Origin: Escherichia coli
Lineage (GTDB): Bacteria > Pseudomonadota > Gammaproteobacteria > Enterobacterales > Enterobacteriaceae
Reading direction: 5' to 3' (one strand)
DNA: 64,000 nucleotides
Assembly: GCF_024223415.1 (NCBI RefSeq)
Contig: NZ_CP100500.1
In this document: positions 1 to 64,000 of the stretch, piece after piece
How the letters are laid out: the number at the start of each line of letters is the position of its first letter
Numbering within the stretch: position 1 is the first letter of the stretch
Translations under genes and position numbers: made by a program
Notes under the pieces: generated by a model
Database searches by the model: none
Told to the model about the DNA's origin: nothing
Seen by the model: the letters and a program-made list of their open reading frames with translations, nothing else

Positions 1-35
1 TGAAGCGTATTCACACTTCAGATCAGTGGATTCGA

Positions 36-245
36 TCAGATAGCTGTTACGTTAACAGCTGCCGGACCTTTCTGGCCGTCCTGAATTTCGAACTCAACGT
101 TCTGACCTTCAGCCAGAGTTTTGAAGCCATTACCCTGGATAGCGGAGAAGTGTACGAACACGTCTTTGCTGCCATCAGCAGGAGTAATGAAGCCAAAACC
201 TTTAGACTCGTTGAACCACTTAACCTGACCTTTAATCTTTGCCAT
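36..245 (-). CDS. cspC: cold-shock-domain protein CspC
   Basis: 69-aa [36 protein letters not shown]..., CspA-family with RNP motifs; position next to yobF as in K-12. Confidence 0.93.
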
Positions 246-257
246 TTGAAAAATTCC

Positions 258-401
258 TTAGATTGTTTTCTTCGCCCGCAGGCATAACATAGATAAAACT
301 GACACATTACTGCATGAGGCACCAATATAAGGCTCGGCAGAGAAGCGGTATTCAACGTCAACGTGTTTACTCAGGACTTCTTTACTGAAAATGCCACACA
401 T
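258..401 (-). CDS. yobF: small protein YobF (47 aa)
   Basis: Manual translation of minus strand gives [47 protein letters not shown]; below the 60-aa cutoff of the ORF track. Confidence 0.85.
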
Positions 402-1072
402 AAACAGAACTGTACCTCGTTTAACCCGAAATCTGTTATCACATACAACGTTAATTATGGCAAGCCATTTTTAAACATGTCTCGATCAGACGCACAAATC
501 TCGATACGTCTTCCACTTTTTTTGCACACTTATGCAACGGAATACGCGCCGATATATCATTGTGCTTAACCTTGCCAGTTCCGGCAGATACTTAAACTGG
601 CGTAGTTTCTAACATAGTTCAATAAGTTCAGTTGTTCCAGGCCAGTGGGAGAAGTTATTACATAGTGCGTGCAATATCACATTTTCTGCTATGCAATGAA
701 TAAAAAGTTATATCACTTTTTCTCATAAAACAGTCAGTTAACGGCTATCAATTACCCTAAAGAGAAGTCAATCCCCAAAGGGATTGTAAATTTAAAATAA
801 GAAAAATTGATGAGTGAGCAAAAAAATCAAGAGAGAAACGTTTCGCTAATAAATAATACCACGCTTAATCACAAATCCGATGTAAACATCCTAATAAATT
901 ATAATGAGGAAAATATCTTTTTCTGATATCCCGTTACGCAAATAAATAATATGATAATTATTTGAAGTCAGACCAGAGTTTTAATTTGAAGCAGTTGCAC
1001 CATGACAGTGCGTATAATCAGGATGAATTGAGTAACCCTTCAACGACGGGGTTACTCAAGATTGAGGAAGGA

Positions 1073-1360
1073 TTATCGTTCGGCGACCAGGCGAATAATA
1101 TCTTCGTCTTCAACCGATTTTTGACTCTCAATGGTCTTTTTATCTGCTTTCTCTGGTTCGTTTGCTTCGCACAAACGACGTAACAGTGCATTTTGACGTT
1201 TTTGCTGATCCAGCAACGCCTCAAGCAGTTCAATCTGTTCGTTAGTCCGAGAACTGGCACGATTAATAAAAAACCACAAGATGAGCCCGATAAGAAGAAC
1301 CACCACCGATACAACCAAAGACGCAATGTTCATCACGCCTGAATTTACAACTTCGTTCAT
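1073..1360 (-). CDS. yebO: small membrane protein YebO
   Basis: 95-aa ORF with N-terminal TM helix; position matches K-12. Confidence 0.85.
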   Translation of the reverse strand: MNEVVNSGVMNIASLVVSVVVLLIGLILWFFINRASSRTNEQIELLEALLDQQKRQNALLRRLCEANEPEKADKKTIESQKSVEDEDIIRLVAER

Positions 1361-1434
1361 TTCACCACCTCTGAGTAGAGGCGCTATTCTACCACTGCTG
1401 GAGAGGAAGAAAATCTAGTGCTGAAAAAATGATA

Positions 1435-1578
1435 TCACCACGGGATAAACTGGTTAATGGCACAAATTCCGCTGAAAAATTGTACATCCTGATCGCACAT
1501 CATGTTGAATACCTGCGCCCAAAGCAGCAAGCAAGCCAACACCACGACAACCAGAACGACCCATCGAAACTTTTTCAC
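1435..1578 (-). CDS. mgrB: PhoQ-inhibitory small membrane protein MgrB (47 aa, GTG start)
   Basis: Manual translation gives [47 protein letters not shown]; not in ORF track because under 60 aa. Confidence 0.85.
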
Positions 1579-1736
1579 TCCAATCTCCGTTTCACCTACC
1601 TTATGTCATTAAACTAGCATGCGTTAGTTAAACAGCGCCTAACTATGTCGATATTCGTGCTTTTTCGGAATGAGTCGCTTGCTTCAGCGCATATTGCCGC
1701 TACGATTAAGCGAACATAAAAAGAGAAGAGGTTGTA

Positions 1737-1976
1737 ATGCGATTCATCATTCGCACAGTTATGCTGATAGCACTGGTATGGATAGGATTATTACTCAGCG
1801 GATATGGCGTTTTGATTGGAAGCAAAGAGAATGCCGCAGGATTAGGTTTGCAATGTACCTATCTGACTGCCAGAGGCACCAGCACGGTACAATACTTGCA
1901 CACTAAAAGTGGTTTTTTGGGGATAACAGATTGCCCGCTGTTACGCAAAAGCAATATCGTGGTCGATAATGGTTAA
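1737..1976 (+). CDS. yobH: small protein YobH
   Basis: 79-aa ORF with signal/TM segment; K-12 synteny. Confidence 0.8.
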   Translation: MRFIIRTVMLIALVWIGLLLSGYGVLIGSKENAAGLGLQCTYLTARGTSTVQYLHTKSGFLGITDCPLLRKSNIVVDNG

Positions 1977-2119
1977 GGGCAATAAATAACCAGATTCTCA
2001 CTCCTGAGTAAAATACTCTTATAGCAAGCGCGTTTAATATAACGCCACCTTCAACTTTATTTTTCTCATGCTAAATAAAGAACCTGTCTGTTTGATATTC
2101 CGACAGGTTCTTACTCTCA

Positions 2120-2911
2120 TCAGAACGGATAGTCGTGATAACCCATTTGGGCAGAAATTTTGCGCGCTGCGGTATGCAACATTGCGACATATTCCTGTAA
2201 ACGCTCTTCAGAGAAACGCAACGTCGGGAAGGAGATGCTCAAACCGGCAATGACCACGCCAAAGCGATCAAATACCGGTACCGCAATGCATCGCAGCCCT
2301 TCTTCCTGCTCTTCGTTATCTTCGCCATACCCCTGCTCGCGCACCTGGTCCAGAACGGGTAATAACGCTTCTGTACTGGTGATGGTCCGCTCGGTACTGC
2401 GTTTATACTCCACGCCCTCAAGAATTTGCTTCACTTCATCGCGATCGCGCCATGCCAGCAGTACCTTACCAATCGCGGTGCTGTACAGCGGATTACGACG
2501 CCCAATCCGTGAATACATGCGCAAATTGTACATAGAGTCAATTTTGTGAATGTAAACAATACTGTCTTCGTCCAGTGCGCCGAGGTGGATAGTTTCTTTG
2601 GTCAGGCGGGAGATCTCACGCATCTGGATATCTGCGCTACGAATTAAATCGACGTTTTGTAACGCGCGAGCGCCCAGTTCAAACAATTTCAGGGTCAGGG
2701 AATATTTCTCCGACTCCCCTTCCTGCGCCACATAACCTAAGGTTTTCATGGTCTGTAAAAAGCGATAAACGGTGCTTTTTGACATCATGACGCGCTGCGA
2801 CAGCTCGGTTATCCCTATTTCGCGCTCTTCACCCAGCGCCTGCAAAATGCCAAAAACTTTTAGCACGGAAGATACAGAATCAGGCTGTTTATCCAGATCT
2901 GCGTTAGCCAT
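2120..2911 (-). CDS. kdgR: IclR-family transcriptional repressor KdgR
   Basis: 263-aa ORF with N-terminal HTH and IclR effector domain; synteny. Confidence 0.92.
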   Translation of the reverse strand: MANADLDKQPDSVSSVLKVFGILQALGEEREIGITELSQRVMMSKSTVYRFLQTMKTLGYVAQEGESEKYSLTLKLFELGARALQNVDLIRSADIQMREISRLTKETIHLGALDEDSIVYIHKIDSMYNLRMYSRIGRRNPLYSTAIGKVLLAWRDRDEVKQILEGVEYKRSTERTITSTEALLPVLDQVREQGYGEDNEEQEEGLRCIAVPVFDRFGVVIAGLSISFPTLRFSEERLQEYVAMLHTAARKISAQMGYHDYPF

Positions 2912-3087
2912 TTATCACCTCATTGCGAGTGTTTTATAAAAATCAGAACTGTTTTTTATTATAATTTCGCACCAGGGTGGTCGCAATCCATCTTTTGCCG
3001 GTTAGTTACAATTCTGCGACATCCACCGTGAATATCAGTGCTAGAATCATACCCCTGTTGATTATTCACCAAAGATATAAAATTCCT

Positions 3088-4461
3088 ATGCCAAAAGTTC
3101 AGGCCGACGGCCTGCCATTGCCCCAGCGATACGGTGCGATATTAACCATTGTGATTGGTATTTCGATGGCTGTCCTTGACGGCGCAATCGCCAACGTCGC
3201 CCTGCCAACAATCGCCACGGACCTTCATGCCACGCCAGCCAGTTCCATCTGGGTAGTGAACGCCTATCAAATCGCCATTGTCATCTCCCTGCTCTCGTTT
3301 TCGTTTCTGGGCGATATGTTTGGCTATCGACGTATTTATAAATGCGGTCTGGTCGTTTTTCTGTTGTCTTCACTGTTCTGCGCCCTTTCTGATTCGCTGC
3401 AAATGCTCACCCTTGCGCGTGTCATACAAGGTTTCGGCGGTGCAGCGTTGATGAGCGTTAATACCGCACTTATCCGCCTGATCTATCCACAACGTTTTCT
3501 GGGTAGAGGGATGGGCATAAACTCGTTTATTGTTGCCGTCTCTTCTGCTGCCGGGCCGACAATTGCTGCAGCAATCCTCTCCATCGCATCCTGGAAATGG
3601 TTATTTTTAATCAACGTACCGTTAGGTATTATCGCCCTGCTTCTGGCGATGCGTTTTCTGCCGCCCAATGGTTCTCGCGCCAGTAAACCCCGTTTCGACC
3701 TGCCCAGCGCCGTGATGAACGCGTTAACCTTCGGCCTGCTTATCACTGCGTTGAGTGGTTTCGCTCATGGGCAATCGCTGACGTTAATTGCTGCGGAACT
3801 GGTGGTAATGGTTGTTGTTGGTATTTTCTTTATTCGCCGCCAGCTTTCTCTTCCAGTACCGCTGCTACCGGTGGATTTACTGCGTATCCCGCTGTTTTCA
3901 CTTTCTATTTGCACATCTGTTTGCTCTATCTGCGCACAAATGCTGGCAATGGTTTCCCTGCCCTTTTACCTGCAAACCGTGCTCGGGCGTAGTGAAGTCG
4001 AAACAGGTTTACTTCTGACACCGTGGCCGTTAGCAACGATGGTGATGGCTCCGCTGGCAGGCTATTTGATTGAACGCGTACATGCAGGATTGCTGGGTGC
4101 TTTAGGATTATTCATCATGGCTGCGGGGCTTTTTTCCCTGGTTCTGCTGCCCGCGTCACCTGCGGATATCAATATTATCTGGCCGATGATCTTATGTGGC
4201 GCTGGATTTGGCTTGTTCCAGTCACCCAATAACCACACCATTATTACCTCCGCGCCTCGCGAACGTAGCGGTGGAGCCAGTGGCATGTTAGGAACGGCTC
4301 GTCTACTGGGTCAGAGTAGCGGCGCGGCGCTGGTGGCGCTGATGCTAAATCAGTTTGGAGATAATGGTACACACGTCTCGCTGATGGCTGCGGCTATTCT
4401 GGCAGTGATTGCTGCCTGTATCAGTGGGTTACGTATCACTCAGCCACGATCCAGGGCATAA
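3088..4461 (+). CDS. yebQ: MFS transporter YebQ
   Basis: Multi-TM MFS protein; start placed at internal Met (MPKVQADG...) to give the 457-aa K-12 length; the ORF track extends 37 codons upstream. Confidence 0.85.
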   Translation: MPKVQADGLPLPQRYGAILTIVIGISMAVLDGAIANVALPTIATDLHATPASSIWVVNAYQIAIVISLLSFSFLGDMFGYRRIYKCGLVVFLLSSLFCALSDSLQMLTLARVIQGFGGAALMSVNTALIRLIYPQRFLGRGMGINSFIVAVSSAAGPTIAAAILSIASWKWLFLINVPLGIIALLLAMRFLPPNGSRASKPRFDLPSAVMNALTFGLLITALSGFAHGQSLTLIAAELVVMVVVGIFFIRRQLSLPVPLLPVDLLRIPLFSLSICTSVCSICAQMLAMVSLPFYLQTVLGRSEVETGLLLTPWPLATMVMAPLAGYLIERVHAGLLGALGLFIMAAGLFSLVLLPASPADINIIWPMILCGAGFGLFQSPNNHTIITSAPRERSGGASGMLGTARLLGQSSGAALVALMLNQFGDNGTHVSLMAAAILAVIAACISGLRITQPRSRA

Positions 4462-4491
4462 AAAAAGCGCGTCGAGCAGGACGCGCTTTTT
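4461..4491. terminator. bidirectional intrinsic terminator between yebQ and htpX
   Basis: GCGCGTC-gagcag-GACGCGC stem-loop flanked by an A-run upstream and T-run downstream. Confidence 0.7.
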
Positions 4492-4506
4492 AGTATTTAC
4501 TTCATA

Positions 4507-5388
4507 TTACTTCAGGTATTCACCCGTACGCAGAGCTTCAATACGTTTATCCAGCGGCGGGTGAGTCATAAACAACTCACTGAGCGATTTCGACTTACCG
4601 TTAATGCAGAAAGCCATCATGCTGGTTGCTTCTTGCGGTTCATAGCTGGTTTTCAGGCGCTGCAGCGCGGCAATCATTTTCTCGCGACCAACCAGTTTTG
4701 CCGAACCGGCATCAGCATGGAATTCACGATGACGCGAGAACCACATGGTGATAATGCTCGCCAGAATACCAAACACCAGTTCCAGAACCGTTGCAACCGC
4801 AAAGTAGATCAGCGGGTTGCCGTTGCTCTCTTCACCTTCATCACGATTTCCGCCCATAAAACCCGCGGCAAGCTGCGCCAGAATACGGGAAATAAAGATA
4901 ACGAAGGTATTCACCACGCCCTGAATCAGCGTCATGGTGACCATATCGCCATTGGCGATGTGGCTGATTTCGTGAGCAATTACCGCCTCGGCTTCATCCG
5001 GGCTCATGTTCTGCAGCAAACCGGTGCTGACAGCAACCAGAGAGGCATCACGGCGCGCACCGGTTGCAAAAGCGTTGATGTCCGGCGCATGGTAGATAGC
5101 CACTTGCGGCATAGCGATCCCCGCCTGACGAGCCTGGGTTGCTACAGTATTGACCAGCCAACGTTCCCTTTCGTTACGCGGTTGCTCGATCACTTCCCCG
5201 CCAACAGATCGTAATGCCATCCATTTGGACATCAGAAGCGAAACGAAAGAACCACCAAAACCGAACAGCAAGGCCATGATCATCAGCCCCTGAACGCTGC
5301 TCGACTGTATCCCTGTCAGGCTCAGTACCAGCCCGAAAACGACCATTACGGCCAGGTTCGTTAGCAGGAAGAGCGCGATTCGCATCAT
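4507..5388 (-). CDS. htpX: membrane zinc metalloprotease HtpX
   Basis: 293-aa ORF with HEISH (HExxH) motif and TM segments. Confidence 0.95.
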
Positions 5389-5579
5389 AATTTTCTTTTT
5401 ACCTCAGTTTAACAAAACGCAATATGCGATACCCACATCGTATGGGTTACGCGACTATTTTCAAGTCTGGATAGTGCGTAAGTCACCAGAAAGACACAAC
5501 TTTACATTTTGTAGCATCTGATTTACGGCATCTTGCCGCTGTTAAAAAATCAGGCACAATTTCTTGTGCCTGATTGATA

Positions 5580-7628
5580 TTACTTGACGGGTGCGGGTTG
5601 TTCCGCGGGTCTGGCTTTTTCAAGCTTCGCCAGATCGAGTGCGATATTCACCGTCTCATCCAGATAAGGATCCGGCTCCTGGTAATCTTTCGGTAGATCA
5701 TCCAGTTTCTTCAACTCCGGTTTACCTTCGCGTTTAAAGCGTTCGTTCAAACGCGCCAGACGCGTCGCATCATCTTCATTATTCTCTTTCTCACGCACAG
5801 CGTAATTCAGAGAAACGATATTGCGCTTGTCCTTCATGGCGTTGAAGCGCGCGATATCCTTCATGATGTTCTGGAACTCAGGATCTTTCGCGATACGCGC
5901 ATTATGTTCCTTCAGCAGCTCCGGTTCAAAGGCCGTTAAATCGCCTGATTTCACATAGGTCGCGGCATCAATGCTATCCCACGGCAGCGCGTTATCTTCG
6001 AATTTCTCACCCGTTTCCGTTTCTTCATTACCCGTCGGCATGATGATGTCTGGCGTTACGCCTTTACGTTGCGTACTGCCGCCGTTAACGCGATAGAATT
6101 TCTGGATCGTGTACTGCACAGATCCCAGCGCTGGCCATTCAGGACGTAACATCTGATCGTAGATACGGTTCAATGAACGGTATTGCTGAACGGTGCCTTT
6201 ACCAAACGTCGGTTCACCCACAACCAGCGCACGACCGTAATCCTGCATTGCCGCGGCAAAAATTTCTGAAGCCGAAGCACTGAAACGGTCAACCAGTACC
6301 ACCAGCGGGCCTTTATAGAAGACCTGTCCGTCGGTATCGCTGTCTTCACGAACTTTACCGTTGTTATCGCGGACCTGAACAATAGGACCCGCAGGAATAA
6401 ACAGACCTGAGAGCGATACCGCTTCGGTCAACGCCCCACCGCCATTGCTACGCAGGTCGATGATCACACTGCTGACATTCTGTTTTTCCAGTTTCTGCAG
6501 TTGTACTTTGACATCGTCTGTCAAACCCACATAGAAGCCCGGAATATCCAGTACGCCGACTTTCTCTTTACCGACGGTCTTCACCGACATTTTAACCGCG
6601 CGGTCTTCGAGACGAATACGTTCACGGGTCAATGTTACAGTGCGGGTCTTGGTCCCTTTACCAGCAGGTAAAATTTCCAGACGAACTTTACTGCCCTTCG
6701 GCCCTTTAATTAAGGCAACCACATCATCAAGACGCCAGCCAATCACGTCAACCATCGGCTTGCCTGTTTGACCAACACCGACAATTTTGTCACCAACGCT
6801 GATAGCTTTACTCTTCGCTGCCGGACCACCTGCCACCATCGAATTGATAACGGTGTAGTCATCATCCATTTGCAGCACTGCGCCAATACCTTCCAGCGAC
6901 AAACTCATTTCAGTGTTGAACTGTTCGGTATTACGCGGGGAAAGATAGTTGGTATGCGGGTCGATTTCACGCGCAAACGCCGTCATTGCCAGCGAGAAAA
7001 CATCTTCGCTGTTGGTTTGCGCCAGACGACGAATGGCAAATTTGTAGCGGCGAGTCAGGGTTTCACGAATTTCTTTATCCGTTTTTCCTGCCAGCTTCAG
7101 GCTTAACTCGTCGAATTTGACTTTACTGTCCCACAGCGCGTTCAACTCAGCCTCGTTTTTCGGCCAGGGCGCTTTGCTGCGGTCAAGGTTATAAGTGTCG
7201 TTGCCGGTGAAATCCATCGGCTTTTCCAGTACCGACAAAGCGTACTGGTAACGTTCAAAACGACGCTTTTGCGCCAGATTGTAGAGATCGTAGAAAACGT
7301 CGAGTTTGCCTGAACGCAGTTCATCGCCTAACTCGGTTTTCTTTTTCGCGAACTGTTCAACATCGCTTGCCAACAGCACGTTGTGGCTGTAATCGAGCAG
7401 ATTCAGGTAGCGGTCAAAGATTTTGGCCGAAAATGCCTGATCGAGGTCAAACTGGCGATAATGAGAACGGGTGAAGCGCGACGTTACGCGCTCACTTACC
7501 GTCGCATGCTGCGTCTCTTCCTTTAATACCGGAATTTGATCAGCACGCGTGATATCTTCTACAGCGAAGGTCTGGCCTGCTATTGCAAGCAGGCCAGCTA
7601 ACGCGGTAAGCCTAAAAAACATGTTCAT
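5580..7628 (-). CDS. prc: tail-specific periplasmic protease Prc (Tsp)
   Basis: 682-aa product from Met MNMFFRLTALAGLLA (signal peptide), PDZ/S41 peptidase; the ORF track extends 16 codons upstream. Confidence 0.95.
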   Translation of the reverse strand: MNMFFRLTALAGLLAIAGQTFAVEDITRADQIPVLKEETQHATVSERVTSRFTRSHYRQFDLDQAFSAKIFDRYLNLLDYSHNVLLASDVEQFAKKKTELGDELRSGKLDVFYDLYNLAQKRRFERYQYALSVLEKPMDFTGNDTYNLDRSKAPWPKNEAELNALWDSKVKFDELSLKLAGKTDKEIRETLTRRYKFAIRRLAQTNSEDVFSLAMTAFAREIDPHTNYLSPRNTEQFNTEMSLSLEGIGAVLQMDDDYTVINSMVAGGPAAKSKAISVGDKIVGVGQTGKPMVDVIGWRLDDVVALIKGPKGSKVRLEILPAGKGTKTRTVTLTRERIRLEDRAVKMSVKTVGKEKVGVLDIPGFYVGLTDDVKVQLQKLEKQNVSSVIIDLRSNGGGALTEAVSLSGLFIPAGPIVQVRDNNGKVREDSDTDGQVFYKGPLVVLVDRFSASASEIFAAAMQDYGRALVVGEPTFGKGTVQQYRSLNRIYDQMLRPEWPALGSVQYTIQKFYRVNGGSTQRKGVTPDIIMPTGNEETETGEKFEDNALPWDSIDAATYVKSGDLTAFEPELLKEHNARIAKDPEFQNIMKDIARFNAMKDKRNIVSLNYAVREKENNEDDATRLARLNERFKREGKPELKKLDDLPKDYQEPDPYLDETVNIALDLAKLEKARPAEQPAPVK

Positions 7629-7647
7629 GCCTGGCCCGGCCTCCGTT

Positions 7648-8346
7648 TCAGAACACCAGGTGTTCTGCGCGCACAATCAAAGACATACCCGAATTCAGCT
7701 GGACGCGGACGCCGTCTTTGGTGATTTCTAATACGGTGGCATCCATCGCGTTTTGACCCGCTTTCACCTTCAGGGCTTGTCCGACAGTCAGAGCTGAAAT
7801 GTCAGAAACTGGGGTGTGCTGTTCTTCGCGAGGTGCTTTTGCTGTTTTTGGCGCTTTCTCTACCGGCTTTTGCGCACGAGGTTTACGTTCAGCGCCTTCT
7901 TTGCGGCGTGGCGTGGTCGGACGTGGCTTGCGTTCGCGACGCGGTGCGTCTTCTTTCTCACCAGCAGCTGCGGCAGCTTCGCGTTTTTTCGCTTGCTGTT
8001 CAGCACGCTGTGCCTGAACACGCGCTTTCGCTTCTTCAAGCTGCTTGCGAGCATGCTCTACATGTTGCTCGTCCAGCTCACCGCATGGGTTGCCGTCAAG
8101 ATCGACACGCGTTGCGCCGGGTTTAACACCGTAAAGGTAACGCCAGCTCGAAGTGTAGAGACGTAAAGCGGATCGTAATTGCGTTTTGCTCAGGTTCATT
8201 TCCCCGGCAACACGATCGACCAAATCCTGAAAAATACCGATTTTCAGCGGACGCGCTTCACCTTCCGCACTGAAACAGTGGGGAAAACGTTCGGCCAGAA
8301 ACGCGATTACTTCTTTACTGCTATTCAACTTAGGTTGATTTTCCAT
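7648..8346 (-). CDS. proQ: RNA chaperone ProQ
   Basis: 232-aa ORF with FinO-like N-domain and lysine/arginine-rich linker. Confidence 0.95.
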
Positions 8347-8442
8347 GAAATTTCCTGATTACAACGGACGTAGCCAACAAGCGCAGGCATGAACAGGCGT
8401 CATTATAATGACGCTATCAGTAAATGCTACGTTATCCGTTGA

Positions 8443-8940
8443 TTATCCTGCGACGCTCGCAAAGAATTTTTTGTAATCCGTCGTTGCAAGCACTTTTTCA
8501 AGCTGTGCCACAAGCTGACGTAAGCCTTGCTCGTCCTCGTCTGTAAAGCGACCGAAGACGGTACTATCGATGTCGAGAACACCAATAATCTGATTTTTCA
8601 CCACCAGCGGCAGAACAATTTCAGAATTACTCGCCGCATCACAGGCAATATGCCCGTCAAACGCGTGAACATCCTCGATACGCTGCACTTGATTGCGGGC
8701 AACCGCAGTGCCGCACACGCCGCGCCCGACGGGTATCCGGACACAGGCAATTTTGCCCTGAAATGGTCCGAGCACCAGTGTATCGTCCTCAAGCAAATAA
8801 AAACCTGCCCAGTTTACGTCAGTGAGACGCTCATATAACAACGCACTGGTGTTCGCAAGCGTTGCCAGAAAACTGGTTTCTCCCGCCATCAGCGCGTTAA
8901 AGTCGCGATTTAAATCCGCGTAAAATTCTGTTTTGTTCAT
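8443..8940 (-). CDS. msrC: free methionine-(R)-sulfoxide reductase MsrC (GAF domain)
   Basis: 165-aa product from Met MNKTEFYADL; GAF-domain protein; synteny. Confidence 0.9.
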   Translation of the reverse strand: MNKTEFYADLNRDFNALMAGETSFLATLANTSALLYERLTDVNWAGFYLLEDDTLVLGPFQGKIACVRIPVGRGVCGTAVARNQVQRIEDVHAFDGHIACDAASNSEIVLPLVVKNQIIGVLDIDSTVFGRFTDEDEQGLRQLVAQLEKVLATTDYKKFFASVAG

Positions 8941-9069
8941 TATATAATCACTTGGTTGTCTTACCTGGAACTGCCAGCCTATTAAAATAAGCATTAAATG
9001 CGTTAATGCTCAAGATCATTCCCATCATGGGTTAAGATTAATGTTAATTCTTATTACATTTGGCACGTC

Positions 9070-10353
9070 ATGGCTCTTAACACACCACAAATTACGCCGA
9101 CAAAAAAGATAACAGTGAGGGCAATCGGCGAGGAACTGCCGCGTGGTGATTACCAACGTTGTCCGCAATGTGACATGCTGTTTAGCCTACCCGAGATAAA
9201 TTCTCATCAGAGTGCCTATTGTCCGCGCTGTCAGGCAAAAATTCGCGACGGGCGCGACTGGTCGCTAACGCGCCTGGCGGCAATGGCCTTCACCATGCTG
9301 TTGCTTATGCCGTTTGCCTGGGGCGAACCGCTGTTGCATATCTGGCTGTTAGGTATTCGTATCGACGCCAATGTCATGCAAGGCATCTGGCAAATGACCA
9401 AACAGGGCGATACGATAACGGGGGCGATGGTCTTTTTCTGCGTTATTGGTGCCCCCCTCATTCTGGTGTCCTCCATAGCATATTTATGGTTTGGTAACCG
9501 ACTGGGAATGAATTTACGTCCGGTACTGCTGATGCTTGAGCGACTTAAAGAGTGGGTAATGCTCGATATCTACCTGGTCGGCATTGGCGTTGCTTCTATA
9601 AAGGTACAGGATTATGCCCATATCCAGGCGGGTGTCGGCTTGTTCTCTTTTGTGGCGTTGGTGATTTTAACGACGGTGACGTTGTCACATCTTAATGTCG
9701 AAGAACTGTGGGAGCGATTTTATCCGCAGCGTCCCGCTACGCGTAGGGACGAGAAACTTCGTGTCTGTCTTGGGTGCCATTTTACCGGCTATCCTGATCA
9801 GCGTGGTCGCTGCCCGCGTTGTCATATTCCGCTACGCCTGCGTCGCCGTCATAGTTTGCAAAAATGCTGGGCGGCGCTGTTAGCGTCAATCGTTTTGTTG
9901 TTACCTGCCAACCTGTTGCCTATTTCTATCATTTATCTGAATGGTGGCCGGCAGGAAGATACGATTCTTTCCGGGATTATGTCGCTGGCAAGTAGCAACA
10001 TTGCCGTTGCGGGAATCGTGTTTATCGCCAGTATTCTGGTACCGTTTACTAAAGTGATCGTCATGTTCACTTTACTGTTGAGCATTCATTTTAAATGCCA
10101 GCAAGGTTTACGCACACGCATTCTGTTACTGCGAATGGTGACCTGGATTGGTCGCTGGTCGATGCTCGACCTGTTTGTCATATCTTTAACCATGTCGCTG
10201 ATTAATCGCGATCAGATCCTCGCTTTTACTATGGGACCGGCTGCGTTTTATTTCGGCGCAGCGGTAATTTTGACTATTCTTGCTGTGGAATGGCTGGACA
10301 GCCGCTTACTTTGGGATGCACATGAGTCAGGAAACGCCCGCTTCGACGACTGA
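9070..10353 (+). CDS. letA: inner-membrane protein LetA (YebS), PqiA-like
   Basis: 427-aa polytopic membrane protein with two Cys-x2-Cys pairs; precedes letB. Confidence 0.9.
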
Positions 10354-12955
10354 AGCGCAGATTAAAAATAAACGCCGTATCTCACCTTTCTGGCTGCTGC
10401 CGTTCATCGCGCTAATGATTGCCGGTTGGCTGATTTGGGACAGTTATCAGGACCGGGGTAATACTGTCACCATCGACTTTATGTCGGCGGATGGTATTGT
10501 TCCAGGCCGTACGCCTGTTCGTTATCAGGGCGTTGAAGTCGGAACAGTGCAGGATATCAGCCTCAGCGACGATCTTCGTAAGATTGAAGTCAAGGTCAGC
10601 ATCAAATCCGATATGAAAGATGCGCTGCGCGAAGAGACTCAATTCTGGCTGGTGACGCCAAAGGCCTCATTGGCAGGTGTCTCCGGGCTGGACGCCCTCG
10701 TCGGTGGTAACTATATCGGCATGATGCCAGGTAAAGGTAAAGAGCAGGATCACTTTGTCGCACTCGATACCCAACCGAAGTATCGGCTGGATAACGGCGA
10801 TCTGATGATCCACCTGCAAGCTCCCGATCTCGGTTCGCTGAACAGCGGTTCATTGGTCTATTTCCGCAAGATCCCGGTGGGTAAAGTCTACGACTATGCC
10901 ATCAATCCCAATAAACAAGGCGTGGTGATTGATGTCCTGATCGAGCGGCGTTTTACCGACCTGGTGAAAAAAGGTAGCCGTTTCTGGAATGTTTCTGGCG
11001 TTGATGCCAACGTCAGTATCAGTGGCGCGAAGGTGAAACTGGAAAGTCTGGCGGCACTGGTTAACGGTGCGATTGCCTTCGATTCACCTGAAGAGTCGAA
11101 ACCTGCCGAGGCGGAAGATACCTTTGGTCTGTATGAAGATCTGGCCCACAGCCAGCGTGGCGTAATAATAAAACTGGAACTGCCGAGTGGGGCAGGATTA
11201 ACCGCCGACTCGACGCCGTTAATGTATCAGGGGCTGGAAGTCGGACAGCTGACTAAACTGGATTTAAATCCTGGTGGTAAAGTCACCGGAGAAATGACCG
11301 TTGATCCCAGCGTCGTTACGCTGTTACGGGAAAATACCCGCATCGAATTACGCAACCCGAAATTATCCCTTAGCGATGCCAATCTCAGCGCCCTGCTGAC
11401 CGGAAAAACCTTTGAGTTGGTGCCTGGCGATGGCGAGCCACGCAAAGAGTTCGTTGTTGTGCCAGGCGAAAAAGCACTGCTGCATGAACCTGATGTTCTG
11501 ACACTGACCCTGACAGCACCGGAAAGTTACGGTATTGATGCTGGTCAGCCGCTCATTCTTCACGGCGTGCAGGTAGGCCAGGTTATTGATCGTAAACTCA
11601 CCAGCAAAGGCGTTACCTTTACCGTCGCCATTGAGCCTCAGCATCGCGAACTGGTAAAAGGCGATAGCAAATTTGTCGTCAACAGCCGTGTCGACGTGAA
11701 GGTGGGGCTGGATGGCGTTGAGTTTCTCGGTGCCAGCGCCTCAGAATGGATTAACGGCGGGATACGTATTCTGCCGGGCGATAAAGGCGAGATGAAAGCC
11801 AGCTATCCACTGTATGCCAATCTGGAAAAAGCGCTGGAGAACAGCCTTAGCGATTTACCCACCACAACCGTGAGTTTGAGTGCAGAGACGCTGCCGGATG
11901 TGCAGGCAGGATCGGTAGTGCTGTACCGTAAATTTGAAGTTGGTGAAGTTATTACCGTGCGTCCGCGAGCTAACGCGTTTGATATCGATCTGCATATTAA
12001 GCCGGAGTATCGCAACCTTCTGACCAGCAATAGCGTGTTCTGGGCAGAAGGCGGGGCGAAAGTTCAGCTGAATGGCAGCGGCCTGACCGTACAGGCATCC
12101 CCGCTCTCCAGAGCATTAAAGGGAGCCATTAGCTTCGATAACCTCAGCGGTGCCAGCGCCAGTCAGCGTAAAGGAGACAAACGTATTCTGTATGCTTCCG
12201 AAACAGCAGCCCGTGCGGTTGGCGGGCAGATTACGCTTCACGCTTTCGATGCCGGAAAACTGGCGGTCGGGATGCCAATTCGCTATCTCGGTATTGATAT
12301 CGGGCAAATCCAGACGCTGGATCTGATTACCGCGCGCAATGAAGTACAGGCAAAGGCGGTACTTTACCCGGAATATGTCCAGACCTTCGCCCGCGGCGGT
12401 ACGCGCTTCTCAGTGGTCACACCGCAAATTTCGGCAGCTGGCGTTGAGCATCTTGATACTATCCTCCAGCCGTATATCAACGTCGAACCAGGCCGGGGCA
12501 ATCCTCGCCGCGACTTTGAATTACAAGAGGCCACCATTACTGATTCGCGTTACCTGGATGGCTTAAGCATTATTGTTGAAGCGCCGGAAGCCGGTTCGTT
12601 AGGCATCGGTACGCCTGTGCTGTTCCGTGGTCTGGAAGTCGGTACGGTTACCGGAATGACGCTGGGGACATTGTCAGATCGCGTGATGATTGCGATGCGC
12701 ATCAGTAAACGCTATCAACACCTGGTGCGTAACAATTCCGTCTTCTGGTTGGCATCGGGTTACAGTCTGGACTTTGGTCTGACGGGCGGCGTAGTGAAAA
12801 CCGGCACCTTTAACCAGTTTATCCGTGGCGGCATCGCCTTCGCCACGCCTCCGGGTACGCCACTGGCACCGAAAGCCCAGGAAGGCAAGCACTTCCTGTT
12901 GCAGGAAAGTGAACCGAAAGAGTGGCGTGAATGGGGTACTGCGCTTCCCAAATAA
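10322..12955 (+). CDS. letB: MCE-domain lipid transport protein LetB (YebT)
   Basis: 877-aa product from [10 protein letters not shown], repeated MCE domains; overlaps letA 3' end. Confidence 0.9.
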
Positions 12956-13028
12956 TGCCCACTGCTCCGGCGTGCCTGCGCCGGAGCGTTTATGCTAAAC
13001 TGCGCGCCTGTTTTTTTGCCAGTGGTAT

Positions 13029-14474
13029 ATGCTCGTGGCCCAACACACCGTTTATTTCCCGGACGCCTTTCTGACGCAAATGCGCGAAGCAATGCCTTCG
13101 ACGCTCTCTTTTGATGATTTTCTTGCCGCCTGTCAGCGCCCGTTGCGCCGCAGCATTCGCGTTAATACGCTGAAAATCTCCGTTGCTGATTTCCTGCAAT
13201 TAACCGCTCCTTATGGCTGGACGCTTACGCCAATTCCGTGGTGTGAAGAAGGTTTCTGGATTGAACGCGACGATGAAGATGCATTGCCATTGGGTAGTAC
13301 CGCCGAGCATTTAAGTGGCCTGTTTTATATTCAGGAAGCCAGTTCAATGTTGCCCGTCGCCGCCTTGTTTGCTGACGGTAATGCACCACAGCGGGTGATG
13401 GATATCGCTGCTGCGCCAGGCTCCAAAACGACGCAAATTGCCGCGCGGATGAATAACGAAGGGGCAATCCTTGCCAATGAGTTTTCCGCCAGTCGGGTAA
13501 AAGTGTTACATGCCAATATCAGCCGCTGTGGCATCAGTAATGTTGCGCTCACACATTTTGATGGCCGCGTGTTTGGTGCGGCAGTGCCAGAAATGTTCGA
13601 TGCCATTTTGCTGGACGCTCCCTGCTCTGGCGAAGGCGTGGTGCGTAAAGATCCCGATGCGCTAAAAAACTGGTCACCAGAAAGCAATCAGGAAATCGCA
13701 GCTACACAACGGGAGCTTATCGACAGCGCCTTTCATGCATTACGTCCTGGTGGTACGCTGGTTTACTCGACCTGTACCTTAAACAGGGAAGAAAACGAAG
13801 CCGTTTGCCTGTGGCTGAAAGAGACTTACCCTGACGCAGTAGAGTTTTTACCGCTTGGCGATCTCTTCCCTGGTGCAAACAAAGCGCTGACCGAAGAAGG
13901 CTTTTTGCATGTTTTCCCACAAATTTACGACTGCGAAGGCTTCTTCGTTGCTCGTCTGCGTAAAACTCAGGCCATTCCCGCCTTACCCACCCCAAAATAC
14001 AAAGTGGGCAATTTCCCGTTCAGCCCGGTGAAAGATCGCGAAGCCGGACAAATTCGTCAGGCGGCTGCAAGTGTTGGCTTAAACTGGGATGAAAACCTGC
14101 GCCCCTGGCAGCGTGACAAAGAACTGTGGTTGTTCCCGGTGGGCATTGAAGCCCTGATCGGTAAAGTCCGATTTTCTCGCCTGGGGATTAAACTTGCCGA
14201 GACGCATAACAAAGGTTATCGCTGGCAGCATGAAGCGGTTATTGCTCTTGCCTCCCCCGACAACGAGAACGCTTTTGAACTGACACCGCAAGAAGCGGAG
14301 GAGTGGTATCGCGGGCGCGATGTTTACCCGCAAGCCGCGCCAGTGGCGGATGACGTGTTGGTTACTTTCCAGCATCAGCCGATTGGTTTAGCCAAACGGA
14401 TTGGTTCGCGACTGAAAAACAGCTACCCGCGTGAACTGGTGCGGGACGGGAAACTTTTTACCAGTAACGCATGA
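13029..14474 (+). CDS. rsmF: 16S rRNA m5C1407 methyltransferase RsmF (YebU)
   Basis: AdoMet-dependent methyltransferase motifs; the true start may be the GTG two codons downstream. Confidence 0.9.
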
Positions 14475-14591
14475 CAGCGCACAAAAAAAGCGCACTTTTT
14501 GACTGGCACATTCGGCGGCCTCAACTAGGCTGAAAAATGGTGCGATCGGACTGGTCGTACCACAATCGGCAGCTAAATGGAGAGCACGAAG

Positions 14592-14828
14592 ATGAAAACC
14601 AGTGTGCGCATAGGCGCTTTTGAAATCGACGACGGCGAATTACACGGTGAATCGCCGGGTGATCGAACGTTAACCATTCCTTGTAAATCTGACCCCGATT
14701 TATGTATGCAACTGGATGCCTGGGATGCTGAAACCAGTATCCCTGCCCTGCTAAATGGCGAACACTCTGTCCTTTACCGTACCCGTTACGATCAACAATC
14801 TGATGCCTGGATTATGCGTCTTGCCTGA
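14592..14828 (+). CDS. yebV: uncharacterized protein YebV
   Basis: 78-aa product from MKTSVRIGAFEIDDGE; synteny. Confidence 0.8.
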   Translation: MKTSVRIGAFEIDDGELHGESPGDRTLTIPCKSDPDLCMQLDAWDAETSIPALLNGEHSVLYRTRYDQQSDAWIMRLA

Positions 14829-14932
14829 TCCAAAAAGAACCCGTCGGCATGGCGGGTTATTTGTCCTGGTTATTCCCCCGTTGTAAAATCTCTCCTAAAC
14901 TTAACGGTACGGCACCACACTTCGGGGATGAA

Positions 14933-15124
14933 ATGTTCGCGCTGGTACTTTTTGTTTGCTACCTGGATGGCGGTTGTGAAGATATTGTTGTGGATGTCTA
15001 CAACACGGAACAGCAGTGTCTTCATTCTATGAGCGATCAACGGATCCGCCATGGCGGTTGTTTTCCGATTGAGGATTTTATAGATGGTTTCTGGCGACCT
15101 GCACAGGAGTACGGTGATTTTTAA
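14933..15124 (+). CDS. yebW: uncharacterized protein YebW
   Basis: 63-aa product from MFALVLFVCYLDGG; synteny. Confidence 0.75.
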   Translation: MFALVLFVCYLDGGCEDIVVDVYNTEQQCLHSMSDQRIRHGGCFPIEDFIDGFWRPAQEYGDF

Positions 15125-15781
15125 TTATTGCAATTGCACAAGAGTCAGTTCGCCCCCAAAGACAGCACCGGTATCAATATAATGCAGGTTGCCAATATCC
15201 ACGCGATGTCGCAACGGTGTATGACCAAACCAGAAATGATCAGCACCTGTAATTCCCTGCACTTTTTGGCGTTCACTTAATCGCGAGCGGCTCCACAAGA
15301 CCTGATGCAAATCGACGTCCTTTTGCCATTCATAAACATCATCTGGATAATCGGCATGAGCAATAACATGCTTGCCGGTGCGACTGTGTACTTCAAGAAT
15401 AAAGGGCAAATGCTGACATTTCCCCAGCGCCGTTTTCGCTTGTTTCTGTTGATTATCTGCCAGCGCAATAAACCAGTCGCCGCCATTCATCAACCATAAA
15501 GACATCTGCTGGGATGCCAGCGCATCCATCGCCATCTGTTCATGATTGCCTCTTACCGCACGAACCCAATGTTGTTCCAGTAACTGCAGACAACGTAAAC
15601 TTTGCGGCCCACGATCGATAACGTCTCCCACTGAGATAAGTAAATCTCGCCACGGATCAAAACGACAATGCCATAATTTGCGGCGCAACTGCTCAAGACA
15701 ACCGTGTATATCGCCAGAAAGCCAGATATGTCGCCATTGATGACCCGCAATTCTCTGATAAACGGGCGCAGGCTGTTTCAT
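15125..15781 (-). CDS. pphA: serine/threonine protein phosphatase 1 (PphA/PrpA)
   Basis: Metallophosphatase motifs GDxHG, GDxxDRG, GNHE. Confidence 0.92.
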   Translation of the reverse strand: MKQPAPVYQRIAGHQWRHIWLSGDIHGCLEQLRRKLWHCRFDPWRDLLISVGDVIDRGPQSLRCLQLLEQHWVRAVRGNHEQMAMDALASQQMSLWLMNGGDWFIALADNQQKQAKTALGKCQHLPFILEVHSRTGKHVIAHADYPDDVYEWQKDVDLHQVLWSRSRLSERQKVQGITGADHFWFGHTPLRHRVDIGNLHYIDTGAVFGGELTLVQLQ

Positions 15782-15915
15782 CAATATTTTCCTCCCGCGC
15801 TAAAGATCACATAATCTTAACAAGAATGTTAAAAAATGCTGGACTCAGACAGTAGAGTGTGTGTTATGGTTGACTATAAAGTCAGCGAAGGAAATGCTTC
15901 TGGCTTTTAACAGAT

Positions 15916-16018
15916 AAAAAGAGACCGAACACGATTCCTGTATTCGGTCCAGGGAAATGGCTCTTGGGAGAGAGCCGTGCGCTAAAAGTTGGCATTAATG
16001 CAGGCTTAGTTGCCTTGC
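15916..16018 (-). ncRNA. sdsR: sRNA SdsR (RyeB)
   Basis: Minus-strand sequence GCAAGGCAACUAAGCCUGCAUUAAUGCC...CCGAAUACAGGAAUCGUGUUCGGUCUCUUUUU matches my recollection of SdsR, ending in a hairpin plus U-tract. Confidence 0.8.
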
Positions 16019-16105
16019 CCTTTAAGAATAGATGACGACGCCAGGTTTTCCAGTTTGCGTGCAAAATGGTCAATAAAAAGCGCGGTGGTCATCAGCTTAA
16101 ATGTT

Positions 16106-16148
16106 AAAAACCGCCCGTTCTGGTGAAAGAACTGAGGCGGTTTTTTTA
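16106..16148. terminator. bidirectional intrinsic terminator (yebY / RyeA)
   Basis: ACCGCC...GGCGGT stem followed by T7 on plus strand and preceded by A5. Confidence 0.65.
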
Positions 16149-16176
16149 TTGGAAATCAAAAGGCTATTTTAGGTAA

Positions 16177-16518
16177 TTAACAGAGTTTTTCAGCTCGTTC
16201 TATAAACGGTGCCAGACTCATTTTTTCGCCGGGATTGTTAGGATCATCAATCTGAATCACCGAAATGGGTTGGGCTTTAGTCTTCCCACTGGCAACTTCC
16301 TTCTGTGCGATATCGTTTAAAGGATACTGCACGAGGGTACTTGGGTTGATGACATACAAAGCATTACCCGGTCGGCAAGTCAGCATCACCTCTTCGCGAT
16401 TAAACGCCCATTTGTCTTTACCCACTTCAAAACGGCTGACGGTAATCACCTGCGGTGCCGCCAGCGCCGCTGCAGAACTGGTGAGTAACAGAAACGCCAG
16501 AATACTTTTTTTCATCAT
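16177..16518 (-). CDS. yebY: periplasmic protein YebY (DUF2511)
   Basis: 113-aa ORF with signal peptide; synteny with yebZ-yobA. Confidence 0.85.
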
Positions 16519-16530
16519 TTTCGTAATCCA

Positions 16531-17403
16531 TCAAAAAGGTTCGAGAGTCGCAAGCAGGCTGATGATCACCAGCACTACCGCACCTATCGCCCATTCGAGT
16601 TTAGTCATCCACACAAACCAGGGTGCCGCACGATCTTCATCCTGCCTCATGCGCGGTACAAGAACATAACGATTAGCCAGCGCAATGACCACCATAATCA
16701 TCACCAGGATGGCTTTGAGCAATAAGAGTTGGCCCCAGTAAGTCGTAAGCGTGGGGGGAAATCCGGTAATCAACAATGCATTAAGCACGCCGCTTGCCAG
16801 TACGCCGATCACCGCAAAATGCCCGCACCAGGAAAAACGCATCAGCGCCTGAATAGCCTGGTGTCGCCAACGGCCTTTGATGAGTTGCATACACCAGAGC
16901 ACCGGCAGTAATCCCCCAAACCACGCCGCCGCACAAATCAGGTGAATCGCGTGATTAGTCTGATGGATTTTCGCCGTTACCCCTTCATTCAGCGTCGCAT
17001 GCCCCACTCCCGCCAGCAGAATAAATTGCGCGGTAGTGAGCATAAACAGCAAACGTGGCATATTCCGCGGTTGCATAAGGGCGACGATCAACGTTACGAG
17101 GGCGAGAACAATTTGCCATAACCAGACGCCACCAAACTGCGTTTGCAAAACAGCCTGCCAAATGTTTGGCGAAAATACATCTTTCCATCCCGTTCCCATC
17201 AACCCGCCCTGAACGGCGAGCATTGCAGTGGCACTGATCAAACTCCAGACGGCAGCGTGCTGTTGTAAACGCAGAAAACGCTTCGCCAGCAAACGACGAA
17301 TCGTTAAGGGGGCCAGCCAGGCACCGTACATTGCGAAGCCAAAGACCAGCATCAGCGAGGTGAAATGGATAAATCGCAGCGCGATCCAGGTAAACGCCAG
17401 CAT
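16531..17403 (-). CDS. yebZ: CopD-family inner membrane protein YebZ
   Basis: 290-aa polytopic membrane protein. Confidence 0.88.
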   Translation of the reverse strand: MLAFTWIALRFIHFTSLMLVFGFAMYGAWLAPLTIRRLLAKRFLRLQQHAAVWSLISATAMLAVQGGLMGTGWKDVFSPNIWQAVLQTQFGGVWLWQIVLALVTLIVALMQPRNMPRLLFMLTTAQFILLAGVGHATLNEGVTAKIHQTNHAIHLICAAAWFGGLLPVLWCMQLIKGRWRHQAIQALMRFSWCGHFAVIGVLASGVLNALLITGFPPTLTTYWGQLLLLKAILVMIMVVIALANRYVLVPRMRQDEDRAAPWFVWMTKLEWAIGAVVLVIISLLATLEPF

Positions 17404-17406
17404 GAT

Positions 17407-17781
17407 TTATTTCACGCTAAAGGTGTAGTGTCCTTTCGTTTTATGCCCGTCCACCGAAACAACATGCCAGTCAACGGTGTAGGTTCCGGGTTTCAGCGAA
17501 TCGGCCAGTGGAACAATCAGTTGCTTTTGGTCCTGCTCATTTCGCTTCGCCGGTAATGTTTTAATATTTTCGTTTTTTGGCCCCGTGATTTTTGCACCAC
17601 TGAATCCTGTTTCAACACCTTCCGAGAAGTTTAAAGTGATTGCCTGCGGTGCAGCTGTCACTTGCGCGTTTGCCGCAGGATACTGATGCGTTAAATGCGC
17701 ATGTGCCCAGACGGAAGGTGTCACCAACGAAGTGGTCAGGATTGCCAGCGCGTAGCGAAGGGAGCGTGCAGTTGAAGCCAT
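17407..17781 (-). CDS. yobA: CopC-family periplasmic copper-binding protein YobA
   Basis: 124-aa ORF with signal peptide and His-rich N-terminus of mature protein. Confidence 0.88.
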   Translation of the reverse strand: MASTARSLRYALAILTTSLVTPSVWAHAHLTHQYPAANAQVTAAPQAITLNFSEGVETGFSGAKITGPKNENIKTLPAKRNEQDQKQLIVPLADSLKPGTYTVDWHVVSVDGHKTKGHYTFSVK

Positions 17782-17919
17782 ATTATCTATTCCTTTTTGT
17801 AATAACTTTTTTACAGAGCATAACCTTGTCTAATGTCTGAGTCGAGGATCATCAATTCCGGCTTGCCATCCAGGCTCACTCTTAGTAACTTTTGCCCGCG
17901 AATGATGAGGAGATTAAGA

Positions 17920-18150
17920 ATGCTGAAGAATCTGGCTAAACTGGATCAAACAGAAATGGATAAAGTGAATGTCGATTTGGCGGCGGCCGGGGTGGCATTT
18001 AAAGAACGCTACAATATGCCGGTGATCGCTGAAGCGGTTGAACGTGAACAGCCTGAACATTTGCGCAGCTGGTTTCGCGAGCGGCTTATTGCCCACCGTT
18101 TGGCTTCGATCAATCTGTCACGTTTACCTTACGAGCCCAAACTTAAATAA
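17920..18150 (+). CDS. holE: DNA polymerase III theta subunit
   Basis: 76-aa product from [35 protein letters not shown]. Confidence 0.9.
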
Positions 18151-18251
18151 AACTTATACAGAGTTACACTTTCTTACATAACGCCTGCTAAATTATGAGT
18201 ATTTTCTAAACCGCCCCAATAATTTGCAGTCATTTTGAAAAGGAAGTCATT

Positions 18252-18908
18252 ATGTCGTTCTGGAAAGTTGCAGCAGCGCAATATGAGCCTCGTAAAACCT
18301 CACTCACCGAACAGGTAGCTCATCATCTGGAGTTTGTGAGGGCCGCCGCCAGGCAACAATGTCAGCTGTTAGTTTTTCCATCGCTTTCTTTACTGGGGTG
18401 TGATTATTCGCGACGTGCCCTTCCTGCCCCACCCGATCTCTCACTGTTAGACCCGCTTTGTTATGCCGCAACGACCTGGCGAATGACCATCATTGCCGGC
18501 CTTCCCGTTGAATATAACGATCGCTTTATTCGTGGAATTGCGGTGTTCGCACCGTGGCGAAAAACGCCTGGGATCTACCATCAGAGTCATGGTGCATGTC
18601 TGGGCCGTCGTTCCAGAACCATCACGGTGGTCGATGAACAACCGCAAGGTATGGATATGGACCCGACCTGTTCACTGTTTACGACAGGGCAATGTCTGGG
18701 AGAACCCGACCTGCTGGCGTCGGCCCGTCGCTTACAATTTTTTTCACATCAGTACTCCATTGCCGTGCTGATGGCAAATGCCCGTGGTAACAGTGCACTA
18801 TGGGATGAACATGGTCGTCTCATCGTTCGCGCCGATCGTGGTTCATTATTGTTAGTCGGTCAGCGTTCATCACAGGGTTGGCAAGGCGATATCATTCCAT
18901 TACGCTAG
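18252..18908 (+). CDS. yobB: carbon-nitrogen hydrolase-family protein YobB
   Basis: 218-aa ORF; synteny. Confidence 0.8.
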   Translation: MSFWKVAAAQYEPRKTSLTEQVAHHLEFVRAAARQQCQLLVFPSLSLLGCDYSRRALPAPPDLSLLDPLCYAATTWRMTIIAGLPVEYNDRFIRGIAVFAPWRKTPGIYHQSHGACLGRRSRTITVVDEQPQGMDMDPTCSLFTTGQCLGEPDLLASARRLQFFSHQYSIAVLMANARGNSALWDEHGRLIVRADRGSLLLVGQRSSQGWQGDIIPLR

Positions 18909-18931
18909 GCTTTTTCGGCCTGGAGCATGCC

Positions 18932-21678
<2,747 letters not shown>

Positions 21679-21859
21679 TTATAAGGGTGGCAAAACTCAC
21701 CGGGGATGCAAGCGAAACAGGGCAGTCATTGCTTAGATGATGACAGGTAATGGCGCGAATATCGAATGTTATGCAGACAGAGAAAATCAGCCTGTTCAAA
21801 TGGCTGTGCGGTTCTGGATAGCCCGAAATAGTCAACTTCAGGCTATCCAGAGAGCGGGA

Positions 21860-22519
21860 TTATTCCGCCAAAGTGCGTTTTTGCTGTTCGAGATCGCGTT
21901 CAATGCCTTCACGAACATCCTGGGGGATTTTCAGCGCGTCACCCAGTGCATTCAGGTAACTGCGTTCCATAAAATGGTCAATATCAATAGCCGCGCAGCT
22001 CAGGAAATAGATTTCCAGCGCCTCTTCTTCATTGCGGACCCCGGTAGCCAGGCGTTGTGGATCCAGCGGTTGTTCGATTGCCTGCTCAATGAGTACCCGC
22101 CCCTGCTCTTCCACGCCGGCTTCACGCAATTGCTGGTCGATTGCCGCACGTTCTTTGGCATCAATATGACCATCACTTTTAGCGGCAAAGACTAGCGCAA
22201 GGATCAAACGTTCCGTACGCTCATCCAGCGGCGTACTTTGCGCGCCAAACTGCGGTTCGTCCTGATGCGCCGCGCGAATTTTATCTTTGTATTTATTCCA
22301 CAGCACCGTACCCGCTACCGCTCCGCCGCCAATCAGCAACGCGTTGGTGCCATATTTCGTAAGAAGTTTACGTGCTGATTTATTTGCGACCAGCAGTCCA
22401 GCCAGTCCACCTAATGCGCCCGGCACTAAAAGTTTGCCCAATCCCTGATCCGCAGACGAGGAGGTAGAAGAACTGCTTTGCCCAAGCAGGGATTGCAGTT
22501 GATTTAACCAGTTAGCCAT
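21860..22519 (-). CDS. yebE: inner membrane protein YebE (DUF533)
   Basis: 219-aa ORF; synteny. Confidence 0.85.
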
Positions 22520-22842
22520 ATTTGCTCCTCAATAACCATTTTAGTGCCTGTAGCATAGTGGATGAGGATGTCAGAAAATGTATATCGAGACAAAAGATGC
22601 GCAAATAAGCGGGGCTGTTGGCCGTTATTCAAAGAAATTCGCGCCAGGTAAGGTGTTTACTGTATATCAGGTGATAAGGGTATTTTAGGTGAAAGTAGTT
22701 TGACGTTTTGAGTGGCACTGTATGATGCTGATTGCCCGATGCTACGCTGTTGCGTCTTCTCAGGCCTACGATTGTGGTGTGTTGTGGCGGACAAGGCACT
22801 CGCGCCGCATCCGCCAACGGTCAATCGAATTATCAGAAGCCA

Positions 22843-23247
<405 letters not shown>

Positions 23248-23265
23248 TCAGGAGCGCAAGTTGCT

Positions 23266-23556
23266 TCAGGCCGCGTGTGAGGCATCTTCCTCTTCGGATT
23301 CAGCACCGACGACCTGTGGGGACGGTAATTTGCCGGTTTTCAGAATGGTGCTCAGCACATCTTTTTGTTCTGCCAGCCATAGCGAAAGGGCTTCACGTTG
23401 CTCGTCTTCCATTTGCACTGGAGAATTTGTCAGCCAGGTGTCAAGCAGATCCGCCGTATCAAGCATTTTGTCATAAGCATCGGCTTCCTTTTTGCTGGTA
23501 AACGACATTTTCTCTTCGCCCTCACGAATGACTACGTATTTAACTTCAACCGCCAT
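23266..23556 (-). CDS. yebG: SOS-inducible protein YebG
   Basis: 96-aa ORF; LexA box immediately upstream. Confidence 0.9.
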   Translation of the reverse strand: MAVEVKYVVIREGEEKMSFTSKKEADAYDKMLDTADLLDTWLTNSPVQMEDEQREALSLWLAEQKDVLSTILKTGKLPSPQVVGAESEEEDASHAA

Positions 23557-23575
23557 TTGCAGCCTCTCATAATAA

Positions 23576-23591
23576 CTGTGATTTTATACAG
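23576..23591. promoter_or_regulatory. LexA box (SOS box) of yebG
   Basis: CTGTGATTTTATACAG, CTGT-N8-ACAG palindrome ~20 bp upstream of yebG start. Confidence 0.75.
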
Positions 23592-23636
23592 TATATTTCT
23601 TTTCGGTTGAGAAATCAACACCAGCAATAAAGACAC

Positions 23637-23652
23637 ACGCAAACGTTTTCGT
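23637..23652. promoter_or_regulatory. PurR operator upstream of purT
   Basis: ACGCAAACGTTTTCGT matches the PurR box consensus ACGCAAACGTTTGCGT; ~40 bp upstream of purT start. Confidence 0.75.
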
Positions 23653-23689
23653 TTATACTGCGCGCGGAATTAATCAGGGGATATTAGTT

Positions 23690-24868
23690 ATGACGTTATT
23701 AGGCACTGCGCTGCGTCCGGCAGCAACTCGCGTGATGTTATTAGGCTCCGGTGAACTGGGTAAAGAAGTGGCAATCGAGTGTCAGCGTCTCGGCGTAGAG
23801 GTGATTGCCGTCGATCGCTATGCCGACGCACCAGCCATGCATGTCGCGCATCGCTCCCATGTCATTAATATGCTTGATGGTGATGCATTACGCCGTGTGG
23901 TTGAACTGGAAAAACCACATTATATCGTGCCGGAGATCGAAGCTATTGCCACCGATATGCTGATCCAACTTGAAGAGGAAGGACTGAATGTTGTCCCCTG
24001 CGCTCGCGCAACGAAATTAACGATGAATCGCGAGGGTATCCGTCGCCTGGCGGCAGAAGAGCTGCAGCTGCCCACTTCCACTTATCGTTTTGCCGATAGC
24101 GAAAGCCTTTTCCGCGAGGCGGTTGCCGCCATTGGCTATCCCTGCATTGTAAAACCGGTGATGAGCTCTTCCGGCAAGGGGCAGACGTTTATTCGCTCTG
24201 CAGAGCAACTTGCTCAGGCATGGGAATACGCTCAGCAAGGCGGTCGCGCCGGAGCGGGCCGCGTAATTGTTGAAGGCGTCGTTAAGTTTGACTTCGAAAT
24301 TACCCTGCTAACCGTCAGCGCGGTGGATGGCGTCCATTTCTGTGCACCAGTAGGTCATCGCCAGGAAGATGGCGACTACCGTGAATCCTGGCAACCACAG
24401 CAAATGAGCCCGCTTGCCCTTGAACGTGCGCAGGAGATTGCCCGTAAAGTGGTGCTGGCACTGGGCGGTTATGGTCTGTTTGGTGTCGAGCTGTTTGTCT
24501 GTGGTGATGAGGTGATTTTCAGTGAGGTCTCCCCTCGTCCACATGATACCGGGATGGTGACGTTAATTTCTCAAGATCTCTCAGAGTTTGCCCTGCATGT
24601 ACGTGCCTTCCTCGGACTTCCGGTTGGCGGGATCCGTCAGTATGGTCCTGCAGCTTCTGCCGTTATTCTGCCACAACTGACCAGTCAGAATGTCACGTTT
24701 GATAATGTGCAGAATGCCGTAGGCGCAGATTTGCAGATTCGTTTATTTGGTAAGCCGGAAATTGATGGCAGCCGTCGTCTGGGGGTGGCACTGGCTACGG
24801 CAGAGAGTGTTGTTGACGCCATTGAACGCGCGAAGCACGCCGCCGGACAGGTAAAAGTACAGGGTTAA
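23690..24868 (+). CDS. purT: formate-dependent GAR transformylase PurT
   Basis: 392-aa ATP-grasp enzyme. Confidence 0.95.
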
Positions 24869-24891
24869 ACCCGGCAAAAAAACGCTACAAA

Positions 24892-24918
24892 AATGCCCGA
24901 TCCTCGATCGGGCATTTT
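24892..24918. terminator. bidirectional intrinsic terminator between purT and eda
   Basis: ATGCCCGATC-ctc-GATCGGGCAT stem-loop with A-run before and T-run after. Confidence 0.7.
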
Positions 24919-24923
24919 GACTT

Positions 24924-39055: not shown

Positions 39056-39658
39056 GTGAATATTAATTACCCTGCTGAATATGAAATTGGAGATATCGTC
39101 TTTACATGTATAGGTGCTGCCTTATTTGGTCAAATATCAGCTGCATCAAATTGCTGGAGTAATCACGTCGGGATCATTATCGGTCATAACGGTGAAGACT
39201 TCCTGGTTGCAGAAAGCCGGGTTCCCCTTTCAACCATCACCACGCTATCTCGTTTTATTAAACGTTCGTCTAATCAACGCTATGCTATAAAGCGATTAGA
39301 CGCTGGGCTGACAGAACAACAAAAACAACGAATTGTTGAACAGGTTCCCTCCCGGCTACGCAAACTTTACCACACCGGTTTTAAATACGAATCTTCGCGC
39401 CAGTTCTGTTCAAAATTTGTTTTTGATATTTATAAAGAAGCGCTATGTATTCCGGTGGGTGAAATAGAGACGTTTGGAGAATTGTTAAATAGCAATCCGA
39501 ATGCAAAACTCACTTTCTGGAAATTCTGGTTCCTGGGTTCTATTCCGTGGGAGCGTAAAACCGTCACGCCAGCCAGTTTGTGGCATCATCCGGGTTTGGT
39601 GTTGATTCATGCGGAGGGAGTGGAAACGCCTCAGCCGGAACTGACCGAGGCGGTATAA
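39056..39658 (+). CDS. yebB: uncharacterized protein YebB (GTG start)
   Basis: 200-aa product from [16 protein letters not shown]; AT-rich upstream region; the ORF track extends 33 codons upstream. Confidence 0.75.
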
Positions 39659-39659
39659 C

Positions 39660-40181
39660 TTAACGCAGTCGCCCTCTCGCCAGGTTCAGCCGCGATTCGC
39701 TCATCTGCATCGCATTCTGACTAACGTGGCAGTGGGTGATGGCAATCGCCAGCGCATCGGCGGCATCCGCCTGTGGATTAGCGGGCAGTTTCAGCAAGGT
39801 GCGGACCATATGCTGCACCTGGCTTTTTTCGGCACTACCAATACCTACCACCGTTTGCTTTACCTGACGTGCCGCGTATTCAAATACTGGCAACTCCTGA
39901 TTCACCGCCGCCACAATCGCCACGCCGCGCGCCTGGCCCAGTTTCAGGGCTGAGTCAGCGTTCTTTGCCATAAAGACTTGTTCAATGGCGAAATAATCAG
40001 GCTGGAACTGGGTGATGATTTCCGTCACGCCCGCATAGATGAGTTTCAGACGAGACGGTAAATCATCCACTTTGGTGCGGATGCATCCGCTACCCAGGTA
40101 GGACAGTTGCCTACCTACCTGGCGGATGACGCCGTAGCCGGTCACGCGCGAACCCGGATCAATGCCGAGAATAATAGCCAT
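39660..40181 (-). CDS. ruvC: Holliday junction resolvase RuvC
   Basis: 173-aa product from [18 protein letters not shown]. Confidence 0.96.
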
Positions 40182-40215
40182 CACGCGTCTCCGTTTTGCT
40201 GTTTAGCAGGCCTCA

Positions 40216-40956
40216 TCAGAGAGTCGCTGCGACCTCATCAGAGATTTCACCGTTATGGTAAACTTCCTGCACGTCGTCGCAATCTTCCAGCATATCGATC
40301 AGACGCATCAGTTTCGGTGCGGTTTCTGCATCCATATCAGCTTTGGTAGACGGGATCATGGAAACTTCCGCGCTGTCTGCTTTCAGACCTGCCGCTTCCA
40401 GAGCGTCGCGCACTTTACCCATTTCTTCCCATGCAGTGTAGACATCAATCGCGCCGTCATCATAGGTCACAACGTCTTCAGCACCTGCTTCCAGTGCTGC
40501 TTCCATGATGGTGTCTTCATCGCCTTTCTCGAAGGAGATGACGCCTTTTTTGCTGAACAGATAGGCTACGGAACCATCAGTACCGAGGTTACCGCCACAT
40601 TTGCTGAATGCATGACGCACTTCAGCAACGGTACGGTTGCGGTTGTCAGACAGACATTCAATCATGATTGCCGTGCCGCCAGGACCGTAACCTTCGTAGA
40701 TGATGGTTTCCATGTTCGCATCATCATCACCGCCCACACCACGTGCAATTGCGCGGTTCAGCGTGTCACGGGTCATGTTGTTAGACAGTGCTTTATCCAC
40801 CGCTGCACGCAGACGCGGGTTAGCGTCCGGATCGCCACCGCCCAGCTTAGCCGCGGTTACCAGCTCACGAATGATTTTAGTGAAGATTTTACCGCGCTTA
40901 GCATCCTGCGCAGCTTTACGATGTCTGGTGTTGGCCCATTTACTATGACCTGCCAT
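40216..40956 (-). CDS. yebC: YebC/PmpR-family transcriptional regulator
   Basis: 246-aa [26 protein letters not shown]... Confidence 0.93.
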
Positions 40957-40984
40957 AAAAATATCTCCAGATAGCCCTGCCTGT

Positions 40985-41437
40985 TCAGGCAGCGTTAATT
41001 ACAAACTGTTCAATCGCCTGCCGGTTGCTCCAGGACTTAGTGAGCGCCGCCGCAGCAGGCGCATCAAGCCACTTGTAAGCCAGATGTTCAGTGAAAACGA
41101 TCTGCCGCTCGTGCGGAAGCGCAAGACAGAACCATGATTCCGTATTACGCGTCACGCCCGGCGCATAGCGATGACGTAAATGTGAAAAAATTTCAAACTC
41201 TACCGTGCGATGACAGTCAATTAAGGTCAGTTGTTCAGCGACAACATCAATGGTGACCTCTTCCTTTACTTCGCGCATGGCAGCTTGCGGCGCGGTTTCA
41301 CCCTCTTCCACGCTGCCGGTTACCGACTGCCAGAAATCGGGGTCATCACGCCGCTGCAACATCAGCACCCGTTTCGTATCTTGTGCGTAGATGACCACTA
41401 AGATCGAAACGGGACGCTTATACACTTTATCCTTCAC
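40985..41437 (-). CDS. nudB: dihydroneopterin triphosphate pyrophosphatase (Nudix)
   Basis: 150-aa product with Nudix box [20 protein letters not shown]; GTG start assumed; the ORF track extends 19 codons upstream. Confidence 0.88.
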
Positions 41438-41554
41438 GCTGCCTCTTCGTTGACTGCCTTCGCTCATCCCATTCACATAGTTATCTATGCTCATGGGTGT
41501 TCACTCAGTTGCCGCCTCGATGCAACGCGAATGATTTCGTGTATTTGAGTCATA

Positions 41555-43327
41555 TCAGTTATTCTCAGCCTTCTTCACAACCTGAATGCTCAGCTCAGCC
41601 AGTGCAGTCGGGTTAGCAAAGCTCGGTGCTTCAGTCATCAGACACGCTGCCGCCGTGGTTTTCGGGAAGGCGATAACGTCACGGATATTGTCGGTGCCGG
41701 TCAGCAGCATGGTCAGACGGTCAAGACCGAATGCCAGACCTGCGTGCGGCGGAGTACCGTATTTCAGAGCGTCGAGCAGGAAGCCGAATTTCTCGCGCTG
41801 TTCCTCTTCGTTGATACCCAGAATACCAAACACCGTCTGCTGCATATCACCATTATGGATACGTACTGAACCACCGCCCACTTCGTAACCATTGATGACC
41901 ATATCGTAAGCGTTCGCCACCGCATTTTCCGGTGCAGCTTTCAGCTCTGCAGCCGTCATGTCTTTCGGTGAGGTGAACGGATGGTGCATTGCCGTCAGGC
42001 CGCCTTCACCGTCGTCTTCAAACATCGGGAAGTCGATAACCCACAGCGGTGCCCATTTGCTTTCGTCGGTCAGACCAAGGTCTTTACCCACTTTCAGGCG
42101 CAGTGCGCCCATCGCGTCGGCAACAATTTTCTTGTTATCGGCACCGAAGAAAATCATATCGCCATCTTGCGCGGCAGTACGATCCAGGATGGCTTCGATG
42201 ATTTCTGCATTAAGGAACTTCGCTACCGGGCTGTTGATACCTTCCAGACCTTTCGCGCGTTCGTTAACTTTGATGTAAGCCAGACCTTTCGCGCCGTAGA
42301 TTTTAACGAAGTTACCGTATTCGTCGATCTGCTTACGGGTCAGCGATGCGCCACCCGGAACACGCAGAGCGGCAACGCGACCTTTCGGATCGTTCGCCGG
42401 ACCTGCAAATACTGCAAACTCAACAGATTTCAGCAGATCAGCAACGTCGGTCAGTTCCATCGGGTTACGCAGATCCGGTTTATCAGAACCATAACGGCGT
42501 TCGGCTTCCGCAAAGGTCATTACCGGGAAATCGCCCAGATCCACGCCCTTCACTTCCAGCCACAGATGGCGCACCAGCGCTTCCATCACTTCACGCACTT
42601 GCGGCGCGGTCATGAAAGAAGTTTCCACATCGATCTGAGTAAATTCAGGCTGACGATCAGCGCGCAGGTCTTCGTCACGGAAGCATTTAACGATCTGATA
42701 GTAGCGGTCAAAGCCGGACATCATCAGCAGCTGTTTGAACAACTGCGGGGATTGTGGCAGCGCGTAGAATTTACCTTTGTGCACACGAGAAGGCACCAGG
42801 TAGTCACGCGCGCCTTCCGGCGTGGCTTTGGTCAGCATCGGAGTTTCGATGTCGAGGAAGCCGTGGTCATCCATAAAACGGCGCACCAGGCTGGTGATTT
42901 TAGCGCGGGTTTTCAGGCGCTGAGCCATTTCCGGGCGACGCAGGTCGAGGTAGCGGTATTTCAGACGCGCTTCTTCGGTGTTGACGTGGTTAGAGTCAAG
43001 CGGCAGAACATCTGCGCGGTTGATGATAGTCAGCGAGGACGCCAGCACTTCGATTTCGCCGGTCGCCATATCGCGGTTAATATTTTTTTCGTCACGCGCA
43101 CGTACGGTGCCCGTGACCTGAATGCAGAACTCATTACGCAGTTCAGAGGCCAGCTTTAACGCGTCCGCACGATCCGGATCGAAAAATACCTGCACGATAC
43201 CTTCGCGGTCGCGCATATCGATGAAGATCAGGCTACCAAGATCACGACGACGGTTGACCCAACCACACAGAGTCACCTGCTGCCCCACGTGGGACAAACG
43301 GAGCTGTCCACAATATTCTGTACGCAT
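41555..43327 (-). CDS. aspS: aspartate--tRNA ligase
   Basis: 590-aa class II aaRS. Confidence 0.97.
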
Positions 43328-43636
43328 GAGATATCCCTTAACTTAGCTGCCGGCGGATGCCCCCTGCTGCGCAGGTGACCAAGTCGCAGCGTTAGCTGTA
43401 TGTCACAACTGAATGAAAAAAGGCGGCTATTATACTGGAAATTCTGCCGCACCGTAAGAGCCTGGCCCGCGCTGGAACGCCTCGTTACCACTTTATATCG
43501 GGCCTGAAATCAGACTCTACGCCAGTTTGCTATAAAGGTGTTGCCCGAACTCATAAAAATTAACAAAATTTGTCGTTCCGCCATCGGCTAATCGCATTAA
43601 GGTGTGAGGCACGATTTTGTTTTTTCAGGAGTCATT

Positions 43637-44203
43637 ATGCTTGAACTTAATGCTAAAACCACTGCGCTGGTGGTGATCGATTTACAAGAAGGCATCTTAC
43701 CTTTTGCCGGTGGTCCACATACTGCCGATGAGGTAGTTAATCGCGCCGGGAAGCTGGCGGCGAAATTTCGCGCCAGCGGTCAGCCCGTGTTTCTGGTGCG
43801 AGTTGGCTGGTCTGCCGATTACGCCGAAGCATTAAAACAGCCGGTTGATGCCCCCTCCCCCGCTAAAGTGTTGCCCGAAAACTGGTGGCAACATCCAGCT
43901 GTATTAGGTGCAACTGACAGTGATATCGAAATCATCAAACGTCAGTGGGGTGCGTTTTACGGTACGGATCTGGAGTTGCAATTACGCCGCCGAGGTATCG
44001 ATACAATAGTGTTATGTGGGATCTCGACCAATATCGGTGTTGAATCCACCGCCCGCAATGCCTGGGAACTTGGCTTTAATCTGGTGATTGCCGAAGACGC
44101 CTGTAGTGCCGCCAGCGCCGAGCAACACAATAACAGCATTAATCATATCTACCCGCGCATCGCCCGTGTGCGTAGCGTGGAAGAGATCCTTCACGCGTTA
44201 TGA
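43637..44203 (+). CDS. yecD: isochorismatase-family hydrolase YecD
   Basis: 188-aa product from [17 protein letters not shown]; the ORF track begins at an upstream GTG. Confidence 0.88.
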
Positions 44204-44310
44204 TTTACATCGGTCTACCGCAATGGTCGCATCCTAAATGGGTGCGGTTGGGGATCACCAGCCTTGAAGAGTATGCCCGCCACTTTAACTGCGTGATACG
44301 GGATTTTTAA
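44200..44310 (+). pseudogene. yecE: yecE 5' fragment, disrupted by prophage insertion
   Basis: Reads [32 protein letters not shown], then diverges from K-12 yecE and stops after 5 more codons; AT-rich phage-like DNA follows. Confidence 0.8.
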
Positions 44311-44411
44311 AAATCACTAAAGAACGCCCAAGAGCATGAGTTTTCTTTAGCATAATCAAAGCGTTGAATTTCCATGCCATATGAAAATCGGCAAAGTTCA
44401 TATGTAACAAA

Positions 44412-44471
44412 GTGTCCCAATCATGCCCCAAATTGCCCCACAACAGACATTTTTGCCCCATGCATGCCCCA
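44412..44471. repeat. phased direct repeats of TG(C/T)CCCA near the prophage-host junction
   Basis: Five copies (TGTCCCA, TGCCCCA x4) starting at 44413, 44424, 44434, 44454, 44465, spaced at ~10-bp multiples. Confidence 0.6.
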
Positions 44472-44492
44472 AAAAATCACTTTCCCTCACCC

Positions 44493-44542
44493 TTGACACT
44501 GTTTATCCATACAGTTAAAAATAATACTGTATACAAACACAG
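44493..44542 (+). promoter_or_regulatory. putative SOS-regulated promoter of phage dinI: -35 TTGACA with two LexA-box-like palindromes
   Basis: TTGACA at 44493-44498; CTGTTTATCCATACAG at 44499-44514; CTGTATACAAACACAG at 44527-44542; both fit CTGT-N8-ACAG. Confidence 0.6.
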
Positions 44543-44557
44543 TGTAGAGGGATTTTT

Positions 44558-44806
44558 ATGCGTATTGAAATCTGTATCGCTAAAGAAAAATTCAGCAAAA
44601 TGCCAAAAGGCTCTGTACCTGCTCTACAACAGGAAATGTCTCGCCGTATCAGAAAACAATACGACGATGTGGAGGTTATAGTAAAATCCGCCAGTAATGA
44701 CGGACTGACCATTTTAAGAGCCGTAGATAAAGAAAACGCTCAGAAGTTCATACAGGAAACGCTGCAGGAAGTCTGGGAAACTGCTGATGACTGGTTTTTT
44801 CACTAA
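44558..44806 (+). CDS. DinI-family DNA-damage-inducible protein (prophage-encoded)
   Basis: 82-aa [22 protein letters not shown]...[16 protein letters not shown], resembling DinI incl. C-terminal acidic WExADDWF motif; good SD (AGAGGG). Confidence 0.8.
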
Positions 44807-44873
44807 TCAGGACGTCAAATAAATAACAACTGTAATTATTCTCTCCAAATTAACAATCTCTGTATACATACTC

Positions 44874-44910
44874 AGGCGTGTTCACGCATACAACACGCCT
44901 TTCTGATATT
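44874..44910 (+). terminator. intrinsic terminator downstream of dinI-like gene
   Basis: AGGCGTGTT-cacgcatac-AACACGCCT followed by TTCTGATATTT. Confidence 0.55.
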
Positions 44911-44982
44911 TAATTGTTTACAGAAATATTGCCGAATAAAAATATAAACCATAGTCTTAAAAAAATAATAATTCCACTATAG

Positions 44983-45078
44983 CTATCCCAGAACAACCAG
45001 TACAAATAATAAAAGACATATCACAGCAACACTCCACACTGACAGCGCAAAAATAAATGCCGCCTTTGTTATCTTCAT
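44983..45078 (-). CDS. hypothetical 31-aa hydrophobic peptide (speculative)
   Basis: Manual translation: MKITKAAFIFALSVWSVAVICLLLFVLVVLG; single predicted TM helix; weak SD; lies in an AT-rich spacer. Confidence 0.2.
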   Translation of the reverse strand: MKITKAAFIFALSVWSVAVICLLLFVLVVLG

Positions 45079-45189
45079 ATACAAGCAACCTGTCCTGATA
45101 ATCACCAACTCATGTTTTATTCTTAACCATTCGTCACAAATACAACAAAAAATAACAGCAGCAGCACCGATATCACAATATAAGATACA

Positions 45190-45645
45190 TTATTCAACAC
45201 CTGAATCCCCCGCAGCTTCTCTCCCCTTTATAAAACGCCCCTTCCGGAATCCAGACCGCTGCAGTGCACGACGAAGATGACCGTATACCGTCTTGTCATT
45301 CTGCCCCGTCTCTTCTGTAATCTCCGCAATACTTAAACCTCTGTAATACCGGTTCAGTACCGCTCTGCGCTCTTCCAGCGTCAACACACCTCCGGCCGCT
45401 CTCAGATTCAGCATCGACTTATTCAGAATACAGCAGGCCTCTCCGGTAAAAAGAATACGAACAATATCTGTATACTCATCATCACAGAATACAAAATAAT
45501 ATCTGAATGACCTGCCTGACTGCACCCTTCTTCTGTCTGATATGGCATCTTCTATATATCTGATTCGACTGCTTACGGTTCCAAATATCTCTCGCAGGGC
45601 TTTTTCAAAATAAATATCTCTCGTCGCCAGGATTATATCCAGCAT
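45190..45645 (-). CDS. LuxR/GerE-type HTH transcriptional regulator (prophage accessory)
   Basis: 151-aa ORF; C-terminal LTLEERRAVLNRYYRGLSIAEITEETGQNDKTVYGHLRRALQR fits the GerE/LuxR HTH pattern; Arg codons almost all AGA/AGG/CGA and frequent ATA Ile. Confidence 0.6.
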   Translation of the reverse strand: MLDIILATRDIYFEKALREIFGTVSSRIRYIEDAISDRRRVQSGRSFRYYFVFCDDEYTDIVRILFTGEACCILNKSMLNLRAAGGVLTLEERRAVLNRYYRGLSIAEITEETGQNDKTVYGHLRRALQRSGFRKGRFIKGREAAGDSGVE

Positions 45646-45661
45646 CTCTGTACCTCATTAT

Positions 45662-45682
45662 ATCCCGGGGGACTCCCCCGGG
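45662..45682. other. GC-rich hairpin between eib-like gene and regulator
   Basis: TCCCGGGGG-ACT-CCCCCGGGA, 9-bp perfect stem, no U-tract. Confidence 0.5.
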
Positions 45683-45705
45683 ACAGATATCTAAATCCTG
45701 ACCTG

Positions 45706-46833
45706 TCAGAACTCAAAATTCACACCAGCATTCCACGATGCGGATGACCCACCTGCAGCAACTGCAACTTTTCCTGCCACATTCTCTGTGAAACGGTAGC
45801 CCACGCCCACCGCAATGGCCTGCTCATCACGGTAACCACCAACGGCTGCTGTCGCGTTAAATTTTCCAACACTGTATGGCTGGAAAAGACCGGCCAGTGC
45901 CGCGCTCTGGGCTGCACTCTCCCTTAACTCCTTCCGGTTCTCTTTAATCTGCTCCTGCATATTATTCATTCTCTCTGTCGCCATCTTCTGCCAGGCTTCC
46001 GTCAAATCCAGACGATGACTGTTATTCCTTATCGCTGCTGTATTTGAGGCTATTGCTGCATCCGTCTGCGCCCTGTTCTTCACAAGCACATCGCTGAGAT
46101 GTTCTGCCTGGCTTTTCACCTCGTTACGGACAGTACGCACACTGCTGTCTGTATATGTACGCGTCTCGTCCAGAACATCCGACTTCACCGCATCCGTGTA
46201 TTCCTGCGCAGAAGCCCTGGCAGCTGTAATATTACCGTTAAGTCTGTTTTCTGCCGATTCCACTCGACTCTTAGCATCAGCAACAGCATCACGGTAGACA
46301 GCTCCTATCTCACCGCGCAGGGCATCCCCCGACTCCCGTACAGCATCTGCAATGGCGTTGTCCATCTGTCCTTTTGTGGCCGCATCACTATCCTTAACAC
46401 CATCTGAAACATTTATAATCCGGCGGGTTTCCGGTGCACCATCAACTGAAAATCCATATCCTGAAGGACCGGCCCCTACAGAAAGTACATTGCTTTCTCC
46501 ATTCACCTGAGAGCCATACCCCAGAGCGACACTGTTGTCTGCATTAAAAACAGCTGTATTATTTCCCACAGCCATGGATTTATCCGCATCCCAAATTATT
46601 GCATCGGAACCAACAGCAAAGTTTTTTCCAGTAACACTACCATCACTGTTAAAATTTCCATTTCTGTCAACCACAGTTGCACTTTCAAGTGAATGAGTGC
46701 CATTATCAATCCAGATAATACCCGTCGATGACTCAGTAAGTGTTTTATGAGCCAAAGCCTGAGATGAGAGCAGCAGGGCCACACTCACTGCCAGCGCGCT
46801 TTTCTTTAAAAAAGCATCACGTCTTTTAAGCAT
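45706..46833 (-). CDS. trimeric autotransporter adhesin, Eib-like (E. coli immunoglobulin-binding protein family) candidate
   Basis: 375-aa product from MLKRRDAFLKKSALAVSVALLLSSQALA (signal peptide; SD AGGAG 9 nt upstream); coiled-coil stalk; C-terminal YadA-like anchor ...WNAGVNFEF; Eib genes are known prophage cargo; the ORF track extends 18 codons upstream. Confidence 0.7.
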   Translation of the reverse strand: MLKRRDAFLKKSALAVSVALLLSSQALAHKTLTESSTGIIWIDNGTHSLESATVVDRNGNFNSDGSVTGKNFAVGSDAIIWDADKSMAVGNNTAVFNADNSVALGYGSQVNGESNVLSVGAGPSGYGFSVDGAPETRRIINVSDGVKDSDAATKGQMDNAIADAVRESGDALRGEIGAVYRDAVADAKSRVESAENRLNGNITAARASAQEYTDAVKSDVLDETRTYTDSSVRTVRNEVKSQAEHLSDVLVKNRAQTDAAIASNTAAIRNNSHRLDLTEAWQKMATERMNNMQEQIKENRKELRESAAQSAALAGLFQPYSVGKFNATAAVGGYRDEQAIAVGVGYRFTENVAGKVAVAAGGSSASWNAGVNFEF

Positions 46834-47181
46834 TCTGTTATTCTCCTGTATTATTACTTCACCAGCCAGAACGGTAGTGCGGAGCAAAAATACAGTGATA
46901 AGAATCCTCTTTTATTAATTTAATAATATCAGGAATATTATTGTGTATAATATGCGCCCTCAATTTAAGCAGCAGAAAAGCAATGACGCGAAAATCATTA
47001 AAATACATAAAGATAAAACATCATAACTATAATTATAATAAGCGCGCTTATTTTAGCATCTGAACATTTAAAGTACTGCTATCACAAAACAATAAAAATC
47101 CTGGGTAATATCTCTGATGATTGAATGAGAAATTCACGATGTCTGGTGAGAATTCTGTTCAAAACGAGGAATGCAGACGTA

Positions 47182-47268
47182 CACGTGGCACGCACCACGT
47201 GATCCGTAGAAAAGCCTCTTGTTACGAATTTCGTAAACCGCACGTCTGTCTGGTCGTGCGGATTTTTT
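47182..47268 (+). other. three consecutive hairpins ending in an intrinsic terminator (candidate structured RNA 3' end)
   Basis: CACGTGG-cacgca-CCACGTG (47182-47201); perfect 15-bp palindrome TTACGAATTTCGTAA (47222-47236); CCGCACG-tctgtctggt-CGTGCGG + ATTTTTT (47238-47268). Confidence 0.45.
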
Positions 47269-47454
47269 ATCCGTCAACTTCACATGAAACCCGCCAGAGC
47301 ACTGTTTCCGGATTCAGACATCAGGCATATTATCATCCACAATATCGTGAACAAGATCACCTTTTTGCAATTCCTTTATTGATCGAAAGCAGTTAATCAC
47401 TGAAATTAATTACCGGAGTGAAAGCATTACTGCATAATAAATATAGATCCTTGC

Positions 47455-47488
47455 CCCCCTCTGACAGAATTTTCAGAGGGGTTTTTTT
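47455..47488 (+). terminator. strong plus-strand intrinsic terminator
   Basis: CCCCCTCTGA-cagaattt-TCAGAGGGGG followed by T7; plus-strand only. Confidence 0.65.
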
Positions 47489-47496
47489 TATCAGTT

Positions 47497-48072
47497 TCAC
47501 CATCCAACCCTGTACGCCAGAATGGTTTCACTGTCACTCAGTTCTGCTATTGCCTTTTTCATCTCCCTTTGCCTTATATGTATTTCAAGGCCTTTCCTGA
47601 ACATCGCTTTACCAGCAGCATCACTCAGGGATATCAGTTCATCTGCCGTCATCGGTACATCATTATTCTCTGCGTCCGTCCAGAAAAATCCTTCCGGCAA
47701 CACTCCGCCTCTGGCCGCTGATGCCGACATTCCAAGACGTGTCATGGCTTCCTTTCCATAATCCCATTTCCGTCCTCTGTGCTCAAAAACATACCCTGAC
47801 GCCTCCATCGCATCACGCCAGGCATTTATCTCCGCGTTTTTCATCCTGCGTGCTTCTTCCACAGCCATATCATCATTTGCCCGGTACTCACCTACCGGCC
47901 CTGCATCACCTCTTATGCAGGCTTCAAATATTTCACGACCGTAAGACTCAGGATCATCCGCACTTGCTGTAAATACACATTCTGTTTCCGCGTCTGAAAA
48001 CTTCACTATACAGTTTATGGTCGTATGACCCCTGTCAGCCCACACTGGTGACGTGATTTTATCGACCTTCAT
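47497..48072 (-). CDS. hypothetical phage protein at the tail-fibre-assembly (tfa) position
   Basis: 191-aa ORF immediately downstream of the stf-like gene with SD GGGGAGAAA; does not resemble lambda Tfa as far as I can recall; assignment is positional. Confidence 0.4.
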   Translation of the reverse strand: MKVDKITSPVWADRGHTTINCIVKFSDAETECVFTASADDPESYGREIFEACIRGDAGPVGEYRANDDMAVEEARRMKNAEINAWRDAMEASGYVFEHRGRKWDYGKEAMTRLGMSASAARGGVLPEGFFWTDAENNDVPMTADELISLSDAAGKAMFRKGLEIHIRQREMKKAIAELSDSETILAYRVGW

Positions 48073-48086
48073 TCATTTCTCCCCTG

Positions 48087-49892
48087 TCACCGTATTCTCT
48101 GAAACAGGCCCCAAATCGTCCCAATGATATTATTCACTGTCATGTTAGTTGTGCATAACATCCATGTACCAAGCATAGGATTGCCAAATAAAAAGCGGAT
48201 ATCTGTAAGTTTATCCGATGACGACGACACAATAACGGCCTGTCTGATACGATACCCGGGTATTTCACGGGTATTTGTTACCTCATGATTTCGTTCTATG
48301 ATCCCCAGAACATAAGACCCCACGGAATAAACACTTCCGACGCTCGCTGGCTGCCCCGGCTGTCCCTGTGGTCCTGCCGGGCCGCGTTCACCTGTATACC
48401 CTCTTGGCCCCTGAGGACCTGCCGGGCCGCGTTCACCTGTATCCCCCTTTAGTCCCTGTGGACCTGCCGGACCGCGTTCACCTGTATCGCCCTTTGGTCC
48501 CTGTGGACCACGCTCCCCCTGGGCTCCCAGCTCTTTCCATTCAGACCAGGGGCCATTACCGGTAAAATTACCAGTAACAGTTCTTACGAACTTTCGTGGT
48601 GGGTTCCAGGTTGTATATTCATGCTGGCAATATCCCCATGCACCAACTCTTACCTGAAGATAACCCGCTCTCTGAATCGGATAATTATTTTCTCGTGTAG
48701 CCCCACTGTCTGATGGCTGATAATAATCACCCTGATCGGTCACTCGTCCCAGTCGGTTCAGATCACCATTCAGCAGTTGTCCACGGGCTGACTCTCCTCT
48801 TGGTCCCTGAGGACCTGCCGGACCGCGTGCTCCTGTTTCACCTTTTGCTCCCTGTGGACCTGTCGGACCGCGTTCACCTGTTTCACCTTTTGGTCCCTGT
48901 GGTCCTGCCGGGCCGCGTTCACCTGTTTCACCCTTTGCTCCCTGTGGACCTTCCGGGCCACGTTCACCTGTATCCCCCTTTGGTCCCTGAGGACCTGCCG
49001 GGCCACGTTCACCTGTATCGCCCTTTGATCCCTGTGGACCTGCCGGGCCGCGTTCACCTGTATCCCCCTTTGGTCCCTGTGGACCTCCCGGATCTCCTTT
49101 ATCCCCCTTAGGGCCTTTTTCTCCTCGCTCACCCTTTTCTCCCTTCAGACCCTGAGGGCCTTCCGGACCACGTGCACCTGTTTCGCCCTTTGCTCCCTGT
49201 GGACCTGCCGGGCCGCGTTCACCTGTTTCGCCCTTTGCTCCCTGTGGACCTGCCGGGCCGCGTGCACCTGTTTCACCCTTTGGTCCCTGTGGACCTGCCG
49301 GGCCGCGTTCACCTGTATCGCCCTTTAGTCCCTGTGGACCTGCCGGACCGCGTTCACCTGTTTCACCTTTTGGTCCCTGTGGTCCTGCCGGGCCACGTGC
49401 TCCTGTTTCACCTTTTGGCCCCTGTGGCCCGGTAATGCCTCTTTCACCACGAGCGCCGGTATCCCCTTTCTCTCCTCGTGGTCCCCGGGCAGATGCTGCT
49501 CGTTTCCGGGCTTCCTCCGCCTCAGATGCCGCGGACTCTGCTCTGTGCAGTATGGACTGCACCACAGCCTCCAGCTCTGACAACGCCTTCGGATAATAAG
49601 GAGCATCTTCCAGCTCCATCAGAAATTTATTCAGTGTTCCCGGTGAAGAATCCTCCCTGACCACGATATCTCCCACATACGAAGGACGGTAACCTTCTGT
49701 ATTGAGTGTCACCCTGTATATTCCTGGCTCCACATCCATACTGTAACTCCCCGTCTCTTCCGGCATGCCATAAGCCACTGTCGTGGCGATGACTGTCTCG
49801 CTGGTTCTCTTCGCTTTCAGCTCAATAATGCATCCCGGTACCGGTTTTCCGGTTCCGTCCCTCAGCACGCCTGAAATTTTTACAGCCGCCAT
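48087..49892 (-). CDS. stf: side tail fibre protein (Stf-like) with collagen-like G-X-Y repeats
   Basis: 601-aa ORF; N-terminus [18 protein letters not shown]... resembles lambda Stf N-domain; two long blocks of GPxGxKGxTGxRG repeats; distinct C-terminal domain. Confidence 0.8.
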
Positions 49893-49964
49893 ACTCGCTC
49901 CATAAAAAATAATCCCGCAAAATTGCGGGCGTCGTCATTCATTTACAATCGGGTGTTTTTATGA

Positions 49965-50210
49965 TTACTTCACGCACGAAACTTTCGTAAACATATCTTC
50001 ACTCACCCACTGACCATAAAATCTCGGAGCTGATACTTTATACACAGTGCCGCTTTTCGTTTCTATTTTCCCTGTAAGATCTACCGTATAAGCTCGCTGT
50101 AAAACCCCGGGACTCAGCACACCGGTGCACCGGACTCTCTCCGTAACGGAACGGTACCCCGCGCAACCTGATACAAGAAACAGCAAAAAAGTGCAGACGA
50201 TTATTTTCAT
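49965..50210 (-). CDS. small lipoprotein, Cor-like candidate
   Basis: 81-aa ORF with signal peptide and lipobox LVSGC; sits at the lom/cor position; no homology recalled. Confidence 0.5.
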   Translation of the reverse strand: MKIIVCTFLLFLVSGCAGYRSVTERVRCTGVLSPGVLQRAYTVDLTGKIETKSGTVYKVSAPRFYGQWVSEDMFTKVSCVK

Positions 50211-50231
50211 TACATGCCCTCAACATAACTA

Positions 50232-50894
50232 TCAGTACGCATCATAAATTTCTGCATTTATGTAATAACAGAGGTTATTAACAACACCTGAATTATCATT
50301 GGGCGCCGCTACGTTATCTTCAGCAAAAGTTGACTGACGCCATAACTGTGAGTTTCTGGCATTAAAACTGGCGGTATACCAGTAATAACTCTCCCCTTCC
50401 TGAACTGTCGTCCACTGGGTACACCCCGGCATTACGGCCACATCATGTCCCACACTGATCGGTACATCCTTTTCCCATATTCGCGTCATTTTTACTTCCA
50501 GTGGCAGCATTTCCGTGTTCCAGACCACCCTGCCATGACTGTCGCACAACTGTATTCCCCATTGCGGCCATACATTCACCATGTTGGCAAAAACATAAAC
50601 AACATATGTGCTGTCCTGTTCCATGCCCGGCTCCTGCCCTGTACCAGCGCTGAAAATGTCATACTGCCAGGTACCGTTAAGCTGAACCATTTCACCATGG
50701 AAGGACTGATTACCGCTTATCTGTTTAATAAAAATCACGCAACGATAATTCGTCGGCACCCCAGTGTCGATAAACTGCATCACCGCATCACGCGCACTCA
50801 GTGTGAAATGAAAACGGCGCACAAGGTTCAGTGGCGGCGCAACAGGTGATATCCATTCTCTCCCCCGCTCATCAGTTAATTTAAGTGCAAACAT
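50232..50894 (-). CDS. hypothetical tail-associated protein
   Basis: 220-aa ORF; start ATG overlaps stop of upstream 86-aa ORF (ATGA). Confidence 0.55.
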   Translation of the reverse strand: MFALKLTDERGREWISPVAPPLNLVRRFHFTLSARDAVMQFIDTGVPTNYRCVIFIKQISGNQSFHGEMVQLNGTWQYDIFSAGTGQEPGMEQDSTYVVYVFANMVNVWPQWGIQLCDSHGRVVWNTEMLPLEVKMTRIWEKDVPISVGHDVAVMPGCTQWTTVQEGESYYWYTASFNARNSQLWRQSTFAEDNVAAPNDNSGVVNNLCYYINAEIYDAY

Positions 50895-51154
50895 CAGATC
50901 CCCCTTATCATGACCAGCACGGGTCTTAACCAGCTTGTGTTGGCATAGTGCACTGTCCAGCCGGATACACTGGCACTGGTATGACTTCCCTGACCGTTAA
51001 TCAGAATGGCCGGTGAACAGACTTCCAGACGCCAGCCCTGCAAAGGAGTATAAGAACGCTGCCCCGTCCCTTCAGTGATCACATCCAGCACCCCTGTTGG
51101 GTTTATTTCATGTGTCACAAGGCGCCCTTTGCGCCATACCCGGACTCCGAACAT
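50894..51154 (-). CDS. hypothetical small protein coupled to J
   Basis: 86-aa ORF; start overlaps J stop (TAATG). Confidence 0.5.
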   Translation of the reverse strand: MFGVRVWRKGRLVTHEINPTGVLDVITEGTGQRSYTPLQGWRLEVCSPAILINGQGSHTSASVSGWTVHYANTSWLRPVLVMIRGI

Positions 51155-54100
51155 TACAGTCTCCCCAGTCGTACTCTTAACACATTGTTATCGTCATATA
51201 CGTCGATTCGCTCGCCATTGAAAAACAGGCGGCCTGCGCCGGGCCTTCCTGAGTTAATTTCAAGGCTGCCGTTTCTTGATAAACGCCACCCCGGACTACC
51301 GGAATGAAAATTATCTGACCGGATATCTCCCGTCACTCTGGCAAAATCCACGGTCAGTTTTTTCATGAAAACATCATTCATGAACAGCTGATCACCCTGA
51401 GCCACAAACAAAGGTGTTGTATTGCCATTTTCCGGGTTAATCATCGCAATACGATCTGCCTGCATCAGGATCTGACTCTGAATTCCGTCAGACGTATTTT
51501 CGATTCCGGCACCAATACCTGCAATATAGAGACGTCCATCCCGTGTCTGCTGCAGCTTCACAGCCCACATGCTGTTCAGGTTCCGGCGCGTGTCCTCCTG
51601 AACTTTCTGTATCTGCTCAATGCTGGCATTCCAGGATCCCAGTTTTTTATCCGTGCTCTGTGTGATCTGACTTCCCTTATCATCAACATACTGTCTGATC
51701 TGCGCTATCTGTCGGCTGTTCTCCTCCGTGCTCCTGCTTACTGTCTGCCGGATTTCGCTTCCCATCCTGTCAACTTTTCTGTCAACTTCCGCAATGGCCA
51801 TTGACTGTTCAGCGCTCTTTTTCGCCACAACAGTACTTATTTGCGCACTTTTATCATCAACATACTGCCTGACCTGCGCTATCTGTCGGCTGTTCTCCTC
51901 CGTGCTCCTGCTCACTGTCTGCCGGATTTCACTGCTCACGCTGTCAACTTTCCTGTCGACTTTCGCAATGGCCAGCGACTGTTCACCGCTCTTTTTCGCC
52001 ACCAGTTCCGTTATGCTGTTTTCAGACGCCGTGATTTTTTTCGTCACCTCTGCGATATCACGCTCCGCACGCTGCCTCACATCTTTCTCCAGCTGCGTCA
52101 TTTCGCGGTTAATCGCATTCTCCAGTTGCTCAACTTCAGTGCGCCGTGCAGAGGCATCAATGCGTTCATTGATCTCCCGTCCCAGATGCGTTTTATTTAT
52201 CGCCCCCCTGAAAAAATTAAGGTAACCGGCAGGATCATTACTCGCCCGACCGACTGCCTCCACGAATGCCGATTTACCGACAGTGTTAACACTGCGGATA
52301 TAAAAGTAATAATCATGGCCAGGTTTAATATTCTGGCCGGAGACAAGCCACTGACTTCCGGTACCAAGATAACGGGCTGTGGTTTCAACCTGCCTGATAT
52401 CGGTAATCCGCGTTTCCGAGAACCAGAACTCAAACTGTACCGTCGGATCGTAAACCGCAAGATGCGGCGTGGCGGTTATCTGAAAATAGCCCGGCGTCAG
52501 CTCAATCCGCGACGGCGCTGCCGGTGCGGCAATCCGGAACGATACCGACGCCGGGTCTCCCTGCTGCCCCCGGGCATTTACTGCCCGGACTGTCAGCCTG
52601 TAGTTCCCCGGCGCCAGCTGCCTGAAGCGGTATGTGGTTTCCGTCGTCCGGGCCGTGCTGACCAGCCGCTCACTGCCATCATCCGCGGCCACGGTCAGGC
52701 GAAGCAGGAAGCTCACGCCCTTCACCACCTTCGGCGTGTCCCAGCGCGCCAGCACCTGATATTCCCCGCTGTCTGCGGTGACTTCTGCGGTCAGGTGCTG
52801 CACCGCTGGCGGCGTGACACCATTCACCGTTCCGCTCTGGTCGCCGTCAAAGTGCGCCCCGTTATCCACGATGGCCTCTTTTTCCGGTACATGCTGCACG
52901 GCAGTGATGGCATACGTGCCGTCGTCGTTCTCACGGATACTCACGCAGCGGAACAGGCGCTGGCGCAGCGTCGGCAGCTTCAGCCCCCACACGCTGTACT
53001 CGGCAACGCCGTCAGGAACCCGGCTCACTTTTACCTTCACGCCGTCGGTGACGGACTGAACCTCCACGCTGACCGGATTGCCACTTCCGTCAACCAGACT
53101 TATCAGCGTGGTACCGGAGGATGGCAGCGTGATTTCACGGTCGAGCGTCAGCGTCCGGGTCTGGCTGTTCACCGCCAGCACACGACCACCGGTGCTGATA
53201 CCGGCATAGTCATCATCACAGATTTCAATGACATCGCCCGGTACATGGCGAAGCCCTTCAGCACCCACGCTGAAATCCACGGTCTGCGTCTCCAGCAGTT
53301 CTGTTTTAATCAGCCACAGCCCGGCGCGGTGTGCCTGCCCCCGGCTGGTACAGCCAAAGGCATCCATCTTCGTGACGTTACGACCGTAACGGGCAATGGC
53401 CTGCGTGTCCTCCACAAGCTCTGTCGCCGTCTCCTGGCCGTTATCCGGGTCACTCCAGTTCACCTCAACGGCATTATGGCGGTCCTTCAGGGCGCTGAAG
53501 CTGTAGCGGAACGGCGCGCCATCATCCGGCATCACCACATTACTGCGGTTATAGGTCCACACCTTATCCGACGGTCGGTCCTGCACGAACGTCAGCGTCT
53601 GCCCGTTCCATACCGGCATACAGCGCATCGCCGAGCAGAAATCACTGAGCACATCCCACGCCTTACGCTGCCTGGTCAGCCAGGCATTACAGGTGATGCG
53701 CGGCTCCGTGCCACCAGAGCCGTCCGGCACCGACTGGTCGCAGTACTGGCCGATGACATACAGCGCCCATTTGTCCACATCCGCTGCGCCAACACGTTTC
53801 CCCATGCCGTAGCGCGGGTGGGTCAGCATATCCCACAGACACCAGGCCGGGTTATCGCTGTATGCCGGTTTAAACGTTCCGTCCCAGATACCGCTGTATT
53901 GCCGCGTCTGCGGGTTATAGTTCGACGGCACCTGCAGAATGCGCCCGCGAAGATGATAATTACGGCTCACCTGCTGGCTGCCGAACTGCTCCGAATCCAC
54001 CTGCACACCGACCAGTGCCGTGTTCGGGTAGCACTGTTTCACATCGATGATTTCGGTGTATGACGACCAGAGCGTTTTGTTCTGCAGCTGGTCTGTGGTG

Positions 54101-54663
54101 CTGTCCGGCGTCATCCTGCGCATCCGGATACTGAACGGGCGCGGCGGCAGGTTACCCACCACCACCGGGGCCAGATACTGCGAGGTGGTTTTGCCCTTAA
54201 TGGTGATGTCTTTTTCCGTTAACCAGCGACCGTTACGCTGTATCTGAACCAGCAGGCGGACTTCCGACGGATTCCGGTCCCCCTTTGAGGTGGTTTCCAC
54301 CAGTGCCTGCACACCGAAGGTCAGGCGCAGACGGTCGATGTTTGCCGACGTGATGGTCCGGGTAATCGGCGTGTCGTACTTCACTTCCGTACCCAGCACC
54401 GTCTCGGAGCCGGAGGATTCAAATCCCTCCGGCGGCGTCTGCTCCTGCTCACCGGCCCGGAATACCACCGTGACGCCGGATATATTGGTATTCCCCTCAC
54501 TGTCCAGCACCGGCGTACCGTTCAGCAGCACGCTTTTTAATCCATCCACCGGTCCTTGTATCGGCCCTTCGCTGATGACATCGATCACACTCAGCAACTG
54601 CGTGGACTTCAGGTTGTCCTTCGCTTCGCGCGGGGTATGCCCCTTACTGCTGCCTTTACCCAT
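51154..54663 (-). CDS. J: tail tip / host specificity protein J (central fibre), variant C-terminus
   Basis: 1169-aa ORF; N-terminal ~900 aa match lambda gpJ as I recall it ([24 protein letters not shown]...); C-terminal ~270 aa differ and include two 58-aa tandem repeats. Confidence 0.92.
51678..52025. repeat. 174-bp tandem duplication inside J
   Basis: Two adjacent ~174-bp copies (starting 51678 and 51852), ~90% identical, encoding [20 protein letters not shown]... Confidence 0.8.
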
Positions 54664-54679
54664 TCCTCACACTCCATAA

Positions 54680-54706
54680 ACAACAAAGCCGCCCAAAAGG
54701 CGGCTC
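54680..54706 (-). terminator. intrinsic terminator-like hairpin downstream of moron lipoprotein gene
   Basis: Minus strand: AGCCGCC-ttttg-GGCGGCT followed by TTGTTGTTTAT, just upstream of the J ribosome binding site. Confidence 0.5.
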
Positions 54707-54729
54707 ATGAGTTACGGCAGGATTAACTA

Positions 54730-55068
54730 TTATTTACATGCATTAACACTATCAGCAAAAATTTTTGGCGTTAATGCTGGTACGCGTTCATAAAGAGTAA
54801 AACTACTGCCATTTCCTGCTTTTTTGATATCAAGCACAACATCATACCCACCCATAGCCTGTGGAACTAAAAGGCTTACCCCATTCTCAATAGGAATGGA
54901 TGTTATAGGTGTTCCATTACCAGCCCATTGTCTGGATATGCAGCCTGACAATTCATCAATATTTTTTAATGAATTACCTTCCATTACAGGCTTGCCGGAT
55001 TTTACGTAATCCAAAGATTTACATCCTGTTAAGGCAATAATCGTGCAGAATAAAATCGTTTTGTTCAT
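54730..55068 (-). CDS. AT-rich moron lipoprotein inserted between tail genes I and J
   Basis: 112-aa product from MNKTILFCTIIALTGC (lipobox LTGC); markedly AT-rich versus flanking genes; own promoter-like AT-rich upstream region and downstream hairpin. Confidence 0.65.
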   Translation of the reverse strand: MNKTILFCTIIALTGCKSLDYVKSGKPVMEGNSLKNIDELSGCISRQWAGNGTPITSIPIENGVSLLVPQAMGGYDVVLDIKKAGNGSSFTLYERVPALTPKIFADSVNACK

Positions 55069-55140
55069 ATAGCTAACCAACAGAATAATTATCAGTGTTC
55101 GATATAAATATTAAATCAGTTAGAACATGAGTAAATAATA

Positions 55141-55782
55141 TTACCGCCCAATTACCACAACCTGACCACCATCCCCTTCATCTGCCGTGCTAATCTCCTG
55201 AGATGCCACACGTGACCCCACGCGCATTTCACCGTACAGAACAGGCAGGACATTGCCCTGGGCAACCATGTTATCCAATGAGGAAAAATAGGTATTTTGC
55301 TTACCGTTATCAGTGGCTGACACTTTAGGCGTTTTGGCTTTCGGTGCCAGCATCTGCGCAACACCGCCTAAAACCATACCTGCCCCAAGAGAGAACATGA
55401 GATTACTTGCAACAATACTAAGCCCCGGCATCCAGATTGCCGTAGCAATTAGCGCCGCACCCAGCACTGCCTGAAAAATACCGCCACTTTTGGCACCCGC
55501 CAGACGCGGTACGATGTGGATCACGGCACCATTTGCCAGCGGCTCATTAAGACGGGCAGATAATTCGTTTTCGCCTGCATCACGCCCGGCAATGCGCACC
55601 TGATACCAGCCGTCATTCAGTTTCTGACGAAACGCCGGGAGCTGTGTGGCCAGTGCCCGGATGGCTTCAGCCCCCGTTTTCACACGAAGGTCGATGCGGC
55701 GGCCAAATCGTTGCAAATCCCCGTAAAGGCAGATGCGTGCCATGCCCGGTGACGCCTGAGGGAGTGTGTGCGTCGCTGCCAT
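55141..55782 (-). CDS. I: tail assembly protein I
   Basis: 213-aa ORF similar to lambda gpI; follows K with overlap. Confidence 0.88.
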   Translation of the reverse strand: MAATHTLPQASPGMARICLYGDLQRFGRRIDLRVKTGAEAIRALATQLPAFRQKLNDGWYQVRIAGRDAGENELSARLNEPLANGAVIHIVPRLAGAKSGGIFQAVLGAALIATAIWMPGLSIVASNLMFSLGAGMVLGGVAQMLAPKAKTPKVSATDNGKQNTYFSSLDNMVAQGNVLPVLYGEMRVGSRVASQEISTADEGDGGQVVVIGR

Positions 55783-56423
55783 TTGTCGGTGTACCTCTCT
55801 CGTTTGCTAAGTTGTTCAGGAATATGGTGCAGCAGCCCGCCGTCGCCGCAGTAAATGGCGGCATGATTCGGCACCGATGAACCAAAACAGCACAGCAGCA
55901 CGTCGCCGGGCTGCGCCTCTGTCAGTGCGACACGGTAAAAACCAGTCGCCTCCATATTGTCAAGATAGAGATTCTGACCGTTACGCCACCAGTCATCCCC
56001 GCGATGAAAATCCGGCATCTCAATTCCCGCCAGATGGTAAGCATCCCGGAACAGCGTGTAACAGTCCGTCACCCCGTGCTCAAAGCACCGCCCGGTGAGA
56101 TGCGGCACACAGCGGAACTTGTGAATCGCCCCCCGGCAGACCAGCCACCACGGCAAATCACTCTGCACCTGCAGCCGCCGGTCGGCCTCACTCAGCCAGG
56201 GCAGACCACCGGGGTGACTGTGGACCAGTGCCACAATCTCACCCTGCATTTCTGCCTGCAGCCAGTCCTCCGGCGACATCCGGAAATACGCCTCCGGCTC
56301 ACCGGAGATATTCACGCAGGGGAAATATCTTTCCCCCTCCGGCGCTCTCACCACGAAGCCGCACGACTCCGCTGGCGCACATCGCCGGGCGTGCGCCAGA
56401 ATCGCTGATTCTGTCTCTGTCAT
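55680..56423 (-). CDS. K: tail assembly protein K (NlpC/P60 + JAB-like)
   Basis: Product from MTETESAILAHARRCAPAESCGFV..., matching lambda gpK as recalled; the ORF track extends upstream. Confidence 0.88.
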   Translation of the reverse strand: MTETESAILAHARRCAPAESCGFVVRAPEGERYFPCVNISGEPEAYFRMSPEDWLQAEMQGEIVALVHSHPGGLPWLSEADRRLQVQSDLPWWLVCRGAIHKFRCVPHLTGRCFEHGVTDCYTLFRDAYHLAGIEMPDFHRGDDWWRNGQNLYLDNMEATGFYRVALTEAQPGDVLLCCFGSSVPNHAAIYCGDGGLLHHIPEQLSKRERYTDKWQRRTHSLRRHRAWHASAFTGICNDLAAASTFV

Positions 56424-56427
56424 GGAA

Positions 56428-57126
56428 TTACTGCGAAAGTTTGTGAATGGAAAGAAAACCGCCAAAGTTGCCGACGTTATTGCGAAACTTACAGCCGCTC
56501 AGGCATTTGCTGCATTTATCCTTCGTGATATCGGACGTCGGCTGATCATATTCATCCGCGACCGCCGGACCGCTATAACCGCACTCATCGCCGCGATAGG
56601 TCCAGGTGCAGGTGTTGGCCAGCATGATACGTCCCGGAAAAACAGCGCCGTCCGTTTCCGTCGGCGTGGCCAGTACAAAGGTCGCGCTGACCGCTGTCAA
56701 ATCACTGCACTGCTCGATGCGCCAGCGGCTGATAACCTCCTGCTCCGGATCGGCGTCACTGTTTCCGTTGACGAAGTTCACCGCATCCAGAAAACGGGCA
56801 TAAACTTTACGCCGGACCACCGTTCCGCCGACCAGACTCTGCATATCTTCCACCATACCGGTGACCATACCGTACAGGTTAGAAACCGTCAGCGTGGGGC
56901 GCGTACTGGTGCCTTTGCCATTCAGTTCAAAACCACTCCCCTGAATGGGATACGGCTGATACTGTCGCCCCTGCCAGGTGACCGGCTCACCTTTTTCGTT
57001 CTGCTCATTACAGAAAAAATAACGTTCTCCACCGACCTCTGTCAGATCGATTTCCCAGAGCACCACGCTGGCCGACTGCTCCGCACGGGTGCATTCATTC
57101 AGTGTTTCCTGCCGGATATCCTGCAT
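56428..57126 (-). CDS. L: minor tail protein L
   Basis: 232-aa ORF MQDIRQETLNECTRAEQSASVVLWEIDL..., lambda gpL length and sequence as recalled. Confidence 0.92.
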   Translation of the reverse strand: MQDIRQETLNECTRAEQSASVVLWEIDLTEVGGERYFFCNEQNEKGEPVTWQGRQYQPYPIQGSGFELNGKGTSTRPTLTVSNLYGMVTGMVEDMQSLVGGTVVRRKVYARFLDAVNFVNGNSDADPEQEVISRWRIEQCSDLTAVSATFVLATPTETDGAVFPGRIMLANTCTWTYRGDECGYSGPAVADEYDQPTSDITKDKCSKCLSGCKFRNNVGNFGGFLSIHKLSQ

Positions 57127-57455
57127 CAGTTCACCACCTGTTCAAACTCTGCGCTGAACTCAACACGCAGCATACTGACCCGCGACGACCATTTTGCGCA
57201 GGTCACCTTTATCTGCCGCCACTCATAAGGCGGCGTCCACAGAAAGGATTTCCAGCCCCCGTGCTCTTCCAGAAACGACTCCAGTACCGTGGCCTCCTCA
57301 CGGGGGACAGAAAGCGTCACGCTGTACGTTTTCAGGTTGGCATTCAGCCCGGCAGGCGCTCGCTGGGAATAGCCATCACCAAAGCGCACCTTTCTTACAG
57401 AAGGGACCGAAGCCACATCCATACCGGGTTTCACTTTCCAGCGGAAGGTTTTCAT
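57126..57455 (-). CDS. M: minor tail protein M
   Basis: 109-aa ORF, lambda gpM length; overlaps L start. Confidence 0.9.
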   Translation of the reverse strand: MKTFRWKVKPGMDVASVPSVRKVRFGDGYSQRAPAGLNANLKTYSVTLSVPREEATVLESFLEEHGGWKSFLWTPPYEWRQIKVTCAKWSSRVSMLRVEFSAEFEQVVN

Positions 57456-60013
57456 CGTCCACCTCCGGAGAACAGACCACCATCACGCATCTGTGTCTGA
57501 ATTTCATCACGGGCACCCTTGCGGGCCATGTCATACACCGCCTTCAGCATCTGTGGACCTGGCAGACCATTCGTACCGTCGTTCTGAATCACCACGTTGT
57601 TGTTCTGCTCAAACCTGATACCCTCTGAACGCCGCATTTGTGCCGGACTTCCGGTGCCACCGACATAACCACCAGTGGCATAGCCGCGCATCAGCCGGTA
57701 GAGATTTCCCACGCCAATCCGGCTGGTTGCCTCCTTCGTGAAGACAAACTCACCACGGTGAACAATCCCCGCTGGCTCATATTTGCCGCCGGTTCCCGTA
57801 AATCCCCCGGTCGCAAAATGGAATTTTGCCGCAGCAGCCTGAATGGCTGTACCGCCTGACACTGATGCGCCACCACCGGCAGCACCGCCAATGACGCTGC
57901 CGATACTCCCGACAATCCCCACCATTGCCTGCTTAAGCAGAATTTCTGTCATCATGGACAGCACGGAACGGGTGAAGCTGCGCCAGTTCTGCTCACTGCC
58001 GGTCAGCATCGCCGCCATATTCTGTGCAATTCCATCAAAGGTCTGCGTGGCTGCACTTTTTACCTGCGACATACTGTCCGTGGCGCTCTCTTCCCACTCA
58101 CTCCAGCCGGACTTCAGGCCTGCCATCCAGTTCCCGCGAAGCTGGTCTTCAGCCGCCCAGGTCTTTTTCTGCTCTGACATGACGTTATTCAGCGCCAGCG
58201 GATTATCGCCATACTGTTCCTTCAGGCGCTGTTCCGTGGCTTCCCGTTCTGTCTGCCGGTCAGTCAGCCCCCGGCTTTTCGCATCAATGGCGGCCCGTTT
58301 TGCCCGTTGCTGCTGTGCGAATTTATCCGCCTGCTGCGCCAGCGCGTTCAGGCGCTCCTGATACGTAACCTTGTCGCCAAGTGCAGCCAGCTGGCGTTTG
58401 TACTCCAGCGTCTCATCTTTATGCGCCAGCAGGGATTTCTCCTGTGCAGACAGCTGGCGACGTTGCGCCGCCTCCTCCAGTACCGCGAACTGACTCTCCG
58501 CCTTCCACAAATCCCGGCGCTGCTGGCTGATTTTCTCATTTGCTCCGGCATGCTTCTCCAGCGTCCGGAGTTCTGCCTGAAGCGTCAGCAGGGCGGCATG
58601 AGCACTGTCTTCCTGACGATCGCCCGCAGACACCTTCACGCCGGACTGTTTCGGCTTTTTCAGCGTCGCTTCATAATCCTTTTTCGCCGCCGCCATCAGC
58701 GTGTTGTAATCTGCCTGCAGGATTTTTCCGTCTTTCAGTGCCTTGTTCAGTTCTTCCTGACGGGCGGTATATTTCTCCAGCGGTGTCTGCAGGCGTTCGT
58801 AAGCCTTCTGCGCCTCTTCGGTATATTTCAGCCGTGACGCTTCGGTATCGCTCTGCTGCTGCGCATTTTTGTCCTGTTGACTCTGCTGCTCAGCCTTCTT
58901 TCGGGCGGCTTCAAGCGCAAGACGGGCCTTTTCACGATCATCCCAGTAACGCGCCCGCGCTTCATCGTTAACAAAATAATCATCCTTGCGCAGATTCCAG
59001 ATATCGTCCGCTTTCTTAAACGCGGCCTCTGCCTTAATCAGCATCTCCTGCGCGGTATCAGGACGACCAGTATCCAGCACCGCATCCCACATGGATTTGA
59101 ATGCCCGTGCTGTCCTGTCTGCCCAGGTTTCCAGCGTGCCCATGTTCTCTTTCAGGCGGCGGGTCTGGTCATCAAACCCTTTCGTTGCGGCCTCGTTCGC
59201 CGCCTGCAATGCCCCTGCCTCATCGCCGGAACGCTGCAACTGAGCAACATACGCAATCTGCTCCGCCGTCACGTTATGGAACTGGCGCGCCATCGCCGTC
59301 AGCCCCGACGTCGGGTCTGTGGTCAGCTTCCCGAAGGCTTCAGCGACCTTGTCCACCTCCACGCCGGATGCAGAGGAGAAACGCGCCACACTCTGGCTGA
59401 TGGACGCAATCTGAGCCTCACCGCTTACCCCCGCCTTAACCAGTGCGCTGAGTGACTCGCTGGTCTGGTTAAACGTCAGCCCTGCCGCCTGCCCGGCTCT
59501 GGACAGGACCAGCATACGATCTGCCGTCAGTCCCGCCTGATTGCCGGAAAGGACCAGCGTTTTGTTGAAATCGGACAGGGTTGAGTTGCCCTGATACCAG
59601 GCATACGCCAGCGCACCGGTCGCCACCGCCAGCGAGGTGGCCCCGACCATCGGCAGGGTGATCGCACCGGCAAGCCCCCTGAACATGGGGATCATCCCGC
59701 CGAAGGAGTCCTTCACCTGACCACCCTGTTGCAGCAGGATCAGCCACGGACTCTGCCCGCCTGCAAGCTGTGTGGCCACGTCGGTGAACTGTGCAGGCAG
59801 CATACGCATGGCGGCTTTATACTGTCCGACGGAAATCCCCGCTTTCTGTGCAGCCAGCGCCTGCCGGTTCATTGACTGTTCAACGACTGCCGCTGTTTTT
59901 TTCGCATCACTTTCCGTACCGGAAAAATGACGCCTGACTCTGGCCATCTGCTCGTCAAACCTGGCCGCATCCAGACTTAAATCAACGACCAGATCGCCTA
60001 CCGGTTCAGCCAT
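57452..60013 (-). CDS. H: tail tape measure protein H
   Basis: 853-aa ORF, same length as lambda gpH; matches recalled sequence over most of its length. Confidence 0.93.
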   Translation of the reverse strand: MAEPVGDLVVDLSLDAARFDEQMARVRRHFSGTESDAKKTAAVVEQSMNRQALAAQKAGISVGQYKAAMRMLPAQFTDVATQLAGGQSPWLILLQQGGQVKDSFGGMIPMFRGLAGAITLPMVGATSLAVATGALAYAWYQGNSTLSDFNKTLVLSGNQAGLTADRMLVLSRAGQAAGLTFNQTSESLSALVKAGVSGEAQIASISQSVARFSSASGVEVDKVAEAFGKLTTDPTSGLTAMARQFHNVTAEQIAYVAQLQRSGDEAGALQAANEAATKGFDDQTRRLKENMGTLETWADRTARAFKSMWDAVLDTGRPDTAQEMLIKAEAAFKKADDIWNLRKDDYFVNDEARARYWDDREKARLALEAARKKAEQQSQQDKNAQQQSDTEASRLKYTEEAQKAYERLQTPLEKYTARQEELNKALKDGKILQADYNTLMAAAKKDYEATLKKPKQSGVKVSAGDRQEDSAHAALLTLQAELRTLEKHAGANEKISQQRRDLWKAESQFAVLEEAAQRRQLSAQEKSLLAHKDETLEYKRQLAALGDKVTYQERLNALAQQADKFAQQQRAKRAAIDAKSRGLTDRQTEREATEQRLKEQYGDNPLALNNVMSEQKKTWAAEDQLRGNWMAGLKSGWSEWEESATDSMSQVKSAATQTFDGIAQNMAAMLTGSEQNWRSFTRSVLSMMTEILLKQAMVGIVGSIGSVIGGAAGGGASVSGGTAIQAAAAKFHFATGGFTGTGGKYEPAGIVHRGEFVFTKEATSRIGVGNLYRLMRGYATGGYVGGTGSPAQMRRSEGIRFEQNNNVVIQNDGTNGLPGPQMLKAVYDMARKGARDEIQTQMRDGGLFSGGGR

Positions 60014-60440
60014 ACCGGACTCCTCCTGCGATCCCTTCTGATACTGTCATCAGCATTACGTCATCCTCCGTCATGTCCGCCACATCCGGGGATGCAGGGA
60101 TAACTTCATTCCCGTCCGGGCCAAAGCGGACGCCTCCGGCAAGCCCTGCCGCTTTCTGCATCAGCACATCATCTTCAGGCTCTTCGTCAGCCTCGCGCCG
60201 GTTCAGCAGACTGAAATCCAGCGGATGCATATCCGGATCGCTGAAAAACAGGCTGAGCACGGTGTACGTCAGCCCGGAAAAGTGCATATCCAGCAGAACA
60301 TCATGAAAATAATGGGTACTGTAAAAGCGGTGCCAGTCGGCATACTCCGTGGATGACATCCCGGCAAGCATGGCGCGCCAGTCGGGTCGCCCCATCTCAC
60401 GCGCCAGTTTCAGGGCAAAACTCAGCTCACCGTCGAACAC
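60006..60440 (-). CDS. T: tail assembly chaperone T segment (expressed as G-T fusion by -1 frameshift)
   Basis: 144-aa ORF MFDGELSFALKLAREMGRPDWRAMLAG..., lambda gpT-like; overlaps 3' end of G in the -1 frame. Confidence 0.88.
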   Translation of the reverse strand: MFDGELSFALKLAREMGRPDWRAMLAGMSSTEYADWHRFYSTHYFHDVLLDMHFSGLTYTVLSLFFSDPDMHPLDFSLLNRREADEEPEDDVLMQKAAGLAGGVRFGPDGNEVIPASPDVADMTEDDVMLMTVSEGIAGGVRYG

Positions 60441-60844
60441 TTTCCCGCAGAAACAGGCTCTGCAGGCCCGGCGTCATCTGCCTGTTCAGGGGCATTATTC
60501 ACAACAAACTCAGACATTCCGGACAGACGTAACACCACGTTTTCAGCCTGAGCAATTGCCTCCGTGGGCCAGGTGGTAAGCACTTCCTGCTCAATCTGCG
60601 TAATGGCTTCATTCATGGGCAGCAGCTTTGTCTTCTGCGGATGGTTATGCCACAGAGACATCGCCACCAGAAACGCCCCGCCTCTGATAAGATCCTCTAC
60701 AGACACCTGCAGGTTGCCACTGGATTCAGCCTTTTTTTCCTGCTCTTTCAACCAGGCAAGATGCTCAATACGCTGCAGGGCTGACAGTTCAGAAAGCGTG
60801 ACGGTCACGCCGTTATGTTCAAATGATTCGTTTTTCAGGAACAT
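60422..60844 (-). CDS. G: tail assembly chaperone G
   Basis: 140-aa ORF, lambda gpG length. Confidence 0.9.
   Translation of the reverse strand: MFLKNESFEHNGVTVTLSELSALQRIEHLAWLKEQEKKAESSGNLQVSVEDLIRGGAFLVAMSLWHNHPQKTKLLPMNEAITQIEQEVLTTWPTEAIAQAENVVLRLSGMSEFVVNNAPEQADDAGPAEPVSAGKCSTVS
60440..60446 (-). other. G-T programmed -1 ribosomal frameshift slippery site
   Basis: GGGAAAG heptamer on the minus strand, a few codons before the G stop, as in lambda. Confidence 0.8.
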
Positions 60845-60859
60845 CGCTGACTCTCCGGA

Positions 60860-61600
60860 TTAACTGGCGGTGACGTTGATTTCTGCAACCGCAGCAAGTT
60901 CACCATTACCGGATACGACCGGAATGTTGACCCTGCCTGCAGCAACGCCCTTCACGGTGATGGTCATACCACTGACCGACACGGTGGCTTTTGTTTTATC
61001 CGCAGACACCGCACGGAAGCTCTTGTCGGTTGCGCCTTCCGGCTGGAATGCCACGGTCAGCGTGGTGCTCTGCCCTTTCACCACCGAGGTGCTGGCAGGC
61101 GTCACGGTCATGCCGGTTGCCGCTGTTAGCGTGCTGCGATCTTCTGCCATCGACGGACGTCCCACGTTGGTGACTTTCACCGTGCGGGTGATCACTTCCT
61201 TCGCTGTCACCGCCTTACCGATGCTGCTGACCCAGCCGCGGAACACATCGACCGTGCCGTTCGGGAAGCGGATTTTATAGGCACGGGTATCACCTTCATT
61301 AAACCACGCCAGCAGCGCCTGCTGCCCCTGCTCTCCGGGCATCCACGCCAGCGTGAAGCTGGTATCTCCGGCGGATTTCTGCCCCTGTCCGGTCGCGGCC
61401 CAGTCCGAATCTTCATCATCGAGATAGCTGTCGTCATAGAAATCTGCGGTCAGTTCGCCGGGCGTCAGGTCTTTAACTTTAGCCAGACGCGACCAGTCAT
61501 TGTCTGAAAGCGGGTTCGCATAAGGGTCACCGTTCCCCTTATAAACCCACAGTGTGGTCCCGGCCCCTTTCACCGGTGCCAGAGGATTTGGTGTTGGCAT
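60860..61600 (-). CDS. V: major tail protein V
   Basis: 246-aa product from [22 protein letters not shown]...; C-terminal Ig-like domain; the ORF track extends 10 codons upstream. Confidence 0.93.
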
Positions 61601-61607
61601 ATCGTCC

Positions 61608-62003
61608 TCACATTTCATAGGTAATGACATAAGTCAGATCGGCTGAACTCCACAGGCCCGCATCATCGTCGCGCCGGTAGTCATAGCCACTGGCCACCAT
61701 ACTGGTGATCAAATCTGACAGTGCCGGGATATCGCTCATCACCGGATAAATCCGGGACTCCATCCACGAATCCAGCTCTGAATCCGGCACCTGAGCAGGC
61801 AGGAAAACTTCAATATGCAGCTCCGCCTGCCAGGTATCGCTGTCCAGCTCTTCGCCCGTGTATTCAGCGCCGGTGAGATAAACGGCAACTGCCGGAAAAT
61901 CCGCCTCATCAAAAACAGCGGGGCGACCATCAAAAAACGTCGCCCCGGTGTCATGCTTCTCCAGTGCATCCAGTACGGCTGTACGGATATCAGTATTTTT
62001 CAT
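61608..62003 (-). CDS. U: tail terminator protein U
   Basis: 131-aa ORF, lambda gpU length. Confidence 0.92.
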
Positions 62004-62575
62004 CGCTTTATCACAATCCTCAGTTGTTGTTTCAGCGCATAGCTCAGTTCTTTTGGCAGACGTTCGCGTCGGATACGGTTAACGTTCTCATCAAAAGCCT
62101 GTTTCAGTGGGGCCGACATCGGAATTTTCACCACCTGAATGGGAAGACGATTACGCTTTTTCCTTCCCTTATCGTCATTGCCCTTCGCATACCTGGCTTC
62201 TGGCAGACGTTGCATAACATGCCAGCGCCCATTATTCAGTCGCTGGATGAATGCCCGCTGATAACGATGCTGACCGGCTTTGAGTATGCTGTTCGGGCGA
62301 CGTCCCAGCATCCTGATCCCCAGCTTAATCACAGGAAGATCGCCGCGGTTAACGATAATTTTTGCGTTCGGATTTCTGACCGTAGCCCGTTTCAGTCTGG
62401 ATCGCTCTTTAACAAGTTTTCTCGGCACCCGGGTTTCACGGGCGACCTGAGACGAAGACTGATTAATCGCCGTTGTGGCCACGCGGTTAATGGCCATTGC
62501 GGCGGCACCAGGCACCGCCGTTCTGCTGATACGGCTGAGGTTTTCAACGGCCTGCTCAAGACCCTGTATGGCCAT
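62000..62575 (-). CDS. Z: tail completion protein Z
   Basis: 191-aa ORF MAIQGLEQAVENLSRISRTAVPGAAAMAINRV..., lambda gpZ-like. Confidence 0.9.
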   Translation of the reverse strand: MAIQGLEQAVENLSRISRTAVPGAAAMAINRVATTAINQSSSQVARETRVPRKLVKERSRLKRATVRNPNAKIIVNRGDLPVIKLGIRMLGRRPNSILKAGQHRYQRAFIQRLNNGRWHVMQRLPEARYAKGNDDKGRKKRNRLPIQVVKIPMSAPLKQAFDENVNRIRRERLPKELSYALKQQLRIVIKR

Positions 62576-62586
62576 ACATCCCCCTT

Positions 62587-62949
62587 TCAGCGGCGACGAT
62601 TAACGGCAGGCGGTACGCCCCGCCCAAGCCAGAGATGACAGCTTCCGCCATCATCCGGCGAAACCCGGTCTATCCAGAAGTTTTCCTCACCGATGGTCAG
62701 CGTGTCTCCACGCCGCAGTTGCCGCACATCATCAGTCCGGACAAACAGGGACGGGCTGGAGCCTTCAACGCGCACGCCCTGTCCGGCATAGCTGATATTT
62801 TCAGGGTCATCAAAAACACCACGTATTACTGCGCCGGGCTGCTCACCGGATGTAATGGTGGCTGACGTTCCCATATGCCCGCGTATCGTTTCATCAGCCC
62901 GGGCAATGGCTGTATCAAAACCGTTATCCCTGATATTAATAACTTTCAT
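62587..62949 (-). CDS. FII: head-tail connector protein FII
   Basis: C-terminal ~100 aa match lambda gpFII as recalled (...AIARADETIRGHMGTSATITSGEQ...); N-terminus differs; the ORF track extends upstream. Confidence 0.85.
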   Translation of the reverse strand: MKVINIRDNGFDTAIARADETIRGHMGTSATITSGEQPGAVIRGVFDDPENISYAGQGVRVEGSSPSLFVRTDDVRQLRRGDTLTIGEENFWIDRVSPDDGGSCHLWLGRGVPPAVNRRR

Positions 62950-63298
62950 CTGTAACAAGCCCCTCCAGGACAAGTTCCGCAACATTCACTGGATCAACTC
63001 TGACAGTCATACCTGTAACAACAATCTCCATATCACTGTCATCATGCGGATGTTTTCCCGCCACATGCAGGGTTTTGAGTACACGAACAGTGCTCATTTC
63101 ATCCCCGCCAGTGGAGTGGCTATACGTCATCAAATGCCTTTCGTTCTCATCACTCTCCTGGTTTTTGTCCTCTGCTTCCTCTTCCCATTCCGCCACCCGC
63201 TGCGCTATCTCTGCGGCACTCCCGGATATATCCGGCTCACGCCCCAGAATCAGGGCCAGTTCATCAAGCCGTTTCAGATTTTGCTCTTTCGTTGCCAT
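62936..63298 (-). CDS. FI: DNA packaging / head assembly protein FI-like
   Basis: ~120-aa product from MATKEQNLKRLDELA... at the lambda FI position; sequence diverged from lambda FI. Confidence 0.7.
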   Translation of the reverse strand: MATKEQNLKRLDELALILGREPDISGSAAEIAQRVAEWEEEAEDKNQESDENERHLMTYSHSTGGDEMSTVRVLKTLHVAGKHPHDDSDMEIVVTGMTVRVDPVNVAELVLEGLVTDESY

Positions 63299-63349
63299 AT
63301 CAGCCCCCTGTGAAAAAAGACACGGGGGCATTTCGCCCCCGCTCACGGA

Positions 63350-64000
63350 TTATTTCACCTGTACCACCACAAACTCATCCGGGTCCGGCAACACCATCAG
63401 CGGCGCGGACTGCGTCATGGTAAATTCACGGGCGGGATCCCCCACCGTCAGCCAGTGTTTCGGATAACGGGAAGAGGCCACCACTCCTTCAGACAACGCC
63501 TGTGCATCCTGAATGGCACCGTAACAACGGATCCCATCTGCAGCAGTATTCCCCAGGACCAGCGTGCCGTCTGGCAGATAACGTTTTTCGGTACCGTCCT
63601 CTGCCACATAAGACGTTTTCGCCACCACAATGGCCAGATCACCGTAATACCCTTTGAAAGACACCACCGCCCCCAGGTCTTTCACTGCCGTTTCGAGTTG
63701 CGAATTTGAACCGCGACGGGTATCCAGTTTTTCGCGGAACAGCTTAAAACCATTCAGCAGACGCCAGACGGTACCGTCCATAATGGCAATATTCACAAGG
63801 CCGCTGGCCTGGTCGCAGTAGAGGTCAATATCATGCGCAGGATCGAACGTGTCACGATCGTGCTCAGACCATTTTTTACCACTGGCCTGCGTAATGTTAT
63901 TCTTCGTCGACCTGCCAAAATCGACCTCAATTTTCTCGAACTGGTCTCCTTCCATGGTGTATTTGCCATACAGCACGGCATTTACCGCCTGCATTTCTTC
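63350..64000 (-). CDS. E: major capsid protein E (C-terminal part; gene continues beyond window end)
   Basis: 214-aa partial ORF ...AVNAVLYGKYTMEGDQFEKIEVDFGRST...PDEFVVVQVK at the lambda E position. Confidence 0.9.
   Translation of the reverse strand, partial: EEMQAVNAVLYGKYTMEGDQFEKIEVDFGRSTKNNITQASGKKWSEHDRDTFDPAHDIDLYCDQASGLVNIAIMDGTVWRLLNGFKLFREKLDTRRGSNSQLETAVKDLGAVVSFKGYYGDLAIVVAKTSYVAEDGTEKRYLPDGTLVLGNTAADGIRCYGAIQDAQALSEGVVASSRYPKHWLTVGDPAREFTMTQSAPLMVLPDPDEFVVVQVK

What the first reader, a model, noticed from the sequence alone, without database searches (positions are those of the whole stretch)
45706..46900. Prophage-borne Eib-like trimeric autotransporter adhesin
The ORF has a Sec signal peptide with a strong SD, a long heptad-repeat stalk and a C-terminal YadA-type membrane anchor ending in GVNFEF. 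Its size (~375-390 aa) and its position at the distal end of a lambdoid prophage next to the tail fibre genes match what is known of the Eib immunoglobulin-binding proteins of E. coli (EibA is about this size). If correct, this prophage gives its host serum resistance / IgG-Fc binding, a lysogenic-conversion trait. Which Eib paralogue it is, and whether it binds Ig at all, cannot be told from sequence here.
Basis: partly seen in the sequence, partly recalled or inferred. Interest (0 to 1): 0.6.

Follow-up and report, generated by a model that had tools for sequence, protein, structure and literature searches.

The report
Prophage adhesin related to Eib
A resident virus in this E. coli genome carries an intact gene for a three-stranded surface adhesin that is a distant cousin of the antibody-binding Eib proteins but lacks two of their hallmark domains, so antibody binding cannot be assumed.

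Summary
Window 45706..46833 (minus strand) encodes an intact 375-aa trimeric autotransporter adhesin (TAA): AGGAGA ribosome site, Sec signal peptide, small YadA-like head, neck, one unbroken 162-residue helical stalk, and a YadA-type anchor ending GVNFEF. It lies at the end of a lambdoid prophage in the order tail fibre, DUF4376 assembly protein, TAA, small HTH protein, DinI, then host hydrolase/aspS.

The Eib reading is only partly right. Eibs are the closest characterised relatives and the gene occupies the eib slot. It is not any named paralogue: 39% identity to EibC/D, and 57% to EibA over the last 118 aa, where reference Eibs share 76-84%. It lacks the Eib N-terminal domain and the saddle (AF2 EibA control shows both). 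It belongs to a widespread, uncharacterised E. coli lineage labelled 'YadA-like' or 'immunoglobulin-binding' by homology alone.

A 2025 preprint shows that a closer Eib relative, ClaB, does not bind IgG Fc. The query does keep the Asp shown essential in EibG (D391), in register with EibE, while ClaB lacks it. The rest of the mapped IgG segment is not conserved.

Most likely it is a lysogenic-conversion adhesin/autoagglutinin. I put IgG binding at about 0.25.

The parts
45706..46833 (-). TAA gene, 375 aa plus stop. The ATG is at 46833. The mechanical ORF list extends it to a TTG at 46887.
   Evidence: RefSeq calls the same 1128-nt CDS in the 99% identical copy.
46842..46847 (-). Shine-Dalgarno AGGAGA, 9 nt upstream of the ATG.
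   Evidence: Read directly from the sequence.
46750..46833 (-). Sec signal peptide, aa 1-28 (MLKRRDAFLKKSALAVSVALLLSSQALA). It is identical in all alleles of this lineage and different from the Eib signal peptide (MSKKFT...).
46459..46638 (-). Small YadA-like left-handed beta-roll head, aa ~66-125, about four 14-residue repeats.
   Evidence: Weak Pfam YadA_head hits at aa 84-113. AF2 gives regular short strands at aa 66-119. Aligns to the last head repeats of EibC/D.
46375..46458 (-). Neck connector, aa ~126-153 (GAPETRRIINVSDGVKDSDAATKGQM).
   Evidence: Pfam PF05662 at aa 138-164, E=5e-4. Invariant DAAT motif with the Eibs.
45889..46374 (-). Uninterrupted coiled-coil stalk, aa 154-315, with no saddle.
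   Evidence: AF2 predicts a single helix at 154-315 with pLDDT ~77-85. The EibA control shows the saddle break.
46045..46068 (-). Heptad Q-T-D258-A-A-I-A-S. It is in register with EibE R-I-D370-Y-A-V-G-S and with EibG-type RIDAAVGS, which carries the IgG-critical Asp.
45709..45888 (-). YadA-type membrane anchor, aa 316-375. It has four beta-strands per protomer and ends GVNFEF.
   Evidence: Pfam PF03895, E=2e-16. 2LME match at 1e-17. AF2 strands at 325-373.
45664..45682 (-). GC-rich hairpin (CCCGGGGGAGTCCCCCGGG) between the TAA stop and the orf151 start. It occupies the same position as the stem-loops annotated after eib genes.
   Evidence: Sequence. Reference annotations. There is no T-run, so the terminator scan did not flag it.
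45190..45645 (-). orf151, a sigma-70 region-4-like HTH protein. It always accompanies the TAA and is a candidate regulator.
   Evidence: Pfam Sigma70_r4_2 at aa 87-130, E=4e-7. It co-occurs with the TAA in every context examined. Identity to Eib-locus ORF-156 is only 21-22%.
46834..47496 (-). AT-rich (36.8% GC) upstream non-coding region with a weak promoter-like site at 47064-47035. It shows no DNA similarity to eib upstream regions.
47497..48072 (-). Tail-fibre assembly protein (DUF4376), the homologue of ORF-191 in the P-Eib prophages.
   Evidence: 56-59% identity to orf-191A/D. phrog_1141 at 5e-62.
48087..49892 (-). Side tail fibre with collagen-like repeats.
44558..44806 (+). DinI-like gene at the prophage end. 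Chromosomal genes (PRK11440 hydrolase, aspS, nudB) follow at lower coordinates.
   Evidence: phrog_189 at 2.5e-27. NCBIfam results.

Best explanation
The gene encodes an outer-membrane trimeric autotransporter adhesin (type Vc secretion). It is carried as a lysogenic-conversion 'moron' at the tail-fibre end of a lambdoid prophage.

Inferred pathway, from established knowledge of YadA and EibD:
1. The Sec signal peptide is cleaved after A-L-A.
2. Three protomers each contribute four C-terminal beta-strands to a 12-stranded barrel.
3. The passengers are exported through the barrel and fold into a lollipop: a small YadA-like beta-roll head, a neck, and a coiled-coil stalk of about 24 nm. The stalk passes from long-period to heptad periodicity without a saddle.

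The protein belongs to a widespread, uncharacterised E. coli lineage that is sister to the Eib/Cla adhesins rather than inside them. Its exposed parts are mosaic and vary in length, while the signal peptide and anchor stay constant.

Its most likely role for the lysogen is adhesion, autoaggregation or biofilm formation, possibly with some complement protection. These are the generic TAA functions. Non-immune IgG-Fc binding is less likely than not.
For: Shown here:
- Domain content and order.
- Intact ORF with SD and signal peptide.
- Prophage-end context.
- Same slot as eib genes, with a homologous orf-191.
- The lineage is common and intact in E. coli: near matches in 407 of 5426 complete genomes and many 95-99% identical clusters.
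- Alleles share an identical signal peptide and an identical last ~135 aa, but have different heads and 1-4 copies of a 33-aa stalk repeat.
- Over the last 114 aa the lineage lies on its own long branch outside the Eib+ClaB cluster. The query is 54-58% identical to Eib/ClaB there, against 75-80% for ClaB versus the Eibs.
- No Eib NTD and no saddle, with the EibA control showing both.
- No match to EibD 2XQH.
- The mapped IgG segment (EibD 384-418, coordinates from my memory of Leo et al. 2011) is only 7/35 identical, mostly at core N/T/I/S positions.

From the literature:
- Eib-related adhesins lacking the NTD exist (Cla and Yal). ClaA and ClaB do not bind IgG Fc but mediate chain-like adherence (bioRxiv 10.64898/2025.12.25.695649).
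- TAA heads mediate autoaggregation and biofilm formation (PMC7568254).
Against: - No functional data exist for this lineage, so adhesion and aggregation are inferred from family membership only.
- The head is unusually small (about 4 repeats), so its ligand cannot be guessed.
- The IgG-critical Asp is conserved in register. Among 34 close representatives that Asp occurs only in Eib-type proteins and in this lineage. This keeps Ig binding alive as a possibility.
- Expression is untested. The upstream region is AT-rich and has only weak promoter-like matches.
- The AF2 models are monomers of moderate confidence (mean pLDDT 63.8; stalk 77-85).
Confidence: 0.62

Rival explanations
1. It is a functional immunoglobulin-binding protein: an Eib in the functional sense. 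It would bind IgG Fc through the membrane-proximal left-handed coiled coil and contribute to serum resistance.
For: - The Eibs are the closest characterised relatives and the gene sits in the eib slot.
- Anchored on the AAQSAAL junction without gaps, the query's QTD258AAIAS aligns with EibE RID370YAVGS and with EibG-type RIDAAVGS.
- The EibG D391A primer confirms that this is the Asp whose loss abolishes Fc binding.
- Asp at this position is found only in Eib-type proteins and this lineage among 34 close representatives. IgG-negative ClaB has Q/R there.
- EibG lacking everything from head to saddle still binds IgG, so the missing NTD and saddle do not by themselves exclude binding.
Against: - Outside D-A-A-x-x-S, the segment is not conserved. 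It is 7/35 identical to EibD 384-418 and about 4/28 to EibE. The preceding TDR is replaced by RAQ, and the conserved positions are mostly core residues.
- Proven binders are 97-100% identical to one another in this segment. EibE is the exception and differs by a heptad deletion.
- There is no significant similarity to EibD fragments 2XQH or 2XZR.
- ClaB is closer to the Eibs (49-52% overall, 75-80% in the C-terminal module) and is IgG-negative.
- The database name 'immunoglobulin-binding protein' alternates with 'YadA-like family protein' for the same clusters, so it is homology-derived.
Confidence: 0.25
2. Its primary benefit is to the phage or in phage-host conflict. A dense surface layer of about 25-30 nm fibres would mask receptors and exclude superinfecting phages. 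Alternatively it promotes clumping that alters phage spread. Host adhesion would be secondary.
For: - It sits in the classic moron position beside the tail-fibre genes and another moron membrane protein (phrog_425 at 50232-50894).
- Its exposed parts are mosaic and vary in length, which is the pattern expected under diversifying pressure.
- Related TAA genes occur on phages that plaque on K-12/C, namely the PhiR12 and PhiR5 series.
Against: - There is no direct evidence, and I know of no precedent for a TAA acting in superinfection exclusion.
- The TAA+orf151 module persists outside prophages, in an aerobactin/sit island and next to a sugar-utilisation cluster. This argues for a host-level benefit.
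Confidence: 0.05
3. It is a silent or decaying passenger gene with no current function in this strain.
For: - The upstream region is AT-rich with only weak promoter-like sites.
- Eib genes are known to be poorly expressed except in static culture (PMC5450701).
- Truncated and IS-disrupted copies exist in other genomes.
Against: - The ORF is intact, with SD, signal peptide and complete anchor.
- Near-identical intact copies are widespread.
- The signal peptide and anchor are perfectly conserved across otherwise divergent alleles, which implies purifying selection on export.
Confidence: 0.08

Closest known systems
Eib immunoglobulin-binding proteins of E. coli (EibA, C, D, E; also F, G, H)
   Same: - Prophage-borne TAAs placed after the orf-191/DUF4376 tail-fibre assembly gene and before a small ORF.
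- Same GVNFEF ending, and 57% identity over the last 118 aa.
- The head-neck region aligns with EibC/D (39% overall).
- The IgG-critical Asp heptad is retained in the EibE/EibG register.
   Different: - Different signal peptide.
- No Eib N-terminal domain and no saddle.
- Much smaller head.
- Different mid-stalk, with no equivalent of the EibD IgA segment.
- The IgG segment is otherwise unconserved.
- Different downstream partner (orf151 versus ORF-156, 21-22% identity), and no orf-60.
- No DNA similarity in the upstream region.
ClaA/ClaB chain-like adhesins (bioRxiv 10.64898/2025.12.25.695649)
   Same: Eib-related TAAs without the Eib NTD. They show that Eib relatives need not bind IgG.
   Different: - The query is not ClaA or ClaB. 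ClaA starts MKNNDRKY and ClaB starts MKINRHGI, against MLKRRDAF for the query.
- Identity to ClaB representative P0138 is 38%.
- Cla proteins have a saddle and an Eib-type anchor, and the query has neither.
- ClaB lacks the critical Asp, which the query has.
'Yal' clades of the same preprint (function unknown)
   Same: The preprint describes them as lollipop TAAs with neither saddle nor NTD. That matches the architecture found here.
   Different: - The preprint says Yal clusters nearer to Saa. The query is nearer to the Eibs (39%) than to Saa (28-29%).
- No Yal sequences or accessions are in the held text, so identity could not be tested.
YadA of Yersinia (prototype TAA)
   Same: Same overall head-neck-stalk-anchor architecture. 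The stalk changes periodicity without a saddle. The anchor matches 2LME at 1e-17.
   Different: - Only 27-28% identity.
- The NCBIfam YadA model scores 83 bits against a cutoff of 750.
- Plasmid-borne versus prophage-borne.
- Much smaller head.
- Ends NFEF rather than N[YI]EW.
Saa autoagglutinating adhesin of LEE-negative STEC
   Same: An E. coli TAA with a lollipop architecture and no saddle.
   Different: 28-29% identity, and plasmid-borne.

Membership tests
Trimeric autotransporter adhesins (type Vc) | N-terminal Sec signal peptide | tested here: met
   MLKRRDAFLKK-SALAVSVALLLSS-QALA|HK, read from the translation. AF2 gives low confidence and a short helix there.
Trimeric autotransporter adhesins (type Vc) | C-terminal YadA-like anchor contributing 4 beta-strands per protomer | tested here: met
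   PF03895 at aa 317-375, E=2e-16. YadA anchor 2LME matched at 1e-17. AF2 predicts four strands at 325-373.
Trimeric autotransporter adhesins (type Vc) | Passenger built of head, neck and coiled-coil stalk | tested here: met
   Pfam head and neck hits. AF2 beta-repeats at 66-119 and helix at 154-315.
Trimeric autotransporter adhesins (type Vc) | Heat-stable trimer displayed on the cell surface | not testable with these tools
   Needs expression, SDS-PAGE and surface labelling.
Eib immunoglobulin-binding proteins | Non-immune binding of IgG Fc (the property that names the family) | not testable with these tools
   Needs a blot with labelled IgG Fc. The database label 'immunoglobulin-binding protein' is homology-derived.
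Eib immunoglobulin-binding proteins | Highly conserved C-terminal module (76-84% identity over the last 165-195 aa among EibA/C/D/E) | tested here: not met
   57% over the last 118 aa, with no alignment to EibA upstream of that. 54-58% over the last 114 aa, on a separate branch of the tree.
Eib immunoglobulin-binding proteins | Saddle minidomain between the two stalk segments (PMC12511318; PMC7247746) | tested here: not met
   The TVGVDSDGKLTRAEG...NDGLVALSGR block is absent. AF2 helix 154-315 is unbroken, while the EibA control shows a three-strand break at 232-252.
Eib immunoglobulin-binding proteins | N-terminal 'Eib region'/NTD (PMC7568254; PMC12511318) | tested here: not met
   Only about 40 residues lie between the signal peptide and the head, with no alignment to the Eib NTD. 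The AF2 EibA control shows an alpha/beta NTD at 30-166 that is absent from the query model.
Eib immunoglobulin-binding proteins | IgG-Fc determinant: Asp of the TDRID[Y/A]AVG heptad (EibG D391) and the surrounding segment | tested here: inconclusive
   Asp258 is in register with EibE D370, and Asp at this position is specific to Eib-type proteins plus this lineage. However, the flanking TDR and most of the segment are not conserved (7/35 identical to EibD 384-418).
Eib immunoglobulin-binding proteins | Prophage cassette: orf-191, eib, orf-156 (then orf-60) | tested here: inconclusive
   The orf-191 homologue is clear (56-59% identity). The downstream ORF is only 21-22% identical (E about 1e-4), and no orf-60 is present.
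Cla chain-like adhesins (ClaA/ClaB) | Sequence identity with claA or claB as defined by the cloning primers | tested here: not met
   The N-termini differ. 38% identity to ClaB representative P0138.
Cla chain-like adhesins (ClaA/ClaB) | Pronounced saddle, no NTD | tested here: not met
   No saddle is present. The absence of an NTD is shared.
Yal (function-unknown adhesin-like clades) | No saddle and no NTD | tested here: met
   Definition.
Yal (function-unknown adhesin-like clades) | Clusters nearer to Saa than to the Eibs; sequence identity with a Yal member | tested here: inconclusive
   The query is nearer to the Eibs (39%) than to Saa (28-29%). No Yal sequences are available in the held text or supplements.
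YadA (NCBIfam NF033478) | Score above the curated cutoff of the YadA model | tested here: not met
   83 bits against a cutoff of 750.

The most novel reading that the evidence does not exclude
This saddle-less, NTD-less lineage might be a natural minimal Ig-binding TAA. It retains the one heptad carrying the Asp essential for Fc binding in EibG, one heptad from where EibD has it and in exactly the EibE register. If it binds IgG Fc, it would define the minimal Fc-binding coiled-coil motif (D-A-A-[IV]-[AG]-S). It would also mean that a common and so far ignored E. coli prophage/island gene, with near matches in about 7% of complete genomes, confers antibody binding.
Probability: 0.2. Interest if true: 0.6.

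Novelty: new member of a known kind. Interest (0 to 1): 0.33.

Why it matters
Genome annotations propagate the name 'immunoglobulin-binding protein' to this lineage without any evidence. This analysis shows that it lies outside the Eib/Cla clade and lacks two Eib hallmark domains, yet keeps the single residue known to be essential for Fc binding. That makes it a cheap and informative test case for what actually determines Fc binding in coiled-coil adhesins.

The lineage is common in E. coli. Many of the closest hits are poultry-associated or human isolates. It moves as a two-gene module between prophage ends and genomic islands. Its true function (adhesion, aggregation or immune evasion) therefore bears on lysogenic conversion and on virulence-gene calling. 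In itself it remains a standard lollipop TAA in a known kind of locus.

Tried and rejected
- **Automatic alignments misled me.** MAFFT placed a 10-residue gap over the IgG-critical motif, and I first read this as loss of the motif. An ungapped, anchor-based heptad register showed that the Asp is retained in the EibE register, so I withdrew that conclusion.
- **Recovering claA from IMG/VR.** A search with the 25-nt primer core found nothing. A ClaA representative was not recognisable among the 150 best representatives. ClaB was found (P0138).
- **Primary Eib papers not held.** Sandt & Hill 2000 and 2001 (PMC97405, PMC98814) are not in the library. The EibD IgA (329-344) and IgG (384-418) coordinates are therefore from my memory of Leo et al. 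2011. Only the Asp position is independently confirmed, through the preprint's D391A primer.
- **Identification as ClaA, ClaB, Saa or YadA.** Rejected on sequence.
- **'EibA paralogue because of similar size'.** Rejected because the architectures differ.
- **Promoter and terminator scan.** It gave no more sites than shuffled sequence, so I make no promoter claim.
- **Literature searches for this lineage.** They returned only annotation-level mentions.
- **Fold search of the AF2 model.** Not run. A monomeric long helix of moderate confidence would give uninformative coiled-coil matches.
Full report
**1. Is the feature there?**

Yes. On the minus strand there is an intact ORF. The ORF listing gives 45706..46887 from a TTG. 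The credible start is the ATG at 46833, which lies 9 nt downstream of AGGAGA (46842-46847). This gives a 375-aa product. RefSeq annotates the same 1128-nt CDS in a 99.1% identical copy.

The translation begins with a textbook Sec signal peptide, MLKRRDAFLKK/SALAVSVALLLSS/QALA|HK, and ends ...SWNAGVNFEF.

- Pfam finds YadA_anchor at aa 317-375 (E=2e-16), the neck/stalk motif at aa 138-164, and weak YadA_head repeats at aa 84-113.
- The only solved structures matched at E<=0.01 are the YadA anchor 2LME (1e-17) and a NadA chimera.
- An AlphaFold2 monomer model built on a 36-sequence alignment has mean pLDDT 63.8, with 77-85 in the stalk. It shows regular short strands at 66-119, a neck, one unbroken helix at 154-315, and four strands at 325-373.
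Hydrophobic periodicity is about 3.67-3.75 over most of the stalk and approaches 3.5 only near the anchor.

**2. Context**

The gene lies at the end of a lambdoid prophage. Running from high to low coordinates on the minus strand, the order is:

- tape measure and tail genes
- tip protein J, 51154-54663 (NF049904)
- a moron membrane protein, 50232-50894 (phrog_425)
- a collagen-like side tail fibre, 48087-49892
- a DUF4376 tail-fibre assembly protein, 47497-48072 (phrog_1141, 5e-62)
- the TAA
- a GC hairpin, 45664-45682
- a 151-aa sigma-70 region-4-like HTH protein, 45190-45645
- a DinI-like gene on the plus strand, 44558-44806 (phrog_189)
- host genes: a PRK11440 hydrolase, aspS and nudB

No tRNA is nearby.

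The reference GenBank records for prophages P-EibA, P-EibC, P-EibD and P-EibE show the same slot: orf-191, stem-loop, eib, stem-loop, orf-156, (orf-60).

- The window's 191-aa protein is 56-59% identical to orf-191A/D.
- The 151-aa protein is only 21-22% identical to ORF-156 (E about 1e-4).
- At the DNA level, only the interior of the assembly gene and the anchor-coding 3' end resemble the eib loci.
- The AT-rich upstream region (36.8% GC), the intergenic region and orf151 do not.

**3. Relationship to Eib**

The Eibs are the closest characterised relatives: 39% identity to EibC/D over aa 82-375, and 36% to EibE. EibA matches only over the last 118 aa, at 57%. Saa (28-29%) and YadA (27-28%) are more distant.

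The query is not one of the Eib paralogues.

- EibA, C, D and E share 76-84% identity over their last 165-195 aa and have the same signal peptide (MSKKFT...).
- The query fails to hit the EibD crystal fragment 2XQH even at E<=10, and hits 2XZR only at E=0.22. EibD itself finds both strongly.
- According to PMC12511318 and PMC7568254, all Eibs share a barrel plus left-handed coiled coil plus saddle module and an N-terminal 'Eib region'.
- The query has neither. The saddle block is missing from the alignments. The stalk helix is unbroken in the model.
- The same method applied to EibA as a positive control reproduces an alpha/beta N-terminal domain (30-166) and a three-strand saddle break (232-252) between helices 167-230 and 253-333.
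- The similar size of EibA (392 aa) is therefore coincidental. EibA has the NTD and saddle but no beta-roll head. The query has a head and neck but no NTD or saddle.

**4. What lineage is it?**

The protein belongs to a large E. coli family. There are 1562 hits at E<=1e-10, and some clusters are seen on hundreds to more than 1000 contigs. Near DNA matches occur in 407 of 5426 complete genomes.

Sources label the same clusters either 'YadA-like family protein' or 'immunoglobulin-binding protein'. These are automated names, not evidence.

Alleles share an identical signal peptide and an identical last ~135 aa, but they differ in the exposed parts:

- Lengths of 386, 419, 452 and 485 aa correspond to 1-4 copies of a 33-aa stalk repeat.
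- A 548-aa allele has a larger head.
- The window's 375-aa allele has its own mid-stalk segment.

In a distance tree of the last ~114 aa, this lineage sits with three representatives (P0126-P0128) on a long branch outside the cluster that holds all Eib-type proteins and ClaB. The query is 54-58% identical to Eib/ClaB there, while ClaB is 75-80% identical to the Eibs.

The TAA+orf151 pair also travels outside lambdoid prophages. The shared block is window 44971-47576, which still carries the last ~80 nt of the assembly gene. It is found in two other contexts:

- an aerobactin/sit island among IS elements
- next to a PTS/transketolase cluster with Mu-like genes

**5. Does it bind immunoglobulin?**

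This cannot be decided by sequence, but the evidence can be laid out.

A December 2025 preprint (bioRxiv 10.64898/2025.12.25.695649) reports the following:

- EibG-like adhesins split into Eib, Cla and 'Yal' groups.
- ClaA and ClaB have a saddle but no NTD. They mediate chain-like adherence but give no IgG-Fc signal.
- Yal proteins have no saddle and no NTD, and their function is unknown.
- EibG D391A abolishes Fc binding.
- An EibG lacking everything from head to saddle still binds.

The supplementary primers show that the query is neither ClaA (MKNNDRKY...) nor ClaB (MKINRHGI...). They also show that D391 is the Asp of GRTDRI-D-AAVGS.

Automatic alignments put a gap over this motif in the query. 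That is an artefact.

- Anchoring all proteins on the AAQSAAL junction without gaps puts the query's Q-T-D258-A-A-I-A-S exactly on EibE's R-I-D370-Y-A-V-G-S. EibE and EibG-type proteins are one heptad shorter here than EibD, A and C.
- Among 34 close representatives with this junction, Asp at that position occurs only in Eib-type proteins and in the query lineage. ClaB (P0138) has Q/R there.

Against binding:

- The rest of the segment that I recall as the mapped IgG site (EibD 384-418) is 7/35 identical. The conserved positions are mostly core N/T/I/S, and the preceding TDR is RAQ.
- ClaB, which is overall much closer to the Eibs, is negative.

I put IgG-Fc binding at about 0.25.

**6. Most likely mechanism**

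Steps marked as inferred rest on established knowledge of YadA, EibD and type Vc secretion.

- Sec export and signal-peptide cleavage (sequence shown).
- Three protomers each insert four strands to form a 12-stranded barrel (anchor shown; trimer inferred).
- The passenger emerges and folds into a small beta-roll head, a neck and a stalk of about 24 nm (162 residues x ~0.15 nm, inferred).
- The function for the lysogen is most probably adhesion, autoaggregation or biofilm formation, possibly with complement evasion. These are the activities documented for Eibs, Cla, Saa and YadA (PMC7568254, PMC12511318, the preprint).
- The constant export ends and variable exposed middle suggest diversifying selection on the surface-exposed part (inference).
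- orf151 is a candidate regulator because it always accompanies the gene (inference only).

**7. Novelty and score**

This is a standard lollipop TAA in a known kind of locus. It belongs to a lineage that is abundant in databases and was probably glimpsed as 'Yal' or 'EibG-like' in a preprint, but has not been characterised.

I rate it a new member of a known kind, with modest interest (0.33). The interesting residue of doubt is the conserved Fc-critical Asp heptad in a protein that lacks the other Eib hallmarks. That makes a simple blot experiment informative either way.

Noticed in passing
window 45889-46374 (stalk); L008 4217-5674; L006 1238-2884; proteins P0029, P0032, P0069, P0095: There is an allelic series in this TAA lineage. 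Lengths of 386, 419, 452 and 485 aa equal 1-4 copies of a 33-aa stalk repeat (GDSLRGEIGGVYRDARAHTDSQVTAVRDELKAE). A 548-aa allele has a larger head. All alleles keep an identical signal peptide and an identical last ~135 aa. The pattern looks like recombinational shuffling of the exposed parts.
   Followed up: partly
window 44971-47576; L001 19591-21402; L010 5947-7612; L007 3002-3814: The TAA+orf151 pair moves as a module. The same block, still carrying the last ~80 nt of the tail-fibre assembly gene, sits in an aerobactin/sit island among IS elements. It also sits next to a PTS/transketolase cluster with Mu-like genes. This suggests that the island copies derive from prophage remnants.
   Followed up: partly
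window 45190-45645 (-): A 151-aa protein with a sigma-70 region-4-like HTH (Pfam E=4e-7) always lies downstream of the TAA, after a GC hairpin. It is a faint, collinear relative (21-22% identity) of the uncharacterised ORF-156 of the Eib prophages. It could be a dedicated regulator.
   Followed up: partly
phage records H25-H27 and H39-H43 (Salmonella phages FSL SP-058/076, UTK0001/2, S5, SP154): Lytic Salmonella phages carry proteins annotated 'tail fibre' or 'agglutinating adhesin' that match the query's stalk (aa 141 or 261 to 350) at 28-38% identity. This hints at exchange of YadA-like coiled-coil modules between virion fibres and bacterial adhesins.
   Followed up: no
window 48087-49892 (-): The side tail-fibre protein (601 aa) contains very long collagen-like G-X-Y repeat tracts ([19 protein letters not shown]...). 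These also create long spurious ORFs on the opposite strand.
   Followed up: no
window 50232-50894 (-): A 220-aa protein matches phrog_425 ('moron, membrane associated protein', E=3e-27). It lies between J and the tail fibre and would be a second candidate lysogenic-conversion gene in the same prophage arm.
   Followed up: no
database names of P0008, P0009, P0019, P0022, P0046, P0062; L007 3002-3814: The same protein clusters are named 'immunoglobulin-binding protein' by some sources and 'YadA-like family protein' by others. A truncated pseudogene is also called 'immunoglobulin-binding protein'. A functional name is being propagated by homology alone.
   Followed up: yes
bioRxiv 10.64898/2025.12.25.695649, compared with L002 and L005: The preprint's 'EibE D378-Y388' numbering does not fit the deposited sequences. 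The adjacent pair is EibD D387-Y388, which equals EibE D370-Y371 and EibG D391-A392. The paper's own D391A primer confirms this.
   Followed up: yes
window 47456-47481: A strong GC hairpin (CCCCTCTGACAGAATTTTCAGAGGGG) lies immediately after the tail-fibre assembly gene. It is flanked by an A-run on one side and a T-run on the other. It looks like a bidirectional terminator that insulates the TAA module from late tail-gene transcription.
   Followed up: no

What the first reader, a model, noticed from the sequence alone, without database searches (positions are those of the whole stretch)
46890..47496. 600-bp structured non-coding region upstream of the adhesin gene with plus-strand terminators: candidate sRNA locus
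No credible protein gene lies between eib and the tfa-like gene. On the plus strand there are three consecutive hairpins (47182-47268), the last a clean intrinsic terminator (CCGCACG-N10-CGTGCGG + U6), and a second very strong terminator at 47455-47488 (10-bp G/C stem + U7). Both work only for rightward transcripts, while every flanking gene is leftward. This implies one or two small plus-strand RNAs, or a regulatory leader, antisense/divergent to the eib promoter region. The middle hairpin is also a perfect 15-bp DNA palindrome TTACGAATTTCGTAA, which could be a dimeric regulator binding site. The 91-aa plus-strand ORF at 47121-47396 spans the first terminator and is probably not real.
Basis: seen in the sequence. 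Interest (0 to 1): 0.5.

Follow-up and report, generated by a model that had tools for sequence, protein, structure and literature searches.

The report
Terminator-rich spacer upstream of eib adhesin gene
The hairpins and rightward-facing terminators are real, but they look more like a transcription barrier between a prophage's tail-fibre operon and its adhesin gene than proven small-RNA genes, and this copy lacks the only good promoter for the three-hairpin RNA.

Summary
Three hairpins lie at 47182-47268, the last a plus-strand terminator (T1). A strong plus-strand terminator (T2, 47456-47489) sits 7 nt from the tfa stop. No protein gene is credible.

The sRNA reading is only partly supported.
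- There is no Rfam match, and the ~500 E. coli copies are too alike for covariation.
- The window carries a minority allele with an 84-bp deletion at 47181/47182. In 32 of 37 aligned copies that segment holds the only promoter-like site placed to start a three-hairpin RNA. It also holds a T-tract that makes hairpin 1 a leftward terminator.
- Five unrelated hairpins occupy the T2 position in six related phage spacers. One is an eib-less phage where int and dinI converge on tfa. T2 is therefore a feature of the tail-operon end, not an eib-linked sRNA marker.
- The candidate RNAs show no excess complementarity to the eib or HTH 5' regions.

Best reading: the upstream boundary of the eib moron, made of promoter DNA plus a terminator block (about 0.45). 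True sRNAs remain possible (about 0.25). Modest interest; transcript mapping would decide.

The parts
45706..46833 (-). eib, an immunoglobulin-binding trimeric autotransporter adhesin (375 aa from the ATG at 46833)
   Evidence: Pfam YadA_anchor, E = 2e-16. Sources name cluster members 'immunoglobulin-binding protein'.
46834..46979 (-). eib 5' UTR and likely eib promoter (TTGAGG-N17-TAATAT at 46963-46935, predicted start near 46928). A promoter-like site also overlaps on the plus strand (ATAATA-N17-TATAAT, 46923-46951).
   Evidence: Home-made sigma-70 weight-matrix scan: 10.7 and 10.5 bits, against about 0.45 sites/kb/strand at 10 bits or more. Few variable sites among the copies that keep eib; the IS1-disrupted L041 is unrelated left of about 46964. 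Promoters are predicted only.
46980..47078 (.). AT-rich patch (23-31% G+C) that exists as two haplotypes differing at about 40 of 99 positions, flanked by near-identical DNA
   Evidence: Composition; alignments and column counts. Contains the minus-strand promoter-like site TTCAGA-N18-TATTAT at 47064-47035.
47079..47181 (.). Left part of the conserved core. Ends at the 84-bp deletion junction (47181/47182) between CAYGTGGCA repeats.
   Evidence: Alignments. 3 variable columns in 103 nt. 32 of 37 aligned copies carry the extra 84 bp.
47182..47201 (.). Hairpin H1 (7-bp stem, 6-nt loop). In the majority allele it is a minus-strand intrinsic terminator (9-bp stem then AATTTTTG). Here its T-tract is deleted.
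   Evidence: terminator call on L002 minus strand at 5447-5426.
47222..47236 (.). Hairpin H2, the palindrome TTACGAA-T-TTCGTAA
   Evidence: Unique in the window. Weak as RNA at -3.6 kcal/mol.
47238..47268 (+). T1, a plus-strand intrinsic terminator (CCGCACG-N10-CGTGCGG, then A and T6)
   Evidence: -11.2 kcal/mol on plus, -7.6 on minus with a poor U-tract. Invariant in 36 of 37 copies.
47269..47430 (.). Conserved interval between T1 and T2. Holds promoter-like sites on both strands (plus 47305-47333, minus 47354-47327) and a 32-aa ORF (47284-47382) with no Shine-Dalgarno sequence.
   Evidence: 9 variable columns in 162 nt. Fold z = -1.6, unremarkable.
47431..47455 (.). Variable linker with three allele types and indels of up to 26 nt
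   Evidence: Alignments; column counts.
47456..47489 (+). T2, a strong plus-strand intrinsic terminator (9-bp stem, 8-nt loop, T8). The T-tract ends 7 nt before the tfa stop codon.
   Evidence: The stem is kept at 8-9 bp in all three allele types. Unrelated hairpins occupy the same position in five other spacers.
47497..48072 (-). tfa-like tail-fibre assembly gene (DUF4376, orf-191 type), last gene of the late tail operon
   Evidence: Pfam DUF4376, E = 1.5e-20. Annotation in homologous genomes.

Best explanation
The 660-bp spacer is the upstream boundary of the eib moron, a gene cassette inserted after the tail-fibre genes of a lambdoid prophage.

Its left third (46834-47078) is AT-rich control DNA holding the eib promoter. 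Its right two thirds form a transcription barrier. T1 and T2 face the eib side. They stop rightward, antisense transcription before it enters the tail-fibre operon. That transcription could come from divergent firing of the AT-rich eib control region, or from the SOS-regulated dinI unit 2.4 kb to the left.

In the ancestral, majority allele H1 is also a leftward terminator, so H1-H2-T1 blocks both directions between tfa and eib. The window's copy lost H1's T-tract through an 84-bp deletion between 9-bp repeats. In this copy I found no canonical leftward terminator (hairpin followed by a T-tract) between tfa and eib.

Short plus-strand RNAs ending at T1 and T2 are probably made, but as by-products of termination.

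Shown: the structures, their orientation, the allele difference and the positional conservation. Inferred: that transcription actually arrives at these terminators and that they work in vivo.
For: 1. In six related tfa-to-next-gene spacers an antisense-facing intrinsic terminator lies roughly 5-15 nt from the tfa stop. Five of the hairpins are mutually non-homologous: ours, P-EibA/PhiR5_1, P-EibC, 1720a-02/phiSTEC1589 and GER2 (homology matrix). The shuffles give about 0.5-0.9 terminator-like sites per 650-700 nt on both strands. One in a given 30-nt window and orientation therefore has a chance of roughly 0.02 per lineage (my inference).
2. Phage 1720a-02 has no eib. There int and dinI run towards tfa and the terminator sits between them. 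The feature therefore belongs to the operon end.
3. A second antisense-facing terminator about 105-250 nt further in, like T1, also occurs in P-EibA/PhiR5_1 and phiSTEC1589.
4. In the majority allele H1 scores as a minus-strand terminator 36 nt from plus-strand T1.
5. No plus-strand terminator of comparable strength lies between dinI (44558-44806, with a CTGT-N8-ACAG LexA box at 44527-44542) and T1.
6. The hairpin block has no shared polymorphism in 87 nt, while the adjacent core has 16-19 variable columns in 349 nt.
7. T2 keeps an 8-9-bp stem in three allele types despite variable flanks.
Against: No transcript data were available, so arrival of rightward transcription at T1 and T2 is an inference. 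Rho would probably stop untranslated dinI read-through long before T1. Lambda itself shows no such terminator by the same scan, so the feature is not universal. All copies are 97.5-99% identical in the core, so conservation may only reflect recent spread. A barrier function does not explain H2 or the about 160 conserved nucleotides between T1 and T2. It is also compatible with real sRNAs, not exclusive of them.
Confidence: 0.45

Rival explanations
1. One or two real plus-strand sRNA genes.

- RNA-1 would be H1-H2-T1, about 87-90 nt. In the majority allele it would be driven by TTTACA-N17-TACAAA, which ends 6 nt before H1. In the window that promoter is deleted, so RNA-1 is either silent or made only as a longer RNA from upstream starts near 46958 or 47040.
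- RNA-2 would run about 150 nt from a promoter-like site at 47305-47333 to T2.

They would act in trans on host or phage mRNAs.
For: Both terminators are canonical with long U-tails (U6, U8), as in Hfq-type sRNAs. Weight-matrix scores are 9.3 bits for the long-allele promoter and 9.8 bits for 47305-47333. All three substitutions in the long-allele promoter fall in its spacer, not its hexamers. The plus-strand fold has z = -2.7. The hairpin block is the least variable segment. There is no coding potential.
Against: No Rfam family matches. The consensus scan finds no plus-strand promoter within 46890-47496, and TACAAA lacks the key final T. Sites of 9 bits or more occur at about 1.2/kb/strand by chance. 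No complementarity to the eib or HTH 5' regions exceeds shuffles. The only copy with changes in the block has two uncompensated, stem-breaking substitutions (47198 C>A, 47244 G>A). T2 is explained by position alone. The element was not found in any other species representative. The sequences are not quoted in the searchable literature.
Confidence: 0.25
2. A relic with no present function. T1, T2 and the core would be left over from an ancestral rightward unit, such as a dinI-side 3' region, that was split when the eib-HTH cassette was inserted. They would persist only because the element is young.
For: The core is 97.5-99% identical in all 512 places, so there has been little time for decay. 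The eib-less 1720a-02 shows the presumed ancestral layout. The 84-bp deletion and the stem-breaking changes in L015 are tolerated.
Against: Five unrelated hairpins at the same position argue for maintenance, not inheritance. T2 stems are kept across three alleles with different flanks. There is no sequence homology between our spacer and the 1720a-02 spacer.
Confidence: 0.15
3. A cis-regulatory region of eib. Either it is a long leftward leader starting far upstream, for example at the minus-strand site 47354-47327, whose hairpins attenuate transcription. Or it is protein-binding DNA, with H2 as the operator of a dimeric regulator such as the sigma-70-region-4-like HTH protein encoded downstream of eib.
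For: The region always travels with eib: 370 genomes carry the core and 370 carry T2 plus the tfa 3' end. Long-allele H1 is a leftward terminator and could attenuate. H2 is a 7+1+7 palindrome. An HTH gene sits in the cassette.
Against: The best eib promoter prediction lies within about 130 bp of the ATG. An eibG construct with only 168 bp upstream complemented the mutant (bioRxiv 10.64898/2025.12.25.695649), although homology of that region to ours was not checked. There is no second copy of the palindrome. The P-EibA and P-EibC spacers are unrelated in sequence although the cassette is similar.
Confidence: 0.1
4. A small protein gene. Candidates are the 25-aa ORF (53 aa in the long allele) that ends inside H1, the 32-aa ORF at 47284-47382, and the 91-aa ORF.
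For: The 84-bp deletion is a multiple of three and keeps the 25/53-aa frame. The 32-aa ORF is intact in both alleles.
Against: No Shine-Dalgarno sequence precedes either start. The 91-aa ORF is stopped in the long allele. Substitutions are roughly 3 synonymous to 4 non-synonymous (53-aa ORF) and 2 to 3 (32-aa ORF), by my reading. There are no family hits in any frame. Database 'homologues' are only the same E. coli locus, some frameshifted. PGAP never annotates these ORFs.
Confidence: 0.05

Closest known systems
Moron boundaries in lambdoid prophages (promoter-gene-terminator cassettes after the tail genes), such as the P-EibA/C/D/E prophages of ECOR-9
   Same: Same place in the phage map: J, lom, tail fibre, tfa, spacer, eib, small HTH gene, dinI. 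The spacer is a comparable 360-680 bp and non-coding. The depositors already marked stem-loops in it.
   Different: The sequence is unrelated to the P-EibA and P-EibC spacers. Here the strong terminators face against the cassette, whereas the textbook moron has its terminator after the gene in the sense direction (my knowledge).
Convergent or bidirectional intrinsic terminators between converging transcription units
   Same: Hairpins with an A-tract on one side and a T-tract on the other, placed between opposed units. The long-allele H1/T1 pair and the int-dinI/tfa terminator of phage 1720a-02 fit this.
   Different: In the window the nearest rightward gene (dinI) is 2.4 kb away with eib and HTH in between. 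T2 has no U-tract on the tfa-sense side, so it is one-directional.
sRNAs lying between tandem terminators (rrA/rrB/rrF of the E. coli rrn operons, PMC8144298) and prophage sRNAs such as StxS (PMC7547250) and PasA-D (bioRxiv 10.64898/2026.05.13.724894)
   Same: Tandem terminators about 220 nt apart could release an inter-terminator RNA by read-through of T1. The location is a prophage and the 3' ends are U-rich.
   Different: There is no expression or binding evidence here. Pas sRNAs map near Q, lysis or structural genes, and that paper does not mention tail fibre or eib. There is no sequence or Rfam relation.

Membership tests
Intrinsic (Rho-independent) terminator: T1 and T2, plus strand | G+C-rich stem of at least 5 bp, short loop, followed at once by a U-tract | tested here: met
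   T2: 9 bp, 6 G-C pairs, 8-nt loop, U8, -16.7 kcal/mol. T1: 7 bp (all but one G-C), 10-nt loop partly paired, A+U6, -11.2 kcal/mol.
Intrinsic (Rho-independent) terminator: T1 and T2, plus strand | RNA 3' ends map to the U-tract in vivo | not testable with these tools
   Needs Term-seq or 3' RACE.
Any described RNA family (Rfam 15) | Covariance-model match at or near the gathering score | tested here: not met
   No hit with E <= 1 in window 44000-50000. Only sub-threshold chance hits in the long allele. The whole window yields only RyeA, SdsR and the cspA element elsewhere.
Trans-acting sRNA gene | Own promoter placed to give a discrete short transcript | tested here: inconclusive
   The consensus scan finds no plus-strand site within 46890-47496. 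Weight-matrix candidates of 9.3-10.5 bits occur at chance-level density. The best-placed one is deleted in the window.
Trans-acting sRNA gene | Structure supported by compensatory changes in homologues | tested here: inconclusive
   36 of 37 copies are invariant in the stems. The one variant (L015) has two uncompensated stem changes. No homologue was found outside E. coli.
Trans-acting sRNA gene | Complementarity to a target | tested here: not met
   Tested only against the eib and HTH 5' regions, where it was no better than shuffles. Genome-wide targets were not tested.
Type I toxin-antitoxin locus | Small hydrophobic toxin ORF overlapped by an antisense RNA | tested here: not met
   No conserved hydrophobic ORF. 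The 26-aa minus-strand ORF has non-conservative variants and its only SD-like motif abuts the start codon.
Protein-coding gene (91-aa ORF 47121-47396) | ORF kept intact in homologues and related to a protein family | tested here: not met
   Stopped in the 84-bp-containing majority allele. No Pfam or PHROGs hit in any frame.
Operator of a dimeric regulator (H2 palindrome) | Repeated or promoter-overlapping palindromic site with a cognate protein | tested here: inconclusive
   Perfect 7+1+7 palindrome, but a single copy with no related site in 64 kb. It is about 260-300 bp from the predicted eib promoter. Binding is not testable here.

The most novel reading that the evidence does not exclude
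The spacer encodes a previously undescribed pair of prophage or island sRNAs, carried by about 7% of complete E. coli genomes and linked to the eib serum-resistance/adhesin cassette. One would be a 3-hairpin RNA of about 90 nt and the other an RNA of about 150 nt ending at T2. The 84-bp indel would act as a natural on/off switch for the first RNA and, at the same time, for read-through from the tail operon into eib.
Probability: 0.2. Interest if true: 0.55.

Novelty: new member of a known kind. Interest (0 to 1): 0.3.

Why it matters
eib genes give E. coli immunoglobulin binding, serum resistance and chain-like adherence, yet their control region is unannotated and essentially unstudied.

The work shows that the spacer is a conserved, non-coding, terminator-rich module. 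It also shows that phages of this group always place an antisense-facing terminator at the end of the tail-fibre operon, using unrelated sequences. This gives a concrete, testable picture of how such cassettes are insulated from phage late genes. It also warns against reading every 'orphan' terminator as an sRNA.

The two natural alleles, with and without the 84 bp, are a ready-made experiment.

Tried and rejected
- Rfam at permissive thresholds on both alleles: nothing. tRNA/tmRNA scan: none.
- Homology searches. INPHARED phages gave no match to the spacer. Plasmids gave one identical copy. IMG/VR gave one copy. GTDB species representatives gave none by 22-mer and none by the HTH protein.
- Using the spurious 91-aa ORF as bait for diverged copies returned only E. 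coli copies. The '63% identity' hit was a frameshifted, low-quality assembly.
- Distant homology between our spacer and the P-EibA, P-EibC, PhiR5, 1720a, STEC1589 and GER2 spacers: none above shuffles. Cross-family covariation was therefore impossible and I built no covariance model.
- Pseudogene remnant: six-frame Pfam and PHROGs searches were empty.
- Type I toxin-antitoxin, retron and invertase crossover-site ideas: rejected by inspection for lack of the defining parts (no hydrophobic ORF, no RT or invertase gene nearby, no hix-like sequence); not formally searched.
- Full-length RNAduplex gave meaningless long duplexes. The windowed version showed no signal.
- Literature: no promoter or transcript mapping for eib was found. 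The hairpin sequences are not quoted anywhere searchable. Pas sRNAs are unrelated in location.
- 'Short allele = prophage, long allele = island' failed: L041 is a short allele with the island-type right flank.

Full report
**Setting**

The window holds E. coli chromosome (RyeA/SdsR at 15.9 kb, a yecD-like and truncated yecE-like ORF near 44 kb by my reading of the translations) and then the end of a lambdoid prophage. Reading rightward, the prophage end contains:
- dinI (44558-44806, plus strand);
- a 151-aa protein with a sigma-70 region-4-like HTH (45190-45645, minus strand);
- eib (45706-46833, minus strand; YadA anchor, named immunoglobulin-binding protein by sources);
- the spacer in question;
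- a DUF4376 tfa-like gene (47497-48072, minus strand);
- a collagen-repeat tail fibre gene.

Yes. H1 (47182-47201), the H2 palindrome (47222-47236) and T1 (47238-47261 plus A+T6 to 47268) are exactly as described.
- The 87-nt plus strand folds into these three hairpins at -29 kcal/mol, z = -2.7. The minus strand gives z = -1.9.
- T2 has a 9-bp stem with 6 G-C pairs, an 8-nt loop and T8 (47456-47489). This is slightly different from the '10-bp, U7' reported. It is called as a terminator on the plus strand only.
- On the tfa-sense strand T2 is preceded by A8 and followed by no U-tract.
- Terminator-like sites are enriched locally: 7 found against 2.4 +/- 1.5 in shuffles.

**Coding potential**

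I found none.
- PGAP places no gene wholly within the spacer in any of the seven genomes inspected; in two prophage copies only the tfa-like gene's 3' end reaches into the matched stretch.
- The 91-aa ORF is stopped in the majority allele.
- Six-frame translations hit nothing in Pfam or PHROGs.
- A protein search with the ORF returns only the same E. coli locus.

**Distribution and variation**

The spacer occurs in 370-371 of 5,426 complete E. coli genomes, at about 510 places, always on chromosomes. The core 47085-47435 is 97.5-99% identical everywhere.
- It sits in intact prophages (tfa, spacer, eib, HTH, dinI, int) or in a decayed island that keeps only about 80 bp of the tfa 3' end.
- It is absent from the INPHARED phages. 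It is present once each in PLSDB and IMG/VR and in 27 metagenome contigs. It is absent from GTDB species representatives.
- In an alignment of 37 copies, the hairpin block (87 nt) has no shared polymorphism. The adjacent core has 16-19 variable columns in 349 nt. The AT-rich patch 46980-47078 exists as two haplotypes differing at about 40 of 99 sites.
- The single variant copy (L015) has two uncompensated, stem-breaking changes.
- Covariation therefore cannot be assessed. The invariance is suggestive at best, because polymorphisms are linked in a few haplotypes.

**The window carries a deletion allele**

32 of 37 aligned copies have 84 extra bases between 47181 and 47182, flanked by CAYGTGGCA repeats. 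The window and four others lack them. A deletion between direct repeats is the simple explanation (inference).

The missing DNA matters in two ways.
- Its right end (…CTACAAAAATTT) supplies the T-tract that makes H1 a minus-strand intrinsic terminator: 9-bp stem, 4-nt loop, AATTTTTG, -13.4 kcal/mol.
- It contains TTTACA-N17-TACAAA, ending 6 nt before H1. This is the only promoter-like site placed to produce a discrete H1-H2-T1 RNA. It scores 9.3 bits in my weight-matrix scan and fails the tool's stricter rule because the -10 element lacks the final T.

In most copies the block is therefore a face-to-face terminator pair. In the window only the rightward terminator survives, and the putative RNA-1 promoter is gone.

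**T2 belongs to the tail-operon end, not to eib**

The spacers of P-EibA/PhiR5_1, P-EibC, GER2, phiSTEC1589 and 1720a-02 follow tfa genes only about 70-78% identical to ours over partial alignments. They are unrelated to our spacer in sequence.

Every one has an intrinsic terminator facing against tfa, roughly 5-15 nt from its stop codon. These comprise five mutually non-homologous hairpins. From the shuffle rates, the chance per lineage is about 0.02 (inference).

Phage 1720a-02 has no eib. There int and dinI run towards tfa and the terminator sits between them. phiSTEC1589 and P-EibA/PhiR5_1 also have a second antisense-facing terminator about 105-250 nt further in, like T1. Lambda lacks such a site by the same scan.

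This pattern points to a selected function: stopping transcription that would run antisense into the late tail genes. In the window no comparable plus-strand terminator lies between the LexA-box-preceded dinI and T1.

**Tests of the sRNA idea**

- Rfam gives nothing.
- Plus-strand promoter-like sites exist: 46923-46951 at 10.5 bits and 47305-47333 at 9.8 bits. Their density is what chance gives, about 1.2/kb/strand at 9 bits or more. The consensus scan reports none on the plus strand within the region.
- The candidate RNAs show no complementarity to the eib or HTH 5' regions beyond shuffles.
- The palindrome has no second copy in the window.
- No paper maps transcripts here. One preprint expressed eibG from 168 bp of upstream DNA. 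Pas sRNAs and StxS lie elsewhere in prophages.

**Conclusion**

The structures are real and oriented as claimed. The most economical reading is a moron boundary: AT-rich eib promoter DNA plus a terminator block that insulates the tail operon and eib from each other. The block is bidirectional in the ancestral allele and rightward-only here. I give this 0.45.

Other readings and my confidence in each:
- Real sRNAs remain possible (0.25). If RNA-1 exists, the window's copy probably cannot express it from its own promoter.
- A relic without present function: 0.15.
- An eib cis-regulatory role: 0.10.
- A small protein: 0.05.

Transcript-end mapping in strains with the two alleles would settle it.

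Noticed in passing
window 47181/47182; L002 5343-5426: The window has an 84-bp (in-frame) deletion relative to 32 of 37 aligned copies, between CAYGTGGCA repeats. It removes a leftward terminator's T-tract and a promoter-like site. This could allow tail-operon read-through into eib in this allele.
   Followed up: partly
window 46980-47078: The AT-rich patch upstream of the eib promoter exists as two haplotypes differing at about 40 of 99 sites, inside otherwise near-identical DNA. It looks like a recombination patch and covers a minus-strand promoter-like site (47064-47035).
   Followed up: partly
window 44527-44542 and 44860-44875: A perfect LexA-box pattern (CTGT-N8-ACAG) lies just upstream of the prophage dinI gene, after a TTGACA-N18-AAAAAT promoter-like site. 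A one-mismatch copy lies downstream of dinI. No intrinsic terminator was detected after dinI.
   Followed up: partly
L005 and L007 (NZ_CM176497.1, NZ_CP019250.1), locus 1-2994: In many island copies eib is cut to a 188-aa stub next to a sul2 / aph(3'')-Ib / aph(6)-Id / ISCR2 resistance block, so resistance genes appear to have landed in the adhesin gene. In L041 an IS1 end (recognised from memory) abuts the spacer at the equivalent of about 46990.
   Followed up: no
L018 1680-1870 and L017 2300-2488: Phages 1720a-02 and phiSTEC1589-Stx1c share a conserved non-coding segment of about 190 nt ending in the antisense terminator at the tfa stop, whatever lies beyond it. This could be a comparable candidate RNA or insulator module in another lineage.
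   Followed up: partly
window 48087-49892: The tail-fibre gene upstream of tfa is full of collagen-like G-X-Y repeats ([19 protein letters not shown]…), as described for prophage collagen-like proteins of pathogenic E. coli (title and abstract of PMC3368898, listed).
   Followed up: no
window 15912-16056 and 1-421: Rfam finds the overlapping RyeA/SdsR sRNA pair and a cspA-type thermoregulator 5' UTR. These are ordinary chromosomal features that place the window near the yebY-yecE region.
   Followed up: no
window 44200-44500: A yecE-like ORF is cut short after about 36 codons, next to the prophage end. This is consistent, from my memory, with yecE being a known integration site for lambdoid and Stx phages. 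A 20-nt direct repeat (44413-44432 and 44454-44473) lies at the junction.
   Followed up: no

Follow-up and report, generated by a model that had tools for sequence, protein, structure and literature searches.

A probable DUF4376-type assembly chaperone for a collagen-like side tail fibre of an Escherichia coli prophage, apparently matched to the fibre tip through its N-domain

Proteins carrying a DUF4376 domain have been described as partners of phage receptor-binding fibres. The Alteromonas myovirus V22 encodes gp27 immediately behind its receptor-binding fibre gp26; a cell-binding fibre is obtained only when gp27 is present, but gp27 leaves the mature fibre (PMC7289586); gp9 of the schitovirus A5 co-elutes with its fibre and has been proposed to act as a transient cap (PMC10579305). 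As described in the latter report, the A5 and V22 chaperones have three strands at the N-terminus, which pair with the fibre head, and a helical body bearing beta-hairpin 'tentacles'; its authors liken them to the intramolecular chaperones of K1F endosialidase and of the L-shaped fibre of T5, in which a helical core and beta-hairpin 'tentacles' are found at the fibre C-terminus (PMC10579305). In the CJIE1 prophages of Campylobacter, the H-fibre requires the downstream DUF4376 gene to work as a receptor-binding protein (PMC7882524). For the tail-fibre assembly (Tfa) proteins, a two-module logic has been put forward, consisting of a variable, fibre-binding N-terminal part and a conserved C-terminal part (North et al. 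[quoted passage not shown] The structure of gp24-gp25 from cyanophage Pam3 reveals a trimeric chaperone, gp25, that grips the fibre gp24 close to the tip with its N-terminal beta domains and has a trimer core made up of its C-terminal helices (PMC9608196).

The window analyzed here, a 64,000-nt stretch of E. coli DNA, contains chromosomal sequence (including aspS and a yecD-like gene) to approximately 44.2 kb and, beyond that point, the right arm of a lambdoid prophage. The order of the right arm is tape measure, L, K, I, J, two small membrane or Cor-like genes, a side tail-fibre gene, and an ORF of 191 aa, beyond which lie genes for an Eib-like adhesin, an HTH protein, and DinI. No second Tfa or DUF4376 gene was found within the 64 kb. 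The features of the locus are collected in Table 1.

Table 1. Positions within the 64,000-nt window of the 191-aa ORF, its domains, and the adjoining features
Feature	Position	Strand	Basis or remark
191-aa ORF, DUF4376-type tail-fibre assembly chaperone candidate	47497..48072, stop codon included	-	ATG start
N-domain, residues 1-66, proposed fibre-tip-binding adaptor 'class A'	47875..48072	-	AlphaFold2 (AF2), homology, tip co-variation
C-domain, residues 67-191, DUF4376 module, proposed oligomerisation/registration	47500..47874	-	Pfam, AF2
Intergenic spacer CAGGGGAGAAATGA (coding strand), 14 nt	48073..48086	-	carries Shine-Dalgarno; direct sequence reading
Collagen-like side tail-fibre gene, 601 aa, presumed client	48087..49892	-	Pfam, PHROGs
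Fibre C-terminal tip, residues 514-601, class A, proposed site for the chaperone N-domain	48090..48353	-	tip HMM
GC-rich hairpin, 9 pairs, 15 nt past the stop codon of the 191-aa ORF	47456..47481	.	

Direct reading of the DNA bore out the boundaries, length, 14-bp gap, and strong Shine-Dalgarno sequence that an earlier sequence-only reading had given for this ORF, and placed it on the minus strand. As that reading also held, the gene occupies the tfa position, directly after the 601-aa fibre gene and on the same strand. The fibre gene stops at TGA (48087-48089) and the 191-aa ORF starts at ATG (48070-48072), preceded by the Shine-Dalgarno sequence GGGGAG, whose GGAG lies 6 nt ahead of the start codon; a gap this short, together with the GGAG, implies tight co-expression with the fibre gene. 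Among 36 related loci of the class defined below as class A, the gap between the fibre gene and the class A gene is 9-20 nt, and in P2-like loci it is -1 nt; close spacing to the fibre gene is kept across dozens of loci and unrelated phage types. At the other end of the ORF, the hairpin has a T-run on its plus-strand side, and thus scores as a terminator for convergent plus-strand transcription; read on the ORF's own strand, it is preceded by an A-run.

The 191-aa ORF is a genuine gene rather than a fortuitous reading frame, since the identical protein is recorded on approximately 595 contigs, homologues extend from 99% down to approximately 25% identity, and 687 cluster representatives match it at E<=1e-3. 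In RefSeq, its E. coli copies are named 'DUF4376 domain-containing protein' and lie beside a 'prophage tail fiber N-terminal domain-containing protein'. The latter, the 601-aa fibre, matched the Pfam models phage_tail_N (E=2.7e-39), Collagen (E=1.5e-48, in six stretches), and CarboxypepD_reg, and belongs to phrog_366, tail fiber protein (E=2e-119).

Pfam assigned the 191-aa protein to DUF4376 (PF14301) alone, with 74.1 bits against a cutoff of 25 (E=1.5e-20, residues 73-180), while neither Caudo_TAP (PF02413) nor Caudo_TAP_N (PF28596) matched at E<=0.1. Lambda Tfa (147.6 bits), Mu U (127 bits), and Mu U' (128 bits), run as positive controls, returned Caudo_TAP only and lacked DUF4376. Consistent with this separation, BLASTP aligned the protein with lambda Tfa (E=0.043) and Mu U (E=0.025) only in short segments at chance level. 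Comparison by hhalign with a lambda and Mu Tfa profile gave probabilities of 0.04% for the C-domain and 0.09% for the N-domain; this profile was shallow (Neff 2.2) because the database search had returned close lambda relatives only, so that an extremely remote homology between DUF4376 and Tfa could still exist. Membership in the Caudo_TAP family is ruled out by Pfam, BLASTP, and hhalign together, and by these sequence comparisons the protein is a DUF4376 protein, of a class distinct from the Caudo_TAP Tfa proteins of lambda and Mu. The sequence-only reading, which had doubted that the protein resembles the lambda/Rac Tfa family and had named both Pfam families for comparison, was right in that respect. 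The published view that Mu Tfa contains DUF4376 (PMC7882524) is supported neither by Pfam, which recognizes only Caudo_TAP there, nor by the profile comparison.

The PHROGs matches of the 191-aa protein divide into families that cover only its N-terminal part and families that cover only its C-terminal part, in addition to phrog_1141, which it matches over its full length (E=5e-62). PHROGs labels the family of this protein 'tail fiber protein'. Likewise, among the matches listed for the 687 representatives, the proteins are small and carry the region matching the C-part of the target at their own C-terminal end, while their N-parts vary in length. No enzyme, immunity, or defence family was matched in Pfam, PHROGs, NCBIfam, or PADLOC (0 families in the last), and a role in defence or immunity was rejected; an unrelated function such as methyltransferase or immunity protein, which the sequence-only reading had raised as the contrary case, thus found no match.

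An AF2 model built from a 107-sequence alignment (pLDDT 96.7, pTM 0.76) predicts two domains. The N-domain consists of three beta-strands (residues 3-11, 18-25, and 32-37) and a helix (43-54), followed by a short linker; the C-domain comprises a helix (67-91), a hairpin (94-105), a second helix (107-121), a second hairpin (130-140), and a long helix (143-176). This fold agrees with the published description of the A5 and V22 chaperones (PMC10579305), an agreement of one prediction with another. Searches for a solved DUF4376 structure, using either the single protein sequence or the 107-sequence profile, returned no match, nor did Foldseek find a significant match for the model in the PDB. Structural matches in BFVD were to DUF4376 proteins from phages of Pseudomonas, Bacillus, Synechococcus, Enterococcus, and Erwinia. 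We also modelled the fibre tip and the chaperone candidate as a single chain joined by a 25-aa Gly/Ser linker, using a 17-row paired alignment; this model (pLDDT 78, pTM 0.49) showed no confident docking, the real assembly being expected to be 3:3, and its tip (pLDDT 58-77) was predicted to be all-beta.

The two predicted domains are also separable in evolution. In the target, a class A N-domain is joined to DUF4376, and in lambda Tfa, a lambda-type N-half is joined to a Caudo_TAP C-half. The two remaining combinations were found in other proteins. P0333 and P0383 have a class A N-domain and a Caudo_TAP C-half (49.3 and 51.5 bits in Pfam); the N-domain of P0333 is 51% identical to that of the target (E=6e-27), and its C-half is 48% identical to the C-terminus of Mu U' (E=2e-16). 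Conversely, P0120, a 241-aa protein of E. coli, carries a lambda Tfa N-half (Pfam Caudo_TAP_N; 57% identical to lambda Tfa over residues 1-120) joined to a DUF4376 domain 63% identical to that of the target. Its gene occupies the slot of P2 gene G, where its start overlaps the stop of an H-like fibre gene. Therefore, all four combinations of the two N-terminal and two C-terminal types exist naturally. A further arrangement is seen in E217, where gp47 (142 aa), encoded 2 nt past the fibre gene gp46, has a class A N-domain (36% identity, E=6e-12); its C-part, left unassigned here, resembles the C-part of lambda Tfa only weakly, if co-linearly (probability 8%), and shows no link with DUF4376. The earlier description of the protein as not Tfa-like consequently stands for its sequence family but not for its layout, which follows the two-module plan of Tfa, with modules that have recombined with canonical Tfa halves.

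What the N-terminal module follows was apparent when 91 DUF4376 genes, from 80 viral loci plus others, were compared with the gene directly upstream of each (the viral locus search used a 15-sequence alignment). The N-domains constitute three unrelated classes, as do the fibre tips, and when N-class is tabulated against tip class for the 63 loci whose fibre is full-length, the result is strictly block-diagonal: (i) N-class A occurs with A tips, of the ...LFQRI type, in 36 loci (two tip clusters, 34+2 loci); (ii) N-class B with B tips in 21 loci; and (iii) N-class C, which is lambda-type, with lambda Stf-type tips in six loci. The class A tip has the framework VGS[YF]xL...GTW..C...LFQRI, which in the 601-aa fibre reads VGSYxL...GTW..C...GLFQRI. 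An HMM of this tip had the 601-aa fibre as its single match in the window (E=1e-20); it also matched E217 gp46 (E=3.6e-6, the next background ORF scoring E=1.5), and it gave no match to lambda Stf, Mu S, or a P2-like H fibre.

Within class A (33 unique pairs), tip identity correlated with N-domain identity (Mantel r=0.86; partial r of 0.76 for the N-domain and 0.17 for the C-domain), figures that are inflated because the fibre and chaperone genes are adjacent and the loci are related. In 36 class A pairs, the C-domains are at least 80% identical and the N-domains less than 50% identical, which indicates recombination at the domain junction. The independent evidence for pairing comes from a few cases, about five, in which a module appears in a different context. 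For instance, the fibres upstream of P0333 and P0383 (loci L092 and L093) also end in the class A framework, and the fibre encoded ahead of P0120 matches lambda Stf at 51% identity across its final ~190 residues, the closing NIAFNYIVRLA among them. Class A N-domains and class A tips occur together on four shafts (the collagen-like shaft, E217 gp46, the Collar+Big_2 fibre of L093, and the fibre of L092), and class A N-domains occur with three C-modules (DUF4376, the Caudo_TAP C-half, and the C-part of E217 gp47). In every combination found, tip type is predicted by the type of N-domain and not by the type of shaft or C-module.

These comparisons also bear on the suggestion, made in the sequence-only reading, that the protein is a different class of chaperone matched to the collagen-like fibre. 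The distinct class is upheld by the DUF4376 assignment; the match to collagen is not. Collagen-like fibres accompany class A in 35 of 36 loci and class B in all 21, but class C in none of six, and, as class C DUF4376 loci lack collagen runs, we reject collagen as the thing to which the chaperone is matched. DUF4376 is likewise encoded after fibres that are not collagen-like, namely the P2 H-like fibres, which have a lambda Stf-type tip, and V22 gp26. The best-supported reading of the sequence data is that the 191-aa protein is matched, through its own N-domain, to the C-terminal tip of the fibre, a segment of ~85 aa.

We conclude that the 191-aa ORF probably encodes the assembly chaperone of the adjoining, upstream collagen-like side tail fibre, with the N-domain acting on the tip and DUF4376 registering the chains; we assign this reading a probability of roughly 0.78. 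In the mechanism that we propose, the chaperone would be produced together with the fibre, and its small beta-sheet N-domain would bind the C-terminal tip, one chaperone per chain. The DUF4376 domain, with its helical body and beta-hairpins, would then self-associate and put three fibre C-termini into register, upon which the tip would trimerise and the collagen triple helix would zip from its C-terminal end. The chaperone might afterwards depart, or remain for a time as a distal cap. The physical binding, the folding from C- to N-terminus, and this fate of the chaperone are all proposed steps, and trimerisation by DUF4376 is suggested by published AlphaFold-Multimer models and by analogy. A collagen-like shaft fits nucleation at the C-terminus, as the PfC tip of an EHEC prophage fibre was shown to act as a trimerisation domain from which the triple helix nucleates anew (PMC3368898). 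Two observations argue against a strict need for a chaperone: the recombinant EHEC collagen-like fibre, which has a different tip (PfC), trimerises alone (PMC3368898), and in A5 the fibre works even when its DUF4376 chaperone is absent (PMC10579305).

An alternative, compatible with a role in folding, is that the protein is a permanent component of the virion at the distal end of the fibre and shapes host range, either as an adhesin or receptor-binding accessory (the latter also raised in the sequence-only reading), as is gp38 of T2, T6, and S16, or as a bound Tfa, as in Mu. The PHROGs label of families containing the protein and the co-elution of A5 gp9 would both fit such a component, as would TfaMu, which is cited as staying on the fibre tip and binding LPS (in PMC9887876 and PMC7289586); further, a tip-specific N-domain makes stable binding plausible. 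However, the functional fibre of V22 is completely free of gp27 (PMC7289586), and E217 gp47 is absent from the report of the E217 virion structure, in which the distal fibre is unresolved. The exposed C-module, where an adhesin would be expected to vary, is conserved across Escherichia, Alteromonas, and Bacillus hosts, the part that does vary tracks the fibre tip and not the host, and the AF2 model contains no gp38-like hypervariable or glycine-rich receptor-binding segment. On balance, we regard a permanent place in the virion as unlikely.

We consider it very improbable that the protein is a structural segment or connector of the fibre, or a second, short fibre subunit, with no chaperone role. 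The designation 'tail fiber protein', which several phage records share with PHROGs, and the annotation of a SerU-LTIIb relative as 'stf2: side tail fiber' would agree with such a subunit, but the predicted small beta-sheet and helical hairpin body contain no fibrous, beta-helical, or collagen repeats, its modules have recombined with parts of genuine Tfa chaperones, and the best-studied relative, V22 gp27, is not in the mature fibre. Finally, although morons are known to occur in the interval that separates the tail genes from the end of a prophage, with the Eib-like adhesin here just downstream and Cor-like and membrane proteins upstream of the fibre, the idea of an unrelated moron (immunity, exclusion, defence, or enzyme) merely placed after the fibre gene is close to refuted by the lack of a match to any enzyme, immunity, or defence family in Pfam, NCBIfam, or PADLOC, by the conserved close spacing, and by co-variation of the protein with the fibre tip.

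Hundreds of E. coli genomes label the gene only 'DUF4376 domain-containing protein', where 'tail-fibre assembly chaperone' would be reasonable. The engineering of retargeted phages, tailocins, and fibre-based reagents needs the right chaperone co-expressed with the tip, and the pairing rule, by which the class of N-domain corresponds to the class of tip while the C-module is interchangeable, offers a simple guide to choosing or building one. The general understanding of tail-fibre assembly is unchanged by these results. DUF4376 chaperones are already known as a kind; the module swap and the pairing rule constitute the modest value added here.

More speculatively, DUF4376 and the Caudo_TAP C-half may be two unrelated, interchangeable 'registration' modules that recombine freely with tip-specific N-terminal adaptors. 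The DUF4376 version, a prefoldin-like helical hairpin with beta-hairpin tentacles, might act as a trimeric cap, holding and perhaps masking the receptor-binding tip up to the moment of release. We offer this idea tentatively and would not yet favour it; if it were true, the N-domain alone would tell which tip is served, across siphovirus, myovirus, and P2-like fibres.

The likeness to prefoldin appears to be a structural resemblance rather than a sign of membership: the prefoldin subunits, and likewise the Skp/OmpH-like chaperone, have only 4-15% sequence identity to the target, the Foldseek E-values are not significant, an extra helix lies between the hairpins, and helical hairpins draw many mid-Z matches. 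Intramolecular chaperones of the K1F and T5 kind (Peptidase_S74 type) are recognized by a location at the C-terminus of the fibre polypeptide itself and by autoproteolytic release, whereas the target is a separate ORF; no such domain was matched by Pfam on the target or the fibre, or appeared among the top structural matches. Pam3 gp25, while absent from the top structural matches of the target model, is a solved example of the mechanism proposed here.

Among the DUF4376 systems, V22 gp27 resembles the target in several respects. Its DUF4376 domain is also C-terminal, scores 76.2 bits (74.1 for the target), and covers the same model positions; it is 195 aa long as compared with 191, and its gene begins 12 nt after the fibre gene as compared with 14. 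Against the enterobacterial profile, hhalign aligned it over 107 co-linear columns (E=1.2e-4, probability 55%), while pairwise BLASTP barely detected the relationship (E=0.005 over 23 residues). The N-domain and the fibre tip of V22 and A5 differ from those of the target, as do the fibres, which are knob fibres of a myovirus and a schitovirus rather than the collagen-like side fibre of a siphovirus; further, the V22 and A5 chaperones have been studied experimentally, and the target is known here from its sequence and a predicted model. In CJIE1, a DUF4376 protein likewise fills the slot after the fibre gene, and host, fibre, and N-domain differ. In PhiR5_1, an active phage of E. coli C, a 60%-identical gene follows a 523-aa collagen-like fibre and was deposited as 'tail fiber assembly protein'.

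The target shares with lambda Tfa, Mu U, and P2 G its gene position, a similar size, the two-module logic, and the exchange of modules. It differs from them in that neither domain has detectable sequence or profile homology to theirs, and in that the DUF4376 module, of ~125 aa, has two beta-hairpins, whereas a published AF2 prediction shows the TfaMu C-half as two helices (PMC9608196). The position after the fibre gene and the two-module layout support, rather than membership in the Tfa family, the statement that the target works like a Tfa.

Several features flank the fibre and chaperone genes in the window or occur at the comparison loci.

Features of the window and of two comparison loci
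Feature	Locus	Position	Strand	Remarks
Small sigma-70 region-4-like HTH protein gene	window	45190-45645	-	next after the adhesin gene
YadA-family trimeric autotransporter adhesin gene	window	45706-46887	-	YadA_anchor E=2.4e-16; just downstream of the DUF4376 gene
Promoter-like site	window	47064-47035	-	in the spacer 46888-47496
Promoter-like site	window	47467-47440	-	in the spacer 46888-47496
GC-rich hairpin	window	47456-47481		in the spacer 46888-47496; T-run on + strand
Non-collagen stretch in fibre, ~85 aa, ...WSEWKELG	window	48540-48795	-	residues about 367-452; separates two collagen tracts
81-aa lipoprotein-like ORF	window	49965-50210	-	in the interval from J to the fibre gene; PHROG hits to superinfection-exclusion proteins of the Cor type, weak (E=8e-7)
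220-aa "membrane associated protein" ORF	window	50232-50894	-	in the same J-to-fibre interval; phrog_425 E=3e-27
Two tandem DUF4376 genes after a single collagen-like fibre	L007	3886-5672		E. coli CP022279 prophage adjoining trpA/ompW
gp47, 142 aa, annotated "tail fiber protein"	L090	4501-4929		Pseudomonas phage E217; after the tail-fibre gene

Placed at the end of the prophage, the adhesin and HTH protein genes resemble a pair of morons. The adhesin has distant relatives in EibC/D/E, immunoglobulin-binding proteins of prophages (35-37% identity over ~70%). The TTG start given for it probably lies too far upstream; the ORF contains a signal-peptide-like segment, with an internal Met ahead of it. 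No convincing ORF was found in the ~600-nt AT-rich spacer that separates the adhesin gene from the DUF4376 gene (47497-48072). Beyond the fibre gene, PADLOC returned no matches for either the 81-aa or the 220-aa ORF.

The module of fibre, chaperone, and adhesin recurs in E. coli B771 (NZ_CP120557), with 98.4% identity to the window over 3 kb. Its neighbors in B771 are mltF/tadA/yfhH, whereas those in the window are aspS and a yecD-like gene; the module is therefore carried by prophages that have integrated at different chromosomal positions.

Pfam gave no match for the non-collagen stretch of the 601-aa fibre, and the shorter (367 aa) fibre of the CP022279 prophage lacks it. Immediately 3' of that fibre lies the first of the tandem DUF4376 genes, which encodes a 201-aa protein with a class A N-domain, one of the three N-domain types that are each paired with their own class of fibre tip. 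The second (P0073, 223 aa) has a class B N-domain and is preceded by a 70-aa ORF, and this arrangement may be the leftover of a second cassette of fibre tip and chaperone. At many other class B loci, too, the upstream gene is merely a ~77-aa ORF. In P0360, a protein of 147 aa recovered in the homolog searches, residues 1-59 are the chaperone N-domain of class A, and a fibre tip of the same class, reading ...IYSIGTYIIAAL...GLFQRAY, follows without a break; this union of the two partners could have arisen by deletion or recombination, or could be an artefact of assembly.

With regard to known chaperones, the Mu U gene product has been said to contain DUF4376 (PMC7882524). We did not reproduce this assignment, as Pfam searches of Mu U, Mu U', and lambda Tfa returned Caudo_TAP only. 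In Pseudomonas phage E217, gp47 goes unmentioned in the virion structure paper. Because gp47 bears a chaperone-type N-domain, and the E217 fibre has the matching tip, gp47 is probably the assembly chaperone of the fibre in Pbunaviruses.

What the first reader, a model, noticed from the sequence alone, without database searches (positions are those of the whole stretch)
48087..49892. Side tail fibre with lambda-like N-terminus and two long collagen-like repeat blocks
The N-terminal ~120 aa resemble lambda Stf, but the shaft is made of dozens of near-identical G-P-x-G-x-K-G-x-T-G-x-R units encoded by highly similar repeated DNA. Such repeats are prone to slipped-strand or recombinational length variation and create spurious Pro-rich ORFs in other frames (present in the ORF track). 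Shaft length variation could alter host range.
Basis: seen in the sequence. Interest (0 to 1): 0.35.

Follow-up and report, generated by a model that had tools for sequence, protein, structure and literature searches.

The report
Collagen-like side tail fibre gene
This is the side tail fibre gene of a lambda-like prophage of E. coli, whose shaft is a bacterial collagen triple helix encoded by 45-base repeats. The repeat number differs between strains, and the protein belongs to a class already described in 2012.

Summary
Window 48087-49892 (- strand) is an intact 601-aa ORF. Its first 128 aa are 50% identical to lambda Stf. It has 97 perfect Gly-X-Y triplets in two blocks, separated by an 87-aa globular domain.

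Three details need correcting:
- The repeat unit is 15 aa (45 nt), not 12 aa.
- There are about 18 units, not dozens.
- Units are 80-88% identical at the DNA level.

The protein matches the EPclC-type "E. coli prophage collagen-like proteins" of Ghosh et al. 2012. The tail it sits on is almost pure lambda: gpM 100%, gpV 95%, and the first 836 aa of gpJ 93% identical. The downstream gene is a DUF4376 tail-fibre chaperone, not lambda Tfa.

Fifteen related alleles from complete E. coli genomes have non-collagen parts at least 97.7% identical in DNA. Their first collagen block is 156, 186, 231, 246 or 276 aa, always in steps of 15 aa. Four alleles lack the globular insert altogether. Three prophages at the same yecD-side site carry fibres of 601, 556 and 457 aa.

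No effect on host range was tested. This is an ordinary new member of a known kind.

The parts
49611..49892 (-). Fibre aa 1-94: the N-terminal collar (PfN) domain, which docks the fibre on the tail
   Evidence: PF08400 at aa 3-133, E 2.7e-39. PDB 9e7m Ur-lambda Stf residues 1-94 match aa 3-92, E 1.2e-28. 50% identity to lambda orf-401.
49485..49610 (-). Fibre aa 95-136: a short Ala/Glu-rich helical neck between the collar and the collagen. The 116-aa PCoil of EPclA/B is absent.
   Evidence: Still inside the PF08400 match and aligned to lambda Stf residues 94-129. In Ur-lambda this stretch is the linker and the start of the trimeric bundle (PMC12617516). That it is helical here is an inference.
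48789..49484 (-). Collagen block 1, aa 137-368: 44 Gly-X-Y triplets, one extra Gly, then 33 triplets
   Evidence: PF01391. Tandem array 48800-49427, period 45 nt, 14.3 copies. Register printed. Triplet statistics.
49086..49088 (-). Codon of the single extra Gly (aa 269 in GDPGGPQG), the only break in the Gly-X-Y register
   Evidence: Read directly from the sequence. [quoted passage not shown]
48528..48788 (-). Globular insert, aa 369-455: a knob-like domain between the two collagen blocks
   Evidence: 72% identical to a domain of E. coli tail fibres that NCBI names 'pyocin knob domain-containing protein'. AlphaFold2 block-mean pLDDT is 57-74 over most of it. The top Foldseek PDB hits include R2 and R1 pyocin fibres, but only at E about 0.1. 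The DNA is 100% identical in 20 genomes. Four alleles lack the domain.
48348..48527 (-). Collagen block 2, aa 456-515: 20 Gly-X-Y triplets
   Evidence: PF01391 best stretch at aa 456-514. Tandem array 48362-48509.
48087..48347 (-). C-terminal tip domain, aa 516-601, plus the stop codon. Presumed trimerisation nucleus and receptor-binding end.
   Evidence: No match in Pfam, NCBIfam or PDB. Only one true 50%-identity representative among 1.84 billion proteins. A diverged homologue ends the fibre of phage PhiR12_3. The function is inferred by analogy with PfC of EPclA (PMC3368898).
47497..48072 (-). DUF4376 protein, 191 aa, starting 15 nt after the fibre stop. Probable tail-fibre chaperone or cap.
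   Evidence: PF14301, E 1.5e-20. phrog_1141. Not homologous to lambda Tfa. 59% identical to the gene that follows the PhiR12_3 fibre. DUF4376 proteins are experimentally characterised fibre chaperones in Alteromonas phages V22 and A5 (PMC7289586, PMC10579305).
49914..49929 (-). Terminator-like hairpin (CCCGCAATTTTGCGGG followed by a T run), 21 nt upstream of the fibre ATG
   Evidence: Consensus scan and the sequence itself. Function not shown.
51154..54663 (-). Central tail fibre J, 1169 aa
   Evidence: Pfam J domains. Aa 1-836 are 93% identical to lambda J, and the C-terminal part diverges.
57126..57455 (-). gpM, one of the two proteins the Stf collar contacts in Ur-lambda
   Evidence: 100% identical to lambda gpM. 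Docking site from PMC12617516.
60860..61630 (-). Major tail protein gpV, the other contact of the Stf collar
   Evidence: 94.8% identical to lambda gpV over 231 aa.
48713..49111 (+). Largest antisense ORF created by the repeat (132 aa, Pro/Leu/Val-rich). Others lie at 48368-48565 (+), 49172-49435 (+), 48770-49132 (-) and 49325-49606 (-).
   Evidence: No evidence of coding. They repeat with the same 45-nt period.

Best explanation
**What it is.** The gene encodes the side tail fibre of a lambda-like siphophage prophage inserted beside yecD in an E. coli chromosome.

**How it most likely works.**
- Three chains form one fibre.
- Each N-terminal collar domain (aa 1-94) docks at the gpV/gpM junction of the tail tip, as in Ur-lambda, where 12 collar domains carry four trimeric fibres.
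- After a short helical neck, the shaft is a collagen triple helix of 97 Gly-X-Y triplets, about 84 nm at 0.288 nm per residue. It would be stabilised without hydroxyproline by Pro in the X position (44 of 97 triplets) and by 23 K/R-G-E/D charge pairs.
- The shaft has one register break (an extra Gly) and one knob-like globular insert.
- The 86-aa C-terminal domain is the probable folding nucleus and host-binding tip. The DUF4376 protein encoded next to it would assist or cap that tip.

**How the length varies.** The shaft is encoded by 45-nt units that share exact matches of up to 51 nt. Unequal homologous recombination or replication slippage therefore adds and removes whole 15-aa units, about 4.3 nm each, always in frame. 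Exchange between the two blocks can remove or add the knob.

**Shown and inferred.**
- Shown: the domain homologies, the conservation of the docking partners, and the unit-wise length polymorphism among strains.
- Inferred: trimer and triple-helix formation, the roles of the tip and the chaperone, the mutational mechanism, and any phenotypic effect of length.
For: **Domains:**

**Lambda-like tail:** gpM 100%, gpV 95%, gpJ aa 1-836 93% identical.

**Docking geometry:** from the Ur-lambda cryo-EM study PMC12617516.

**Collagen statistics:** 97 perfect triplets. X position: Pro 44, Glu 26. Y position: Arg 22, Lys 20, Gln 19, Thr 18. There are 23 K/R-G-E/D motifs. This matches the composition reported for this class, whose member EPclA was shown to be a trimer with a triple helix melting at 42 C and a C-terminal trimerisation domain (PMC3368898).

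**Chaperone:** PF14301, published DUF4376 chaperones, and a tip plus DUF4376 pair conserved in phage PhiR12_3.

**Length polymorphism**:
- Block 1 is 156, 186, 231, 246 or 276 aa, and every difference is a multiple of 15 aa.
- Block 2 is 33, 45, 60 or 63 aa.
- Knob-less alleles carry 220, 235 or 355 aa of collagen.
- The flanking parts of the gene are 97.7-100% identical in DNA.

**Same integration site:** the window has 601 aa, ECCNB12-2 has 556 aa and TUM1886 has 457 aa.

**Where near-identical alleles differ:** 30 of the 35 codon positions that differ between the window and strain B771 lie in the collagen region.
Against: - No experiment or read data were available. Expression, assembly into virions and receptor binding are all unproven for this protein.
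- The collar is only 50% identical to lambda Stf although gpM is 100% identical, so docking is inferred rather than shown.
- The tip model is of low confidence (pLDDT below 40), and the tip has no detectable distant relatives.
- Some relatives sit in decayed prophages with IS66 insertions or a frameshifted J. The gene could therefore persist without being used.
- Closely related assemblies (NRZ14408, LT599825 and OY754371, by matching alignment coordinates) all give the same 1806-nt gene span. Change is therefore not rapid within a clone.
Confidence: 0.85

Rival explanations
1. The length differences between strains are assembly artefacts from collapsed or expanded repeats, not real alleles.
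For: The repeats do defeat short-read assembly. Most database homologues are partial proteins on contigs of 0.5-1.6 kb. A 282-aa 'complete' form (P0015) could be a collapse.
Against: - The alleles compared come from complete-level genomes.
- All of them are in frame, keep a perfect Gly-X-Y register and differ by whole 45-nt units.
- Related assemblies give the same gene span.
- TUM1886 carries the same 457-aa allele three times.
- The arrays are under 0.8 kb, which is easily spanned by long reads.
Confidence: 0.05
2. The protein is a bacterial surface collagen-like adhesin or virulence factor carried as a prophage passenger gene, like streptococcal Scl or Legionella Lcl, and is not a virion part.
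For: NCBIfam gives partial matches to Lcl, SclA and SclB (E about 1e-56 to 1e-60). All are far below their curated cut-offs and are confined to the collagen part. The locus is followed by a YadA-like adhesin gene.
Against: - The N-terminus is the Stf collar domain rather than an export signal.
- No anchor domain was matched.
- The gene occupies the stf slot after J and is followed by a fibre-chaperone family gene.
- The NCBIfam scores of 192-205 bits compare with cut-offs of 325-500 bits.
Confidence: 0.04
3. The array is a contingency locus that changes at high frequency within a clone by slipped-strand mispairing, giving mixed fibre lengths in one lysate.
For: The array is a tandem repeat with exact matches of up to 51 nt, including a 44-nt exact repeat at a 45-nt offset. 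The unit order differs even between alleles of equal length.
Against: - The unit length is a multiple of three, so no on/off switching is possible.
- Units are only about 83% identical on average.
- Related assemblies and the three intragenomic copies in TUM1886 are identical in length.
- No read data could be examined.
Confidence: 0.1
4. The gene is an inert remnant of a decaying prophage. Its repeat variation is neutral decay with no function.
For: Seven of the related loci fetched carry IS66-family insertions next to or inside the gene. In those loci J is frameshifted, truncated or replaced. The window shows only the tail half of the prophage.
Against: - In the window every tail gene examined is intact: J 1169 aa, H 853 aa, gpM 100% identical to lambda.
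- Among the full-length alleles none has a frameshift or a broken Gly-X-Y register. This is not expected under neutral decay of a 0.9-kb repeat.
Confidence: 0.12

Closest known systems
EPclC-type E. coli prophage collagen-like proteins (Ghosh et al. 2012, PLoS One, PMC3368898). Listed examples: ECOR-9 ORF-401 of prophage P-EibA, and ECED1_1681 and ECED1_2081 of strain ED1a.
   Same: - PfN (PF08400) N-terminus.
[quoted passage not shown]
- No long PCoil.
- A C-terminal region unrelated to PfC (PF06820).
- Pro-rich X position and a charged, Thr- and Gln-rich Y position.
- A prophage tail-fibre slot, here next to a YadA-family adhesin gene as in the Eib prophages.
- Collagen domains of variable length.
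   Different: - The collagen is longer: 232 + 60 aa, against 106-118 + 75-117 aa for the listed EPclC examples.
- The piece between the two blocks is a knob-like domain. No Pf2 (PF03406) repeat was matched.
- I could not retrieve the type sequences, so identity of the C-terminal domain with the published EPclC ends is not checked.
- The unit-wise 45-nt polymorphism and the alleles with and without the knob are not described in that paper.
EPclA and EPclB of E. coli O157:H7 Sakai and EDL933 (for example ECs2717, Z1483); VT1-Sakai H0004
   Same: PfN collar and a collagen shaft. They are about 60% identical over roughly half the protein. EPclA was shown biochemically to be a trimer with a true triple helix.
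   Different: They have a 109-116 aa Ala/Ser coiled coil (PCoil) and a PfC (PF06820) C-terminus. Neither is present here.
Bacteriophage lambda (Ur-lambda) side tail fibre Stf with Tfa
   Same: - Homologous collar domain (50% identity; PDB 9e7m).
- Same gene position after J.
- Docking partners gpM and gpV are 100% and 95% identical.
- A chaperone gene lies directly downstream.
   Different: - The lambda shaft is an alpha-helical coiled coil with a gp37-like distal part that binds OmpC. Here the shaft is collagen and the tip is an unrelated 86-aa domain.
- The downstream gene is DUF4376, not Tfa.
Collagen-like repeats in other viral attachment proteins: the S. thermophilus phage antireceptor, and Guarani/Sputnik virophage ORF8
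   Same: Short collagen-coding DNA repeats that undergo in-frame deletions. They have been proposed as recombination hotspots. An 81-nt deletion in the 27-nt repeats of the Guarani virophage accompanied a host-range expansion (PMC7242381; PMC5601072).
   Different: These are unrelated proteins and hosts with much shorter arrays. No phenotype is linked to length in the present family.
DUF4376 tail-fibre chaperones of Alteromonas phages V22 (gp27) and A5 (gp9)
   Same: A C-terminal DUF4376 domain (PF14301, E 1.5e-20), about 190 aa in size, encoded immediately after the fibre gene.
   Different: The sequences are distant, the fibres they serve are not collagenous, and no activity data exist for the E. 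coli protein.

Membership tests
E. coli prophage collagen-like proteins (EPclP), EPclC architecture | N-terminal PfN domain (PF08400) | tested here: met
   aa 3-133, E 2.7e-39, 134.7 bits against a cut-off of 26.6
E. coli prophage collagen-like proteins (EPclP), EPclC architecture | One or two collagen (Gly-X-Y)n domains (PF01391) | tested here: met
   162.9 bits against a cut-off of 27.2. 44 + 33 + 20 uninterrupted triplets.
E. coli prophage collagen-like proteins (EPclP), EPclC architecture | [quoted passage not shown] | tested here: met
   GDPGGPQG at aa 266-273, present in every full-length allele. The feature is described in PMC3368898.
E. coli prophage collagen-like proteins (EPclP), EPclC architecture | C-terminal region without homology to PfC (PF06820), and the long PCoil often missing | tested here: met
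   No PF06820 match at E <= 0.01. Only about 40 residues lie between the collar core and the first Gly-X-Y (sequence).
E. coli prophage collagen-like proteins (EPclP), EPclC architecture | C-terminal domain homologous to that of the published EPclC examples (ECOR-9 ORF-401, ECED1_1681, ECED1_2081) | not tested
   Those sequences were not in the collections I could read, and the figure defining the domain is not held.
E. coli prophage collagen-like proteins (EPclP), EPclC architecture | Forms a trimer with a collagen triple helix | not testable with these tools
   Shown biochemically only for EPclA (PMC3368898).
Lambda-type side tail fibre (Stf) | Collar domain homologous to gpStf residues 1-94 | tested here: met
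   PDB 9e7m, E 1.2e-28. 50% identity over 128 aa.
Lambda-type side tail fibre (Stf) | Encoded after J in a tail with the gpV/gpM docking junction | tested here: met
   Gene order. gpM 100% and gpV 95% identical to lambda.
Lambda-type side tail fibre (Stf) | Coiled-coil shaft, gp37-like distal part and a Tfa chaperone | tested here: not met
   No similarity to lambda Stf beyond aa 130. The downstream protein is not related to lambda Tfa (E 0.043).
DUF4376 tail-fibre chaperones (downstream gene 47497-48072) | PF14301 domain in a protein of about 190 aa encoded directly after the fibre gene | tested here: met
   E 1.5e-20, 74.1 bits against a cut-off of 25. A 15-nt gap. Paired with a homologous fibre tip in PhiR12_3.
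DUF4376 tail-fibre chaperones (downstream gene 47497-48072) | Needed for, or bound to, the folded fibre tip | not testable with these tools
   Experimental in Alteromonas phages only.
Pyocin-knob domain (insert aa 369-455) | Knob fold of R-type pyocin and phage fibre shafts | tested here: inconclusive
   72% identity to a domain that NCBI names pyocin knob. No sequence hit in PDB, Pfam or NCBIfam. The model has block-mean pLDDT of 57-74. Foldseek hits to R2 and R1 pyocin fibres are only E 0.09-0.11.
Phase-variable contingency locus (slipped-strand on/off switch) | Repeat-unit changes shift the reading frame or promoter spacing | tested here: not met
   The unit is 45 nt. Every full-length allele is in frame.

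The most novel reading that the evidence does not exclude
The collagen shaft could be an evolvable ruler rather than a passive rod. Whole-unit gains and losses (about 4.3 nm each, giving 63-102 nm among the alleles seen) and the presence or absence of the knob would be selected to match the reach of the side fibres to the thickness of the host's O-antigen or capsule layer. They would thereby change adsorption rate or host range. The changes might be driven by the phage's own relaxed-homology recombinase acting on repeats of 25-51 nt.
Probability: 0.15. Interest if true: 0.5.

Novelty: new member of a known kind. Interest (0 to 1): 0.2.

Why it matters
Side fibres speed up and broaden adsorption of lambda-like phages, and these phages move virulence genes among E. 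coli. A shaft built from recombining 45-nt units is a simple route to fibres of different reach.

The alleles with and without the knob show that collagen blocks can also act as in-frame joints for swapping domains. That is useful to anyone engineering lambda-based delivery particles with chimeric Stf fibres.

There are also practical points for annotation:
- The repeat breaks short-read assemblies, so most database copies are fragments.
- It creates false ORFs on both strands.
- It led to at least one intact allele being annotated as a pseudogene.

None of this changes current understanding, because the protein class and its variable collagen length were described in 2012.

Tried and rejected
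- **Sequenced phages:** megablast of the locus against 50,697 phage genomes found nothing. At DNA level the gene is known only from prophages.
- **Knob and tip by sequence:** PDB searches found nothing even at E <= 10, and NCBIfam gave nothing.
- **Deeper alignment for the tip:** an exhaustive search of 1.84 billion representatives with the tip found one true relative and a fragment. No deep alignment could be built.
- **Structure of aa 369-601:** the AlphaFold2 model had mean pLDDT 43.5. The knob was moderate and the tip unusable. The Foldseek search therefore gives only weak support for a pyocin-knob fold.
- **Knob junction:** I tried to map the junction of the knob-less alleles. They stay colinear with knob-bearing alleles from the 3' end into collagen block 2. 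The repeats are too alike to place the crossover or to say whether the knob was lost or gained.
- **Phase-variable switch:** considered and rejected, because all changes are in frame.
- **Secreted collagen adhesin:** considered and rejected, because the NCBIfam matches are collagen-only and below cut-off.
- **Lambda Tfa homology of the downstream gene:** considered and rejected.
- **Exact allele:** the 601-aa allele is not in the 15-billion-protein collection.
Full report
**1. The observation**

The window has an intact ORF at exactly 48087-49892 on the - strand, encoding 601 aa. Pfam finds the prophage tail fibre N-terminal domain PF08400 at aa 3-133 (E 2.7e-39) and six collagen triple-helix stretches, PF01391 (E 1.5e-48). 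The best PHROG families are all tail fibre proteins.

Tandem Repeats Finder reports two arrays with a 45-nt period:

| Array | Copies | Matches |
|---|---|---|
| 48800-49427 | 14.3 | 80% |
| 48362-48509 | 3.3 | 88% |

The longest exact direct repeat in the gene is 51 nt, and 53 maximal repeats reach 18 nt or more. Codon-shuffled versions of the gene never exceeded 17 nt. The repeat is therefore real and far beyond chance.

Read in register, the protein has these parts:

| Residues | Part |
|---|---|
| 1-94 | Collar domain |
| 95-136 | Short helical neck |
| 137-368 | Collagen block 1: 44 Gly-X-Y triplets, one extra Gly in GDPGGPQG, then 33 triplets |
| 369-455 | Globular insert |
| 456-515 | Collagen block 2: 20 triplets |
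| 516-601 | C-terminal domain |

- The unit is 15 aa (GPAGPQGxKG-E/D-TG-E/A-R), not 12 aa.
- There are about 18-19 unit equivalents, not dozens.
- Units average 83% DNA identity.

They are simply the repeat read out of frame.

**2. What it is**

The first 128 residues are 50% identical to lambda orf-401/Stf (E 9e-36). They also match the solved collar domain of the Ur-lambda side fibre, PDB 9e7m (E 1.2e-28).

The surrounding tail is almost lambda itself:
- gpM is 100% identical.
- gpV is 95% identical.
- The first 836 residues of J are 93% identical.

In Ur-lambda, twelve Stf collar domains wrap the gpV/gpM junction and carry four trimeric fibres (PMC12617516). The same docking is the natural inference here.

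The gene order on the - strand is J, three small passenger ORFs in the place of lom, the fibre gene, a 191-aa DUF4376 gene 15 nt downstream, a YadA-like adhesin gene, a sigma-like regulator gene and a DinI-like gene. The chromosomal genes yecD and aspS follow.

The architecture has been described. Ghosh et al. 2012 (PMC3368898) defined the E. coli prophage collagen-like proteins EPclA to EPclD. The present protein fits their EPclC type on these points:
- A PfN N-terminus.
- Two collagen domains.
- No long PCoil.
- A C-terminus unrelated to PfC.

One of their type examples is ORF-401 of the Eib prophage of ECOR-9. That fits the adhesin gene downstream of the fibre here.

The amino-acid preferences also match their table. 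The X position holds Pro 44 and Glu 26 of 97. The Y position holds Arg 22, Lys 20, Gln 19 and Thr 18. The commonest triplets are [12 protein letters not shown] and GET.

For EPclA they showed trimer formation, a true triple helix melting at 42 C, and a C-terminal domain that nucleates refolding. I could not fetch their EPclC type sequences. Identity of the C-terminal domains is therefore unchecked.

**3. The non-collagen pieces**

The insert at aa 369-455 is 72% identical to a domain of other E. coli tail fibres that NCBI names pyocin knob domain-containing proteins. In those fibres it sits among Phage_fiber_2 repeats. It also occurs twice in a Yersinia entomophaga fibre.

An AlphaFold2 model gave this domain block-mean pLDDT of 57-74. 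The top Foldseek PDB hits included R2 and R1 pyocin fibres, but only at E about 0.1. I treat the knob assignment as probable but not proven.

The C-terminal 86 residues have no Pfam, NCBIfam or PDB match. They have only one genuine 50%-identity representative among 1.84 billion proteins. A diverged copy ends the 662-aa collagen-containing fibre of phage PhiR12_3 from ECOR13. There it is again followed by a DUF4376 gene (59% identical) and an adhesin gene.

DUF4376 proteins are the experimentally identified tail-fibre chaperones, or transient caps, of Alteromonas phages V22 and A5 (PMC7289586, PMC10579305). The gene here is not related to lambda Tfa. The tip and the DUF4376 protein therefore look like a matched pair of fibre end and chaperone. 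This is an inference.

**4. Length variation**

The family is rare. The non-repeat parts occur in only 20-23 of 5,426 complete E. coli genomes, with up to four copies per genome. DNA identity across those genomes is:

| Part | DNA identity |
|---|---|
| N-terminus | 99.0-99.8% |
| Knob | 100% |
| Tip | 97.7-99.6% |

Against that background the collagen arrays differ freely. In 15 alleles read in full:
- Block 1 is 156, 186, 231, 246 or 276 aa, and every difference is a multiple of 15 aa.
- Block 2 is 33, 45, 60 or 63 aa.
- Four alleles have no knob and a single fused collagen region of 220, 235 or 355 aa, still in perfect register.
- Full-length proteins are 442, 457, 529, 556, 577, 586, 601, 604 and 616 aa.

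At about 0.288 nm per residue, the collagen parts span roughly 63 to 102 nm, and one unit is about 4.3 nm.

A unit-by-unit map shows local expansions, for example three identical units in strain Ch1. It also shows a different unit order between alleles of equal length. Of the 35 codon positions that differ between the window and strain B771, 30 lie in collagen.

The cleanest comparison is three prophages at the same yecD-side site with the same flanking genes:

| Genome | Fibre length |
|---|---|
| Window | 601 aa |
| ECCNB12-2 | 556 aa |
| TUM1886 | 457 aa, no knob |

**5. Limits on the interpretation**

- All changes are in frame, so this is not an on/off switch.
- Related assemblies give the same gene span. 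TUM1886 has three identical copies in three prophages. Change is therefore slow on the scale of a clone, and copies in one genome can be homogenised.
- Slippage and unequal recombination cannot be distinguished from these data. Exact matches of 34-41 nt between block 1 and block 2 are plausible substrates for loss of the knob. The crossover could not be placed, nor its direction decided.
- No link between length and host range is shown. The nearest precedent is an 81-nt deletion in the collagen-like repeats of the Guarani virophage that accompanied a host-range expansion. The same paper cites a proposal that such repeats are recombination hotspots in S. thermophilus phages (PMC7242381; PMC5601072).
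- Assembly error is a real risk for this gene in short-read data. Most database homologues are fragments on tiny contigs. It is unlikely for the complete genomes used here.

**6. Verdict**

The finding is correct and its interpretation is largely right. It is a member of a protein class described in 2012, including the variable collagen length. This particular subfamily, with a knob between the collagen blocks, a narrowly distributed tip and a DUF4376 partner, is uncommon. The exact allele is absent from a 15-billion-protein collection. That makes it a new member of a known kind, not a new kind. Interest is low to modest. The only reading that would raise it, that unit number and knob content tune fibre reach and host range, is untested.

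Noticed in passing
window 51677-52002 (inside J, 51154-54663, - strand): J contains a 174-nt tandem duplication (1.9 copies, 90% matches), which gives a repeat of about 58 aa. It lies in the C-terminal part, where J stops resembling lambda J. Aa 1-836 are 93% identical and the rest diverges.
   Followed up: partly
window 45706-46887 (-), 45190-45645 (-): A YadA-like trimeric autotransporter adhesin gene (anchor, stalk and head Pfam matches; anchor matches PDB 2lme at E 1.4e-17) and a sigma-factor-like HTH gene sit between the fibre module and the prophage end. A truncated adhesin gene at this position in one relative is annotated as an immunoglobulin-binding protein. No match to solved Eib structures was seen.
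   Followed up: partly
window 49965-51154 (-): The lom position between J and the fibre gene holds three small ORFs instead: 86 aa, 220 aa (phrog_425, membrane-associated passenger gene) and an 81-aa Cor-like lipoprotein (phrog_1119, superinfection exclusion). Other relatives of the fibre gene have Ail/Lom there.
   Followed up: no
loci L002, L006, L007, L009, L010, L014, L015: IS66-family elements (ISCro1, ISEc8) are inserted right next to, or inside, the fibre and DUF4376 module in seven of the related loci fetched. Two of them truncate the fibre gene. This could be a preferred target or just decay.
   Followed up: no
L008, L013, L019 (E. coli TUM1886): One genome carries three prophages, each with the identical 457-aa knob-less fibre allele (same protein accession) and the same DUF4376 protein. 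This suggests triplication or gene conversion between resident prophages.
   Followed up: partly
L007 3188-4921 (E. coli AR_0085): RefSeq marks this fibre gene as an incomplete pseudogene. The sequence is nevertheless an intact 577-aa ORF with 355 aa of uninterrupted collagen and no knob. This is probably an annotation artefact caused by the long repeat.
   Followed up: yes
window 49914-49929 (-) and 47456-47481: Terminator-like hairpins bracket the fibre and DUF4376 pair. One lies 21 nt upstream of the fibre ATG, after the Cor-like gene. A strong 9-bp stem with a T run lies just beyond the DUF4376 stop.
   Followed up: no
window about 44200-44810; tandem repeat at 44727-44772: The prophage ends beside yecD, at the yecE side, which is a known lambdoid insertion region. 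Many E. coli genomes share the flank up to about 44807, including a DinI-like gene. A different prophage therefore often occupies the same site.
   Followed up: partly
database homologues P0001-P0016: Nearly all database copies of this fibre are partial proteins on contigs of 0.5-1.6 kb. The collagen repeat evidently breaks short-read assemblies.
   Followed up: partly

What the first reader, a model, noticed from the sequence alone, without database searches (positions are those of the whole stretch)
49965..50210. Small lipoprotein at the lom/cor position: candidate superinfection-exclusion factor
An 81-aa ORF with a lipobox (LVSGC) lies between the tail-tip genes and the tail-fibre gene, where lambdoid phages carry outer-membrane morons (lom, or cor which inactivates FhuA). 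Size and lipoprotein nature fit a Cor-like exclusion protein, but I recall no sequence homology to support it.
Basis: inference. Interest (0 to 1): 0.45.

Follow-up and report, generated by a model that had tools for sequence, protein, structure and literature searches.

The report
Divergent Cor-type phage exclusion lipoprotein
The small lipoprotein gene is a real, mostly unnamed, distant relative of the phage protein Cor, which stops other phages from using the same cell-surface receptor; which receptor this version blocks is unknown.

Summary
The ORF is real: minus strand 50210..49965, 81 aa, lipobox VSGC (Cys16), Shine-Dalgarno GAGGG 6 nt upstream, terminator-like hairpin just downstream.

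- NCBIfam Cor model: E=1.2e-6, end to end, but 28.4 bits against a cut-off of 31.
- PHROG Cor family: E=8e-7.
- Profile-profile comparison with 55 named Cor proteins: 97.7% probability, E=2e-12.
- Gene order matches N15, phi80 and HK022: J, ~90-aa protein (phrog_557), ~220-aa protein (phrog_425), lipoprotein, terminator, side tail fibre.

It belongs to a small outlying clade of five representatives among 1.84 billion. The clade shares three insertions and lacks the AGYPF motif present in every FhuA-linked Cor examined.

The two upstream proteins are thought to form the receptor-binding tip. They are 54-76% identical among the FhuA coliphages T1, N15, phi80 and KarlBarth, but only 20-30% identical to this cassette.

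I conclude it is a Cor-family superinfection-exclusion lipoprotein matched to this prophage's own receptor-binding module. FhuA as the target is possible but unproven, and a different outer-membrane protein is at least as likely.

RefSeq complete E. coli genomes leave the ORF uncalled. Elsewhere it is labelled "uncharacterised".

This is a new member of a known kind, of moderate interest.

The parts
49965..50210 (-). Cor-family lipoprotein gene (81 aa; mature protein 66 aa from Cys16; conserved Cys28 and Cys79)
   Evidence: ORF. Cor HMM and PHROG hits. Alignments. hhalign. AF2 model with pLDDT 80.7.
50163..50210 (-). Signal peptide (codons 1-15) plus lipobox Cys16 (codon 50165..50163). Ala at +2 suggests sorting to the outer membrane.
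   Evidence: Read from the sequence. Gly15-Cys16 is conserved in 12 of 13 aligned Cor types, and Cys16 in all 13. The sorting rule is established knowledge (Lol avoidance needs Asp at +2).
50217..50221 (-). Shine-Dalgarno GAGGG, 6 nt before the ATG
   Evidence: Sequence.
49904..49929 (-). Terminator-like hairpin CCCGCAATTTTGCGGG followed by ATTATTTTTT, between the lipoprotein gene and the tail-fibre gene
   Evidence: N15 and phi80 have annotated terminators at the same place. The fold of the whole intergenic stretch is not exceptional (z=-1.3).
50232..50894 (-). 220-aa protein, phrog_425 ('membrane associated protein'). Candidate receptor-binding protein that caps the tail tip.
   Evidence: PHROG E=3e-27. 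53% identical to the sibling cassette in L007 and 21-24% to N15, phi80, T1 and KarlBarth. The role comes from modelling in PMC12309495 and from bioRxiv 10.64898/2026.04.02.716166.
50894..51154 (-). 86-aa protein (74 aa as PGAP calls it), phrog_557 ('outer membrane protein'). Small accessory protein of the tail-tip module.
   Evidence: PHROG E=2.8e-4. 63% identical to L007 and 20-30% to FhuA phages. PGAP call.
51154..54663 (-). Tail-tip protein J (1169 aa). Its C-terminal end ...[15 protein letters not shown] is shared with N15 J and with the tail fibre of the L007 phage.
   Evidence: PGAP annotates it as gpJ.
48087..49892 (-). Side tail-fibre gene (601 aa) with collagen-like repeats. It marks the downstream boundary of the cassette.
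   Evidence: Pfam phage_tail_N and Collagen. 45-bp repeats.

Best explanation
The ORF encodes a divergent member of the Cor family of phage superinfection-exclusion lipoproteins. It is the last gene of a three-gene cassette placed directly after the tail-tip gene J. The other two genes encode an 86-aa protein and a 220-aa 'hand-like' protein. Published modelling and comparative genomics assign these two to the receptor-binding tip.

Proposed mechanism (inferred, not shown):
1. The precursor is exported and lipid-modified at Cys16. [quoted passage not shown]
2. Cys28 and Cys79 form a disulphide that fixes a small five-stranded beta fold.
3. From the periplasmic side the protein binds the outer-membrane protein that this phage's own 220-aa protein recognises from outside. 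This makes the receptor unusable, as shown structurally for T5 Llp on FhuA and Rtp45 on LptD.
4. The lysogen, or infected cell, is then protected from phages using that receptor, and progeny are not lost on cell debris.

The identity of the receptor is open. FhuA is the family default, but the evidence here does not favour it over another outer-membrane protein.
For: Homology:
- NF047972 E=1.2e-6 end to end.
- PHROG 1119 E=8e-7.
- hhalign 97.7%, E=2.2e-12 over 77 columns.
- Lipobox Cys, Cys28, Phe74 and Cys79 are invariant across all 13 Cor types aligned.

Synteny:
- J, phrog_557, phrog_425, lipoprotein, terminator, tail fibre, exactly as in N15, phi80, HK022, Midgardsormr38 and Fostie.
- Relatives P0004, P0005 and P0008 also sit beside a tail-tip gene and/or a phrog_425-like gene.
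- The three genes co-diverge as a unit: 63%, 53% and 47% identity to L007.

Fold:
- AF2 model pLDDT 80.7, all beta.
- The best BFVD matches are lipoproteins of T5-like phages and a 'super-infection exclusion protein' (E 2e-3 to 4e-2, TM 0.56-0.67).

Literature:
- The cor cassette downstream of J is linked to the receptor (PMC13164509, PMC8594841).
- Periplasmic exclusion lipoproteins act on the cognate receptor (PMC9586334, PMC12685063).
Against: - No phenotype or expression data exist.
- The score is below the curated Cor cut-off (28.4 against 31 bits). The closest relative, P0004, does not hit the model at all.
- The structural match to Llp is no better than to many generic SH3-like domains.
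- No convincing promoter lies in front of the gene. Only 21 nt separate it from the preceding gene, against about 110 nt in N15 and phi80. Expression from the prophage, as opposed to late lytic expression, is therefore uncertain.
- One relative (P0007) lies away from any recognisable tail gene.
Confidence: 0.7

Rival explanations
1. It is a functional equivalent of classical Cor: it inactivates FhuA and excludes T1, T5, phi80 and HK022-type phages.
For: - It belongs to the Cor family.
- The full three-gene cassette has so far been reported only with FhuA-dependent phages (PMC13164509, citing Wietzorrek 2006).
- Cor proteins of T1 and N15 both act on FhuA although they are only 36% identical. 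Low identity alone therefore does not exclude FhuA.
Against: - The proteins thought to bind the receptor are 54-64% (about 225 aa) and 54-76% (about 100 aa) identical among T1, N15, phi80 and KarlBarth. The window's versions are 21-24% and 20-30% identical to them, in the same host species.
- The AGYPF motif is present in every FhuA-linked Cor aligned and invariant or nearly so in 55 named Cor proteins. Here it is replaced by VSAPRF.
- T1, KarlBarth, SSU5 and POCJ13 Cor score 56-78 bits on the Cor model, against 28 for this protein.
- phrog_425 relatives are also linked to BtuB and BamA (PMC13164509, PMC12309495).
Confidence: 0.3
2. It is an accessory factor for assembly or function of the tail-tip receptor-binding module, such as a chaperone or tip component, and not an exclusion factor.
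For: It is tightly linked and co-diverges with the two tip genes, and sits 21 nt after the 220-aa gene. The functions of the upstream proteins are still inferred only from modelling.
Against: A lipoprotein signal peptide sends it out of the cytoplasm, where tails assemble. It is homologous to Cor, for which exclusion is experimentally established (Uc-Mass 2004 and Arguijo-Hernandez 2018, as cited in the papers read). In T1 and KarlBarth, cor is transcribed from the opposite strand to the tip genes.
Confidence: 0.07
3. It is another kind of small lipoprotein moron unrelated to receptor blocking, such as a Bor-like serum-resistance factor or an o-spanin-like lysis protein.
For: Small prophage lipoproteins are common. 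There is a weak PHROG hit to Rz-like spanin (E=0.48).
Against: The spanin hit covers only the signal peptide. The gene is not in a lysis cassette. The full-length matches are to Cor.
Confidence: 0.05
4. It is not a functional gene, either a chance ORF or a decaying remnant.
For: PGAP does not call it in the RefSeq complete genome inspected, and all nine full-length hits list only two hypothetical proteins under the match. Truncated 54-aa remnants exist in deleted prophages.
Against: It has a good Shine-Dalgarno sequence and an intact lipobox, and two cysteines are conserved across about 30%-identical homologues. An 81-aa homologue at 47% identity keeps the same synteny in another phage type. 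The remnants result from large deletions of the prophage, not decay of this gene.
Confidence: 0.03

Closest known systems
Cor of N15, phi80, HK022 and mEp167 (NCBIfam NF047972, PHROG 1119)
   Same: - 77-81-aa lipoprotein precursor with lipobox Gly-Cys.
- Two conserved cysteines in the mature part; shared W68, V69 and F74.
- End-to-end alignment.
- Identical position: after J, phrog_557 and phrog_425, before a terminator and the side tail fibre.
   Different: - 29-37% identity.
- Three small insertions shared only with its own clade.
- AGYPF motif replaced.
- 28.4 bits against the 31-bit cut-off.
- 21-nt rather than about 110-nt gap to the preceding gene.
- Paired with tip proteins only 20-30% identical to the FhuA type.
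Cor of lytic FhuA phages T1 and KarlBarth (Drexlerviridae, Dhillonvirus)
   Same: Same family and same three-gene neighbourhood. The level of identity to N15 Cor (36-42%) is similar to that of the window protein (29%).
   Different: T1 and KarlBarth Cor score 56-59 bits on the Cor model and keep AGYPF. Their tip proteins remain 54-64% identical to those of N15. Their cor is on the opposite strand to J.
T5 Llp (PDB 8A60 chain B), FhuA-blocking lytic conversion lipoprotein
   Different: No usable sequence similarity (E=0.5, signal peptide only). The structural score is not distinctive among SH3-like folds.
Rtp45 (exclusion lipoprotein of phage Rtp acting on LptD; PDB 9RPS)
   Same: Same logic: a small periplasmic-face lipoprotein encoded beside the receptor-binding locus downstream of J, which blocks the cognate receptor.
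   Different: No sequence relationship was detected (not among hits at E<=10). It belongs to a locus type with an unrelated receptor-binding protein.
Lom of lambda (Ail/OmpX family) at the same genome position
   Same: A Lom-like gene occupies this slot in the Stx2a phage L021.
   Different: Lom is a beta-barrel outer-membrane protein of about 200 aa, not an 81-aa lipoprotein. There is no similarity.

Membership tests
Cor (NCBIfam NF047972 equivalog 'phage exclusion lipoprotein Cor') | Score at or above the curated cut-off of 31 bits | tested here: not met
   28.4 bits, E=1.2e-6, residues 2-80 on model 3-77/78. For comparison: T1 55.8, KarlBarth 58.8, SSU5 77.5, POCJ13 71.5, Midgardsormr38 129.8. 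Clade members: P0008 33.5, P0007 20.8, P0005 15.5, P0004 no hit.
Cor family in the broad sense (homologous superfamily) | Statistically significant full-length homology to named Cor proteins | tested here: met
   hhalign 97.7% probability, E=2.2e-12, 77 columns. PHROG 1119 E=8e-7. tblastn hits only annotated cor genes in the phage collection.
Cor family in the broad sense | Lipoprotein signal peptide with lipobox Cys and a non-Asp residue at +2 (outer-membrane sorting) | tested here: met
   MKIIVCTFLLFLVSG|CAG. Cys16 is invariant in alignment A6. No dedicated lipoprotein predictor was available.
Cor family in the broad sense | Two conserved cysteines in the mature protein (probable disulphide) and the C-terminal W-V...F...C block | tested here: met
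   C28, F74 and C79 are invariant, and V69 is nearly so, in 13 diverse sequences. C28, W68, F74 and C79 are invariant in 60 sequences.
Cor family in the broad sense | Position in the cor cassette: directly after J, phrog_557 and phrog_425, before the side tail fibre | tested here: met
   compared with N15, phi80, HK022, Midgardsormr38 and Fostie.
FhuA-directed Cor (functional class) | AGYPF motif shared by all FhuA-linked Cor proteins examined | tested here: not met
   The window has VSAPRF and its clade has ASPKI, YDKAF, DSPQF and DPAF. A57, G58, P60 and F61 are invariant in 55 named Cor proteins. That this motif contacts FhuA is my inference, not an established fact.
FhuA-directed Cor (functional class) | Companion tip proteins of the FhuA type (more than 30% identity over full length, the criterion of bioRxiv 10.64898/2026.04.02.716166) | tested here: not met
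   The 220-aa protein is 21-24% identical to N15, phi80, T1 and KarlBarth, which are 54-64% identical to one another.
FhuA-directed Cor (functional class) | Exclusion of FhuA-dependent phages, or loss of FhuA function, when expressed | not testable with these tools
   Requires plating and uptake assays.
Llp-type fold (T5 Llp, PDB 8A60_B) | Structural similarity of the mature protein to Llp | tested here: inconclusive
Lom / Ail outer-membrane proteins | Eight-stranded beta-barrel of about 200 aa (Pfam Ail_Lom) | tested here: not met
   No Pfam hit at E<=1; 81 aa.
Rz1 / o-spanin lipoproteins | Location in the lysis cassette with an i-spanin partner; homology beyond the signal peptide | tested here: not met
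   phrog_456 E=0.48, residues 1-28 only. The neighbours are tail genes.

The most novel reading that the evidence does not exclude
The cassette (86 aa, 220 aa and lipoprotein) is a previously unrecognised receptor-specificity allele. On this reading the 220-aa protein binds an E. coli outer-membrane protein other than FhuA, and the lipoprotein is its matched periplasmic blocker. The module would be portable between lambda-like siphovirus tails (the window) and short-tailed Sepvirinae-like phages (L007). Candidate receptors, by analogy only, are another TonB-dependent transporter, BamA or LptD.
Probability: 0.4. Interest if true: 0.55.

Novelty: new member of a known kind. Interest (0 to 1): 0.3.

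Why it matters
Cor-type lipoproteins decide which phages can superinfect a lysogen, and they switch off nutrient transporters such as FhuA. They therefore affect phage-therapy host range and iron uptake.

This clade falls under the annotation threshold. RefSeq complete genomes skip the gene, and other records call it "uncharacterised", although it is on roughly a thousand public E. coli contigs.

Because exclusion lipoproteins are matched to the phage's own receptor-binding protein, identifying the target of this one would also reveal the receptor of an uncharacterised prophage tip allele. It would add a data point to the current effort to predict phage receptors from the locus downstream of gpJ.

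If the target is FhuA after all, the pair would show how far both partners can drift while keeping the same receptor.

Tried and rejected
- **Pfam:** no family at E<=1 for the ORF.
- **Word-indexed protein search with the single protein:** only three near-identical clusters. The exhaustive search of 1.84 billion representatives added four real relatives and one spurious repeat protein, P0006.
- **tblastn against plasmids:** no match.
- **Viral-contig scan with the clade alignment:** The scan with the single protein found only two near-identical loci.
- **PDB sequence search with the family profile:** Llp at E=0.5 (signal peptide only). An odd hit to insect prepro-PTTH 5aoq (E=0.01) I regard as chance, a cysteine-framed small beta protein.
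- **Foldseek against PDB:** nothing below E=0.2.
- **My first argument for a non-FhuA target was wrong.** I assumed that about 30% identity to 'canonical' Cor implied a different target. T1 Cor is only 36% identical to N15 Cor and both act on FhuA. I dropped that argument. I rely instead on the tip-protein identities, the Cor-model scores and the motif.
- **Fusing the lipoprotein to FhuA for a pseudo-complex prediction:** considered and rejected. The tool returns no inter-chain error or coordinates, and no positive control was affordable.
- **Own promoter:** none at the scan threshold in front of the gene. There is only a TATGAT about 35 nt upstream with a poor -35, which I do not count as evidence.
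- **dN/dS against the 47% homologue:** not attempted, because synonymous sites would be saturated.

Full report
**1. Observation**

The window carries the right arm of a lambda-like prophage in an E. coli chromosome. The region 49700-51200 is 99.7-99.9% identical to eight complete E. coli genomes over its whole length, and to a ninth over 83% (9 of 5426 genomes).

On the minus strand the gene order is:

| Gene | Coordinates | Notes |
|---|---|---|
| J | 54663..51154 | tail tip |
| 86-aa ORF | 51154..50894 | phrog_557 |
| 220-aa ORF | 50894..50232 | phrog_425 |
| reported ORF, 81 aa | 50210..49965 | the finding |
| tail fibre, 601 aa | 49892..48087 | collagen-like repeats |
| tail-fibre assembly protein | 48072..47497 | DUF4376 |
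| YadA-like adhesin | 46887..45706 | |

The reported ORF starts MKIIVCTFLLFLVSG|CAG. This is a short basic N-terminus, a hydrophobic core, and a lipobox VSGC with Cys16 followed by Ala.
- GAGGG lies 6 nt before the ATG.
- The preceding gene ends 21 nt upstream.
- The hairpin CCCGCAATTTTGCGGG plus a T-run follows the stop.

**2. Homology to Cor**

Pfam has nothing for the ORF. Other evidence does:
- The NCBIfam model for 'phage exclusion lipoprotein Cor' matches end to end at E=1.2e-6. The score is 28.4 bits, just under the curated 31-bit cut-off.
- PHROG 1119 (Cor) matches at E=8e-7, and an unnamed PHROG (27799) at 1e-8.
- tblastn against 50,697 phage records returns only annotated cor genes: Erwinia phage Midgardsormr38 at 36% and Escherichia phage Fostie at 31%.
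- Alignment with N15, phi80, HK022, Midgardsormr38 and Fostie Cor is collinear, at 30-36% identity.
- With T1, KarlBarth, SSU5 and POCJ13 added, the lipobox Cys, Cys28, Phe74 and Cys79 remain invariant.
- Profile against profile, its clade (5 sequences) against 55 named Cor proteins gives 97.7% probability and E=2.2e-12.

**3. Synteny**

N15, phi80, HK022, Midgardsormr38 and Fostie all have the same order: J, a gene of about 100 aa ('outer membrane protein'), a gene of about 225 aa ('membrane associated protein'), cor, and the tail fibre. N15 and phi80 also have an annotated terminator after cor. The window reproduces this order.

The literature recognises it as the 'cor cassette' of FhuA-dependent phages T1, HK022, N15, ES18 and phi80 (PMC13164509, citing Wietzorrek et al. 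2006).

AlphaFold-Multimer work proposes that the 'membrane associated' hand-like protein caps the tail tip and binds the receptor. The predicted receptor is FhuA in a Dhillonvirus and BamA in a Stx Traversvirus (PMC12309495).

**4. How unusual this copy is**

An exhaustive HMMER pass over 1.84 billion cluster representatives found only five real relatives:
- the window protein's own cluster;
- P0004 (47% identical, also E. coli);
- P0007, P0008 and P0005 (32-38%).

A profile search retrieved 265 Cor-family clusters. Nearly all are named 'cor protein' or 'phage exclusion lipoprotein Cor', and they are 25-39% identical to the window protein. Nothing bridges the gap.

The clade shares three insertions absent from every other Cor type: one residue before Cys28, two near position 37, and one near position 63. 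It also lacks the AGYPF motif found in N15, phi80, HK022, Midgardsormr38, T1 and KarlBarth. Ala, Gly, Pro and Phe of that motif are invariant in 55 named Cor proteins.

Scores on the NCBIfam Cor model (window value):

| Protein | Bits |
|---|---|
| T1 | 55.8 |
| KarlBarth | 58.8 |
| POCJ13 | 71.5 |
| SSU5 | 77.5 |
| Midgardsormr38 | 129.8 |
| P0008 (clade) | 33.5 |
| Window protein (clade) | 28.4 |
| P0007 (clade) | 20.8 |
| P0005 (clade) | 15.5 |
| P0004 (clade) | no hit |

This explains the annotation gap. In E. coli TUM9803, PGAP leaves the gene uncalled between the tail-fibre gene and the 220-aa gene. The nine full-length RefSeq hits all list just two hypothetical proteins. Elsewhere the identical protein is 'Uncharacterised protein' (CAK0666264.1, SPW73963.1; 222 contigs). 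A near-identical variant is a UniRef 'Lipoprotein' on 777 contigs.

**5. The receptor question**

I first thought 30% identity to Cor implied a new target. That argument fails. T1 Cor is only 36% identical to N15 Cor, and both act on FhuA.

The companion proteins are more informative:

| Comparison | ~225-aa protein | ~100-aa protein |
|---|---|---|
| Among T1, N15, phi80, KarlBarth | 54-64% | 54-76% |
| Window against those four | 21-24% | 20-30% |

T1, N15 and phi80 are established FhuA phages. KarlBarth is a BASEL Dhillonvirus with the full cassette, and PMC13164509 reports that BASEL phages with the full cassette all use FhuA. These four phages are otherwise unrelated, and their Cor proteins have drifted to 36-45% identity. 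The window's cassette is in the same host species.

The window's 220-aa protein shares only its first 130-165 residues, weakly, with several groups:
- FhuA-type proteins;
- proteins of Tempevirinae, which PMC13164509 reports to use BtuB;
- proteins of short-tailed Stx phages, which use BamA.

There is a precedent for such divergence going with a receptor switch. T5 pb5 (FhuA) and the BtuB-binding proteins of its relatives are about 30% identical (bioRxiv 10.64898/2026.04.02.716166).

The cassette also moves as a unit. In contig L007 it follows a 421-aa tail-fibre protein whose C-terminus (...VYDQNGVVRVRIGRL) resembles that of J (...[15 protein letters not shown]). The three proteins there are 63%, 53% and 47% identical to the window's. 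L007 is an E. coli contig resembling short-tailed Stx-type (Sepvirinae) phages. I base that on its virion and tail-fibre proteins and their resemblance to the Stx2a phage locus L021.

In L024 (P0005) the trio is present directly after J, but with the lipoprotein gene first. In L012 (P0008) the lipoprotein gene overlaps the end of a different phrog_425-like gene.

Together this points to a distinct specificity allele. It does not identify the receptor, and FhuA is not excluded.

**6. Structure**

AlphaFold2 with a 60-sequence alignment gives pLDDT 80.7 overall and 88-93 over most of the mature part. The model has five beta strands.
- Foldseek against PDB finds nothing significant.
- Against BFVD, the top matches are lipoproteins of T5-like Proteus and Providencia phages, a 'super-infection exclusion protein' of phage CEC_Kaz_2018, and a DT571/2 protein (E 2e-3 to 4e-2, TM 0.56-0.67).

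This is compatible with the published view that Cor and Llp share a fold. It is not discriminating.

**7. Mechanism**

*Shown by sequence:*
- a lipoprotein precursor with Ala at +2;
- two conserved cysteines;
- Cor homology;
- cassette position;
- a downstream terminator-like hairpin.

*Inferred from established knowledge* of Lgt/LspA/Lnt and Lol, and from the Llp-FhuA and Rtp45-LptD structures (PMC9586334, PMC12685063):
- anchoring in the inner leaflet of the outer membrane;
- a Cys28-Cys79 disulphide;

*Unknown:*
- the receptor;
- whether the gene is expressed in the lysogen. No convincing promoter lies in front of it.

**8. Verdict**

This is a Cor-family exclusion-lipoprotein candidate in the canonical cor slot.

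It is a new member of a known kind. It belongs to a rare, mostly unannotated outlying clade tied to a very divergent tip module. The open and testable point is whether it marks a non-FhuA receptor specificity.

- Interest: 0.3.
- Non-FhuA receptor reading: probability 0.4, interest 0.55 if true.

Noticed in passing
window 49965-50210 compared with L001 9194-9532 (NZ_CP135671.1): PGAP leaves this ORF uncalled in RefSeq complete E. coli genomes. All nine full-length hits list only two hypothetical proteins under the match, although the identical protein is deposited elsewhere as 'Uncharacterised protein'.
   Followed up: partly
window 48087-49892 (minus strand); repeats at 48362-48509 and 48800-49427: The side tail-fibre gene contains about 17 copies of a 45-bp unit encoding collagen-like G-X-Y repeats (Pfam Collagen E=1.5e-48). 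The homologous gene is shorter in other strains (529 aa in TUM9803; 454-616 aa in loci L013-L015), so repeat number appears to vary.
   Followed up: partly
window 51677-52002 (within J, minus strand): A 174-bp unit is present 1.9 times at 90% identity. This duplicates a 58-aa coiled-coil-like segment in the C-terminal third of J (…[26 protein letters not shown]…).
   Followed up: no
window 45706-46887 and 45190-45645 (minus strand): A YadA-like trimeric autotransporter adhesin (YadA_anchor E=2.4e-16) lies at the prophage end. It is followed by a 151-aa ORF (45190-45645) at the position where the related prophage in TUM9803 has a gene that PGAP names a sigma-factor-like HTH protein. This is a probable adhesin moron next to the tail-fibre genes.
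   Followed up: no
L013-L015 (GCA_916164885.1 and others), gene at 6001-6165: A 54-aa remnant of the lipoprotein (P0003) occurs in deleted prophages. There a 284-aa chimeric protein combines head-decoration (HDPD), Minor_tail_Z and Phage_Tail_Tip pieces. A large deletion appears to run from the head genes into the lipoprotein gene.
   Followed up: partly
L001 4307-7589 (E. coli TUM9803): In this strain the tail-fibre assembly gene (DUF4376) of the same prophage is split by an IS66-family element (ISCro1: tnpA, tnpB, transposase).
   Followed up: no
L007 3016-4632 and L021 4714-6427: In short-tailed Stx-type phages, the slot after the tail-fibre gene holds one of two arrangements. One is the window-type trio followed by a hok/gef toxin gene (L007). 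The other is a different small-plus-188-aa pair followed by a Lom/Ail-like outer-membrane protein instead of a Cor-like lipoprotein (L021). The 188-aa ORF looks truncated relative to the 615-nt tblastn match.
   Followed up: partly
L016 2501-3744 (T1) and L017 2498-3712 (KarlBarth): In the lytic phages T1 and KarlBarth, cor is on the opposite strand to J and the two tip genes (convergent). In the temperate phages and in the window it is co-oriented with them. This suggests different expression timing.
   Followed up: no
PDB 5aoq chain L: The Cor-family profile gives its best PDB sequence hit (E=0.01, 56 columns) to insect prepro-prothoracicotropic hormone. This is probably a chance match of cysteine-framed small beta proteins.
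   Followed up: no

Follow-up and report, generated by a model that had tools for sequence, protein, structure and literature searches.

A lambda-like J with an exchanged tip and a probable two-protein receptor-binding cassette in Escherichia coli

Proteins encoded beside the central tail fibre of described phages

In two large surveys, the terminal receptor of small siphoviruses was predictable from the locus beside gpJ (PMC8594841; bioRxiv 10.64898/2026.04.02.716166); the second survey delimits receptor-specific families of receptor-binding proteins (RBPs) by a criterion of >30% full-length identity. In N15, gene 21 (J) is followed by genes 22 (100 aa), 23 (225 aa) and 24 (cor), an annotated terminator and gene 25 (fibre), and stop codons overlap start codons. 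T1 has the same type of arrangement, gp33-gp32-gp31 plus cor, and the same cassette is present in HK022, phi80 and ES18, which like N15 and T1 are FhuA-dependent phages (PMC13164509). Within the BASEL collection, phages with the module are associated with FhuA, and BtuB is the reported receptor of a Tempevirinae phage carrying a Cor-like protein and the large protein of the module. Because the distal end of T1 gp33 is unresolved in situ, a siphovirus tip bearing these proteins is found in no structure.

The N4-like Pseudomonas podovirus DEV has an essential operon, gp56-gp55-gp54 (a fibre, a protein of ~99 aa and one of ~223 aa), whose genes are transcribed together and overlap at their stop and start codons; gp54 occurs in virions, and an lptD receptor mutation is suppressed by mutations in gp54 (PMC12892993). 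An AF3 model, the only published model of such a complex, places one gp55 and one gp54 at the tip of a gp56 trimer (3:1:1, ipTM 0.8; PMC12892993). In the Stx phage phi24B, gp54 (204 aa, the large homologue) was found in the structural proteome and gp55 (the small one) was undetected by MS; in negative-stain EM the needle tip shows additional asymmetric density, for which the BamA-binding protein has been proposed (bioRxiv 10.64898/2026.04.10.717836). For Dhillonvirus, Traversvirus and Littlefixvirus, AF2-Multimer models have the large protein seated at the tip of the spike, and the computed membrane affinity of the homologues called 'membrane associated' is negligible or marginal (Matusiak et al., PMC12309495). 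Finally, the RBP of Oekolampad (Bas18) and Rtp44 (PDB 9RPT/9RQI) are single-chain, LptDE-binding proteins of ~310 aa. As a monomer on its own, the Oekolampad RBP binds the receptor directly; the part of it nearest the tail is described as poorly ordered.

Experiments on relatives are only beginning to establish what this type of module does. Here we describe two ORFs, of 86 and 220 codons (ORF86 and ORF220), behind a lambda-like J in a window of 64,000 nucleotides of E. coli DNA, the window being the whole stretch that was analysed. The cassette is of an already known type (N15, T1, phi24B, DEV), in a rare and divergent version. The locus is a lambda chimera of natural origin whose host-range cassette is also found in Stx-like prophages, and no new principle is involved.

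Layout of the locus and the exchanged tip of J

Gene order in the window is J-ORF86-ORF220-cor-like-stf-tfa (Table 1), against J-lom-stf-tfa in lambda, so the statement of the first-pass annotation that the two ORFs replace lom is right as far as position goes. It was also right on the coordinates and sizes of both ORFs, and left unstated that all three genes lie on the minus strand. As it had read, the J stop overlaps the ORF86 start: TAA and ATG share 1 base (TAATG), and the junction reads ...CTGGGGAGACTGTAATG (also given as GGGGAGACTGTAATG). The ATGA overlap that it had given for the second junction has to be corrected, as the TGA stop of ORF86 and the ATG of ORF220 share 1 nt and not 4 (TGATG; the junction reads ...AAGGGGGATCTGATG). 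Each of the two starts has a good Shine-Dalgarno site inside the preceding gene. N15 and T1 resemble the window in the order of their genes, in the sizes of the pair (~100 and ~225 aa), in their start/stop overlaps and in the Cor lipoprotein gene and terminator that stand ahead of the side-fibre gene. On the right, the J-ORF86-ORF220-cor unit is closed by the hairpin that follows the cor-like gene, which is GC-rich and lies at 49929-49914.

Table 1. Features of the J locus in the window
Feature	Position	Strand	Remark
J, central tail fibre / tip attachment protein, 1169 aa	51154-54663	-	stop TAA 51156-51154
J residues 837-1011, 175-aa coiled-coil insertion	51631-52155	-	absent from lambda J
174-nt tandem duplication	51677-52002	-	inside the coiled-coil insertion
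J residues 1105-1169, 65-aa tip without receptor-binding domain	51157-51351	-	presumed docking site of ORF86/ORF220
Shine-Dalgarno-like GGGGAG	51161-51166	-	6 nt 5' of the ORF86 ATG, within the J 3' end; read from sequence
ORF86	50894-51154	-	ATG 51154-51152, stop TGA 50896-50894
Shine-Dalgarno-like AAGGGGGA	50899-50906	-	4-5 nt 5' of the ORF220 ATG, within the ORF86 3' end; read from sequence
ORF220	50232-50894	-	ATG 50894-50892
Cor-like lipoprotein gene, 81 aa	49965-50210	-	lipobox LVSGC; 21 bases past ORF220
Terminator-like hairpin CCCGCAATTTTGCGGG and T-run	49904-49929	-	between the cor-like gene and stf
Collagen-like side fibre gene (stf)	48087-49892	-	
DUF4376 tail-fibre assembly gene (tfa)	47497-48072	-	

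That ORF86 and ORF220 are real genes, rather than chance ORFs, follows from their protein identities of 63% and 52% to a cassette in other prophages (against ~65% identity at the DNA level), from their matches to phage families and from their confident folds. We prefer the 86-aa start of ORF86 to a 74-aa start because its first 12 residues carry the motif FG.x.W..G, which is conserved in all small-protein homologues; the PGAP annotation of ORF86 in strain GF60 is truncated and uses the 74-aa start. Elsewhere in the tail region, a YadA-like adhesin gene and a lipoprotein gene, which we take as morons, are located between I and J.

The body of the fibre is lambda's own, whereas N15 and T1 have N15-type and T1-type J proteins. 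BLASTP aligned J residues 1-836 with lambda J at 93% identity and residues 1012-1104 with lambda J 841-934 at 56% identity, the coiled-coil insertion lying between the two. Past residue 1104, BLASTP against lambda J shows no similarity: a 65-aa tip stands in place of the ~200-aa (198-aa) LamB-binding end of lambda J. Residues 1015-1140 correspond to Pfam PF09327 (Phage_Tail_Tip), and the C-terminus aligns with DEV gp56 (E 3e-11), with the fibre ends of T1, N15, JLBYU60, JenP1 and haarsle, and with the ~421-aa Stx needle. The J adjoining ORF86 and ORF220 thus ends in a conserved tip (PF09327 ... V.D..G.LRV..G.L), and the same is true of all comparison loci in which the adjacent fibre gene is present. 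Since its 65-aa end is unrelated to that of lambda and resembles fibre ends devoid of a receptor-binding domain, we conclude that this J is a lambda tail fibre whose covalent receptor-binding domain has been removed. In lambda this domain (residues 935-1132) is part of J; in the window it is deleted and replaced, in the corresponding functional slot at the far end of the fibre, by separate proteins. A detachable receptor-binding end of J would explain how a phage with a near-pure lambda tail can give up LamB.

Families, folds and repeated domains of the two proteins

ORF220 matched PHROG 425 over residues 1-218 of 220 (E 3.3e-27), and ORF86 matched PHROG 557 weakly (E 2.8e-4). These families go by the legacy names 'membrane associated protein' and 'outer membrane protein', and annotation pipelines label such genes with these names or as 'hypothetical'. 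Pfam and NCBIfam contain no model for either ORF, matches to Inhibitor_I78 and RHS being weak and below cut-off. Searching 50,697 phage records with ORF86 by tblastn gave no match, and all matches of ORF220 in the phage-record search were at 29% identity or less. A word-indexed protein search returned only 2 clusters for ORF220 and 6 for ORF86. When 1.84 billion representative proteins were scanned exhaustively with an HMM, 56 clusters emerged for ORF220, nearly all of 202-245 aa and matched end to end; it took this exhaustive search to make the family visible. Two long repeat proteins of the HMM hit list (P0030 and P0042), which look like repetitive Ig/VCBS-type proteins, were left aside.

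Profiles were built from 50 of the 56 large-protein clusters (A2) and from nine small proteins including ORF86 (A3). Full-length matches of A2 were obtained with N15 gp23 (2.8e-31), T1 gp31 (1.6e-25) and JLBYU60 gp26 (7e-27), and A3 matched N15 gp22 (1.2e-21), T1 gp32 (3.4e-16) and an 82-aa protein of L018 (9.5e-15), three proteins from outside its own training set. By hhalign, similarity to DEV gp54 (probability 91%, E 9.5e-7) covered residues 1-132 only, the C-half being not detectably similar, and a 10-residue N-terminal motif alone aligned with DEV gp55 (probability 1.3%). ORF86 belongs with N15 gp22, T1 gp32 and Stx gp27, and ORF220 is a homologue of N15 gp23, T1 gp31, phi24B gp54, JLBYU60 gp26 and the N-half of DEV gp54. 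The first-pass annotation could assign neither ORF to a known family; both fit PHROG 557/425, N15 gp22/gp23 and T1 gp32/gp31. Identity of the window proteins to every characterised relative is nevertheless below 30%.

The AF2 model of ORF86 (pLDDT 84.9) is an all-beta, small beta-sandwich, and that of ORF220 (pLDDT 91.7) has a two-domain all-beta fold. A fold search with ORF86 returned no specific structural neighbour, its fold being that of a generic small beta-sandwich. The predicted fold of ORF220 matched a solved RBP of the Oekolampad/Rtp44, LptDE-binding type. Sequence searches of the PDB, phmmer included, had given no match, nor had one with haarsle gp37, and the Oekolampad/Rtp44 RBP was at first regarded as unrelated, a view overturned by the fold search. 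Identity is ~11%, and profile A2 aligned with Rtp44 residues 117-295 with marginal support (hhalign probability 69%). The two systems share the predicted fold and differ in that the single chain of ~310 aa corresponds to 86 + 220 aa in the window, and in that the genes in Rtp are convergent with J. The superinfection-exclusion lipoprotein of the Rtp system is Rtp45. The haarsle and JenP1 pairs are not the LptD module of Maffei et al., which is Rtp44/Rtp45.

Neither ORF contains a signal peptide, lipobox, transmembrane or hydrophobic segment. Features of a Lom/Ail outer-membrane beta-barrel are likewise absent from both, as judged by the missing Pfam match, the missing hydrophobic N-terminus and the soluble beta-sandwich models; lambda Lom is an exported beta-barrel, whereas ORF86 and ORF220 are without export signals. 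This bears on the idea that the ORFs are lysogenic-conversion morons serving neither the virion nor exclusion, suggested by the fact that the slot between J and stf holds lom in lambda and that other morons lie nearby, namely the YadA-like adhesin and the lipoprotein. Besides the lack of export signals, the idea is at odds with the overlap of the genes with the late operon and with the absence of any promoter signal above background for them. Moreover, linkage to J-like fibres has been kept across siphoviruses and podoviruses of E. coli and Pseudomonas, and canonical Stx phages carry the pair alongside lom. We consider such a role hardly credible, and in its lom-like form it is excluded by the features of the sequences.

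The 81-aa lipoprotein encoded past ORF220 matched the Cor family PHROG 1119 (E 8e-7) and PHROG 27799 (E 1e-8), and scored 28.4 bits against NCBIfam NF047972, lamb_exclu_cor (E 1.2e-6; cut-off 31). It is 28% identical to N15 Cor (E 3e-4) and 48% identical to an 81-aa lipoprotein that follows the related cassette in Stx-like prophages. Presumably, it is a divergent Cor-like protein, a superinfection-exclusion factor matched to the receptor of the cassette. We did not retain the naming of a receptor through this protein, as its similarity to annotated Cor was weak (3 phage matches, E ~1e-2 to 3e-3).

The proximity of this gene raises another explanation, in which ORF86 and ORF220 are host-envelope accessories of Cor superinfection exclusion, made by the prophage and not part of the virion. 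The ORFs lie directly upstream of the cor-like gene, with no terminator-like hairpin seen between ORF220 and that gene, and an exclusion role was proposed for the T1 homologues in the KanT1 paper, in which they had no structural hits (PMC13164509). This explanation is very improbable in our opinion. The neighbouring lipoprotein has a lipobox, and the ORFs lack it along with any signal peptide or hydrophobic segment; the computed membrane affinity of homologues is marginal (Matusiak et al., PMC12309495); and canonical Stx phages and DEV have homologous pairs but no cor gene. In addition, the large homologue is found in virions, DEV gp54 mutations alter receptor use, and the fold of ORF220 matches that of a solved RBP.

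A further relationship was detected within the pair. The small-protein profile aligned with the N-domain of the large protein (hhalign probability 94.8%, E 5e-8), and the N-half of the large family with its C-half (probability 85%, E 6e-6). Each of the three resulting units, of ~100 aa, starts with a hairpin motif, aromatic-G-x-x-x-x-D-x-x-G ... P-L, whose copies read FGVRVWRKG...P in ORF86, FALKLTDERG...PPL at the N-terminus of ORF220 and WGIQLCDSHG...PL at ORF220 112-132. The motif is present once in small and twice in large proteins across most subfamilies examined; the pattern is visible in N15, T1, JLBYU60 and JenP1, and partly in the Stx and DEV proteins. Rtp44 (311 aa) has it at residues 3, 114 and 208, positions that fall in the density gaps of the Oekolampad RBP cryo-EM map (1-25, 113-142 and 206-234), although no similarity in sequence to the first third of Rtp44 could be detected for the small proteins. 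We propose from these alignments that ORF86 (one domain) and ORF220 (two) could be three homologous ~100-aa beta domains capping a threefold fibre, of which Rtp44 and the Oekolampad RBP would be the fused form. A 1+2 split of domains fits the 3:1:1 model predicted for DEV and, if confirmed, would provide a simple structural rule for monomeric RBPs on trimeric fibres.

Probable role at the J tip and exchange of the cassette

We conclude that ORF86 and ORF220 are probably virion proteins, an adaptor and an RBP on the J trimer, which supply in trans the receptor-binding end lost by the lambda-like J and come with a matching exclusion lipoprotein. The idea of the first-pass annotation that the ORFs are additional tail-tip or receptor-binding components thus gains support, from homology and from the predicted fold. 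From what is known of relatives, we infer the virion location, the 3:1:1 assembly, the binding of a receptor and the exclusion. J would form a trimeric central fibre ending in a short beta-prism tip, on which one ORF220 and one ORF86 would dock. ORF220 would contact an E. coli outer-membrane protein and thereby trigger DNA delivery, with ORF86 acting as adaptor and stabiliser (or, presumably, as a third docking domain within the tip cap). The Cor-like lipoprotein would block the same receptor from the periplasmic side, in lysogens or in infected cells.

Small genes placed 3' of fibre genes often encode chaperones, and one or both ORFs might instead assist assembly of the J tip, as Tfa does, without being retained, in which case the J tip itself would bind the receptor. 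The failure to detect phi24B gp55, the small protein, by MS and the generic fold of ORF86, with no specific structural match, are compatible with this, and for ORF86 alone a chaperone role is plausible. As an explanation of the locus we nevertheless hold it to be unlikely: in relatives the large protein is associated with virions, and in DEV it is the site of the host-range mutations; ORF220 is similar to an RBP that, when isolated, binds the receptor directly; and the J tip, described as a 'relatively simple surface', is highly conserved among phages with different receptors.

In the preferred reading, of an adaptor and an RBP mounted on J, the closest functional precedents differ from the window in several respects. 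DEV has two 4-nt overlaps, where the window has TAATG and TGATG, and is devoid of the exclusion lipoprotein that in the window is Cor-like. Stx/phi24B (Traversvirus) gp56-gp55-gp54 includes a homologous PHROG 557/425 pair behind a fibre with the same C-terminal tip; however, this fibre is a podovirus needle of ~421 aa and not a siphovirus J, and the canonical Stx pair, only 25-31% identical, is followed by lom with no cor-like gene, whereas the window has a cor-like gene and no lom. N15 and T1 share with the window a J end without receptor-binding domain and full-length profile matches to both proteins. The large protein of the window is 22-24% identical over ~120 residues to the FhuA-associated RBPs of T1, N15 and JLBYU60. 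With these values and 28% for Cor, under the >30% criterion, FhuA specificity is not transferable to the window.

The only close relatives of ORF220 are P0002 (52% identity) and P0003 (49%). P0002 is encoded in Stx-like short-tailed prophages, recognisable by a ~2,790-aa LPD5/MuF protein, behind a 421-aa needle, and the identity of its cassette to that of the window is 63% for the 86-aa ORF, 52% for the large protein and 48% for the 81-aa lipoprotein. DNA homology between the window and this podovirus locus starts ~10 nt ahead of the J stop, and the unit of exchange is therefore ORF86-ORF220-lipoprotein. We suggest that these three genes would be exchanged as one cassette, bounded on the left by the last few J codons. 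The needle of the P0002 locus is 86% identical to the canonical Stx needle, with a near-identical C-terminus, despite which the pairs behind the two needles are 25-31% identical; the conserved fibre end can therefore accept different pairs.

These comparisons qualify two further statements of the first-pass annotation. Its view that the ORFs co-vary with the J C-terminus stands for the type of tip, as every pair examined lies beside a fibre tip without receptor-binding domain, and fails for the allele, as the 86%-identical Stx needles carry pairs of 25-31% identity. Its deduction of a fixed stoichiometry with J from the tight coupling of the genes does not hold: the DEV model is 3:1:1, and among relatives, although the overlap of the small and large genes is conserved, the junction of J with the small gene varies, being in T1 a 45-nt gap with a terminator.

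Put together, these elements lead to a more detailed picture, which we offer tentatively and regard as possible but somewhat doubtful. The pair would form a pseudo-threefold cap, each domain docking one J subunit through its N-terminal hairpin, which would create one asymmetric receptor-binding face; Rtp44 and the Oekolampad RBP would be its fused form, the receptor would lie outside FhuA, BtuB, LptD and BamA, and the cassette would be moving between lambda-like siphoviruses and Stx-type podoviruses.

That versions of one cassette type are found behind a siphovirus J and also behind the Stx-like prophage needle is relevant to the host range of Shiga-toxin phages. The cassette is compact, consisting of the last J codons, the genes of the two proteins and that of the exclusion lipoprotein, and its transfer could give lambda-type phages a new target. 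It is a candidate for an uncatalogued receptor specificity, because the allele is rare and is less than 30% identical to the members linked to FhuA, BtuB, BamA and LptD. No sequenced phage isolate was found to carry the allele of the window. Nine of 5,426 complete E. coli genomes have it, always adjoining J (strains GF60, TUM9803 and AR_0085 are among the carriers), and two contigs with identical loci were found in IMG/VR with a 2-sequence alignment as query. More distant members of the family keep a similar setting: at the P0003 locus, a J gene is followed by an overlapping 86-aa ORF and then by P0003, and the family member 29% identical to ORF220 is preceded by J and an 82-aa ORF.

Relatives of the presumed tip module

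Three copies of the hairpin motif (aromatic-G-x-x-x-x-D-x-x-G ... P-L) were found in Rtp44 of phage Rtp, at residues 3, 114 and 208, and their positions coincide with the three segments absent from the cryo-EM density of the Oekolampad receptor-binding protein (RBP). This coincidence suggests that Rtp44 corresponds, in one chain, to the pair of small and large proteins (in the window ORF86 and ORF220, encoded after the central tail fibre gene J). In L018, a comparison locus whose large protein is a distant family member (29% identical to ORF220), the RBP gene is adjoined by a gene for a secreted protein with a TonB domain, which occupies the slot held in the window by the Cor-like lipoprotein. 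This 85-aa protein may act as a TonB-box decoy, excluding phages that use a TonB-dependent receptor.

Two proteins, P0030 (1338 aa, 13 matched stretches) and P0042 (821 aa, 4 stretches), also scored in the ORF220 HMM search, against residues ~54-132. Both are long and repetitive, resemble generic Ig/VCBS-type repeats and are probably not true relatives.

In E. coli GF60, the PGAP annotation gives the ORF86 homologue only 74 aa, from a later start. Among the entries of the protein collection, too, a number of gene callers arrived at 74 aa (L007-L011). With the later PGAP start, the conserved N-terminal motif is lost and the overlap with J is hidden.

Additions to the tail operon and the prophage end

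In lambda, genes I and J are separated by a 60-bp gap only, whereas in the window a lipoprotein-like ORF lies between them. It had no match in Pfam or NCBIfam, and is probably a moron within the tail operon. J itself carries a coiled-coil insertion, with an internal duplication, that would lengthen the central fibre.

The collagen-like side fibre is of the type treated for phi24B gp61 and lambda_2B8 (phi24B preprint, bioRxiv 10.64898/2026.04.10.717836). Further on, the end of the prophage that lies near btsS carries the YadA-like adhesin and the sigma-70 region-4 HTH protein as cargo. GF60 has the adhesin gene as a pseudogene, with an IS66 insertion close by.

Features in the window and in the comparison loci
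Feature	Location	Strand	Remarks
Secreted protein, 85 aa	L018 5696-5953	(-)	TonB C-terminal domain (Pfam, 51 bits)
rtp44 (phage Rtp)	L023 8753-9688	(-)	Rtp44, 311 aa
ORF86 homologue, GF60 (RefSeq)	L005 8995-9219		PGAP call
Lipoprotein-like ORF, 116 aa	54730-55080	(-)	MNKTILFCTIIALTGC...; between I and J
Coiled-coil insertion in J, 175 aa	51631-52155	(-)	No counterpart in lambda J
Tandem repeat within insertion	51677-52002	(-)	174-nt (58-aa) duplication, 90% identity
Collagen-like side fibre gene (stf)	48087-49892	(-)	
YadA-like trimeric autotransporter and sigma-70 region-4 HTH protein	45190-46887	(-)	Downstream of tfa; autotransporter 393 aa, anchor domain 2e-16

Follow-up and report, generated by a model that had tools for sequence, protein, structure and literature searches.

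The DNA between tail genes I and J of a lambda-like prophage, located in the 64,000-nucleotide stretch of Escherichia coli sequence analyzed here (the window), is probably an accessory cassette of the "moron" type, which encodes a small exported lipoprotein of the PHROG 914 family. Gene I, the upstream neighbor (213 aa; 55141..55782, minus strand; TAA stop at 55143..55141), was taken from the list of ORFs and carries the annotation "tail assembly protein" in those E. coli genomes that share the region; downstream lies the host-specificity/tail-tip gene J (1169 aa; 51154..54663, minus strand). From the stop of I (55141) to the start of J (54663), 477 bp intervene, compared with 60 bp in mEp460 and phage 1W, which are lambda-like but without the insert. 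When the region was compared with 50,697 phage records using megablast, 108 records of lambda-like phages matched both flanks (93–95% identity, as also observed for the gene I flank against I genes of lambda-like phages), and all 108 were without the middle part. Alignment with the insert-less phages placed the extra DNA between the stop codon of I and the hairpin preceding J, that is, ~417 bp of low-GC DNA was gained there, upstream of a hairpin that the I-J junction already possessed. The GC content of the lipoprotein gene is 0.37 and that of the 72-nt spacer upstream of it 0.24, compared with 0.57 and 0.59 for the 1.5-kb flanks. Both the presence of ∼480 bp of extra DNA between I and J and its marked AT richness had been claimed in a preliminary description of this stretch, and both were borne out. 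An Rfam search of the I-J region yielded nothing meaningful.

The sole credible ORF of the 477-bp interval occupies positions 54730..55068 on the minus strand and comprises 112 codons plus the stop; its product begins MNKTILFCTIIALTGC. The entire protein matched PHROG 914 (residues 1–112 on profile positions 1–118 of 118; E = 5.7e-33, 114.9 bits), a family annotated as "unknown function". Nine distinct alleles, drawn from E. coli genomes and IMG/VR contigs, differed at 13 sites, nine of which were third codon positions; 10 sites were synonymous and three non-synonymous. The full-length PHROG match and the preponderance of synonymous sites (10 versus three) support the minus-strand coding frame, and the lipoprotein ORF is clearly a real gene under purifying selection. 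Two ORFs on the plus strand of the insert (61 and 43 aa) were dismissed because the conservation and the synonymous pattern fit the minus-strand frame.

The first 15 residues of the protein constitute a signal peptide, with a short basic n-region (MNK) and a hydrophobic stretch (TILFCTIIA), leading into the lipobox L13-T-G-C16, which conforms to the pattern [LVI][ASTVI][GAS]C. The 112-aa lipoprotein with the lipobox LTGC recognized in the preliminary description was thereby confirmed (ORF 55068..54730, Cys16, canonical lipoprotein signal). The residue at position +2 after Cys16 is Lys, and Asp at +2 was absent in every family member read; according to the sequence rule, Lys instead of Asp at this position predicts Lol-dependent sorting to the outer membrane. 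AlphaFold2 modeled the protein confidently (pLDDT 85, pTM 0.76) as an alpha+beta fold, and its mature form comprises ∼97 aa. Across 35 diverse family members, Cys16, Cys43, and Cys111 were invariant and P27, K35, and G63 nearly so; the lipobox, the other two cysteines, and the latter three residues were kept down to 20–30% identity. The invariance of Cys43 and Cys111 suggests a periplasmic disulfide. Less firmly than its export, it may be proposed that the mature protein is tethered to the outer membrane at its inner leaflet, faces the periplasm, and probably contains a Cys43-Cys111 disulfide. As the signal peptide indicates that the protein is exported, it should not be a tail component, and a structural role in the virion is ruled out by the export signal together with the dispensability of the gene (see below).

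The lipoprotein gene is followed by a terminator-like, GC-rich hairpin with an interrupted T tract (54674..54706, minus strand), the stem of which spans 9 bp, six of them GC pairs (54706..54686). Behind the stem follows TGTTGTTTAT, and the ribosome-binding site of J begins directly after the T tract; the 66-nt spacer before J folds with −22.1 kcal/mol (z = −2.7 versus shuffles). The insert-less phages possess a homologous hairpin (AACCGCCTSCGGGCGGTTTTGTCGTTTATGGAG there versus AGCCGCCTTTTGGGCGGCTTTGTTGTTTATGGAG in the window), which is accompanied by the same interrupted T tract. Its stem reads AACCGCC..GGCGGTT in mEp460 and 1W versus AGCCGCC..GGCGGCT in the window, which is a compensatory pair change. 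Because it is found in phages without the insert, the hairpin belongs to, or is shared with, the I-J junction and is not borne by the insert. Thus, the hairpin and the T tract described previously do exist, but they do not constitute a terminator of the cassette's own.

Downstream of all phage-borne relatives of the lipoprotein gene, a GC hairpin, a T run, and the GGAG of the next gene were found, an arrangement that, as judged from sequence, would fit the "gene plus terminator" shape of morons. These hairpins and the shared one at I-J suggest that the structures serve as exchange boundaries. In the GenBank record of HK97, a "putative terminator" is annotated directly before H, I, and J. Whichever slot the lipoprotein gene occupies, a similar module of hairpin, T run, and GGAG is found before I, J, or H; such modules may be conserved elements of the late operon or boundaries of moron exchange.

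Upstream of the lipoprotein ATG lies the AT-rich spacer of 72 nt (55069..55140, minus strand; GC 0.24), which contains a weak Shine-Dalgarno sequence. The best sigma-70-like site in it is TTTACT (55135..55130) separated by 16 nt from TAATAT (55113..55108), with eight of 12 matches and 9.8 bits, as scored with a position-weight matrix based on approximate hexamer frequencies from the literature. This site ranks among the top 24 of 128,000 window positions but was equaled by 20% of the shuffles of the 72-nt spacer, and a consensus scan of the coding strand found no sigma-70-like site reaching the threshold of 9/12. The −35/−10-like hexamers reported previously are present (8/12), but hexamers of this quality are to be expected from the AT-rich composition. 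The sequences upstream of the gene in related clades are unrelated to each other and not conserved. Many copies located between K and I begin 36 nt after K behind a strong AAGGAG, and some overlap the stop codon of the preceding gene (locus L113, where that gene is K-like, and locus L111); many relatives are plain late-operon genes without room for a promoter. Among the family members examined, none surpasses the window allele in promoter-like score, and none has a weaker Shine-Dalgarno sequence; this allele may, accordingly, have acquired a promoter. On the grounds of lambda biology, the position of the gene between I and J on the late transcript firmly implies that Q-antiterminated transcription must cross both the gene and the hairpin. 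By analogy with lambda, the lipoprotein is very likely made late in lytic growth, whether or not it is also produced in the lysogen.

The preliminary description had recognized no homologue of the lipoprotein, a view that profile searches overturned: besides the full-length match to PHROG 914, an exhaustive profile search retrieved 236 clusters of 50%-identity representatives across Proteobacteria, nearly all of which, among the matches listed, are ∼100–125 aa long. The family consists of uncharacterized lipoproteins from gamma-, beta-, and alpha-proteobacteria, including soil and other environmental Proteobacteria and their phages. No Pfam family matched the window protein even at E ≤ 10; when 35 family members were searched, only the lipid-attachment site LPAM_1 was detected, in some of them. 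NCBIfam gave only a sub-threshold match to VirB7, in the signal peptide, and a sequence-profile search of the PDB likewise gave matches to the signal peptide only. None of the PADLOC anti-phage defense models matched at E ≤ 1, no catalytic or inhibitor family was recognizable for the window protein, and a literature search on PHROG 914 and phage-related tail lipoproteins found no papers on the family. One member is encoded outside any prophage, on the chromosome of Shimwellia blattae (locus L007, 6001-6339; 38% identity), where the GC content is host-like (0.62). This copy is located between a gene of the YidB family and ecotin, a context kept in several assemblies, and may point to a cellular origin of the family or to a cellular role.

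Where the relatives sit was addressed with 80 IMG/VR viral contigs, surveyed with an alignment of eight family sequences. All 80 copies are inside the tail operon and in the orientation of the tail genes, 25 of them at I-J, 49 at K-I, and six at T-H. Every one of the 25 I-J copies in this survey is 98–100% identical to the window allele. More distant relatives (26–34% identity) are encoded between K and I in the coliphages Fraca, LMessi, HK140, and mEpX2, in Serratia phage OS31 and Pseudomonas phage phiAH14a, and in metagenomic contigs. A clade 50–51% identical to the window protein is found between the G/T chaperone gene and the tape-measure gene of HK97-like Enterobacter prophages. The same intervals are those in which "moron" products are annotated in the GenBank records of HK97 (gp15 at T-H; gp22 and gp23 at I-J) and HK022 (gp20 at K-I; gp22 and gp23 at I-J). 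The occupation of all three classical moron slots (GT-H, K-I, and I-J) by one family indicates a mobile cassette or cargo, and the family behaves as mobile cargo that was placed independently in each of them. A functional link to gene I, as the constant adjacency might imply, was ruled out by the GT-H relatives (50% identity) and by the chromosomal copy.

The K-I slot also holds other genes. In one clade, a second small ORF (90 aa, KDPDSAKF...GYVNAKNSYGAYTG) precedes the lipoprotein gene; this two-gene unit was found in phage Fraca (L002, 5725-5994) and in about 25–30 IMG/VR loci (L072-L099), in which K and the lipoprotein gene are ∼390 nt apart. Some prophages (L010, L011, and L012; ∼1400-6000) carry an island of 4–5 kb upstream of the lipoprotein gene in this slot, with genes for Arc-like repressors, antirepressor-like proteins of the Bro-N/KilA-N/ANT type, and a SocA_Panacea protein. 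The size of these islands indicates that the slot can hold large accessory or defense cargo.

Morons have been defined in previous work (PMC3594210), and the sense of Juhala et al. 2000 and Cumby et al. 2012 was followed here. The insert adds DNA between two genes that adjoin each other in related phages, and its composition is unlike that of its surroundings. A terminator-like hairpin, as expected for the factor-independent terminator downstream of a moron, is present, shared rather than brought in. The occupancy of three slots supports the label "moron" better than anything seen in the window alone. Hence, of the textbook moron announced in the preliminary description, the extra AT-rich DNA in a slot annotated for morons in HK97 and HK022 and the three-slot family stand, whereas the cassette's promoter is a putative one and its terminator is shared with insert-less phages; the label is nevertheless largely right.

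In complete E. coli genomes, the insert was found at 348 places in 336 of 5426 genomes (∼6%), and the gene is annotated as "hypothetical protein" throughout these carriers. The 5′ end of a lambda-type J was found at 8699 places in 4336 complete E. coli genomes, so that the insert occupies ∼4% of lambda-type I-J junctions (348/8699), and ∼96% are without it. The lipoprotein gene is dispensable for lambda-like phages and is a minority accessory. A conserved component of the virion, which the preliminary description had named as an outcome speaking against its proposal, is not what was found, as ∼96% of the junctions do without the gene and its product carries an export signal.

Nearly identical versions of the window allele (98–100% DNA identity) are linked to J proteins of 1132, 1159, and 1169 aa, the last ∼350 residues of which are of three types, divergent or unrelated. 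Moreover, the lipoprotein gene never adjoins the 3′ end of J. The different C-termini of J, and the distance of the gene from the 3′ end, make a blocker matched to a single receptor unlikely. The N-terminal ∼800 aa of the window J are 90–100% identical to those of J from E. coli 042, S88, and CB9615.

Several observations were made on the tail-fiber end of the prophage. The last ∼350 aa of the window J (51154-52300) bear no relationship to the C-termini of J in 042, S88, O104:H4, and CB9615; from this sequence comparison, the receptor-binding module of J appears to have been swapped. Its 3′ part contains a tandem duplication of 174 bp (58 aa; 51677-52002) in a segment resembling a coiled coil. 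An ORF at the position of a tail fiber (48087-49892, minus strand; 601 aa) contains long collagen-like Gly-X-Y repeats and matched models of the collagen-like adhesins Lcl and Scl with E = 1e-56 to 2e-60, below the cut-offs of these models. Near the end of the prophage, a 393-aa ORF (45706-46887, minus strand) matched trimeric autotransporter adhesins of the YadA type (E = 3e-23, below the curated cut-off) and could represent a further accessory gene, located downstream of the tail fibers.

The cassette resembles the morons of HK97 and HK022 in using the same slots of the late tail operon (GT-H, K-I, and I-J), in consisting of extra DNA with deviant composition, and in the terminator-like hairpin directly before the next tail gene. 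The superinfection-exclusion protein gp15 of HK97, which blocks DNA entry (PMC3594210), is encoded in a slot that is also used by the PHROG 914 family, but it is a small inner-membrane protein, whereas the window product is a predicted lipoprotein. HK97 gp22 and HK022 gp20 were ruled out as relatives (hhalign probability < 1%) and are unrelated cargo.

Among phage lipoproteins of known effect, those closest as functional precedents are small ones from siphophages that act by blocking entry. Cor is a superinfection-exclusion lipoprotein of siphophages (PMC3594210), the mEpimmI lipoproteins Lpp010 and Lpp021 exclude LamB- and OmpA-dependent phages (PMC11893012), and Llp of T5 acts on FhuA and is reported to reside in the inner leaflet of the outer membrane (bioRxiv 10.64898/2026.03.26.714494). 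Like the window product, Cor (of phi80, N15, and HK022), Llp, Lpp010, and Lpp021 are small phage lipoproteins that possess a lipobox and whose genes belong to the tail or structural module. Unlike the window lipoprotein with its mature length of ∼97 aa and its alpha+beta fold, however, their mature forms comprise only ∼55–65 aa. Their genes adjoin the 3′ end of J or of the gene for the receptor-binding protein, and they match its receptor; genes of the window family are located upstream of J, at K-I, or at GT-H, and one allele is combined with different J C-termini. Membership of Lpp010, Lpp021, or Cor in the same family was rejected, as hhalign probabilities were 11–20% and the matches covered only the signal peptide and, at most, a few residues beyond; Llp of T5 (8a60_B) matched the family profile over residues 1–19 only (E = 0.38).

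Bor/Iss of lambda is likewise a small lipoprotein encoded by a prophage moron; it is similar in size and is located in the outer membrane, as predicted in the present case, but the window protein did not match the Pfam family Lambda_Bor. The gene for Bor is found outside the tail operon, close to the lysis genes. At the level of the fold, the Flpp3/DUF3568 lipoprotein of Francisella (PDB 9nlt) is comparable, but at 6–12% identity and with no Pfam or PDB sequence match; DUF302, KA1, the N-terminal domain of BamC, and other small domains of the helix-grip or TBP-like kind are subject to the same limit of 6–12% identity, the fold being a common one.

Taken as an accessory cassette, the locus could operate as follows. 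Q-antiterminated late transcription would read the lipoprotein gene through from I toward J; in the repressed prophage, the hairpin would stop any transcript originating from the AT-rich spacer before it reaches J. From the inner leaflet of the outer membrane, the lipoprotein could modify the envelope such that incoming phages are excluded, or such that progeny is not wasted on debris. Because the function is not tied to one receptor-binding domain of J, a generic entry step or a component of the host envelope would be a likelier target than a single receptor. By analogy with the phage lipoproteins mentioned above and with the HK97 moron gp15, superinfection exclusion, interference with entry, or modification of the envelope is our best guess at the function, a tentative one; the remainder of the probability falls to a function that is unknown or to neutrality.

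A more specific proposal, which we consider conceivable but unlikely, is that PHROG 914 lipoproteins constitute a new, widespread class of entry blockers independent of the phage receptor. Anchored to the outer membrane on its periplasmic side, these lipoproteins would hinder a conserved step in the penetration by tail tips of the lambda or HK97 type, for example, the exit of the tape-measure or tip protein, or the crossing of the peptidoglycan. If true, such a mode of action would account both for the association of the gene with the genes of tail-tip assembly (GT-H, K-I, and I-J), as opposed to the receptor-binding end of J, and for the use of one allele by prophages whose J proteins differ in specificity.

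Exclusion or envelope modification has to be weighed against effects that do not concern competition between phages at all. Bor and Lom of lambda are precedents for outer-membrane proteins expressed by a prophage (PMC3594210), and a lysogenic-conversion factor resembling Bor/Iss would, from the repressed prophage, alter serum or complement resistance, tolerance of envelope stress, or adhesion. The window allele, with a promoter-like site better and a Shine-Dalgarno sequence weaker than in any other family member examined, would be in line with such a role, and so would the presence of the insert in the pathogens EAEC 042, O104:H4, ExPEC S88, APEC O1:K1:H7, and O55:H7 CB9615. However, the insert is also carried by commensal, animal, and environmental E. 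coli; the family extends through soil and environmental Proteobacteria and their phages, where it is usually embedded as a late gene; and homology to Bor is absent, given that no Pfam match was obtained even at E ≤ 10. Conversion is, thus, regarded as quite improbable.

We assign an equally low probability to an accessory protein of the lytic cycle which, made late, would act in the periplasm during or after lysis without excluding other phages, for example, by inhibiting a periplasmic enzyme or protease of the host or by modulating the breakdown of peptidoglycan or outer membrane. It would agree with the invariable co-orientation of the gene inside late tail operons and with the close connection of several copies to K, which contains an NlpC/P60 peptidase domain: these copies are either coupled to K in translation or begin a short distance behind it. 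The Shimwellia homologue adjoins the gene for ecotin, a periplasmic protease inhibitor, but this adjacency is a conserved chromosomal context of one species only. The gene is, moreover, dispensable, given that none of the close isolated phages contains it and that ∼96% of the lambda-type I-J junctions are without it, and the protein belongs to no recognizable catalytic or inhibitor family. Finally, a selfish or neutral hitch-hiker that benefits neither phage nor host and spreads by recombination at conserved intergenic hairpins of the tail operon would account for the movement among three slots, the low prevalence, and the hairpins of the same type flanking the junctions, also in insert-less phages, but it is very improbable in view of the clear purifying selection (10 synonymous versus three non-synonymous sites), the retention of the lipobox, both further cysteines, P27, K35, and G63 down to 20–30% identity, and the persistence of the family across Proteobacteria.

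While the architecture of a moron at I-J is textbook, its cargo belongs to a conserved and structured family for which neither Pfam nor NCBIfam has a model. The family is represented in siphophage tail operons throughout Proteobacteria, and ∼6% of the complete E. coli genomes carry a member. The hairpin shared at the slot boundaries hints at how morons are exchanged. Should a phage-blocking activity be confirmed, the few phage lipoproteins with control over entry would be joined by a new class, and this would matter for predicting the resistance conferred by prophages in phage therapy.
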